Part shown: in pieces, positions 1 through 36,980 of the stretch
How positions within the stretch are numbered: position 1 is the first letter of the stretch
Layout: each line of letters opens with the position of its first letter
Assembly: GCA_028701945.1 (NCBI GenBank)
Contig: JAQVPT010000001.1
Location: forward strand, 1 to 36,980
From: Bacteroidales bacterium
GTDB lineage: Bacteria; Bacteroidota; Bacteroidia; Bacteroidales; ML635J-15
Reading direction: 5' to 3'
DNA length: 36,980 nucleotides
The notes under the pieces: model-generated
Database searches by the model: none
What the model saw: only the letters and a program-made list of their open reading frames with translations
Told to the model about the DNA's origin: nothing
Made by a program: the position numbers and the translations under genes

Positions 1-1161
1 TTGTCTGCTGCATTAACATCATATTTGTTTATGGGGCAAAATTGTCTGTATTTTGTTGAGACAACAGATGCTTTTATGTTAAAAGATGTCCCATTTTATA
101 TATTGTTTTGCGTGTTATGTGGCTTGCTCTCTGTTTATTTCTCTAAATTGTATCTTTGGATAAATGGAATTTTTAAAAATTGGAAAACTCAGTGGACTAA
201 ATTCGTTTTCTGCATAGTAGTTCTCGGGATCCTCATTTTTTTATTCCCAAGTTTGTATGGCGAAGGTTACGAATCTGTTAACATGGCTCTACAAGGTGAT
301 GTCTCGTATCTTTTTGAAAATACAATTTATGCTGGATGGGATTCATGGCTTGGAATTATTGTAATTCTAAGTTTGGTCATTTTGCTGAAAATTTTTGCTA
401 CTGGAGCTACATTTAATGCTGGAGGAGTTGGAGGGATATTTGCCCCTGCTTTATTCCTTGGAGCTAATCTTGGATTGTTTTTCTCCAAAATATTTAATTC
501 TTTTGGTTTTAAAATATCCGAAGAGAACTTCGCACTAGTTGGTATGGCTGGACTTCTCGCTGGAATTATTCATGCTCCGTTAACTGCAATTTTCCTTATT
601 GCTGAAATTACTGAAGGATATAGTCTCTTTGTTCCATTAATGATTGTTTCTGCAATAGCATATTTTACAGTTAAAATATTTATGCCTAATTCTGTTTATA
701 CGATGATGCTTGCCAAAAGAGGCGACTTGCTTACTCATAATGCTGATAACAACATGTTATCAATGTTACGTATGGAAAATCTTATTGAGAAAAATTTTCA
801 TACTCTTAATGAAGATTCTAACTTGCGATCTTTAGTTGAGGTTATTAAACACTCTAATCGTAATGTTTATGTAGTTATCGATGAGCAAAAAAACCTTAAA
901 GGGCTCGTATTTCTTGACCATGTGCGTCATATGATATTTAATACCGAATATTACGATTCAGTATTTGTTAAAGATTTAATGTATATGCCTAAAAGTATTG
1001 TGGAATTAAATATGAGTGTTAAAGAGGTTGCAGAGATATTCGAAAAGTCTGAGGATTATAATTTGCCAGTTGTTGATGATGGTAAATATGTTGGATTTGT
1101 TAGCCGTGCAAAAGTCTTTTCAAAATATAGACAAATGTTAAAGCAGTTTTCAAGTGATTAA
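1..1161 (+). CDS. ClC-family voltage-gated chloride channel, C-terminal part with a CBS-domain pair (5' end lies outside the window)
   Basis: The frame is open from base 1. The translation has multiple hydrophobic helices and ClC-type segments (GGVGGIFAPALFLGA, GIIHAPLTAIFLIAEIT). A soluble CBS-pair-like tail follows (NVYVVIDEQKNLKGLV..., NLPVVDDGKYVGFVSR). Confidence 0.8.
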   Translation: MSAALTSYLFMGQNCLYFVETTDAFMLKDVPFYILFCVLCGLLSVYFSKLYLWINGIFKNWKTQWTKFVFCIVVLGILIFLFPSLYGEGYESVNMALQGDVSYLFENTIYAGWDSWLGIIVILSLVILLKIFATGATFNAGGVGGIFAPALFLGANLGLFFSKIFNSFGFKISEENFALVGMAGLLAGIIHAPLTAIFLIAEITEGYSLFVPLMIVSAIAYFTVKIFMPNSVYTMMLAKRGDLLTHNADNNMLSMLRMENLIEKNFHTLNEDSNLRSLVEVIKHSNRNVYVVIDEQKNLKGLVFLDHVRHMIFNTEYYDSVFVKDLMYMPKSIVELNMSVKEVAEIFEKSEDYNLPVVDDGKYVGFVSRAKVFSKYRQMLKQFSSD

Positions 1162-2135
1162 ACAATCCCTTCACGCATTAAATCGTGAAGATGAATCATT
1201 CCTGCGTATTTGTCCTTTTTAGTAACAATAACTTGTGTAATATTATTTTCACGTATTATTCTTAAAGCATTAACTGCAAGCTCTCCTGTTTGTATTGTCT
1301 TAGGACTTGCCGACATAATTTTACCAGCCGTTAAATTTGTAATTTCATTTCCAAACTTTACAAGCATGCGTCTAAGGTCACCATCTGTAATAACCCCAAC
1401 CACTGAGTTATTGCTATCGACAACCGCCGCTGCACCAAGTCTTTTACTAGTTATTTCTGTGATAATGCTAGTTAAATTATCGTTTTCGTAAACTTTGGGT
1501 GTTTCGTTAAGTTTGATAATGTCATCAACTTTAAGATAAAGTTTTTTACCCAATGAACCACCAGGATGAAATTTAGCAAAATCGTTAGAAGTAAATCCAC
1601 GGTTTTCTAGAAGTGCAATTGTTAAAGCATCACCAATTACTAGTTGTGCAGTAGTGCTCGAAGTTGGTGCAAGATTATTAGGACATGCTTCAGCATCTAC
1701 ACTAGCTCGTAAAATGAAATCAGCCGATTTTGCCAAAAAAGAATCAATGTCAGATACCAAGGCGATAACTATATTGCCATTATTCTTTATTAATGGTATT
1801 AAAACTTTAATCTCAGGAGTATTACCACTTTTCGATATACACATAACAATATCGTCTGCTTGCACAATTCCAAGATCACCATGTATGGCATCGGCAGCAT
1901 GCATAAATATTGATGGGGTGCCCGTCGAATTTAAGCTAGCAACAATTTTCATTGCAATGTTTGCACTTTTTCCAATTCCTGTTACAATTACTCGCCCTTT
2001 GGAGTCCGAAATTGCATTAACTACATTTGCAAAACTTTCGTCAATGTAATTTACTAAATTTGAAACTGACTTTGCTTCGGCCTCTATAGTTTTTTTTCCT
2101 GTCTCAATAATTTTTTGTGTATTTAAACTCAACAT
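1158..2135 (-). CDS. kdsD: KpsF/GutQ-family arabinose-5-phosphate isomerase (SIS domain plus CBS pair)
   Basis: 325-aa ORF. It has the SIS motif (VIVTGIGKSANIAMKIVASLNSTGTPS), GNTPE, and C-terminal CBS repeats (AAAVVDSNNSVVGVITDGDLRR, QVIVTKKDKYAGMIHLHDL). Confidence 0.85.
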   Translation of the reverse strand: MLSLNTQKIIETGKKTIEAEAKSVSNLVNYIDESFANVVNAISDSKGRVIVTGIGKSANIAMKIVASLNSTGTPSIFMHAADAIHGDLGIVQADDIVMCISKSGNTPEIKVLIPLIKNNGNIVIALVSDIDSFLAKSADFILRASVDAEACPNNLAPTSSTTAQLVIGDALTIALLENRGFTSNDFAKFHPGGSLGKKLYLKVDDIIKLNETPKVYENDNLTSIITEITSKRLGAAAVVDSNNSVVGVITDGDLRRMLVKFGNEITNLTAGKIMSASPKTIQTGELAVNALRIIRENNITQVIVTKKDKYAGMIHLHDLMREGIV

Positions 2136-2251
2136 GTTGTTTTTTTGTGCTAATTTAGTATTAATTTACATTTTAACGTTTTATTTAGGATTTTATTTGT
2201 ATTTTTATACAGCCTAATACTAAAATCATTTTAATAATAAGAAAATAATCT

Positions 2252-2259
2252 TATTTTTG
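2252..2259 (+). promoter_or_regulatory. Candidate Bacteroidota sigma-A -7 box (TAttTTTG) upstream of recQ
   Basis: Exact match to TAnnTTTG, 34 bp upstream of the ATG at 2293. I saw no clear -33 TTTG. Confidence 0.35.
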
Positions 2260-2292
2260 AAATAATAAGGAATTACATTTTTTAAAATAATA

Positions 2293-4476
2293 ATGGACAA
2301 CAACGAACAAAAAATATTAGACCTTTTAAAAAGGTATTTTGGATTTGATACTTTTAAAGGACAGCAAAAAGAAGTAATCTTAAGTTTACTTAACGGGAAT
2401 GACAGTTTCGTACTTATGCCAACTGGTGGTGGAAAATCGCTTTGTTATCAATTGCCAGCTTTAATGTTGGAAGGAACAGCAATAATTATATCTCCATTAA
2501 TTGCTTTAATGAAGAACCAAGTTGATTCGATGCGAGGGTTTTCTACTGATAGTGGTGTAGCACATTTTTTAAACTCATCATTAAATAAAACAGAGATAAA
2601 TCAGGTAAAAGAGGATATATTGAACGGAAAAACTAAACTTTTATATGTAGCACCAGAATCTCTTACTAAAGAGGATAATGTCGATTTTTTAAAAAAATTT
2701 AAAATATCTTTTTTTGCAGTAGATGAAGCTCATTGTATTTCGGAATGGGGCCATGACTTTAGACCTGAGTACAGGCGTATTAGACCCATTGTTAATGAAA
2801 TAGGTAGAGCTCCATTAATGGCACTTACTGCAACTGCTACGCCGAAAGTCCAACACGACATTCAGAAAAACCTTGATATGCTTGATGCTCAAGAGTTTAA
2901 AGCATCATTTAGACGACATAATCTTTATTATGAAGTTAGACCAAAAGTTAAGGCATCAAAGGAGATTATTAGATACATTAAAAATAATGCTGGAAAATCG
3001 GGCATTATTTATTGCTTAAGCAGAAAAAAAGTCGAAGAACTTGCCGAGATGTTGGTTGTTAATGATATTAAAGCTCTTGCTTATCATGCTGGTATGGACA
3101 CGCAAACACGTTCACGTAATCAGGATATGTTCTTGCACGAAGAAGTAGATGTTATTGTTGCAACAATTGCTTTTGGTATGGGAATAGATAAACCTGATGT
3201 CAGGTTTGTAATTCACTATAATATCCCTAAAAGTCTCGAGGGTTATTATCAAGAAACTGGACGTGCTGGACGTGATGGCGGGGAAGGTAAATGTATTACT
3301 TTTTATAGTTATGATGATATTCAAAAACTCGAAAAGTTTATGCAGAATAAACCGGTTAACGAACAGGAAATCGGAAAACAGTTGCTTTTCGAAACCGTTT
3401 CTTACGCCGAATCTAGCGTTTGTCGTGTAAAACAACTTTTGAATTATTTTGGCGAGGAAATGCTTGAAGATTGCGGAAACTGTGATAATTGTCTTAACCC
3501 TAAACCAAAGTTCGAAGGAAAAGACGATATCTTAACGATTCTTAACACAATTGCACGTGTTAAAGAAAGATTTAAAGCAGATCATATTGTTAATATATTG
3601 ACAGGTAAAAAAACTGCTGAAGTTGCAACATATAAACATCAGGAACTAGATGAATTCGGATCGGGTGGTGAAGTAAATTCACGCCATTGGAAAGCTGTTA
3701 TTCGGCAAATGCTGATAAACCAATTTATAGAAAAAGAAATTGTAAATTATGGTTTGCTCAAAATTACTGACAAAGGCAGAGAATATATTGAAAATCCATT
3801 TAGTTTAATGTTGACAAAAGACCATAATTACGAAGACGGAGACTCTGAAGGTGATGTCGGATTTGGCGGCGGTTCTGCTACTGATACGGTTTTATTCGCA
3901 ATGCTTAAGGATTTGAGAAAGTCAACTGCTAAGAAATTAAATTTACCACCATTTGTTATCTTTAGCGACCCCTCTTTACAAGATATGGCAATACAATATC
4001 CAATAACAATGGAAGAACTTACTATGGTCTCTGGTGTTGGACAAGGAAAAGCTCAAAAGTATGGAAAAGAATTTGTAGAACTTATCAATAAACACGTTGA
4101 GGAAAACGAAATTGAAAGACCTCAGGATTTTGTCGTGAAATCTGTTGTGAACAAATCAACAAATAAAGTTTTTATTATCAAAAATATTGATAGAAAAATG
4201 CCACTTGACGAAATATGCAATGCAACAGGTCTCGAAATGCCCGAACTCCTTGATGAAATTGAAGCTATTGTTAATTCAGGAACAAAGTTAAATATTAATT
4301 ACTATTTAGTTTCAATACTTGATGATGATGTGGTTGAAGATATTTATTTGTACTTTAGAGAAGATGCTAAAACCGATTCTATTGATGAAGCGATGGAAGA
4401 GCTTTCTGACACTGGATATAGCGAAGAAGAAATTAGATTGGTACGGATAAAGTTTATCTCTGAAATGGGAAACTAA
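2293..4476 (+). CDS. recQ: ATP-dependent DNA helicase RecQ
   Basis: 727 aa. Helicase motifs are present (LMPTGGGKSLCYQLPA, DEAHCISEWGHDFRPEY, LTATAT, FGMGIDKPDVRFVIHY, QETGRAGRDG). It also has the RQC zinc-binding cysteines (CGNCDNC) and a C-terminal HRDC-like region. Confidence 0.95.
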   Translation: MDNNEQKILDLLKRYFGFDTFKGQQKEVILSLLNGNDSFVLMPTGGGKSLCYQLPALMLEGTAIIISPLIALMKNQVDSMRGFSTDSGVAHFLNSSLNKTEINQVKEDILNGKTKLLYVAPESLTKEDNVDFLKKFKISFFAVDEAHCISEWGHDFRPEYRRIRPIVNEIGRAPLMALTATATPKVQHDIQKNLDMLDAQEFKASFRRHNLYYEVRPKVKASKEIIRYIKNNAGKSGIIYCLSRKKVEELAEMLVVNDIKALAYHAGMDTQTRSRNQDMFLHEEVDVIVATIAFGMGIDKPDVRFVIHYNIPKSLEGYYQETGRAGRDGGEGKCITFYSYDDIQKLEKFMQNKPVNEQEIGKQLLFETVSYAESSVCRVKQLLNYFGEEMLEDCGNCDNCLNPKPKFEGKDDILTILNTIARVKERFKADHIVNILTGKKTAEVATYKHQELDEFGSGGEVNSRHWKAVIRQMLINQFIEKEIVNYGLLKITDKGREYIENPFSLMLTKDHNYEDGDSEGDVGFGGGSATDTVLFAMLKDLRKSTAKKLNLPPFVIFSDPSLQDMAIQYPITMEELTMVSGVGQGKAQKYGKEFVELINKHVEENEIERPQDFVVKSVVNKSTNKVFIIKNIDRKMPLDEICNATGLEMPELLDEIEAIVNSGTKLNINYYLVSILDDDVVEDIYLYFREDAKTDSIDEAMEELSDTGYSEEEIRLVRIKFISEMGN

Positions 4477-4559
4477 GACGATAATACAGTAATGGGTAAT
4501 CAGAATTTAAAAACCTGAAATGTTTTTGCAAAAACCTGAGGAAATTAAAAAGAACTTAT

Positions 4560-4567
4560 TAAATTTG
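4560..4567 (+). promoter_or_regulatory. Candidate -7 box (TAaaTTTG) upstream of the small lipoprotein gene
   Basis: Exact TAnnTTTG match, 83 bp upstream of the ATG at 4650. Confidence 0.3.
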
Positions 4568-4649
4568 CAATTGAAAATAATCAACTTACATCAACAAGCT
4601 TGTGAAACTTGACAATTAATTATATATTAACTAAATTAAATCTATTATT

Positions 4650-5084
4650 ATGAAAAAACTAACTATTATTTTAACCATTGTTGCAGCAACTGCAATGATT
4701 TTCTCATCTTGTGGTAAATATGAAGAAGGACCAGCGGTATCAATACTTACAAAAAAAGCACGAGTTACTGGGACATGGAAAATGACAGAAATTACAACTA
4801 ACGGTGTTGTGTACACTCAAAACGATAATGAAACATGGACTTTTAAAAGAGACGGAACAGGCAATTACACCGAAACCGATGGTGCATACTCTGAATCTAC
4901 TATCTTCGAATGGGAATTTAACGATGCAAAAGAATCAATAATAGTAACAGTAACTTACGATAACACATTTCACCTAACAGAATGGAAAATAGCCAGACTC
5001 ACAAACAAAGAACTCTGGATAACAGACACAGAAACCTATGGCGGATTTGTATATGAAACTATCACAAAATTTGAAAAAGAATAA
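4650..5084 (+). CDS. Small lipoprotein, lipocalin-like fold suspected
   Basis: 144 aa. A signal peptide ends in a lipobox-like FSSC. TGTWKMTE... is typical of small Bacteroidota lipocalin-like lipoproteins. A strong terminator follows. Confidence 0.6.
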   Translation: MKKLTIILTIVAATAMIFSSCGKYEEGPAVSILTKKARVTGTWKMTEITTNGVVYTQNDNETWTFKRDGTGNYTETDGAYSESTIFEWEFNDAKESIIVTVTYDNTFHLTEWKIARLTNKELWITDTETYGGFVYETITKFEKE

Positions 5085-5110
5085 TTAAACTCTTCAAATT
5101 TATTTATTTT

Positions 5111-5138
5111 AAAGCCTGCCTAAAGCAGGCTTTTTTGT
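5111..5138 (+). terminator. Rho-independent terminator after the lipoprotein gene
   Basis: aaagcctgc / gcaggcttt 9-bp stem, 5-nt loop, then a T-run (ttttttg). Confidence 0.8.
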
Positions 5139-5294
5139 TTGAGAGTAATGCCAATATTCACATAAAAACGCTGACAGAAAACTATAATTTTATGAAAATT
5201 GTTGTCCCGAATAATTATTATCCTAAATCTCATTTTTTTATTTATATCTTTTTCATAACTTTATACCCTGAAAATTATATAAAATAAAATAAAA

Positions 5295-7307
5295 ATGTTA
5301 GGAAAAGACGAATTCAAAAACCTCATCTCGCAAGGTATCCCCGATGTTTTACCTGCACCAGCAAAATATGACGAAACGATTAATCACGCTCCCATTAAGA
5401 AGCAAATATTGAGCACCGAAGAAAAAAAACTAGCTTTACGTAATGCTCTAAGATATTTTCCTCAAAAGTTCCACGCAGAACTTGCCAAAGAATTTAAGTA
5501 TGAATTAGACAAATTTGGTCGTATTTACATGTATAGATTCCGTCCTACTTACGAAATTACAGCTAAAGATATTAGTTGGTTTCCACACAAAACAGTTCAG
5601 GCAGCAGCAATTATGCTTATGATATCCAATAATTTGGATTATGCAGTTGCTCAACATCCCCACGAACTGATAACTTATGGTGGGAATGGTGCGGTTTTTC
5701 AAAACTGGGCTCAATATCTATTAACAATGAAGTACTTATCAGAAATGACTGATGAGCAGACACTTGTTATATCATCAGGACATGCAATGGGATTATTCCC
5801 ATCACATAAAGATGCCCCACGAGTAGTTGTTACAAACGGGATGATGATACCTAATTACTCAAAACCCGATGATTGGGAAAAATATAACGCACTTGGTGTT
5901 ACTCAATACGGTCAAATGACTGCAGGATCATATATGTACATTGGACCGCAAGGAATTGTACACGGAACAACAATTACAGTTCTTAACGCAAGTCGGAAAA
6001 TAAGCAAAAATAACGAAGGTCCAGAAGGAAAACTATTCATAACCTCTGGACTTGGTGGCATGAGTGGAGCACAACCAAAAGCTGCAAACATTGCTGGCGT
6101 TGTTAGTATTTCTGCCGAAATAAATCCAAAAGCAGCCTATAAACGTTTTGAGCAAGGCTGGGTTGACGAAATAGTTGATGATGTTGATAAAGCAATTGAT
6201 TCTGCAATTGAATGGCAAAATAAAAAACAACCACACTCAATAGCATATCTTGGTAATATTGTTGACCTATGGGAAAGACTTGCAGCAAGAAAAATAAAAG
6301 TTGATCTTGGTAGCGACCAAACTTCACTACATAACCCTTGGGCTGGAGGATATTACCCTGCTGGTTTATCTTATGAAGAAGCCAATAAAATGATGTCAAA
6401 AGACACTGAATTATTCAAAGAAAAAGTGTACGAATCATTACGCAGGCAAGTTGATGCAATAAATACTCTTACTGCAAACGGCATGTACTTTTTTGACTAT
6501 GGCAACGCATTTTTGCTTGAAAGCTCACGAGCAGGTGCCAACATTATGGCAAAAAACGGCATTGACTTCAGATATCCATCTTATGTTCAAGATATTATGG
6601 GACCAATGTGTTTCGATTACGGATTCGGACCATTTAGATGGGTTTGCACTTCAAGCGATCCTGCCGATCTTGAGCTTACCGATAATATTGCAATGAATGT
6701 TCTAAAAGAAATAGCGATAACTGCTCCCAAAGAAATATCGCAACAAATGCAAGATAACATAAAATGGATAAGCGAAGCCAAAGCCAACAAATTAGTTGTA
6801 GGCTCACAAGCTCGTATTCTATATGCAGATGCCGAAGGAAGAATAAAAATTGCAACAGCGTTTAATGAAGCAATAAAATCAGGAAAGCTAAAAGCACCTG
6901 TAGTTCTTGGACGCGATCATCACGACGTTTCAGGCACCGATTCGCCCTTCCGAGAAACATCAAACATATACGATGGAAGCAAATTTACTGCCGACATGGC
7001 TATTCAAAACGTAATTGGCGATGCATTTAGAGGAGCAACTTGGGTGTCGATACACAATGGTGGAGGCGTTGGATGGGGCGAAGTAATTAATGGTGGCTTC
7101 GGAATGGTACTAGATGGCTCATCAGACTCAGAAAGAAGACTAAAGATGATGCTGTATTGGGATGTAAACAATGGTATCAGCCGCCGAAATTGGGCAAGAA
7201 ATGAAGGAGCTATTTTCGCAGCTAAAAGAGCTATGGAACAAAATCCACAACTTAAAATCACAATCCCACAAATAGCAGAAGACAATATCATTAACGAATT
7301 ATTCTAA
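5295..7307 (+). CDS. hutU: Urocanate hydratase
   Basis: 670 aa. Long-form HutU signatures run throughout (ELITYGGNGAVFQNW, GQMTAGSYMYIGPQGIVHGT, SGLGGMSGAQPKA, GRDHHDVSGTDSPFRETSN, IHNGGGVGWGE). Confidence 0.95.
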   Translation: MLGKDEFKNLISQGIPDVLPAPAKYDETINHAPIKKQILSTEEKKLALRNALRYFPQKFHAELAKEFKYELDKFGRIYMYRFRPTYEITAKDISWFPHKTVQAAAIMLMISNNLDYAVAQHPHELITYGGNGAVFQNWAQYLLTMKYLSEMTDEQTLVISSGHAMGLFPSHKDAPRVVVTNGMMIPNYSKPDDWEKYNALGVTQYGQMTAGSYMYIGPQGIVHGTTITVLNASRKISKNNEGPEGKLFITSGLGGMSGAQPKAANIAGVVSISAEINPKAAYKRFEQGWVDEIVDDVDKAIDSAIEWQNKKQPHSIAYLGNIVDLWERLAARKIKVDLGSDQTSLHNPWAGGYYPAGLSYEEANKMMSKDTELFKEKVYESLRRQVDAINTLTANGMYFFDYGNAFLLESSRAGANIMAKNGIDFRYPSYVQDIMGPMCFDYGFGPFRWVCTSSDPADLELTDNIAMNVLKEIAITAPKEISQQMQDNIKWISEAKANKLVVGSQARILYADAEGRIKIATAFNEAIKSGKLKAPVVLGRDHHDVSGTDSPFRETSNIYDGSKFTADMAIQNVIGDAFRGATWVSIHNGGGVGWGEVINGGFGMVLDGSSDSERRLKMMLYWDVNNGISRRNWARNEGAIFAAKRAMEQNPQLKITIPQIAEDNIINELF

Positions 7308-7361
7308 GTAAATCAAAAAACACAAAAAACAGCAATAGGTTTAACAAAGAAATTTAAGATT

Positions 7362-9425
7362 ATGACAGCAAAAAACATTTTACCAGTTTTAACGATTTTG
7401 ATAATGGCATTCTCATGTACTAATAATCAGCCCAAAACAGATACCGTTGACCAGTTCGATTTTAAAATTTCTGAGGAAACAAAAAATGAAACAATAAGAG
7501 CATTAATGGAAAAGCACTCAGATATAAACTCTTTCAGAATAGAAAAAGGAGTTAATCAAGTTGCTGCATTATGGCAAGATCAAGACGGCGATGTTAATGA
7601 ATTCAAAACTTTTTGCTTAGATAATTTCCTAAGCGATTCATCAGAACTTGAATTAGCGTATAATAAAATTGAAAGAAATTTCGAGATTATTTTTGGATTA
7701 TACAACAGTATGACCATAAAACTAATGGAACCATTGCATCTCGATATGGGCGAAATTCACCACATCGACAACATTATGGGCGCATATTCGCCATCGTCGC
7801 ATCTCACCGAAGATCTTTTTGTAAACAAAATGGCTTTTTATATTGCTCTAAACTTTCCAGCCTACTCTCTTACCGACAAAGCTAAAAAAGCTGAAAAATG
7901 GACACGAAAAGACTGGGCTTATGCCCGTTTGGGCGACATGTTTATCTCGCGTGTTCCGGCTGATATTTTGCAAGATGTCTCAATAGCTTCGACAAACGCA
8001 GATACATATATTGCTGATTATAACATTTATATGGGAAATCTCATAAACGAAAAAATGGAGCAAATATTCCCAAAAGATCTTGTACTTATTACACATTGGG
8101 GACTACGCGACGAACTCAAATCAAACTATAATGCTGAGAATGGTCTTGAGAAACAACGCATGATATACAGTGTAATGCTTAATATTGTTAAACAAACAAT
8201 TCCAAGCGAAGTCATTAATTCGGGAGACTATCTGTGGAATCCCAATACCGCTAAACTATATAAAGATGGTAAGGAACAAAGTTTTTCGGCTGAGCCCTAC
8301 ACAAGATACGAGCATCTGTTACACAACTTCAAAGCACTCTCAGCAATGGATAAATACAATCCTGTTTATCCAACATATATCGAAAGAGCTTATGACGAAT
8401 CAATGGAATTAACACGAGCAGAAATTGAAACTTTATTTATTGAGTTTATCACTTCACCCCAAATTGCGGAAGTTGCAAAACTTATCAAACAACGCCTCGG
8501 AAGAGATTTGGAGCCATTTGATATTTGGTATGACGGTTTTAAAACTCGTACAAATATCAATGAAGAAGAATTAAACAGAATAACTCGCCGTAGATATCCT
8601 AGCCCTGCTGCATTTGAAAACGATATGCCAAGAATGCTTATTGACTTAGGCTGGACACGCGAAAAAGCTAATTATATTGCTAATAAAATAAGCGTAGATC
8701 CTGCACGTGGTGCCGGACATGCCTGGGGTGCAGAAATGAAAGGAGAAAATGCTCATCTTCGTACTCGAGTTCCATCGACAGGTATGGATTACAAAGCTTA
8801 TAATATTGCAACACACGAATTAGGACATAATGTTGAGCAAACTATTACACTTTACGATATCGATTATTATTTACTAAGAGGTGTTCCAAATACAGCCTTT
8901 ACCGAAGCAATAGCTTTCCTTTTCCAAGCTAACGACCTTAAATTACTTGGACAAAGTGCTCCAACAAATAAAGAAGAGACTCAAGCGTATGCCGCCCTTG
9001 ACAATTGCTGGTCAGCATTTGAAATAATGGGTGTTTCCTTGCTTGATATGTATGTATGGCAATGGATGTACGAAAATCCTGATGCAAGCCCCAAAGAATT
9101 ACAGCAAGCCGTAGAAAAAATTGCTGTCGAAGTTTGGAATCTGTATTACTATCCAGTTTTTGGAGTTAAAGACTCTCCTATCCTTGCAATTTATTCGCAC
9201 ATGATAACATCACCATTGTATTTAGCCAATTATCCAGTTGGACACTTGATAGAATTTCAGATAGAGCAATACGTTAAAGACAAACAATTTGCTGATGAAA
9301 TTACTCGTATGCTATTACAAGGACAAATCATCCCTCAAGAATGGATGAAAGGTGCGGTTGGTAGTGAAATATCTGGACGACCTACTTTACAAGCAGTTGA
9401 GAAAGCATTAAAAATTATTAAGTGA
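7362..9425 (+). CDS. Lipoprotein with a gluzincin-type HExxH motif (putative zinc metallopeptidase), family unresolved
   Basis: 687 aa. The signal peptide has a lipobox (MAFSC). It has a single HELGH at ATHELGHNVEQ, with a downstream Glu (TAFTEAIAF) at about the spacing expected for gluzincins. Confidence 0.55.
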   Translation: MTAKNILPVLTILIMAFSCTNNQPKTDTVDQFDFKISEETKNETIRALMEKHSDINSFRIEKGVNQVAALWQDQDGDVNEFKTFCLDNFLSDSSELELAYNKIERNFEIIFGLYNSMTIKLMEPLHLDMGEIHHIDNIMGAYSPSSHLTEDLFVNKMAFYIALNFPAYSLTDKAKKAEKWTRKDWAYARLGDMFISRVPADILQDVSIASTNADTYIADYNIYMGNLINEKMEQIFPKDLVLITHWGLRDELKSNYNAENGLEKQRMIYSVMLNIVKQTIPSEVINSGDYLWNPNTAKLYKDGKEQSFSAEPYTRYEHLLHNFKALSAMDKYNPVYPTYIERAYDESMELTRAEIETLFIEFITSPQIAEVAKLIKQRLGRDLEPFDIWYDGFKTRTNINEEELNRITRRRYPSPAAFENDMPRMLIDLGWTREKANYIANKISVDPARGAGHAWGAEMKGENAHLRTRVPSTGMDYKAYNIATHELGHNVEQTITLYDIDYYLLRGVPNTAFTEAIAFLFQANDLKLLGQSAPTNKEETQAYAALDNCWSAFEIMGVSLLDMYVWQWMYENPDASPKELQQAVEKIAVEVWNLYYYPVFGVKDSPILAIYSHMITSPLYLANYPVGHLIEFQIEQYVKDKQFADEITRMLLQGQIIPQEWMKGAVGSEISGRPTLQAVEKALKIIK

Positions 9426-9470
9426 TAAATGTAAATACAATTATAAAAGTATAGTACCAAGTTTTGACTT

Positions 9471-9510
9471 TTGCATCGGGAGAAAGACATCTGCCGATGC
9501 AATTTATTTG
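9471..9510 (+). terminator. Hairpin terminator after the HExxH lipoprotein gene
   Basis: ttgcatcgg / ccgatgcaa 9-bp stem with a 14-nt loop, followed by tttatttg. Confidence 0.55.
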
Positions 9511-9675
9511 CCACATAAACCCCTCTCAAGACACTCACTACCAAACATATAAAAAAAATACAATATAATAAAAGTGAATAGCGTTCTCAAACCACACAAC
9601 CCGAAAAATAACCGATTAAGCATCGGCTAACTAAAAAAAACAAAAAGAAATTTAACTAATAGTAAGATTTTTTAT

Positions 9676-9683
9676 TACTTTTG
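9676..9683 (+). promoter_or_regulatory. Candidate -7 box (TActTTTG) upstream of the methyltransferase gene
   Basis: Exact TAnnTTTG match, 95 bp upstream of the ATG at 9779. This implies a leader of roughly 90 nt. Confidence 0.35.
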
Positions 9684-9778
9684 CCCGCAATTTCATTGAC
9701 ACACAGTAGTTAGAATATTTATTTACTAATGGCTTTGACATCAAATAAATTATTATCAATTAAAAATATCCTATATAA

Positions 9779-10594
9779 ATGTCGAAAATTGTTGAAAAAT
9801 ACGCAGAACTTCCTAGACCATTAAGAAAACCACTTTGGCAATGGTGGCATAAAAGAATGAACAAATATGACAGTGGAAATATTGCCAATTTCATGAACTA
9901 TGGTTTCGAATACCTAAATGGTGATGCCAGAATACAATTAAAAGATCAGGACGAAACCGACAGATATTGCATACAGCTTTATGACCACGTTGTAAACCGA
10001 GCTGATTTAAAAACAAAAGACGTTCTTGAAGTGGGTGCCGGAAGAGGCGGAGGAGCGTCATACATAACAAGATACTATAAACCCAAAAGCTATACGGGAA
10101 TGGATATTACTAAAAGTAGTATTGATTTCTGTAACAATCACTACAAAGATGTAGAAGGATTAACTTTTAAGTGTGGAAATGCCGAAAAATTACCTTTCGA
10201 GGACAATTCATTTGATTTTGTAGTTAATGTTGAATCTGCGAGATGCTACAACAATCAAGTCGCATTTTTTAATGAAGTCTTTCGTGTATTAAAACCTGAA
10301 GGAAAATTGCTACTTGCCGACATGGTATATCCTGCCGAGATAGAAAACTTACGAAACTTAATGAAAGAATCAGGTTTTAGCACATTACACGAAACAAATA
10401 TTTCAAAAAACGTAGTGTCAGCATTAGAGAAAGACTCCGAAAGAAGAGAAAATCTTATTGACTCAAAAACGCCTAAATACCTAAGGAGCTCTTTTAAAAC
10501 ATTTGCAGGAACCTTAGGAACATCAAGATATAATAATTTCGCTACTGGAGTTTTTCAGTACTGGAGTTTTATTTTGGAAAAAGGAAAAAACTAA
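9779..10594 (+). CDS. Class I SAM-dependent methyltransferase
   Basis: 271 aa. It has SAM-binding motif I (VLEVGAGRGGGA), the post-I acidic residue (GMDIT) and motif II/III regions (FDFVVNVES, LKPEGKLLLAD). Its last 66 nt are the founder copy of the downstream tandem array. Confidence 0.85.
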   Translation: MSKIVEKYAELPRPLRKPLWQWWHKRMNKYDSGNIANFMNYGFEYLNGDARIQLKDQDETDRYCIQLYDHVVNRADLKTKDVLEVGAGRGGGASYITRYYKPKSYTGMDITKSSIDFCNNHYKDVEGLTFKCGNAEKLPFEDNSFDFVVNVESARCYNNQVAFFNEVFRVLKPEGKLLLADMVYPAEIENLRNLMKESGFSTLHETNISKNVVSALEKDSERRENLIDSKTPKYLRSSFKTFAGTLGTSRYNNFATGVFQYWSFILEKGKN

Positions 10595-10621
10595 ATTTAA
10601 ATTACAAAATTATATCGCTAA

Positions 10622-10667
10622 TCTCACACTGATTTAGCTTCGAGTAACTCGAAGCACAGTTGTGTGA
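10622..10667 (+). terminator. First compound hairpin of the array, the likely terminator or 3' stabiliser for the methyltransferase mRNA
   Basis: Outer arms tctcacac / gtgtga(ga) enclose the palindrome gcttcgagt-a-actcgaagc. It begins 28 nt after the TAA at 10592-10594. Confidence 0.5.
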
Positions 10668-11593
10668 TATAATAATTTCGCTACTGGAGTTTTTCAGTAT
10701 TGGAGTTTTATTTTGGAAAAAGGAAAAAACTAAATTTAAATTACAAAATTATATCGCTAATCTCACACTGATTAAGCTTCGAGTAACTCGAAGCACAGTT
10801 GTGTGATATAATAATTTCGCTACTGGAGTTTTTCAGTATTGGAGTTTTATTTTGGAAAAAGGAAAAAACTAAATTTAAATTACAAAATCATATTGTAATC
10901 TCACACTAATTAAGCTTCGAGTAACTCGAAGCACAGTTGTGTGAGATAATAATTTCGCTACTGGAGTTTTTCAGTATTGGAGTTTTATTTTGGAAAAAGG
11001 AAGAAACTAAATTTAGATTACAAAATTACATTGCTAATCTCACACTGATTAAGCTTCGAGTAACTCGAAGCACAGTTGTGTGAGATAATAATTTCGCTAC
11101 TGGAGTTTTTCAGTACTGGAGTTTTATTTTGGAAAAAGGAAAAAACTAAATTTAAATTACAAAATCATATCGCTAATCTCACACTGATTTAGCTTCGAGT
11201 AACTCGAAGCACAGTTGTGTGAGATAATAATTTCGCTACTGGAGTTTTTCAGTACTGGAGTTTTATTTTGGAAAAAGGAAAAAACTAAATTTAGATTACA
11301 AAATTACATTGCTAATCTCACACTGATTAAGCTTCGAGTAACTCGAAGCACAGTTGTGTGAGACAATAATTTCGCTACTGGAGTTTTTCAGTACTGGAGT
11401 TTTATTTTGGAAAAAGGAAAAAACTAAATTTAAATTACAAAATCATATCGCTAATCTCACACTGATTTAGCTTCGAGTAACTCGAAGCACAGTTGTGTGA
11501 TATAATAATTTCGCTACTGGAGTTTTTCAGTATTGGAGTTTTATTTTGGAAAAAGGAAAAAACTAAATTTAAATTACAAAATCATATCGCTAA

Positions 11594-11639
11594 TCTCACA
11601 CTGATTTAGCTTCGAGTAACTCGAAGCACAGTTGTGTGA
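11594..11639 (-). terminator. Last compound hairpin of the array, the first one met by transcripts leaving the thioredoxin-like gene
   Basis: Same inverted repeat as above. Being palindromic, it folds on either strand. It lies 27 bp beyond the stop of the minus-strand gene that ends at 11666. Confidence 0.45.
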
Positions 11640-11665
11640 AGCTTAGATTGAGTAAGAAAAAAGAT

Positions 11666-11980
11666 TTAATCAATAAGATTTTTTATCCGCTCATACTCTG
11701 CTTGCAATTTTGCCAAATCAACAAAACGTATCATGCTAATAACTTCTTGACCTGCATAAAAAACTTTAAGTGCAGGAACACTCATAACAAGATTTTGAGC
11801 AGCAATATCGGGGTTTGCAAAACAGTCAACAATATAAAATTGCTCACCCCAGTTATTTATTAATTTTTGTATTTGCGGCATTAATGAATCGCAAACTGAA
11901 CATTTATCATTTTTAAAATAAACAAAGCTAAGGGCGTTCATATCCTTGATAGCATTTAGATCGTCAATACTATTAATCAT
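11666..11980 (-). CDS. Thioredoxin-family protein
   Basis: 104 aa. It has a CxxC motif (KCSVCDSL) at the expected place in a thioredoxin-sized protein, and SVPALKVF matches the cis-Pro loop region. Its start overlaps the ispF stop by 8 bp. Confidence 0.7.
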   Translation of the reverse strand: MINSIDDLNAIKDMNALSFVYFKNDKCSVCDSLMPQIQKLINNWGEQFYIVDCFANPDIAAQNLVMSVPALKVFYAGQEVISMIRFVDLAKLQAEYERIKNLID

Positions 11981-12464
11981 TAGCTTTATTTTTATAAATC
12001 AGCACTATTGCAGATGCACTAATCCCCTCTTCCCTACCCTCAAAACCAAGCTTCTCGGTAGTTGTTGCCTTCACAGAAACCTGATCGACATCTAAGTCCA
12101 GCACATCAGCCAAAACATTAATCATTTCGGGAATATAATTCTTAATTTTAGGTTGTTGAAGACAAATTGTAGAATCGATATTTGATATTTTATAGTGCCT
12201 TTCTTTAAGTAATTCAAGAGTTCTTTTTAGAAGAATTTTACTATCAATATTTTTAAATTCGGCACTATTATCAGGGAAATGAAATCCAATATCACGAAGG
12301 GCAGCAGCACCCAAAATAGCATCACAAATAGCATGAATTAAAACATCACCATCAGAATGAGCTACGCATGATTTTGAATGTGGGATTATTATTCCACCAA
12401 GCCAAAAATCTCCACCTTCCTGAAATGCGTGTACATCATACCCGTAACCTATTCTAAAATTCAT
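11973..12464 (-). CDS. ispF: 2-C-methyl-D-erythritol 2,4-cyclodiphosphate synthase
   Basis: RIGYGYDVHAF..., GGIIIPHSKSCVAHSDGDVLIHAICDAILGAAALRDIGFHFPD and ATTTEKLGFEGREEGI are canonical IspF. I chose the ATG at 12464 (MNFRIGYGYD) rather than the ORF-track start at 12500, which would overlap porV. Confidence 0.92.
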   Translation of the reverse strand: MNFRIGYGYDVHAFQEGGDFWLGGIIIPHSKSCVAHSDGDVLIHAICDAILGAAALRDIGFHFPDNSAEFKNIDSKILLKRTLELLKERHYKISNIDSTICLQQPKIKNYIPEMINVLADVLDLDVDQVSVKATTTEKLGFEGREEGISASAIVLIYKNKAND

Positions 12465-12465
12465 T

Positions 12466-13743
12466 TTATGATTTTTCGTCAGAAAGTCCACCAATATCAA
12501 ATGTCAATGTGAACCTAAGAGTATTTTGCAGTGGGTTTGCTTGAGTTGTAGGAATTAAGTAGGCAAAATCGAGACCAAAAACATTCATTTTAAGTCCTGC
12601 ACCAACAGTAAAATACTTACGATTACCTTTGTATTGATGTTCGTTAAAATATCCTAATCTCAAAGCAAACTGCTTATCATACCAGTATTCAAGTCCAGCA
12701 GATATTGTAAATTCAGCAAGCTCTTCGCGAAAAGGAGAAGGCGTTCCAATACCATCACCATCTTTATCCATAAGAAAAGCCGTTGCTACTCCAGGAGCAT
12801 CATACCACGACTGAAACAATGAAGCTCCAACAGAGATATTTGGGTCTTTACCATACCTTGTTTTATTTTCATCACCTGCAAGCACAATATCACCATTAGG
12901 TAAAACATCACCAGCATTATAATAAACAGGAGGAGTTGGCACAAGAAGTTTATTAACATCAACAGTTGCCATAAACTGATTATGGTCGTCTAATTTAAGT
13001 ACATACCCAACACCAGTTCTAAAATTCATTGGAATAAAATCACGATTTTCATTATCAGTATATGAGATTTTACCACCAATGTTGCTAATATTCATACCCC
13101 ACATCAACGTACCAGGCATTCCGCCAATTTCAATCTCGTCATTATGATAATATAAAGCAAAGTCAGCAGCTACGGTTTTACCGGGAAAAGACTCACTACT
13201 CTGGACAGCGATACCATTTGTTAAATTTGAATACATAAACCTCATTACGACCGCACCTGAGAATTTTTTTCCCAAAAGTCGAGAGTATCCAAAATCAACA
13301 GCAAACTCGTGAGGAGTAAAATTCATTAATAATGTGTTATCAATATCGCGAAATTGAATACTTCCAAGGTCGAAATATAAAAGAGATGCACTAAGTACAT
13401 TTTCGGCATTAATTCGTTTATAAGCTGAGACATAACCTAAATTCATATCCTGCACCAATTGTCTTAACCAAGGAGTATAAGATATTGAAACCCCAACATC
13501 ATCTTTAATAAAACAATACTTAGCCGGATTCCAATGCTGAGAATTAACATCAGGAGTTGTTGCTACACCAGCATCACCAAGTCCACCGGCACGAGAATCT
13601 GGTGCTATCAGCAAGAAGGGTACGGTGGTTGTAATTGTATTAGGAGCAGCACGTCCAATCACATCGTCCTCAGTTGTTTGACCATAAGACAAAATAGACA
13701 TGCTCGTTAAAATTGCAAAGAGTATTACGGATTTTTTAATCAT
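12466..13743 (-). CDS. porV: T9SS outer-membrane shuttle/channel protein PorV (LptO)
   Basis: 425 aa. After the signal peptide comes the PorV-type N-terminus (VPFLLIAPDSRAGGLGDAGVATTPD...HWNPAKY). It has a beta-barrel-like C-terminus with alternating aromatic residues and sits directly downstream of porU, as in other Bacteroidota. Confidence 0.85.
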   Translation of the reverse strand: MIKKSVILFAILTSMSILSYGQTTEDDVIGRAAPNTITTTVPFLLIAPDSRAGGLGDAGVATTPDVNSQHWNPAKYCFIKDDVGVSISYTPWLRQLVQDMNLGYVSAYKRINAENVLSASLLYFDLGSIQFRDIDNTLLMNFTPHEFAVDFGYSRLLGKKFSGAVVMRFMYSNLTNGIAVQSSESFPGKTVAADFALYYHNDEIEIGGMPGTLMWGMNISNIGGKISYTDNENRDFIPMNFRTGVGYVLKLDDHNQFMATVDVNKLLVPTPPVYYNAGDVLPNGDIVLAGDENKTRYGKDPNISVGASLFQSWYDAPGVATAFLMDKDGDGIGTPSPFREELAEFTISAGLEYWYDKQFALRLGYFNEHQYKGNRKYFTVGAGLKMNVFGLDFAYLIPTTQANPLQNTLRFTLTFDIGGLSDEKS

Positions 13744-13847
13744 TTTAAAGAATTTTTTTACAAATATATTAATAATATTTTAAACTAAGCGTTTTAATAA
13801 ACTTACTAACGCCAATTATCAATTTTTAGTATTTTATGAATAGACAA

Positions 13848-16800
13848 TTAATTTAGAATAACAAGTTTTTCGAATTCTTCGACCACATTTCCAGCTACAT
13901 TTCTCACTTTCATTTTATAAACATAAACCCCTTTTCCAATTTTGTCTCCGTATTGGTCTTTTCCGTCCCAGTGTATTGGTTGCGACCTAAAACCATCGCT
14001 AATAACTACATCTTCGACAGTCTTAACATGCTTTCCCGACACAGTAAACACCTGAATAATAACGTCTAATACTTGGTTAGGCTGGTTATGATCAAAATAA
14101 AAATCTGTACTAGTCGAAAACGGATTTGGATAATTAAATATATGATCAATCACAAGCTCGGCAGAGTTTGCGACAATAAAATCAGTAAAAGCTTCACCAC
14201 TATTATTGAGTACATCCCAAGCTTTAACTTTTAGGGTATGCGGACCAAGTTCAAGTCCTGACATTTTATAATTCACTTCGCCTGAAGTAAAATCATCAAT
14301 AGTAGACTCATAAAACTTGTTTAGAACAATTACATCGGGAGTATTTTCATCAAATATCATTGTAATATCATGCCCAATACCACTACCAACAGTATTTATG
14401 CCCGATTCATCTGATATTTTTGCAAGCAAAAGAGGTTTTTCATCAGTAATACCGCCAGGAATAAATTGCTCATTATTCATAAACAACTCAATCTCGGGGC
14501 CTTCATTATCATTCAAATTATTATCAGCAGAGCCTCCAATCAAAAACGACCCATCATACCCCGAAGCCTCAATATCACTATTATTATGAGCATAATAACT
14601 CACTTTTCCGGCATCATAAAAATATGCAATATCAACTGGCACAATAAAAGAAAAACTAAAATGTCCGTTTACCACACTAGCCTGACCATTAAAAATAATA
14701 TTTTTTTGTGCAGTATAATTTAAAGGTGGGTATCCATCATTACCACGAGTTGTATATTCCATTCGCTTATCATATACAGTTGGATAGATTATTCCATTAA
14801 AATTTTCGGCTAAATTCCCATCAGGATAAGTAATGACACCTTCAAAATTTACCATCGCAGTCGCTTGTATAGTATCATTAAAAAGATTAACATCTACTCC
14901 ATTTATTTTAGTAGTAGAAGCATTATAAGAAGGTACGGAAGGTCTCATTGCAGGGTCTCCAAGCACAGAAAACACTCTCTTGTTTGTATCTCCTATCCTA
15001 TTATTTTTAGCTCTTGCAGCCGACAAACCTATAGGAAAAACTCGACCATTAGCATCACGCTTAAATACCTCATCATAGAACTTGTAAGATAATGAGGCAT
15101 TACTTCCTGCAAATGCAAGCCGCGTAGTAGTGAAGAGAGCAATCCCACCTCCGTCAGGATTTAACAAGACCTCTTCTCCAGCTGACACTAAACTATGATG
15201 GTCCCAAGGAGAAAACTCACAAGTAGCAGTAACAAATATCGGAAACTTATTAGTATTTTGCCACATTCCAATCATATTAAGAGTTAAAACACTTTCATGA
15301 GCCCATCCTTTTTGGTTACCATGACCAATCCAATTTACCAACAACACACCAGTATTAATATTATCGTTTATCGCCTGATTAACATCTGGATATTTATGTC
15401 CTTGTACAGTCGAAATCTGTTCAAAATCGTCGAGAAACAATTTTTCAAGATTAAATAATGGATAGTTCGCCTCCAATTGTAAGGCAACGTCATTACTTTG
15501 GTTCTGATGCATAACTTCTCCACCTTCTGCATCATCAGCTATAAGTAAAATTTTATTTTTCCAGCTTCCATAACTATCCGAGCTGTAATAAATTTGAAGT
15601 TTATTTACATAAGCCGTTGCCTCAGCGACAGTATTAACAGGAATTCTTCCAACTCCAGCATCAATATCATGCGAACCACTTACTGATCCTTCACCATCAT
15701 CAAGAAAAACAAAAAAATCATCTGACACATACGACCCCGTAGGTGAGACACTCGATTCTGACTGATATGTCAAAATTAAATTTGTTGCCAAAGGGTCTAT
15801 TCCAAGATTATCATAACTTCCGTCTCCAAAAAGCAAAAGATTATCAGGAATTTCATTTTCGGTAGCAGCCCTGTCGTACAGCATTTTCATAAAATTTCTT
15901 ATTGCAGCGACATCGGGTGTTCCTGACGAAAACTCGTTATATATTTTTTGAGGAGTAGTTATTAGCACTGACATGTCATCATAATTCTCATGAATCTGCT
16001 TAATAGTATTAGCCTGTGCAATAAAATTGGGATGAGTAACAATAACAAGATCAACAGGCGATAATGAATGAAGATTCTGATTTTCGACAAATCCCAAATT
16101 TGTGCCACTTATATCTGGTATAGGGAAAGAAGACGATGGATTAAAAGCGATATACTCTCTAAGAGCAGTTGCATCTGCATTAAAACTATAAACAGAACCG
16201 CTTAAAGTACCTTGTACTCTATTAGCATTTATTCTATCAGTAATATCCCATACTAATGTTGTTGAGCCGGCATTTGAAACATTAAATTTAGCTACCGCAC
16301 CTAAACCAATTGATTTTTTATCTCTAAACTGAACAAAGTTATTACTAAGTGCCAATTGTCGTCTTAGTGTGAACGAAATGTAATCTAGCCAACCCTTTGA
16401 GTTTGAGCTAGTTTTGTTGTACGTTAGATTTATCGAAAAAGTATTTGATGAAGGTTTTATTTTAAAAGTATTATTAGTATTTGAATTTGCAAATATTGAA
16501 AGCGAGTTATTACTTGTTGACGCAACATAAATAGGACTCTGGGCTATACCATTAATATTTAGACTAAAATAACTTTGCGCACTTGACCTTGCAGCCAACA
16601 TAACTTTCACAATTGCCGTATCAGTTGTTGAGACATTAGGAAAAGTTTTAGAGAAAGAGTGAGACAAATAATAATCAAATTCTCGCCAGAATAAAGTGCG
16701 TCCACTGTTTAAGAGATTTATAGAATCTTTTTCAAGAAAACCATAATCATCAAAACTATTAACTTGAACATTATATGAAGGCACCGAGAGCTGACTTGCA

Positions 16801-17657
16801 GGCTGTTTCCATGTCCCTTGGTCTGATACAAAATAATAAGAATATGGAGAATATGCATGATACTCGTGAGTAGTAGGATTAATTTTATCCCAATAAATAT
16901 TATGCGGACCATCAGCAAAAAACAACAAATAATCTCCAGCATCAAAGACGTTATTTGCATTAACATCGACTTTCACTACAGGCCTTTCGGGCAAATCGTC
17001 ATAAAGCTCGGCTCCAACAGTTTTTGGTAAAAGTCCACCATAACCAAATACACCAATACTGTTAAAAGAGGTAAAACCCATTGAAATAAGATCGCTATGC
17101 GACAACTTATAAATCCCAGTTTGGCTCACTCGAATTTTGTACCAATTACCAGAAGACATTTTACTGTTATAAGTGTAAGATTTTTGCATCTTTGGTGTGC
17201 CAGCATCTTGATAAGTGATTCGACATTCAAAATACACAAGGCGCTCAATATCGCCCGAAGTTTTATTACGTCTAAGAGGCACTAGTTCCAATGATAAATA
17301 AGATTGCTTACGAAATTTATTGATGTCAGTTTTAATATCGGGGGTTTCCGATATCTTTTCCAAATATTTAACATTGTTTAAATCTTCTTTGTTAATAACT
17401 TCATATTTTGCATTAAGCAATTCTACATCTGACACATAGGCATGTGTATTTAGTTTAACTTTATAAAAATAGACAGGTAAATTGTCTGCACTGCGAAACT
17501 GTGCGTCTTCAAAAGATAAAATATTAAAAACATTATTATCGTTATCAACAAAAATTTTATTATTTTGCCATCTTAAAGAATCGGATATATTTATTATCTG
17601 AGCTGTTAATAAAGTGTTAATAAAAACAAAAACGAATATTAAATGGTATTTTCTCAT
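13848..17657 (-). CDS. porU: T9SS C-terminal-signal peptidase/sortase PorU (peptidase C25-like)
   Basis: 1269 aa. It has a signal peptide, a gingipain/C25-like central region (LLLFGDGSYD..., VNWIGHGN...) and its own C-terminal sorting-type domain (NYPNPFSTSTDFYFD...VYVYKMKV). It is paired with porV. Confidence 0.85.
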   Translation of the reverse strand: MRKYHLIFVFVFINTLLTAQIINISDSLRWQNNKIFVDNDNNVFNILSFEDAQFRSADNLPVYFYKVKLNTHAYVSDVELLNAKYEVINKEDLNNVKYLEKISETPDIKTDINKFRKQSYLSLELVPLRRNKTSGDIERLVYFECRITYQDAGTPKMQKSYTYNSKMSSGNWYKIRVSQTGIYKLSHSDLISMGFTSFNSIGVFGYGGLLPKTVGAELYDDLPERPVVKVDVNANNVFDAGDYLLFFADGPHNIYWDKINPTTHEYHAYSPYSYYFVSDQGTWKQPASQLSVPSYNVQVNSFDDYGFLEKDSINLLNSGRTLFWREFDYYLSHSFSKTFPNVSTTDTAIVKVMLAARSSAQSYFSLNINGIAQSPIYVASTSNNSLSIFANSNTNNTFKIKPSSNTFSINLTYNKTSSNSKGWLDYISFTLRRQLALSNNFVQFRDKKSIGLGAVAKFNVSNAGSTTLVWDITDRINANRVQGTLSGSVYSFNADATALREYIAFNPSSSFPIPDISGTNLGFVENQNLHSLSPVDLVIVTHPNFIAQANTIKQIHENYDDMSVLITTPQKIYNEFSSGTPDVAAIRNFMKMLYDRAATENEIPDNLLLFGDGSYDNLGIDPLATNLILTYQSESSVSPTGSYVSDDFFVFLDDGEGSVSGSHDIDAGVGRIPVNTVAEATAYVNKLQIYYSSDSYGSWKNKILLIADDAEGGEVMHQNQSNDVALQLEANYPLFNLEKLFLDDFEQISTVQGHKYPDVNQAINDNINTGVLLVNWIGHGNQKGWAHESVLTLNMIGMWQNTNKFPIFVTATCEFSPWDHHSLVSAGEEVLLNPDGGGIALFTTTRLAFAGSNASLSYKFYDEVFKRDANGRVFPIGLSAARAKNNRIGDTNKRVFSVLGDPAMRPSVPSYNASTTKINGVDVNLFNDTIQATAMVNFEGVITYPDGNLAENFNGIIYPTVYDKRMEYTTRGNDGYPPLNYTAQKNIIFNGQASVVNGHFSFSFIVPVDIAYFYDAGKVSYYAHNNSDIEASGYDGSFLIGGSADNNLNDNEGPEIELFMNNEQFIPGGITDEKPLLLAKISDESGINTVGSGIGHDITMIFDENTPDVIVLNKFYESTIDDFTSGEVNYKMSGLELGPHTLKVKAWDVLNNSGEAFTDFIVANSAELVIDHIFNYPNPFSTSTDFYFDHNQPNQVLDVIIQVFTVSGKHVKTVEDVVISDGFRSQPIHWDGKDQYGDKIGKGVYVYKMKVRNVAGNVVEEFEKLVILN

Positions 17658-17706
17658 AAAATTATAAAAAAAATAAAAATAACTTACTAATTATTTTAAT
17701 AAACGA

Positions 17707-17714
17707 CAAAAATA
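17707..17714 (-). promoter_or_regulatory. Candidate -7 box (TAttTTTG on the minus strand) for porU
   Basis: Plus-strand caaaaata is the reverse complement of TAnnTTTG. It lies 50 bp upstream of the porU ATG at 17657. Confidence 0.35.
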
Positions 17715-17790
17715 ACTTAATATTGTCGTTTATATTTTACAAATAGAAAAATTTTTATTAATATTGCGTATTGTTGTTAAGAAATATATT

Positions 17791-18777
17791 ATGGTGAAAC
17801 GTTACATAATCTTGTTAAGTGCCTTACTTATAGGCAGTTTAGGTCTAGTAAATGCACAGGATGCTCATTTTTCGCAGTTCTATGCAAATTCACTTTATCT
17901 AAATCCTGCATTTGCTGGAGCAGAAAAGTGCCCTCGGATTAGTTTAAACTACCGTAACCAATGGCCTGCATTAGGTTCAACATATGTAACTTACAGTGCA
18001 TCATACGATCAATACTGGAGTGCATTACAAGGAGGAGTTGGTTTACACCTAATGAATGATGTTCAGGGAGGTGGCACAATAAACACTACTATGATAAGTG
18101 GAATGTACTCTTACACATTACCAGTAACTCGTAAGTTTTATGTTGCAGCAGGGTTTCAAGCATCTTACATTATGAAAACTATTGATTGGGATTTTATCTT
18201 CCCAAATATGATACACCCTCTTTACGGTCCAATTTATTCATCATTAGAGAATCCTGATATAATAAACACACAACGTAATTATGTAGATTTCTCTGCTGGA
18301 ATTTTAGCTTTTAGCGAAAGAACATTTTTTGGAGTTGCAGTTCACCACCTAACACAACCATCTGAGTCATTTCTTCGTGGTAGTGATGCCGTACTGCCAA
18401 TGAAATTAACTGCTCACTTTGGGACAGAGATACCTATTAATAGTAGTAAATATCGTAGAGGAGAGTTAAAAATATCACCTCAACTATTATTTCATCAGCA
18501 AGGTCAATTTCAACAGTTCAATTGGGGAGTTTATCTTGCTCGTCAAAAAATTGTTGCAGGCTTTTGGCTACGTCAAAACTTTAACTTTCAGTACGATTCA
18601 TTTATTATGCTTGCTGGTTTCAAACAAGACAACCTCAGATTTGCATATAGTTACGATTTAACAGTATCAAGATTAATGAACTCTACGTACGGTTCACACG
18701 AGGTTTCAGTAGCATTTACATTTCAATGTCATGGAAAAGATCCTAAGAAAGATATAATAAGTTGTCCTTCTTTTTAG
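17791..18777 (+). CDS. PorP/SprF-family type IX secretion membrane protein
   Basis: The family signature follows the signal peptide directly (AQDAHFSQFYANSLYLNPAFAG), and the rest looks like a beta-barrel. I prefer the ATG at 17791 (MVKRYIILLS...) over the TTG at 17764 used in the ORF track. Confidence 0.85.
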   Translation: MVKRYIILLSALLIGSLGLVNAQDAHFSQFYANSLYLNPAFAGAEKCPRISLNYRNQWPALGSTYVTYSASYDQYWSALQGGVGLHLMNDVQGGGTINTTMISGMYSYTLPVTRKFYVAAGFQASYIMKTIDWDFIFPNMIHPLYGPIYSSLENPDIINTQRNYVDFSAGILAFSERTFFGVAVHHLTQPSESFLRGSDAVLPMKLTAHFGTEIPINSSKYRRGELKISPQLLFHQQGQFQQFNWGVYLARQKIVAGFWLRQNFNFQYDSFIMLAGFKQDNLRFAYSYDLTVSRLMNSTYGSHEVSVAFTFQCHGKDPKKDIISCPSF

Positions 18778-18815
18778 TTATATATATATATTGAATATTA
18801 TAAAAACATCATAAT

Positions 18816-20783
18816 ATGAAAAAGAATACTTTGTTTGTGTTAATAATTCTTGTGAGTGCAGTACTTGTAAGTTCTTGTAAAAAAGAAGTGTCGAGCACAA
18901 CAGGCTGGAATTACAACGATCCTAATTTTGGAGGCTTTCAAAACCATCCTGGATATGAACAAGAAACAGGACCAGGTTTGGTATTTATTCAAGGTGGCTC
19001 ATTTGCTATGGGTAGAGTTGAACAAGACGTTATGTACGACTGGAACAACATGCCTCGAAGAGTAACGGTTTCATCTTTTTATATGGACGAAACCGAAGTT
19101 AGAAATATTGATTATAATGAATATCTCTACTGGTTGTCGTATGTTTATGCATCAGATTACCGTTTTTTATATCGCGAAGCTCTTCCCGACACTTTGGTTT
19201 GGAGAGAAAGACTAGCATTTAATGAGCCAATGGTAGAACTGTATCTTAGACATCCTGCATACGAGCAATACCCCGTAGTAGGTGTTTCATGGGTACAAGC
19301 AACAAAATATTGCGAGTGGCGTACTGACCGCGTTAATGAATTAATTTTACTCCGCGAAGGCATTATAGATAAATATGTTGCTCCTCAAGATCAAGCTAAA
19401 CAATTTAATACAGATGCATATTTAATTTATGCCGAAAACCTAGACCTTTCGATTGATGAAACTGGAAAAGGACCCGACGGTAAAGTACACAACCTCTATG
19501 TCGATCCTGCAACTCTTAAAGCAGGTCGTAAAGGTGGAAACGTAAACACTGGAGAAGACAGACGGTGGGTAAGAAGCGAAGATGGTATATTTTTACCGCG
19601 CTACAGACTACCTACAGAAGCCGAATGGGAATTTGCAGCCCTTGCACACATTGGCAATCACTACAAAGAAAGAATTTATGAAAGAAGATTATACCCTTGG
19701 AACGGACACTATATTAGAAATGATAGTCGTGGAGAGGAAAGAGGCATGATGATGGCAAACTCTATGCGTGGACGTGGAGACAATATGGGTGTTGCTGGAG
19801 CACTTAACGACAAAGCAGATATTTCGGGACCAGTAAAATCATATTGGCCAAATGAATACGGCTTATACTGTATGGCTGGTAATGTTAATGAATGGGTAAT
19901 GGATGTTTATAGAGACCTTACTTTTGAAGACATGAACGAATTTAGGCCTTTCAGAGGTAATATTTACACCGACTATCAAGTAATAACAGATCCTAGATCA
20001 GGTGATATTGAACTTACTCCTGAAGCAGAAAATTATTTCGATTACTCAGGTAAGATACTTCGTAAGCCTGTACGAGACGAGGCATGTTATAGCCGTGAAA
20101 ACTATACAACTTCAGACAATAGAAACTATCTTGACGGAGACCTTGAATCTTTAATTCCAAATGGGAATGCCGAAGAATATTGGGTTAAAGGAGATCGATA
20201 TCAAGTTGAGTCGGATGCTATTAAAGTAAATGATCCTATTGCTGAGGGGCTAACTGCCGAAAATGTTGGAGATATTTATCCAGGTGCAACGCTAATGTCG
20301 GGAGGAAACGAAATTTTACTACCTAATGGTGTAAAAGTTGATTTGCAAAACATGACATATATTCTCCCTACTGGACACGAAAAATCTACTGATGGTAATA
20401 TAATGATGCCTGACGGATCGATGATACTCGAAGGTGGAAAATTACAACTAGCAGATGGTAGCATTATTTATCCAGACCAATTCTTTACACGCAAAACTCC
20501 AGATATGTACAAAGATGGTAACTGGGGCGACTACGGTGAATGGGGATTTGGTCAATATAATGCTAGTAATCCTAAAATAAATAAAGGTGATGGCGCTGGA
20601 GGTAACCAGATGTCTTCATTAGTATCTGATAGATCTAGGGTATTTAAAGGCGGCTCGTGGAAAGACAGAGCATATTGGATGGTACCAGGAACACGTCGTT
20701 TCTTAGACGAAAAACTTGCCAGAGCCGATCTCGGATTTAGATGTGCAATGGATAGAGTAGGTTCACCAACATTACCAAAATAA
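18816..20783 (+). CDS. gldJ: Gliding-motility/T9SS lipoprotein GldJ (FGE-sulfatase/SUMF1-like fold)
   Basis: 655 aa. It has a lipobox (VSSC), then GWNYNDPNFGGFQ, GLVFIQGGSF.MGR, MDETEV.N..Y..YL, the C-terminal GGSWKDRAYW and FRCAM. The porU/porV-gldJ-murF neighbourhood matches what I recall of Flavobacterium johnsoniae. Confidence 0.85.
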   Translation: MKKNTLFVLIILVSAVLVSSCKKEVSSTTGWNYNDPNFGGFQNHPGYEQETGPGLVFIQGGSFAMGRVEQDVMYDWNNMPRRVTVSSFYMDETEVRNIDYNEYLYWLSYVYASDYRFLYREALPDTLVWRERLAFNEPMVELYLRHPAYEQYPVVGVSWVQATKYCEWRTDRVNELILLREGIIDKYVAPQDQAKQFNTDAYLIYAENLDLSIDETGKGPDGKVHNLYVDPATLKAGRKGGNVNTGEDRRWVRSEDGIFLPRYRLPTEAEWEFAALAHIGNHYKERIYERRLYPWNGHYIRNDSRGEERGMMMANSMRGRGDNMGVAGALNDKADISGPVKSYWPNEYGLYCMAGNVNEWVMDVYRDLTFEDMNEFRPFRGNIYTDYQVITDPRSGDIELTPEAENYFDYSGKILRKPVRDEACYSRENYTTSDNRNYLDGDLESLIPNGNAEEYWVKGDRYQVESDAIKVNDPIAEGLTAENVGDIYPGATLMSGGNEILLPNGVKVDLQNMTYILPTGHEKSTDGNIMMPDGSMILEGGKLQLADGSIIYPDQFFTRKTPDMYKDGNWGDYGEWGFGQYNASNPKINKGDGAGGNQMSSLVSDRSRVFKGGSWKDRAYWMVPGTRRFLDEKLARADLGFRCAMDRVGSPTLPK

Positions 20784-20803
20784 TAACTCATATTAATAAA
20801 TTT

Positions 20804-20830
20804 AAAACCCCAATTTGGGGTTTTACTTTT
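20804..20830 (+). terminator. Rho-independent terminator between gldJ and murF
   Basis: aaaacccca / tggggtttt 9-bp stem with a 3-nt loop, followed by actttttat. It ends within a few bp of the murF ATG at 20832. Confidence 0.7.
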
Positions 20831-20831
20831 T

Positions 20832-22124
20832 ATGAATACAATCGAGCAAATATATTCCATATTCAAGGTTTGTAAAAAGATAAATACAGATTCTAGGATA
20901 ATTACACCTAATTCAATATTTTTTGCTCTCAAAGGAGAAAATTTTGACGGCGATAAATTTGTCGAAGACGCATTAGAAAAAGGTAGCATAGCTGCTATCA
21001 CATCTGACATAAGATTTAAAGATACCGAAAATGTTTTCTACGTACCCGACACATTAAAAACGCTACAAGATCTTGCTAATTATCATCGGAGGCAGCTTAA
21101 AATTCCAATTATTGGAATCACAGGAAGTAATGGCAAAACTACAACTAAAGAACTGCTGGCATCAGTATTAGCCCAAAAAATTAGAGTTGCCTATACTGGA
21201 GGAAATAAAAATAATCATATAGGGGTTCCTCTAACTTTATTGGCAATGAATCATACCGTAGATATAGGTATTATTGAGATGGGGGCAAATCATCAAGGAG
21301 AAATAAAAACATTGTGCGAAATTGCAGAACCTGAGTATGGTCTCATTACAAATATTGGCAAAGCACACTTAGAAGGTTTCGGAACAATTGAAACAGTAAA
21401 ACAAACCAAAGGAGAGCTATACGATTACTTAAAGCAACATAATGGAGTTATTTTTAGTAATATTGACAATGAAATACTTAAGGAATTATTAGGTAATTAT
21501 TCATCTGTAGGATATGGTAAATCTAAAAATTCATATTGCAGAGGAATTTATTCAGAGTTTGGATACGAAGCCGCAGTTGAGTGGGAAACCAACAATGAAA
21601 AAGGTTTAGCGAAATCTAATTTGATTGGAGAATACAATTTCGAGAACATTCTTGCTGCAATAACGATTGGTGCGTATTTTAATGTTCCATCCACGGCTAT
21701 CGACAACGCTATTGCCTGCTATTATCCTCGAAATAATAGATCGCAACATGTAAAAACTGTTAGAAATTCTCTTATACTAGACTTTTATAATGCGAACCCC
21801 ACCAGCATGATAGCTGCAATTGATAATTTTGACAGAATCGTAGATAAAAATAAATGTCTCATACTTGGAGACATGTTAGAACTAGGCAGCGAGAGCACCA
21901 AAGAACACAAGAACATTCTTGAAAAGATTGAAAACATGAACTTCCGAAAAGTTTACCTCGTAGGAAATGAATTTTATAATTTCAACAATAAATATGAGTT
22001 TATGTTCTTTAAAAAAGTTGAAGATCTAGCACTACACCTAGTAAAAAAGCCAGAAATAGGAAAAGCTTTTCTAATTAAAGGGTCTAGAGGCATTAAACTT
22101 GAAAAGTGTACTGATTATTTATAG
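20832..22124 (+). CDS. murF: UDP-N-acetylmuramoyl-tripeptide--D-alanyl-D-alanine ligase
   Basis: 430 aa. It shows TDSR-type N-terminus (NTDSRIITPNSIFFALKGENFDGDKF), the P-loop GITGSNGKTTTKE, and the C-terminal LIKGSRGIKLE. Confidence 0.93.
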   Translation: MNTIEQIYSIFKVCKKINTDSRIITPNSIFFALKGENFDGDKFVEDALEKGSIAAITSDIRFKDTENVFYVPDTLKTLQDLANYHRRQLKIPIIGITGSNGKTTTKELLASVLAQKIRVAYTGGNKNNHIGVPLTLLAMNHTVDIGIIEMGANHQGEIKTLCEIAEPEYGLITNIGKAHLEGFGTIETVKQTKGELYDYLKQHNGVIFSNIDNEILKELLGNYSSVGYGKSKNSYCRGIYSEFGYEAAVEWETNNEKGLAKSNLIGEYNFENILAAITIGAYFNVPSTAIDNAIACYYPRNNRSQHVKTVRNSLILDFYNANPTSMIAAIDNFDRIVDKNKCLILGDMLELGSESTKEHKNILEKIENMNFRKVYLVGNEFYNFNNKYEFMFFKKVEDLALHLVKKPEIGKAFLIKGSRGIKLEKCTDYL

Positions 22125-23266
22125 TCTTGTTTTTTTCTACTTCCACTATAAATCGAATATTTATGCAGGCGGCACTCCAGCTGACCATTATATAAAATCC
22201 ATTTTTTGTCAGGCTTCATACCAACAAATTTTATAGCCACCATATCAGATGAGATTATCCACGCAGTATAACCAGCGTAATCAAATTTTAATTTATCACC
22301 TATTTTTTTGTAAAAATCATTAGCATCATCAAGTTTCATTCTAGTTCCATAAGGAGGATTACTAAAGATTACACCTTTTTCTGATAAAGATTTGGACGTA
22401 AAAAAATCGCTAGCAACAATTTTTACATCATGTGCTTTGTCAAGTTTATATAAATTAATCTTAGACAGGCGCAAAGCCTCTGGATCAATGTCGCAACCCA
22501 TTATATTAGCTTTTGACTCGCAAATCGAAGCTTTCGCTTGAGTCAAAATTTTCTTCCACTCAGCAGAATCAAAATTATTCCAATTCATAAAAGAAAATTG
22601 TTTCCTACTAATCCCTGCTGGCATATTACGAGCCATCATATATGCTTCAGTAAGAAATGTACCACTTCCACACATAGGGTCAAGAAAGTCTCCAGTAAGA
22701 TCCCAGCCACTCAATTGAATTATTCCGGCAGCGAGACATTCATTAATTGAAGCTTCGCCAATTTCTTTATCAAATCCTCTAAAATACAGTGCTTGCCCTG
22801 AACTATCGAGATACAAATTACAAGTATCATCAGTAAGATAAATGCTAATCTTGACATCTGGATTCTTGATATCTACATTAGGTCTGTCACCAAACTTATC
22901 ACGAAAATAATCTACAACAGCATCTTTTGTCTTTTGCTCTAAAAAAAGGCTGTGATTCATAGTTTCTGATACAGTAACTACACTAACTGCAATCGTTTGA
23001 CGCAAATCAAAATAATCGTTCCACGCTATAGAATAAATATATTTATAAAGTTGCTCCTCATTCTCGACTCTCTCCTGCCCTATTTTTACTAAAACACTTA
23101 AAGCACATCTTAGATGCAAATTACACTTATACACCATCGACAAATCACCTTGAAACTCAACTGCACGCCTAAGTATTTTAACATCATTTATACCTAAAAC
23201 TTCTAATTCTTTAACTAAAACCTCCTCTAGTCCAAATAAAGTTTTTACAACTATTGTATATATCAT
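22115..23266 (-). CDS. THUMP-domain class I SAM-dependent RNA methyltransferase (RlmL N-terminal / YpsC-like)
   Basis: 383 aa. A THUMP-like N-terminus (TLFGLEEVLVKELEVLG) precedes a methyltransferase core with DPMCGSGTF and the NPPYG motif. Confidence 0.85.
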   Translation of the reverse strand: MIYTIVVKTLFGLEEVLVKELEVLGINDVKILRRAVEFQGDLSMVYKCNLHLRCALSVLVKIGQERVENEEQLYKYIYSIAWNDYFDLRQTIAVSVVTVSETMNHSLFLEQKTKDAVVDYFRDKFGDRPNVDIKNPDVKISIYLTDDTCNLYLDSSGQALYFRGFDKEIGEASINECLAAGIIQLSGWDLTGDFLDPMCGSGTFLTEAYMMARNMPAGISRKQFSFMNWNNFDSAEWKKILTQAKASICESKANIMGCDIDPEALRLSKINLYKLDKAHDVKIVASDFFTSKSLSEKGVIFSNPPYGTRMKLDDANDFYKKIGDKLKFDYAGYTAWIISSDMVAIKFVGMKPDKKWILYNGQLECRLHKYSIYSGSRKKQDYK

Positions 23267-23267
23267 T

Positions 23268-23906
23268 TTACAAGTTTTTAGAAATTATTTTTGACGTTTT
23301 TGCTGCGACACGTCTAGCTGATTTGCGACTTAAATCAAACATAACATCATCATCAAGCTCCTTGTAAGTATATTTTGAGCCATCCTTATTTTCACCAAAA
23401 ATCATTTGCAATAATGTACGATTATTAGAAAGCTCTTCGGATTTTGAGAAACTTGACGAATAGAATTTAAGCAATTTTTCACGTCCAGTCTTATCAGTTT
23501 TGTATAATCTTAAATTAGCATTAAAATTACAATCAACAACATCAAACCTTTCAGGAATAGTTGTCTTACCATCAGTATATACCGATTCGGTTTCAAACTT
23601 CTCGGAAAAAGTAATCCTATTTACCTGCAACGAATACATAGCATTAGTAGAACTATTTTTATGCTCTTTGGTAACAGTTTCAATATTATAACTGTGTAAT
23701 GAACTTTTAAGTTCTGTAATAAATGCATTAAGATACTCGCCTCCCAATGATTTATCAACATATTTATTTGATGTTGTCTGATACGAGTCCGCATAATGGG
23801 AAACATCAATAACAACCGACACTTTATTATCAAGTTTGTGTCCAACCGCACAAGAACTAAAAACGACTGACAAGACACCGATAAAATAGAACAATTTCTT
23901 TTTCAT
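23268..23906 (-). CDS. Hypothetical lipoprotein
   Basis: 212 aa with a signal peptide and lipobox (VFSSC). Its stop is 1 bp from the start of the downstream methyltransferase gene. I did not recognise any family. Confidence 0.55.
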   Translation of the reverse strand: MKKKLFYFIGVLSVVFSSCAVGHKLDNKVSVVIDVSHYADSYQTTSNKYVDKSLGGEYLNAFITELKSSLHSYNIETVTKEHKNSSTNAMYSLQVNRITFSEKFETESVYTDGKTTIPERFDVVDCNFNANLRLYKTDKTGREKLLKFYSSSFSKSEELSNNRTLLQMIFGENKDGSKYTYKELDDDVMFDLSRKSARRVAAKTSKIISKNL

Positions 23907-23920
23907 AAATTAAGTTTTAG

Positions 23921-23928
23921 CAAAGATA
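23921..23928 (-). promoter_or_regulatory. Candidate -7 box (TAtcTTTG on the minus strand) for the lipoprotein/THUMP-methyltransferase pair
   Basis: Plus-strand caaagata lies 15 bp upstream of the ATG at 23906. Confidence 0.4.
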
Positions 23929-23992
23929 ATCAGAATTTCATAAAAAACTGAAAGTAATACATTTTATCAGTTCGCCTCTTAACCACCTATTT

Positions 23993-26308
23993 TCAATAAT
24001 CAAAAGCCTTTTTATTAAATACGACATAACCAAAGTGGAGCATAAAATACATCGATCTGGAATCTGTTTCATAATAATTGACTGTAAACGCTAATGGTCC
24101 CAATGGGGTATTATAAACAAGCCCTGCAGCACCTATCAAATGAATATATGCAAAACGCTCACTATAATAAGGCAAATAAACCTGATCGTAAGGAACATCT
24201 TTAAGTATTTTTTCAAATGGTAAAAATGCATAAACCTCAAATCGCATATTAAGATTCTCAGATAAAAAAATTACAGGTTTTAAGCCAACCGCCGCAAAAG
24301 AATTTGCATGGTAATTAGGTAAAAACAATGTTCTACTGTGAGGAGTTGGCGAAAATACTGGAGCCGAAAGCACACTAGAGGTATAATTTCTAAACAAAGG
24401 TTTAGTAGTCATCATCAATTCTCCATAAAAACCTAATACAAAATGTTTACTAACTTGGGAATAAGAATCAGAAAGCACATTAACTTGCAACCACGAATGT
24501 TTTTTCAAAAAACGTTCAGATACAGCGGTTGTCGAACCTGGAGTATTTTCCTCATTACCTGAGACATATCTTACACTTATTAAACTGCGACTTCCCTTAT
24601 TCGCGTAATCCATAAAATTATGATTATTTTTAATAAAACTAAGGTAAACAGTATTAAGCGAAAAAGATGTTAAGTCAGCTGTATCATTTTGTAAAAAATT
24701 ATTTACTTGAAAATAATCATAAGACTGCTGAGCAGATGCATATCCAAGTTTTACGATTGACATTCTAGTTAAAGGTGTCATAATGTCAAATCGAGTATTA
24801 TTATCTGAGTTAATCAAATATGGGGGTCGATAATCGAGTGCAAACAATCTTGAGTTCCCTTTAAAGAAGTCGAACCGATTTACATTTGCAGCAATTTCGA
24901 GAGCTAAAGGCACTCTAAAAGGAAAATCGAAGCGTCCCGACAGATGCAACGAACTGTATAAACGTCCAAAATAAGCATTTGTATTAAATAAAAAAGACAT
25001 TCTATTTAAGATTTTATAATTAAATCCAACAAATCCGGTATTTGAGAACCCCGTTGATAATCCAGCACCAAATAAAACATTTGCTCGTTTTTGCTTTTTT
25101 ATATCCAAAACAACATCAAAAAAACCTGTTGAATCAATATATTTTGCGACAGGTGTAGCAGATTCAATCTGATAATCAGATATTAATTTATAATATTCGG
25201 ATTCAAATTGTCGTAAAGTCAATTTTTCAGTCTTACCTTTAAGTGATTTTAAAATATAGTCTTCTGATTTTTCTGGTATTCCATTAACAGAAAACTTATC
25301 AAATTTTAACAATGGAACCCTCATCTTAAATATTTCACGCCTTGCTCTCAACTCTGGCAATAAAACTCGTCTATGTATTCTAGTTTTAATACTATCCATC
25401 ATCAGCATACACTCATCGTATCCTCGTTTAGCGAACTCGTCTAATCTATTAAATTCCAACAACCCAATATCTTTAAAATCGATATTTAAAGTAATCCCTT
25501 CAGCATTTGGCACGTCATATTCCTTTTTAGCACCAATAATAAGGTGCTGAATTTGCAATAACAAATTATCAGGATTTGGTTTGGCAGAGTAGTTCGTAAC
25601 GCTAACACCAATCATTATGTCAGGGTTAAATTCATCTCGCATTACATCGATTGGAAAATTATTAAATATCCCTCCATCAAAAAAAAGGACACTATCAATC
25701 ATTACAGGTTTAAAATAGAACGGAAATGTCATCGACGCCCTTATTGATTGACCTAAATCTCCACTTTTAAAAACGACTTCACAACTTTTATACACATCTG
25801 CACCAACACAACGGAATGGGACAAAAAGATTATCAAAATTATTATTTGAAGCAGCGGTATATTGAGAAAAATACTCCATAATACCAAAGTCCATTGGCTG
25901 AGTTGCAACAATATTTGTCGGTAAAACAATACTTACTCCGTCATCAGCTTTAGTAAATCCCAAACTAAAAGCAGAAGCATCTTTTTCAGTCTTTTTAAAA
26001 TAATAAAACTGTTCATCTGGAATTCGACCTTTATAATAATTCATGAATTTCTTATCGCGAAAAATTGCCTCCATTTCGTCTGGACTAAATCCTACAGAAT
26101 ACAATCCGCCAACAATTGCTCCAATAGATGTACCAGCTACATAATCAATAGGAATATTATTTTCTTCAAGGGCGCGTATTACACCAATATGAGCAAGTCC
26201 TTTTGAACCACCACCACTCAAAACAAGACCTACGGATTGAGAAGAAGCATAAATAACCGTCGTCATCCATACAATAAGTAACAGTAATATTTTGATTTCT
26301 TTTCTCAA
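23993..26308 (-). CDS. Patatin-like phospholipase fused to an Omp85/BamA-like outer-membrane beta-barrel (PlpD-like)
   Basis: 771 aa. It has a signal peptide, the patatin oxyanion motif (GLVLSGGGSKGLAHIGV), the GxSxG nucleophile (AGTSIGA) and the catalytic Asp region (FFDGGIFNNFP). A long C-terminal region has beta-barrel character and ends in an aromatic residue. Confidence 0.85.
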   Translation of the reverse strand: MRKEIKILLLLIVWMTTVIYASSQSVGLVLSGGGSKGLAHIGVIRALEENNIPIDYVAGTSIGAIVGGLYSVGFSPDEMEAIFRDKKFMNYYKGRIPDEQFYYFKKTEKDASAFSLGFTKADDGVSIVLPTNIVATQPMDFGIMEYFSQYTAASNNNFDNLFVPFRCVGADVYKSCEVVFKSGDLGQSIRASMTFPFYFKPVMIDSVLFFDGGIFNNFPIDVMRDEFNPDIMIGVSVTNYSAKPNPDNLLLQIQHLIIGAKKEYDVPNAEGITLNIDFKDIGLLEFNRLDEFAKRGYDECMLMMDSIKTRIHRRVLLPELRARREIFKMRVPLLKFDKFSVNGIPEKSEDYILKSLKGKTEKLTLRQFESEYYKLISDYQIESATPVAKYIDSTGFFDVVLDIKKQKRANVLFGAGLSTGFSNTGFVGFNYKILNRMSFLFNTNAYFGRLYSSLHLSGRFDFPFRVPLALEIAANVNRFDFFKGNSRLFALDYRPPYLINSDNNTRFDIMTPLTRMSIVKLGYASAQQSYDYFQVNNFLQNDTADLTSFSLNTVYLSFIKNNHNFMDYANKGSRSLISVRYVSGNEENTPGSTTAVSERFLKKHSWLQVNVLSDSYSQVSKHFVLGFYGELMMTTKPLFRNYTSSVLSAPVFSPTPHSRTLFLPNYHANSFAAVGLKPVIFLSENLNMRFEVYAFLPFEKILKDVPYDQVYLPYYSERFAYIHLIGAAGLVYNTPLGPLAFTVNYYETDSRSMYFMLHFGYVVFNKKAFDY

Positions 26309-26342
26309 TTTATATTTGCTAAAATTTATTTACACTTAGACA

Positions 26343-26350
26343 CAAAAATA
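26343..26350 (-). promoter_or_regulatory. Candidate -7 box (TAttTTTG on the minus strand) for the patatin gene
   Basis: Plus-strand caaaaata lies 35 bp upstream of the ATG at 26308. Confidence 0.35.
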
Positions 26351-26508
26351 CAAAATTTGTGGTATAAAGTTACACTATTATTCTAACAAAACCAATACGA
26401 AATTATTGTTTTATAGTAAGTTTTTTTGTAAAAAAACATTTAATTATTATTAATTGAAATTTTATCTTTTTTGTTAGCTCGATTTTAACCAATTTTGCAA
26501 TAATATTT

Positions 26509-27366
26509 ATGAGAAGTAAAATCAAATCATATTTATCGTTAATAAAATTTAGCCATACAGTTTTTGCAATGCCTTTTGCTCTAACAGCTTATTTTATGGC
26601 AATAAAAGAACCAGGGCAAATCTTTGAATGGAGAACTCTAATACTTGTGATATTTTCGATGATATTTGCCCGCAATAGTGCAATGGCTTTTAACAGATAC
26701 ACCGATAGGTTTATCGATGCAAAAAATCCACGAACTCAAAAGCGAGAAATACCAGATAGAATAATATCTGCAAAAAACGCACTAATATTTACAATAATAA
26801 ACTCTATTCTATTTATCATATCATCTTCATTTATAAACACTTACACTTTATTATTGTCGCCCCTAGCCTTATTCATTGTGCTTGGATACTCATACACGAA
26901 ACGCTTTACATTTTTATCTCATATATTTCTAGGTCTCGGACTTGCAATCGCTCCAGCTGGAGCATATATCGCAGTTACTGGAATGCTCAGCCCAGCAGTT
27001 ATGATGTTATCTGCTTCAGTTTTACTTTGGACTGCTGGATTCGACATTATATACTCGCTTCAGGACGAAGAATTTGATAAAGAGCATCAATTATTTTCTA
27101 TCCCCGCAAAAATTGGACGAAAAAACTCATTATGGGTTTCTACTGGATTACATTTTATAGCTATCATATTTATGCTTTTATGGGCTTTTCTAATGTCAGC
27201 AAATCTCCTTCAATGGATAGGTATAGGCGTTTTTACAGCACTTTTAATTTATCAACATATAATTGTAAAGCCTAATGACATTTCAAAAGTCAATATAGCT
27301 TTTGGAACTACTAATGGGATTGCTTCAATTTGTCTTGCAATAGCCACAATTATTTCTTTGCTGTAA
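26509..27366 (+). CDS. UbiA-family aromatic prenyltransferase (4-hydroxybenzoate polyprenyltransferase-like)
   Basis: 285 aa, polytopic membrane protein. It has the first Asp-rich motif (NRYTDRFIDAKNPRT) and the second (DIIYSLQDEEFD). Confidence 0.85.
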   Translation: MRSKIKSYLSLIKFSHTVFAMPFALTAYFMAIKEPGQIFEWRTLILVIFSMIFARNSAMAFNRYTDRFIDAKNPRTQKREIPDRIISAKNALIFTIINSILFIISSSFINTYTLLLSPLALFIVLGYSYTKRFTFLSHIFLGLGLAIAPAGAYIAVTGMLSPAVMMLSASVLLWTAGFDIIYSLQDEEFDKEHQLFSIPAKIGRKNSLWVSTGLHFIAIIFMLLWAFLMSANLLQWIGIGVFTALLIYQHIIVKPNDISKVNIAFGTTNGIASICLAIATIISLL

Positions 27367-27381
27367 AGTACTCTCTCTAAT

Positions 27382-27406
27382 TATTCTTCGAGTAACTCGA
27401 AGAATA
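27382..27406. terminator. Perfect 12+1+12 palindrome at the ubiA-like/cinA convergence point (bidirectional terminator candidate). It shares a 17-nt core with the array hairpin.
   Basis: tattcttcgagt-a-actcgaagaata. The core cttcgagtaactcgaag (27386-27402) is identical to the core of the palindrome repeated 8 times at 10637-11627. Confidence 0.6.
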
Positions 27407-27439
27407 GATGACGAGAAAATACTATACTCACACAGACAT

Positions 27440-28696
27440 TTATTTGAATGTAACAGGCATTTTCAAAAGCAACTCATCAATCAACATTAACAAAGCAGTA
27501 TTTGTAGTTCGGATGATATTAATTTTCCTATTATAGAAAAACAAGAAATTCTTACTAAAAGTCTTTTCAGGTGTTGCTATCCCAATCCAGACAGTGCCAA
27601 CAGGTTTATCGGGAGTTCCTCCAGCGGGTCCGGCAATTCCGCTTACAGAAATAGCATAATCTGTTTTCATAAGTTTTCTTACGCCCTGAGCCATTTCTTC
27701 TACAACTTGCGAACTAACTGCCCCATACTTTTCAATTATTTGCTTTTCTACTTTAAGTACATTCATCTTAGCCTCATAATCATAAGCAACAACACTTCCT
27801 TTATAATAAGCAGAGCTACCAGCATTTGCCACTATCATTGATGCTATTTTACCACCAGTACAACTTTCGGCAGTCGAAAGAGTTTTGCCAAGCTTAGTCA
27901 ATAAGTCACCAACAAGTTCTTCAAGATGCAAATCATCAGATGATTTAAAGTATTTAGGAATTATGCTTTTCAATTCTTCAATTTTCTTATTTACAAGTGC
28001 CAACAAATCATCATTAGAGTCGTATATACTCATTCTCAATCTCACAAATCCGGGTGTAGGTAAAAATGCTAATTTGATTTCCTTAGGCAACGAATTTTCC
28101 CAATCTGCAATTTTTTCGGCTAATACTGCTTCGGGCAAACCTGATGTAAGTATTGTTTTATGAAGGATATTTCCTAATTTGTATGTTTGTTTAATATAAG
28201 GCATAAATTCAAACTCTGTAAGATATTTCACCTCAAAAGGAACTCCTGGCATCGAAAACAAAAGTTTTTCTCCACGTCTTAACATCATACCACAGGCAGT
28301 TCCAACTTTATTTACAAATACTTGTGATTTTTCTGGCACCATTGCTTGCGAATAATTTTGTTCGTTAATTTCTATACCTCGCATACCCAAAAGTCTTTCT
28401 AAGTTCTGTAAAGCGTCAGTACTCAATACTAAGCCACAATCAAAAAGTTCACACAAAACATTTTTGGTTATATCATCATTAGTCGGTCCTAAACCGCCTG
28501 TAATAAAAATAAAATCAGAAATTATAAATAAATCGTTTATTGCAGAAATAATCTGTTCTTTATCATCACCTATCAATCTAATTTCATTAACGATGATTCC
28601 CACTTTATTTAACTCTTTTGAAAGCCACACTGAATTTGTATCAACTATTTGACCTATCAATATTTCGTCCCCAATTGCTATTATTGATGCTCGCAT
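27440..28696 (-). CDS. cinA: CinA-family protein (MoCF-binding domain plus nicotinamide-nucleotide amidohydrolase PncC domain)
   Basis: 418 aa. The N-terminus is IIAIGDEILIGQIVDTNS...ITGGLGPTNDDITK. The C-terminus has TAESCTGGKIASMI and SGIAGPAGGTPDKPVGTVWIG. Confidence 0.92.
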   Translation of the reverse strand: MRASIIAIGDEILIGQIVDTNSVWLSKELNKVGIIVNEIRLIGDDKEQIISAINDLFIISDFIFITGGLGPTNDDITKNVLCELFDCGLVLSTDALQNLERLLGMRGIEINEQNYSQAMVPEKSQVFVNKVGTACGMMLRRGEKLLFSMPGVPFEVKYLTEFEFMPYIKQTYKLGNILHKTILTSGLPEAVLAEKIADWENSLPKEIKLAFLPTPGFVRLRMSIYDSNDDLLALVNKKIEELKSIIPKYFKSSDDLHLEELVGDLLTKLGKTLSTAESCTGGKIASMIVANAGSSAYYKGSVVAYDYEAKMNVLKVEKQIIEKYGAVSSQVVEEMAQGVRKLMKTDYAISVSGIAGPAGGTPDKPVGTVWIGIATPEKTFSKNFLFFYNRKINIIRTTNTALLMLIDELLLKMPVTFK

Positions 28697-28710
28697 ATTA
28701 TTTTTTTTTG

Positions 28711-28718
28711 CAAAAGTA
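28711..28718 (-). promoter_or_regulatory. Candidate -7 box (TActTTTG on the minus strand) for cinA
   Basis: Plus-strand caaaagta lies 14 bp upstream of the cinA ATG at 28696. Confidence 0.4.
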
Positions 28719-28823
28719 AGAGTTAAATTTTGTTTTATGGTTAATAATGTTTGAATATTTAAGAAAGCAAATCTTACTCACATTCATACCGTTTGCCAAA
28801 TATGAGAAAAAAAATAAGTCGAG

Positions 28824-29144
28824 TTAGAATCTTTCATTTATGTCTTTAGTTTTATAAGTAAACTGTTTTTCAATCTCACTAATATTAAGTGTTTTTTTTA
28901 ATGTTTTTTGACTACTGATTTTTGTAGAATAATACTTTGCTTTTCGATTATACAATACTCTTGTGCGTGAAGTAAAAGCATTGTCTTTTCTGAGTCTAAC
29001 AGTATCTAAAATAGCAGATAAAGAAACACCCTTAATTTTTAGTGCAGTGTCATTTTGTTCTGGGTGCTTTACAGGCTTATTTGTCATGAAAGATATTTTA
29101 TGTAAAAGGAAATAACTTACAAAATTATTGCGAGACTTTTGCAT
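28824..29144 (-). CDS. Small ORF resembling the N-terminal Arm-type DNA-binding domain of Bacteroidota tyrosine integrases (stand-alone or remnant). It may be non-functional.
   Basis: 106 aa, or about 87 aa from the internal ATG at 29087 (MTNKPV...). The segment VSLSAILDTVRLRKDNAFTSRTRVLYNRKAKYYSTKIS resembles the (L/I)DTRR..KDG.yp..lR..ynRk.kyysTg pattern I recall from integrase N-termini. No catalytic domain follows. Confidence 0.3.
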   Translation of the reverse strand: MQKSRNNFVSYFLLHKISFMTNKPVKHPEQNDTALKIKGVSLSAILDTVRLRKDNAFTSRTRVLYNRKAKYYSTKISSQKTLKKTLNISEIEKQFTYKTKDINERF

Positions 29145-29166
29145 TATCGCAAAGAATATCCGCCCC

Positions 29167-29817
29167 CTATTTCTTCATCAATCCCAACATCGCACCCACT
29201 GCTGCTTCCGCACCTAAGCTAACTTGATAAATGTTATCGGCAAGCATATAGCAAGGATTTGTAATAATCAGGTTTTTCTCATCAACAGCGATTTCGTGAT
29301 ATTCTTTGTTTACATGAGTTGCACCTACGGATTTTATAATATCGACAGTTGTCATATCATTTCCTATTGTTACTCTTGCACCAAGAACTTTGGCAATTAA
29401 AACAGGTGCAATACAAAGTGCAGCAATTGGTTTTCTTGCTGTGTGAAATGCTTTAATAATATTTGCAATATCTTCATCTACTGTAAAATCTTCAGCTTTA
29501 AAAGCATAATTTGATAAATTTTTTGCTGCTCCAAAACCGCCCGGTAGCAGTAAACCCGAAAAACCAGAAACTTGTAATTCCTTAATATCTTTAATTTTTC
29601 CTCGTGCAATACGAGCCGACTCGACCAAAATATTCCGTTTTTCGTTAGTTACATCGCCGTTTAGATGATTAATTACGTGATACTGTTCTTTGTTGGGTGC
29701 AAAACATTCATATTCAACTTCGTTTTTCGACAAAGCAAGCATTGCCATAGTTGTTTCATGTATTTCGCTACCGTCATAAACTCCACAACCCGATAAAATT
29801 AAGGCTATTTTTTTCAT
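29167..29817 (-). CDS. elbB: DJ-1/PfpI-family glyoxalase ElbB
   Basis: 216 aa. The N-terminus MKKIALILSGCGVYDGSEIHE and the nucleophile-elbow region (ALCIAP) are typical of ElbB. Confidence 0.85.
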   Translation of the reverse strand: MKKIALILSGCGVYDGSEIHETTMAMLALSKNEVEYECFAPNKEQYHVINHLNGDVTNEKRNILVESARIARGKIKDIKELQVSGFSGLLLPGGFGAAKNLSNYAFKAEDFTVDEDIANIIKAFHTARKPIAALCIAPVLIAKVLGARVTIGNDMTTVDIIKSVGATHVNKEYHEIAVDEKNLIITNPCYMLADNIYQVSLGAEAAVGAMLGLMKK

Positions 29818-29835
29818 TTCTTTTCCATTTTTTTA

Positions 29836-29843
29836 CAAATATA
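29836..29843 (-). promoter_or_regulatory. Candidate -7 box (TAtaTTTG on the minus strand) for elbB
   Basis: Plus-strand caaatata lies 19 bp upstream of the ATG at 29817. Confidence 0.4.
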
Positions 29844-29876
29844 AAATTTTGTATCTTTAATTCCTAAAAATAGAGC

Positions 29877-29884
29877 TAATTTTG
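29877..29884 (+). promoter_or_regulatory. Candidate -7 box (TAatTTTG) for the GH13 gene
   Basis: Exact TAnnTTTG match, 22 bp upstream of the ATG at 29906. A TTTG at 29848-29851 is a possible -33 element, but the spacing is longer than the consensus. Confidence 0.4.
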
Positions 29885-29905
29885 TATGAACCTAATTGAC
29901 AATTT

Positions 29906-31591
29906 ATGCATAACTTAAAAGCTGATTTATATAAACTTTGGAAAACACTTTATCCAGAGATTTCTACGAAAACCCTAGACTCGTTTTTTAATGAGATTCT
30001 AGAACAAAAGCAAACAGCAGAAGATGTAAATTCGATATCTGATAGCCTGTGGTACAAAAAAGTGGTAGTATATTCGCTTTATGTAGATTTATTTAACAAT
30101 GATTTTGATGGATTAAGCCAAAAATTACACTATTTTCAAGATTTGGGGATAAATTGTTTGTGGCTGCTTCCAATTTTGGAGTCTCCAATGAAAGACGCAG
30201 GATTTGATATCTCAGATTATAAAAAAGTTCGCACTGACCTACTTGGTTCAAGAGGTGGTGAAGCTTTTGACGATTTTCTTAAAAAAGCCCACGAACTTGG
30301 GATTAAGGTGATTTTTGACATTGCAATAAATCATACATCAGATCAACACGATTGGTTTAAAAGATCATCACTGCCCGATAGAAATAAATATTCAAATTAT
30401 TATATCTGGAGCGATAATGATAAGGGATACTCTGATTGCCGATTGCTTTTTAAAGGAATGTGCGATAGTAATTGGGAAAAATTTAGCGAGCATAAATATT
30501 ATTTTCATAGATTTTTTGAATTTCAACCCGATCTTAATTATGAAAATCCTGATGTGTTGTTGGATATGTGTAGAAATTTTATGTATTGGATAGATAAAGG
30601 TGTCGATGGTTTTAGAGCAGATGCTATTCCATATTTGTGGAAAGAAGAAGGCACAGATTGTGAAAATCTTGATAATACACATGTAATCATTAAATTCTTT
30701 AGAAAAGTTGTAGAATTTTTAAACCCAGAGGTAATTTTACTTGCCGAAGCCTGTCAACCGCCTAAAGAAGTTGTAAAATACTTAGGACAAGGCGATGAGT
30801 GTCATGCTGGATATCATTTTCCGTTGATGCCTCAAATATATAAATCTATGGCTCTCGAAAGTCCAGAACCTATTATAAATGTTTTAAGTCCTTTGGTTAC
30901 TCCCGAAATACCCGAAAATACTCAGTGGTTTACTTTTTTGCGTTGCCATGATGAGTTGAGTTTGGAGTTAGTTTATGTTAGCGAAGAAGATCGTAAGTAT
31001 ATTCATGAAAATTATTGTCATAAGCCCGAATGGGATTTTAGAATGGGAGAAGGCATCTCGGCTAGATTAAGCGAATTATTTAAGTTCGATACAGACAAAA
31101 TTATACAGGCTTTCTCGATAATGCTGACTTTAGGAGGCACGCCAATTATCTATTACGGTGATGAATTTGGTAAACCTAACGATAAAAAATATTATACTAA
31201 ACAGATAAAATTAACAGGACATAATGACACGCGAAATTTGGTGCGGGGAAAAATAGATTGGTCAGAATTGGAAGTACAATTAAAAGATAAAAAGTCCTTC
31301 CAAAGCATTATCTTTAATAATCTTAAGAAGATGATTTCTATTAGAAATGCAAATCCAGAAATACAGGTAGGAGAGACAGAATTTATCAATCTTGGCGACA
31401 CTATTTTAGCGTATAAAAAAACAATAAATAATTCCGAAACAGTTATTTTACATAATCTATCACAGAAAAGCTATACCTTAGTACCGGAATATAAAGAAGA
31501 CTACGAATTGTTGTTCGGAAGTTTCATGGAAATTAACGACCAAATAAACTTGGGTCCGAGAAAAACTATTTGGTTAAAGAAAATATATTAG
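29906..31591 (+). CDS. GH13 alpha-amylase-family enzyme (trehalose synthase / amylosucrase-like subgroup)
   Basis: 561 aa. The GH13 conserved regions are present: DIAINHTS, GVDGFRADAIPYL (nucleophile Asp), LLAEACQ (acid/base Glu) and FLRCHDELSLE. No signal peptide is apparent. Confidence 0.85.
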   Translation: MHNLKADLYKLWKTLYPEISTKTLDSFFNEILEQKQTAEDVNSISDSLWYKKVVVYSLYVDLFNNDFDGLSQKLHYFQDLGINCLWLLPILESPMKDAGFDISDYKKVRTDLLGSRGGEAFDDFLKKAHELGIKVIFDIAINHTSDQHDWFKRSSLPDRNKYSNYYIWSDNDKGYSDCRLLFKGMCDSNWEKFSEHKYYFHRFFEFQPDLNYENPDVLLDMCRNFMYWIDKGVDGFRADAIPYLWKEEGTDCENLDNTHVIIKFFRKVVEFLNPEVILLAEACQPPKEVVKYLGQGDECHAGYHFPLMPQIYKSMALESPEPIINVLSPLVTPEIPENTQWFTFLRCHDELSLELVYVSEEDRKYIHENYCHKPEWDFRMGEGISARLSELFKFDTDKIIQAFSIMLTLGGTPIIYYGDEFGKPNDKKYYTKQIKLTGHNDTRNLVRGKIDWSELEVQLKDKKSFQSIIFNNLKKMISIRNANPEIQVGETEFINLGDTILAYKKTINNSETVILHNLSQKSYTLVPEYKEDYELLFGSFMEINDQINLGPRKTIWLKKIY

Positions 31592-31646
31592 AGACAACTT
31601 TATTAAATTAAATGCGTCATGAAATAAGACTGTAAAACCTAAAAAA

Positions 31647-34600
31647 ATGACTAAACACTTTATAATTTGCATGATAGGCATGTTTTTGAGCTTTTCCTTG
31701 CTTGCTCAAGACCAATTAAGCAGTGATTTTGATAATCCTACAGAGCTTGGAATTACAAATCATTGTCTTTATAAATCTTACACATACGATCAAACCATAG
31801 GTAGTGATATTGAATTACCCGAGTGTTATCGTATGCATCCAGGAGTTAGTTCATGGTTTAGTTTTTTAGTTCCTGACGATGGTAAAGCAACGGTTAAATT
31901 GCAATTTGATGAGGAAACATTCTTTGGTCTTGCATTTTATGTTGTTGAGAATGGCGAATATCACGAAATAAAATGTGATGTTTTCCGTAATATTGAAGCT
32001 GAATTGTATTTATATCCCGAAGAACAATATCAAAATAGAGAATTATTGGTGAGATTCTGGAAACTCGGAGAAGCAGATACTGGTAATGTAAATATTTGCA
32101 TATCGGGGGAGTCAGGTCCAAGTTTTCCAAAAGCCCTAAGTGTAAATATAAGTGCATATACACCTCAGCAACTTGTAACCGATATTCTTATTACAGGCTG
32201 CTTAACAGCATCGAATATTACTTATACTGGTTCCACAGCTTCGATAGGGTACTTTTCTAATGGAATACCAGGCCTCGATTTTGCAGACGGTGTTATTTTA
32301 TCTACTGGTAATGCTAATGAGGCTTCTGGGCCTAATCTATCAGGAAGCACTAGTGGAATTATGAGTACTAGCGGTGATGCTAATTTGAATTCTACTATTT
32401 CTGGAACTACTCAAGACGCAGCTGTATTACAATTTGATTTTGTGCCTGCATCTGATTTACTTGAATTTCAGTATGTGTTTGGTAGTGAGGAATATCCTGA
32501 ATTTGCTCCACCAAATAGCTCTACTTATAATGATGTTTTTGCTTTCTTTATTTCTGGAGGTCCTGAAAATTATAATAATGTTAACGTTGCTTTAATTCCT
32601 GGTACTACAACGCCTGTAAGTATTAATAATGTTAATGCTGTAACAAACACTTCATACTATAGAAACAATGAGAATAATCCTAATGTTCAATATGATGGCT
32701 TAACTGTAACCTTAACGGCCACTAAGCCTGTAACTGCTTGTTCTACATATCATATTAAACTTGCTATTGCCGATGTTGGTGATGGTTCTTACGACTCAGC
32801 TGTGTTTCTGAAAGCAAACTCCTTTGCATCTGGCGAAGATTACACTGTAGCCTCATTTAACTCTTGGTCTAATTCGTTATCTGTTATGAGAGGTTGTAGT
32901 AATTTTATCGTTTTCTCTAGAGCTCCTGGTTCCCCACTAAATGTGCCAGTGCCAATTGAACTTACGATTGGTGGAACAGCAACTCCTGGAGTCGATTATT
33001 CTGATATACCTACTAGTCTTGTGATACCAGCTGGAGAAACGAGTATTACTGTATATTTTGATGCATTTGATACTGGAGTCCTTCAAGGAGATGAAACAAT
33101 TATTCTTACATTTGAAAATGGATGTCCTTGTTCGTTAAGTGCTACTGACCATGTTATCACCATAGTTGATGTGTTTGATCTTGATTCTGAAATGGAAAAC
33201 GACGGTCCAATATGTGTTGGTGATGATGCTACGCTTACTATAAGTTTAAATACTCCGTTTCCTGATGATGTTAGTATAGAATGGCACACAGGGGAGCTTG
33301 ACGTAGATCAGTTAATTGTTACTCCTGATGTTACTACAACTTATTTTGCAGATATTATCTTTCCTTGTGATACAATCACTATTAGTACAACTGTTACGGT
33401 TATTGAGCTGCCAGTGGTTGATTTGGGACCAGATTTTGACGTTGCTGCACTCACAACAAATTTAACCGCAGGAATGGCTCCAGGTAATACAGGAGAGTGG
33501 ACAATTACAGGTGGTCCAGGAAATGCAAATGTTAATCCTACAAATACTTCTAACACAACCGTGGTAGTTGATATTTTTGGTGTTTATAATTTTACGTGGA
33601 CAGAGACAAGTCTTGCTCCAAATTGTGTTGCCTCTGATGATATTAATGTGAATTTTCTTCATATACCGACAGCGGATTTTGTTGCATCAAGTGTGAATTG
33701 TTTTGGCGATTATACTACGATAACATTCACAGGTGATGCAATAGATGGGTTATCAAATTTTGAATGGGATTTTGGTCCAGCAACTGTTATTAGTGGTAGT
33801 GGGCGGGGGCCATACATTCTTGATTTTCCTGATAGTGGGACATTTAATATTTCGCTCGTTGTTACTGAAAGTATTTTAACCGTTGATTATGATATAAATA
33901 TATTTGTTCCTCCACTTTTGACAGGTACAATAAGTAAAGTTGATGATCCGTGTTTTGAATCATGTAATGGAAGTGCAACTTTAAGTATTCAAGGTGGTGT
34001 TGCTCCATATTCGTATTCTTGGGGTTCATCTTCAAACCACGTTAGTAACCTTTGTGCTGGAGACTATGGAGTAACCGTTACAGACGTGAGAGGCTGTACA
34101 TTTGGAACAACTTATACTATAAATCAACCTCCTGTCCTTGAGTACGATACGATTTTTTCTAACGTATTATGTCATGGCGATTATACTGGTAATGCTGAGA
34201 TAATTGCAACAGGTGGAACTCCTCCTTATCAGGCTCTATGGAGTGATGGCTATAATTTGATGAGTCACAACGGTATATGTGCAGGAATCTATCAAGTAAC
34301 AGTTTTAGATTCGCACGGATGTTCAGTTTTTGAACAATTCAATATTACTCAGCCAAATTCTTTGCGAGTCGTAACTTCAGGTAATTTTTCAATTTGTGAA
34401 CACCAGCATGTAAACATTGCTTCGCAACCTTCGGGTGGTATCTTGCCTTATGAAATTTATTGGGATAATGGAGATGGAAGTGGATTTAATTCTGGTGCAC
34501 AAACTTTTCAAATAACTCCGCACGAAGATGTTACTTATACTGTGTATGTTGAAGATGCCAATGGCTGTATCAGTAATTTTGCAACCAGCAAAGTAATTGT

Positions 34601-36356
34601 AAGTCCTGAAATCTTTATTGATCTCACTACTGAGGACAACACTTGTTATCAATCTTGTGACGGAAAAGCAAGGGTTACTGTTACAGGTGGTTTACAGCCA
34701 TTTAGTTATTCATGGGCATCAGGCGGTCCATATGCTAATAATCTTTGTGATGGCTTATATACACTTACAATTACCGACCAAATAGGTTGTAATATCGATA
34801 CAATGTTTATTATATCAGAACCATTACCATTGCAAATGACACTTGAAACCCAAGATGCTTTATGTTCTTATAGTACTAATGGCACTTCGCAAGCAATGGT
34901 TACAGGGGGTACTCCTCCGTATAATTATGTTTGGGCAAATGCAAATAATACAAATAATCTTATAGCACCATCTGGAACTTATGGTCTCACAGTTTCCGAT
35001 GACCATAATTGCAGAATTTATGGAACTGCTAATATTAGTTCTCCTCAAATATTAAGAGTTTTACCTTTATCTAATCCTACAATTTGTATCGGAGGAGAAG
35101 CAGAGGTAATTGCTCAAGTCTCAGGTGGAATGGCTCCATATAATTTTTATTGGCATGGAACAGACGGCTCTGAAGAATTTCAACACATATTTTATGCAAG
35201 TCCAGAATCAACAACAACATACAGCTTAACTGTTACCGACAATAATGGTTGTACGGCTGCAGGTTCAAGCGTTCAAGTTAAAGTGCGTCCGCCTTTAAGT
35301 ATCGATAATATTATAAATAGTGTAAATAATGTTTGTCTTGGTTATGGTACTGATATTGAACTTGATATTAGTGGCGGAAATGGTGGTCCTTATCAAATTA
35401 CAACAAACGAAGGAGAAATCGTTGGCTCGCATTTTACTTATTATCCCGAAGAAACTATTAATCTTGTTTTTACAGTGGAAGATATGTGCGAAACACCTTC
35501 TGTTTCTGATTCAATAACGATTAATGTTTATGAAACTCCTTTTGTGAATTTTACAATTGGTGCAAATGAAGGCTGCCAAGGGCACAGAATTCAATTTAAC
35601 TCTCTTGATACTGTCGAAAATTGCGAATACGTCTGGAATTTTGGAGATGATGTGTTTGCATTTGTGAAAAACCCATCTCATGTTTATTCCGAATCAGGAT
35701 TTTTTGAAGTCGAACTTACAATAAGCGATGAGTTTGGTTGCAGCAATAGTATTATAAAGGATAGCGTCATTTTTATATATCCGCAACCTTATGCAAACTT
35801 TTCGCCTGAACCCGAAGTCGCGAGTATATTTAATCCACAAATCAAATTTATTAATTACTCTGAAAAGGCATTATTTAATTTCTGGTATTATGGAGATGGT
35901 GACTCAACTATTAATTTTAGAAGCCCTATACATACTTATGATGCAATTGGCGAATATGAAGTAATACTTGTTAGTCAAAATGAGTATGGGTGTACCGATA
36001 CCGCCAAAAGAAGTGTCTTTGTGCGAACCGAACACACTATTTATGCTCCAACTGCTTTTACGCCTAATGGCGACGGTATAAATGACTGTTTTAGGTTGTG
36101 TGGAAGTGGAATAAATAAAAATACTTTCTTTATGAAGATATATGACCGTTGGGGAGAATTGGTTTATTCAACCGAAAAATACGTTCCTGATGCTGACTGC
36201 AGCAGTTGTGGTGAAGGTTCATGGGATGGCACGAAAGGCTCGCATAATGCAGGCGACAAATACTTGCCAAATGGTATCTATTATTGGTATGCTGGATATA
36301 TTGATTCTGAACAAATAGGACACGAGCATCGGGGCAATATTCAACTGGTACGTTAA
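31647..36356 (+). CDS. Giant secreted cell-surface protein with a choice-of-anchor-L domain, SprB-type and Ig/PKD-like repeats, and a T9SS type-B C-terminal sorting domain
   Basis: 1569 aa with a signal peptide. The choice-of-anchor-L signature spans about aa 165-395 (AAVLQFDF...YVFGSEEYPEF...NDVFAFFISG...YHIKLAIADVGDGSYDSAVFL). There are at least four SprB-like repeats (C..C.G.A...v.GG..PYsY.W....lc.G.Y.vTV.D..GC), followed by PKD-like modules. The C-terminus (TAFTPNGDGINDCF...IYDRWGELVY...GIYYWY...GNIQLVR) matches the gliding-motility-associated (type B) CTD. Confidence 0.85.
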   Translation: MTKHFIICMIGMFLSFSLLAQDQLSSDFDNPTELGITNHCLYKSYTYDQTIGSDIELPECYRMHPGVSSWFSFLVPDDGKATVKLQFDEETFFGLAFYVVENGEYHEIKCDVFRNIEAELYLYPEEQYQNRELLVRFWKLGEADTGNVNICISGESGPSFPKALSVNISAYTPQQLVTDILITGCLTASNITYTGSTASIGYFSNGIPGLDFADGVILSTGNANEASGPNLSGSTSGIMSTSGDANLNSTISGTTQDAAVLQFDFVPASDLLEFQYVFGSEEYPEFAPPNSSTYNDVFAFFISGGPENYNNVNVALIPGTTTPVSINNVNAVTNTSYYRNNENNPNVQYDGLTVTLTATKPVTACSTYHIKLAIADVGDGSYDSAVFLKANSFASGEDYTVASFNSWSNSLSVMRGCSNFIVFSRAPGSPLNVPVPIELTIGGTATPGVDYSDIPTSLVIPAGETSITVYFDAFDTGVLQGDETIILTFENGCPCSLSATDHVITIVDVFDLDSEMENDGPICVGDDATLTISLNTPFPDDVSIEWHTGELDVDQLIVTPDVTTTYFADIIFPCDTITISTTVTVIELPVVDLGPDFDVAALTTNLTAGMAPGNTGEWTITGGPGNANVNPTNTSNTTVVVDIFGVYNFTWTETSLAPNCVASDDINVNFLHIPTADFVASSVNCFGDYTTITFTGDAIDGLSNFEWDFGPATVISGSGRGPYILDFPDSGTFNISLVVTESILTVDYDINIFVPPLLTGTISKVDDPCFESCNGSATLSIQGGVAPYSYSWGSSSNHVSNLCAGDYGVTVTDVRGCTFGTTYTINQPPVLEYDTIFSNVLCHGDYTGNAEIIATGGTPPYQALWSDGYNLMSHNGICAGIYQVTVLDSHGCSVFEQFNITQPNSLRVVTSGNFSICEHQHVNIASQPSGGILPYEIYWDNGDGSGFNSGAQTFQITPHEDVTYTVYVEDANGCISNFATSKVIVSPEIFIDLTTEDNTCYQSCDGKARVTVTGGLQPFSYSWASGGPYANNLCDGLYTLTITDQIGCNIDTMFIISEPLPLQMTLETQDALCSYSTNGTSQAMVTGGTPPYNYVWANANNTNNLIAPSGTYGLTVSDDHNCRIYGTANISSPQILRVLPLSNPTICIGGEAEVIAQVSGGMAPYNFYWHGTDGSEEFQHIFYASPESTTTYSLTVTDNNGCTAAGSSVQVKVRPPLSIDNIINSVNNVCLGYGTDIELDISGGNGGPYQITTNEGEIVGSHFTYYPEETINLVFTVEDMCETPSVSDSITINVYETPFVNFTIGANEGCQGHRIQFNSLDTVENCEYVWNFGDDVFAFVKNPSHVYSESGFFEVELTISDEFGCSNSIIKDSVIFIYPQPYANFSPEPEVASIFNPQIKFINYSEKALFNFWYYGDGDSTINFRSPIHTYDAIGEYEVILVSQNEYGCTDTAKRSVFVRTEHTIYAPTAFTPNGDGINDCFRLCGSGINKNTFFMKIYDRWGELVYSTEKYVPDADCSSCGEGSWDGTKGSHNAGDKYLPNGIYYWYAGYIDSEQIGHEHRGNIQLVR

Positions 36357-36426
36357 TCTTGTTGGAATGAAGTCGATTACATAGGGTTTGTTAAATAACT
36401 GATTTGTTGTTTGACAATCCTATAGC

Positions 36427-36980
36427 TTACGATCGTGGATGAAATTGAATAATGGTTTCTCTAAGATATTCTCTGTCAATATGAGTATATATTTCGGTTG
36501 TCGTTATTGACTCGTGTCCCAACATTTCTTGTACTATTCTAAGATTTGCTCCTCCCTCTATTAAGTGTGTGGCAAACGAATGTCGAAATGTGTGAGGAGA
36601 AACATTTTTTTCAATTTCAGCAGATTTACAAGCTTCTTTCACAATTGTAAAAATCATTACTCTGGTTAATTGTTTGCCTCGGCGATTTAAAAATAGAAAA
36701 TCTGCGTGTCCTTTTTGAGGGGTCATTTGATTTCTAAAAGATTGCATGTAAAAACCTATTTCTTTCTTTGCCGCACTACCTAATGGCACAAGTCTTTGCT
36801 TATCTCCTTTACCTATCACTCTTATATAGTCTTCGTTAAAATAAATATTAGAAATCTTTAAATTAATAAGCTCCGATACTCGTAGTCCACAGCCATATAA
36901 TACTTCAATTATTGCTCTGTTCCGATGTCCCAGCATGGTACTAACATCAATTGCTAATAGAACTTTCTCTATTTCGGCAA
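36427..36980 (-). CDS. xerD: Tyrosine site-specific recombinase XerD-like, C-terminal catalytic domain (N-terminus lies beyond the window end)
   Basis: The minus-strand frame is open to base 36978 (...AEIEKVLLAIDVSTMLGHRNRAIIEVLYGCGLRVSEL). Catalytic residues sit in the expected context (GLRVSE, HTFRHSFATHL, LGHESITTTEIYTH). Confidence 0.85.
   Translation of the reverse strand, partial: AEIEKVLLAIDVSTMLGHRNRAIIEVLYGCGLRVSELINLKISNIYFNEDYIRVIGKGDKQRLVPLGSAAKKEIGFYMQSFRNQMTPQKGHADFLFLNRRGKQLTRVMIFTIVKEACKSAEIEKNVSPHTFRHSFATHLIEGGANLRIVQEMLGHESITTTEIYTHIDREYLRETIIQFHPRS

Follow-up and report, generated by a model that had tools for sequence, protein, structure and literature searches.

A tandem array of a gene end and a hairpin between converging genes of a Bacteroidales contig, most likely a young, lineage-specific minisatellite

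Tandem repeats of long period are known from Ehrlichia ruminantium, in which the units are reportedly about 150 bp long and the duplications are said to have left genes truncated or partly duplicated (work attributed to Collins et al. 2005 and Frutos et al. 2006). MIRU-VNTRs are intergenic, minisatellite-like repeats of about 40 to 100 bp which lie by stop codons inside operons and vary in copy number. The REP and BIME sequences of E. coli are extragenic palindromes, sometimes in tandem, which often lie 3' of operons where two genes converge; mRNA stabilisation and effects on termination have been attributed to them. To our knowledge, BIME units contain nothing but REPs and short linkers, and never gene tails. 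Tandem repeats in the non-coding DNA of E. ruminantium have been described as actively expanding and contracting (PMC10710844). The Wolbachia repeats VNTR-141 and VNTR-105 are described by Riegler et al. 2012 (PMC3287509) as intergenic head-to-tail arrays with periods of 141 and 105 bp, each period containing a 23-bp hairpin with a 9-bp palindromic stem. According to the same account, the copy number ranges from 0.8 to 7.3 depending on the strain, the periods are 98 to 99% identical, and the arrays originated by hairpin-triggered slipped-strand mispairing and concerted evolution. In Porphyromonas gingivalis, the BrickBuilt repeat has a 23-nt unit located in a MITE with inverted-repeat ends; it occurs 19 times per genome and has promoter activity (PMC4596501).

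The window analysed here is the whole 36,980-bp contig of an NCBI MAG, and the number and order of the repeat units reported below are a result of its assembly. The contig contains a tandem array which, with a probability of about 70%, is a young, lineage-specific minisatellite (a VNTR-type tandem duplication), most likely neutral or nearly so, with a copy number known from this one MAG contig. The features of the locus are as follows.

9779 to 10594, plus strand: class I SAM-dependent methyltransferase gene, 271 aa (ORF list; Pfam Methyltransf_11/25/31; NCBI MDD4148397.1)
10529 to 11639, no strand assigned: complete array of eight 139-bp units, of which unit 3 has 138 bp (Tandem Repeats Finder, anchor spacing, unit alignment)
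10529 to 10667, plus strand: unit 1, with the genuine gene tail and TAA at 10529-10594, linker at 10595-10621 and hairpin at 10622-10667
10668 to 10806, plus strand: unit 2, hairpin at 10761-10806, palindrome at 10776-10794 (anchor spacing, 19-mer search)
10807 to 10944, plus strand: unit 3 (138 bp), hairpin at 10899-10944 (anchor spacing, unit alignment)
10945 to 11083, plus strand: unit 4, hairpin at 11038-11083 (unit alignment)
11084 to 11222, plus strand: unit 5, hairpin at 11177-11222 (anchor spacing)
11223 to 11361, plus strand: unit 6, near unit 4 in sequence, hairpin at 11316-11361 (exact repeat, pairwise differences)
11362 to 11500, plus strand: unit 7, near unit 5 in sequence, hairpin at 11455-11500 (exact repeat, pairwise differences)
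11501 to 11639, plus strand: unit 8, the final unit, with the hairpin at 11594-11639 abutting the original right-hand spacer (anchor spacing)
11640 to 11665, no strand assigned: leftover unique spacer from the array end to the stop codon of the thioredoxin-like gene (sequence and comparison with relatives)
11666 to 11980, minus strand: thioredoxin-family gene (ORF list; Pfam Thioredoxin; NCBI MDD4148398.1)
27366 to 27425, plus strand: second, single hairpin of the same family, outside the array (TATTCTTCGAGTAACTCGAAGAATA at 27382-27406; covariance model 75.9 bits)

The array lies between two converging genes, the methyltransferase gene on the plus strand and the thioredoxin-like gene on the minus strand, and is downstream of both transcription units. 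The homologues of the methyltransferase are 267 to 273 aa long and share its C-terminal tail; the gene is not shortened, and the tail belongs natively to this family. The thioredoxin-like gene is the last of a minus-strand porU-porV-ispF-trx string (Pfam Thioredoxin, YgbB, PorV, Peptidase_C25). The accession numbers of the two flanking proteins are consecutive, suggesting that no annotated protein lies inside the array. A reading of the locus made from the DNA letters only, referred to below as the sequence-only reading, had proposed a contingency locus; this idea is weakened by the position of the array, which is neither at a promoter nor in a reading frame.

Tandem Repeats Finder reported a repeat at 10530-11639 with a period of 139, 8.0 copies, 96% matches and a score of 2038, the only tandem array within the 37 kb. 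The anchor-to-anchor spacings were 139, 139, 138, 139, 139, 139 and 139. Each unit consists of three parts: 66 nt which in unit 1 (10529-10594) are the final 21 codons and the TAA of the methyltransferase gene, a 27-nt AT-rich linker, and a 46-nt compound hairpin built around the palindrome GCTTCGAGTAACTCGAAGC. This 19-mer occurs exactly 8 times, with 0 occurrences expected by chance. A 2-nt GA microhomology is present at 10527-10528, just before the array. Copies 2 to 8 are each preceded by an in-frame TGA, and all six frames are closed over 10595-11665, the longest open stretch being 52 codons. The sequence-only reading had given the same count, order and lengths of units, the same three parts, and the same conclusion that the array is non-coding; repeat finding with anchor spacing, sequence alignment and the six-frame check, respectively, bear it out on these points. 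Its uniform tail copy held for the 66-nt match and failed at the first codon, which is TAT in units 1, 2, 3 and 8 only and is replaced by GAT or GAC in units 4 to 7.

Eleven columns are variable among the units (8 transitions, 2 transversions and 1 indel). Unit 3 has a 1-nt deletion in the linker and a G-to-A change which converts a G.U pair to A-U, while in the linker of unit 4 the alleles G and T are of ancestral type and its tail copy has an A-to-G change of the K-to-R type. A 136-bp exact repeat at a distance of 278 indicates that units 4-5 and units 6-7 are a two-unit block duplication. Most variants are common to at least two units, and four-gamete violations give a mosaic pattern. Together with the block duplication and four fixed derived bases (see below), these features point to unequal exchange or concerted evolution between units. 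The variable sites are unevenly spread, with 5 of 27 in the linker, 3 of 65 in the tail and 2 of 46 in the hairpin (post-hoc Fisher p = 0.04), which could be a hint of constraint, or of gene conversion from the functional copy. No stem position varies in the inner and outer helix, and this invariance is not significant (p = 0.08).

The four syntenic relatives (L001, L006/L007, L139 and L140) have a spacer of 42-43 bp without hairpin or repeat, and in the alignment about 50 nt of hairpin stand opposite a gap in all four. Their thioredoxin proteins are 79-83% identical to that of the window, 83% being the value for the closest thioredoxin homologue found; the methyltransferase proteins of L001 and L006/L007 are about 88% identical, and L001 shares 81-83% DNA identity with the window. 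The nearest relative found, L138, has 92% nucleotide identity, and its contig stops 22 nt past the stop codon, inside the linker. In L001 and L138 the native spacer is the homologue of the linker, and L001, L138, L006, L139 and L140 have a single-copy homologue of tail and linker together. Four derived bases are present in 8 of 8 units and absent from both L138 and L001, and at two other sites the ancestral alleles persist only in downstream units. As the four derived bases are common to all units, the common ancestor of the units is younger than the divergence of this lineage from its nearest known relative. No array was present in any of the relatives examined outside the syntenic set; the contigs of the P0001, P0004 and P0006 lineages are not syntenic downstream and contain no repeat.

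The inner stem of the hairpin is 8 bp long. The outer stem comprises 6 bp in units 1, 2, 7 and 8, and 9 bp (ATCTCACAC/GTGTGAGAT) in units 3 to 5, while that of unit 6 has 8 bp; a T-to-G change at the unit junction accounts for the different lengths. The compound layout proposed by the sequence-only reading was thus correct, while its uniform outer arms were not. The folding check which it had suggested showed strong folding for every unit (z = -3.4) and for each hairpin (z = -4 to -7). RNA of the plus strand folds better than that of the minus strand (-20.5 versus -17.3 kcal/mol), and additional G.U pairs give a near-continuous hairpin in the plus-strand RNA. The sole stem-adjacent substitution, the G-to-A change of unit 3, preserves pairing. 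The word terminator, which had been applied to the hairpin, does not fit: the stem is followed by ATATAATAATTTCGC on the plus strand and GATTAGCGATAT on the minus strand, there is no T-run after the hairpin on either strand, and a terminator scan found no intrinsic terminator in the array. Canonical A/T-flanked terminator hairpins are present elsewhere in the window, at 5111-5133 and 20803-20825.

The array hairpin is a member of a small family of conserved palindromes, of low copy number, in convergent spacers. The single copy at 27366-27425, which bears on the origin of the array hairpin, is located in the convergent UbiA/CinA spacer and has an orthologous copy in L131; homologous compound hairpins are also present in non-orthologous convergent spacers at L076 and L090 in the closest syntenic MAG. 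These hairpins have common TCTCACA...core...TTGTGTG blocks, and the family is conserved in other convergent spacers of the clade with compensatory changes. There are two palindrome loci in the 37-kb contig and two exact-core matches in the whole closest MAG, and a covariance-model scan of 37 kb plus 82 kb found no further copies. The 17-mer core gave 97 single matches in 185,579 representative genomes, of the order of the chance expectation (about 70), and only two of these were from a relative. Sixteen matches of the 19-mer in JGI metagenomes were all unrelated and high in GC, and three matches of the 17-mer in viral contigs were also unrelated; the scans of the representative genomes with the 17-nt core and of the JGI metagenomes with the 19-nt palindrome revealed no other array. 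An assignment of the left hairpin arm (TCACAC) to the native spacer, where L139 and L140 have ATCACAC, was dropped; this likeness is more likely a coincidence, because a homologous compound hairpin was found in L090.

Several known kinds of element were searched for. The whole 139-bp period repeats, so that there are no unique spacers as in CRISPR, and no cas-type domain was detected by Pfam in window ORFs of at least 100 aa. An IS or MITE was rejected as well: no transposase was found by Pfam in the same ORFs, and the array ends in coding sequence on one side and in a hairpin foot on the other, without terminal inverted repeats. The sequence-only reading had likewise excluded CRISPR and an IS. 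AGCTT, on both sides of the inner hairpin or of the inserted part, is the only possible direct repeat, and its reading is ambiguous. Rfam gave nothing at gathering score in the window, only sub-threshold plant miRNA-precursor models (41 bits versus a gathering score of 195). ARAGORN found no tRNA or tmRNA, and no blastn match pointed to a phage or plasmid origin. A sigma-70 scan of the array was at background level. On the minus strand, 4 units contain the Bacteroidetes -7 motif TAnnTTTG, which is the background rate, and do so without a -33 partner, and no full promoter motif of the Bacteroidetes type was present in the array. The GTAG/CGTC tag of REPs or its complement, the criterion given in PMC3733652, is absent at the hairpin foot in the array, L076 and L090, and no RAYT gene (IS200/IS605-like TnpA) was found within the window by Pfam.

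It is unlikely that the array is a functional multi-hairpin module of REP/BIME-like type, a stacked 3'-end stabiliser or an RNA polymerase roadblock which would insulate the converging transcripts and whose copy number would tune the effect. Its location exactly between the converging transcription units would suit such a role, as would the strong folding, the near-continuous plus-strand hairpin whose pairing survives the substitution in unit 3, the invariant inner and outer stems, and the conservation of the hairpin family, with compensatory changes, at other convergent spacers. But array and hairpin are missing at this locus in every syntenic relative, which argues that the neighbouring genes do not need them; moreover, the hairpins have no U-tract, though the genome possesses canonical terminator hairpins, the stem invariance falls short of significance, and the repeated gene tail and linker would have no obvious role. 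That the palindrome (core CTTCGAGTAACTCGAAG, outer arms CACA/TGTG) is a clade-specific functional 3'-end element, and the array its copy-number-variable stack, is considered quite unlikely. Such an element might be a putative protein binding site, or an RNA-stability or roadblock hairpin between converging operons. If so, the array would be the Bacteroidales counterpart of BIME arrays, made by segmental duplication and not by transposition, and would tune how well the methyltransferase gene and the T9SS-ispF-trx operon are insulated or how stable their mRNAs are.

The probability is similarly low that the assembly inflated or re-ordered the copy number, the real locus having fewer units (at least two) and a repeat cycle or strain variants having been unrolled to eight. 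Short-read assemblers usually collapse rather than expand tandem arrays, which counts against such an error. The longest exact repeat in the array is 138 bp, therefore every 141-mer is unique and the path is resolvable in principle; three junction variants (GATAT, GAGAT and GAGAC) and 7 multi-unit variants need several real units, and the differences are mostly transitions, not homopolymer indels. On the other hand, the source is a MAG contig, sister MAGs of the same submission series have SPAdes-style names and a coverage of about 4-5x, and tandem repeats are described as a known source of assembly errors in PMC6868369. Amplification driven by the hairpin itself, as a REP/REPIN- or MITE-like mobile element with a cognate transposase (e.g. 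RAYT or IS200/IS605-type), is very unlikely. The homologous hairpins at non-orthologous convergent spacers, the status of the hairpin as an insertion relative to all syntenic relatives and the AGCTT repeat readable on both sides of the inserted part are consistent with it. A hairpin-specific enzyme, however, would not copy the coding part (66 nt) and the native-spacer part (27 nt) of each unit, the family is of low copy number, the tag said in PMC3733652 to mark most REPs is lacking, and the window is without transposase or RAYT. Small proteins encoded by the units are highly improbable. The mechanical ORF list contains three 48-codon, TTG-initiated ORFs (10660-10806, 10937-11083 and 11215-11361), but these are present only where a T/A polymorphism removes a TAG, their TTG start lies in a hairpin arm, the 48-aa products have no Pfam match, and the 139-bp period shifts the frame with each unit, and all frames are closed; a protein repeat was rejected on the same grounds.

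The preferred explanation remains a lineage-specific minisatellite. Head-to-tail copies without unique sequence between them, a unit derived from local single-copy DNA and orthologous loci without the repeat are what was found, as in VNTRs and minisatellites. A neutral minisatellite seeded by slippage next to the hairpin was one of four hypotheses of the sequence-only reading and fits best of the four, given the relatives without array, the derived bases and the mosaic variants. Neutrality is most likely in view of the absence of conservation. As a counterpoint, the hairpin family is conserved, and the hairpin may have a function which the array multiplies.

The relatives show that the ancestral locus was single-copy, with a spacer of 42-43 bp between the converging methyltransferase and thioredoxin genes, and that this lineage gained a compound hairpin of about 50 nt in the spacer, by an inferred mechanism. 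An illegitimate duplication would then have linked the hairpin's 3' foot (...GTGTGA) with a site lying 66 nt within the gene (TATAAT...), with only the 2-nt GA microhomology to use; the probable trigger was stalled replication or slippage of a strand at the hairpin. The unit contains a gene tail because one endpoint of the duplication fell inside the CDS. The pattern of variants suggests that two 139-bp copies became eight by homologous unequal crossing-over and slippage, at times of two-unit blocks, and that variants were shuffled between units during the expansion. The T-to-G change at the junction may have given the perfect 9-bp outer stem, and is of the type expected of quasipalindrome template switching, an established mutation mechanism (PMC7202029). 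The array was presumably tolerated, as the first copy retains the full CDS and stop codon and the array lies in a convergent "dead zone" downstream of both transcription units. If the array influences 3'-end processing or RNA stability at all, this would be a side effect.

As it stands, the array is of little wider importance. It would be a clean, datable example of a hairpin-adjacent illegitimate duplication growing into a long-period minisatellite in a free-living member of the Bacteroidales, and could serve as a strain-typing (VNTR) marker for an uncultured lineage. For annotators, it implies that "gene tail plus hairpin" modules are the automatic outcome of a duplication whose endpoint lands in a CDS. 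What might reward further work is the family of conserved hairpins in convergent spacers; if it binds a factor or defines transcript ends, it would be a handle on 3'-end biology in Bacteroidales.

The array is best read as not being a new class of genetic element. The sequence-only reading had placed its architecture in no described class, but long-period, hairpin-bearing intergenic VNTRs have been described (PMC3287509). With CRISPR the array shares palindromic repeats at regular spacing, but not the unique spacers or a cas-type domain in the window ORFs. MIRUs are dispersed over many loci, and their short ORFs overlap flanking genes, whereas the unit found here is a local duplication at one locus. 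REPs occur in hundreds of copies, most with a GTAG or CGTC tag according to PMC3733652, in contrast to the low-copy, untagged hairpin family of this contig. Like BrickBuilt, the array is a Bacteroidales intergenic tandem array without spacers (PMC4596501), but its unit is 139 nt long, and the array has no terminal inverted repeats and is confined to a single locus. The closest analogues appear to be the tandem repeats of E. ruminantium and the Wolbachia repeats VNTR-141 and VNTR-105. In E. ruminantium the repeats are genome-wide in a reduced intracellular genome, as against one array in 37 kb here. The Wolbachia periods belong to another phylum, have no sequence similarity to the present unit, and the account of them as intergenic mentions no coding part, whereas 66 of 139 nt are here the end of a CDS with its stop codon; variation of copy number between strains has been demonstrated there, while the present number comes from one MAG contig alone. 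In its 139-bp period, its hairpin with an 8-bp inner and a 6-9-bp outer stem, its 8 copies and their 96% identity, the array resembles the Wolbachia VNTRs.

Tandem Repeats Finder detected a single array in the entire window, at 10530-11639, with a period of 139, 8.0 copies and 96% matches. The anchor spacings within the units were 139, 139, 138, 139, 139, 139 and 139, so the eight tandem 139-bp units described in the sequence-only reading, with a third unit of 138 bp, were borne out. The tail, linker and hairpin anatomy of each unit was also recovered. The first 66 nt of a unit match, exactly or almost so, the final 21 codons and TAA of the ORF at 9779-10594; an AT-rich linker of 27 nt follows, and a compound hairpin of 46 nt ends the unit.

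10529-10667, unit 1
10668-10806, unit 2
10807-10944, unit 3 (138 bp)
10945-11083, unit 4
11084-11222, unit 5
11223-11361, unit 6
11362-11500, unit 7
11501-11639, unit 8

The 19-nt palindrome GCTTCGAGTAACTCGAAGC of the hairpin was present in eight exact copies, compared with 0 expected. As a small correction, the outer stem measured 6 to 9 bp depending on the unit. From the methyltransferase stop to the thioredoxin stop all six frames were closed, as had been stated, and the longest open run was 52 codons; that the units are coding is extremely improbable. A near-direct repeat, two occurrences of (T)ACTGGAGTTTT, lies within the coding tail at 10535-10568 and at the same offset in all units, and RNAfold predicted a 14-bp hairpin there. 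A C/T polymorphism among the units corresponds to the bulged base of this predicted hairpin.

The window, 36,980 bp, makes up a complete contig of an NCBI MAG from an uncultured member of the Bacteroidales. The genes relevant here were:

9779-10594, class I SAM-dependent methyltransferase (MDD4148397.1)
11666-11980, strand opposite the methyltransferase, thioredoxin-family gene, trx (MDD4148398.1)
36427-36936, minus strand, truncated tyrosine-recombinase ORF with a Phage_integrase-family domain, with the contig end about 40 nt away

The consecutive accessions of the two flanking genes suggest that no protein was annotated in the array. A minus-strand string of a porU-like C25 peptidase gene, porV, ispF and trx ends at trx, and the array is therefore located between two converging transcription units. 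The remaining genes of the contig have housekeeping or type IX secretion functions. The ORF at 36427-36936 is the sole recombinase-like gene of the window and lies 25 kb away from the array. Homologues of the methyltransferase (267-273 aa) have a common C-terminal tail, ...YNNFATGVFQYWSF(I/V)LEK..., so that copy 1 is the real C-terminus of the enzyme; copies 2-8 are non-coding duplicates.

The locus was compared with four syntenic relatives:

L001, GCA_028686735.1
L006/L007, Logan assemblies
L139, JGI 3300028602
L140, ENA ERZ27250894

A spacer of 42-43 bp separated the stop codons of the methyltransferase and thioredoxin genes in each of them, and it contained neither hairpin nor repeat. About 50 nt of the window hairpin faced a gap in every relative in the multiple alignment, while the 27-nt linker had homology to native spacer sequence in L001 and in the closest relative, L138 (ENA ERZ926209, k127), whose methyltransferase showed 96.7% protein and 92.2% DNA identity. 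The 992-bp L138 contig breaks off within the linker, 22 nt past the stop codon, which could reflect low coverage or a repeat-induced assembly break. In the methyltransferase lineages P0001, P0004 and P0006 the downstream region was non-syntenic and contained no repeat. The P0001-lineage gene (86% aa identity; L002-L005) is preceded by rhodanese and Methyltransf_33 genes, with trx missing downstream, unlike in L001 and L006. Synteny of the locus is therefore not universal across the clade. Representative genomes (185,579) and viral contigs were searched for exact matches to the 17-nt hairpin core, and JGI metagenomes for the 19-nt palindrome; no further array or unit junction was detected. In several high-GC metagenome contigs (L108, L109, L112, L113, L114, L119, L120 and L122) the 19-nt palindrome is surrounded by a common conserved block of about 100 nt (...GATGTATCGCTTCGAGTAACTCGAAGCGAGGCGTGGGGATCC...). 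The block could represent a conserved element, or a structured RNA, of an unrelated organism.

Eleven of the 139 unit columns were variable (8 transitions, 2 transversions and one 1-nt deletion), and 7 variants were common to at least two units. All four allele combinations were present in several column pairs, which indicates that units have exchanged sequence. A two-unit block duplication links units 4-5 with units 6-7, marked by an exact 136-bp repeat at a distance of 278, and the alternative TRF period of 416 bp agrees with this. Over the 88 nt that could be compared with the outgroups L138 and L001, four bases were common to all eight units and different from both outgroups; the outgroup allele at two polymorphic sites persisted in downstream units only and was missing from the coding copy. 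The common ancestor of the units thus postdates the divergence from the nearest known relative. Later point mutations arose and were passed between units, the functional copy included.

The duplication junction (...GTGTGA|TATAAT...) and the original left boundary (...CAAGA|TATAAT...) have only GA in common, and the founding duplication was therefore illegitimate and not driven by homology. The junction generated GTGTGATAT, which is the complement of ATCTCACAC except for one mismatch. The first base of units 2-8 (10668, 10807, 10945, 11084, 11223, 11362 and 11501) was T in three cases and G in four. Units 1, 2, 7 and 8 have an outer stem of 6 bp. In units 3-5 it extends to 9 bp and in unit 6 to 8 bp, the lengthening being caused by the T to G change at the junction. 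Three of the four G junctions gave a perfect 9-bp outer stem and changed the DNA folding energy from -11.4 to -15.1 kcal/mol; at the fourth, an additional T to C change at the third base limited the stem to 8 bp. Template switching at quasipalindromes is expected to leave transversions that complete an imperfect palindrome (PMC7202029), and the T to G change may have arisen in this way.

Hairpins related to that of the array were found at the following sites:

27382-27406 (hairpin 27366-27425), further palindrome sharing the 17-nt core, converging UbiA/CinA spacer
L131, 3714-3770, orthologue of the UbiA/CinA-spacer hairpin, stem kept, TAA loop missing
L076, 2766-2826, converging spacer of an S46 peptidase gene and another gene
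L090, 4937-4996, minus strand, converging spacer

The UbiA/CinA-spacer hairpin was absent from the more distant relatives L126-L129. The L090 hairpin reads TCTCACA-ATTGGT-core-ATCAGA-TTGTGTG, that of the array TCTCACA-CTGATTTAG-core-CACAG-TTGTGTG, and the L076 hairpin has outer arms CACAA...TTTGTG. The family, with core CTTCGAGTAACTCGAAG and outer arms CACA.../...TGTG, thus occupies non-orthologous converging-gene spacers of the MAG and its closest relatives. RNAalifold gave 17 pairs for seven family sequences, 5 of them with compensatory double changes. A covariance model built from these sequences was run over the window and 81.8 kb of DNA from relatives and detected no extra copy. The 17-mer had 97 genome matches, which is about the chance expectation, two of them (L076 and L090) in the MAG of the closest syntenic relative. 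No family copy has a U-tract. The term terminator, previously applied to the array hairpin, is unsuitable because no T-run follows it on either strand. Ordinary intrinsic terminators do exist in this genome, as shown by canonical A/T-flanked hairpins of the bidirectional type at 5111-5133 and 20803-20825 (AAAGCCTGCCTAAAGCAGGCTTT and TAAAACCCCAATTTGGGGTTTTA), unlike the array hairpin.

The array is a real feature, a bacterial long-period intergenic VNTR or minisatellite, with the copy number as assembled in the MAG. We favor, with a probability of about 0.7, a young, lineage-specific tandem duplication: the founding event would have occurred beside the hairpin, slippage or unequal crossing-over would have expanded the array, and it would have been tolerated owing to its position downstream of the two flanking operons and to the methyltransferase being left intact. 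Since the sequence is from a MAG, assembly may have inflated the copy number or mis-ordered units. This is quite improbable, as the longest exact repeat within the array is 138 bp, so that each 141-mer is unique, and three junction variants and the shared polymorphisms also argue against it.

A functional multi-hairpin 3' module or insulator would fit the position of the array, its strong folding, the better folding of plus-strand RNA (-20.5 versus -17.3 kcal/mol) and the stems without variation. It is nevertheless unlikely: the array is missing in all syntenic relatives, a U-tract is lacking, the stem invariance was non-significant (p = 0.08) and the excess of linker variation (p = 0.04) was a post hoc result only. 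Identity of the 17-nt core at four loci makes a function of the hairpin somewhat likelier, and the palindrome could be a functional 3'-end element of the clade of which the array is a tunable stack, but we consider this doubtful. The core identity leaves the reading as a tandem duplication unchanged because the amplified segment includes 93 nt of ordinary local sequence. Pfam scans of the window revealed no transposase or cas-type domain, and amplification driven by an element is very unlikely.

Rfam gave no match at the gathering threshold; below it, only plant miRNA-precursor models appeared, at 41 bits versus a gathering score of 195. No tRNA or tmRNA and no similarity to phages or plasmids was found. 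Sigma-70-like sites were at background level, and four units had a Bacteroidetes -7-like motif on their minus strand, at the background rate and with no -33 partner. ORFs of 48 codons in three units were dismissed, being dependent on a T/A polymorphism, starting with TTG within the stem and matching no family. CRISPR, IS, MITE and BrickBuilt (PMC4596501) identities were rejected. The hairpin family was not assigned to REP sequences: it carries no GTAG or CGTC tag (PMC3733652), and its copy number in the DNA scanned was low. The array resembles BIME arrays in position and stacked palindromes, but its palindromes do not qualify as REP sequences. The second-closest analogue is found in Ehrlichia ruminantium, whose repeat units of about 150 bp duplicate gene fragments. 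Tandem repeats in the non-coding regions of that species expand and contract (PMC10710844). The nearest described analogues are VNTR-141 and VNTR-105 of Wolbachia. Their periods measure 141 and 105 bp, show 98-99% identity and carry 23-bp hairpins whose stems are 9 bp long, and strains have 0.8-7.3 copies; the authors explained the loci by slippage triggered at the hairpins together with concerted evolution (PMC3287509). With such close analogues, the earlier view that the array belongs to no described element class is not supported: the unit contains a gene tail and stop codon because an endpoint of the duplication fell there, which represents no new design principle.
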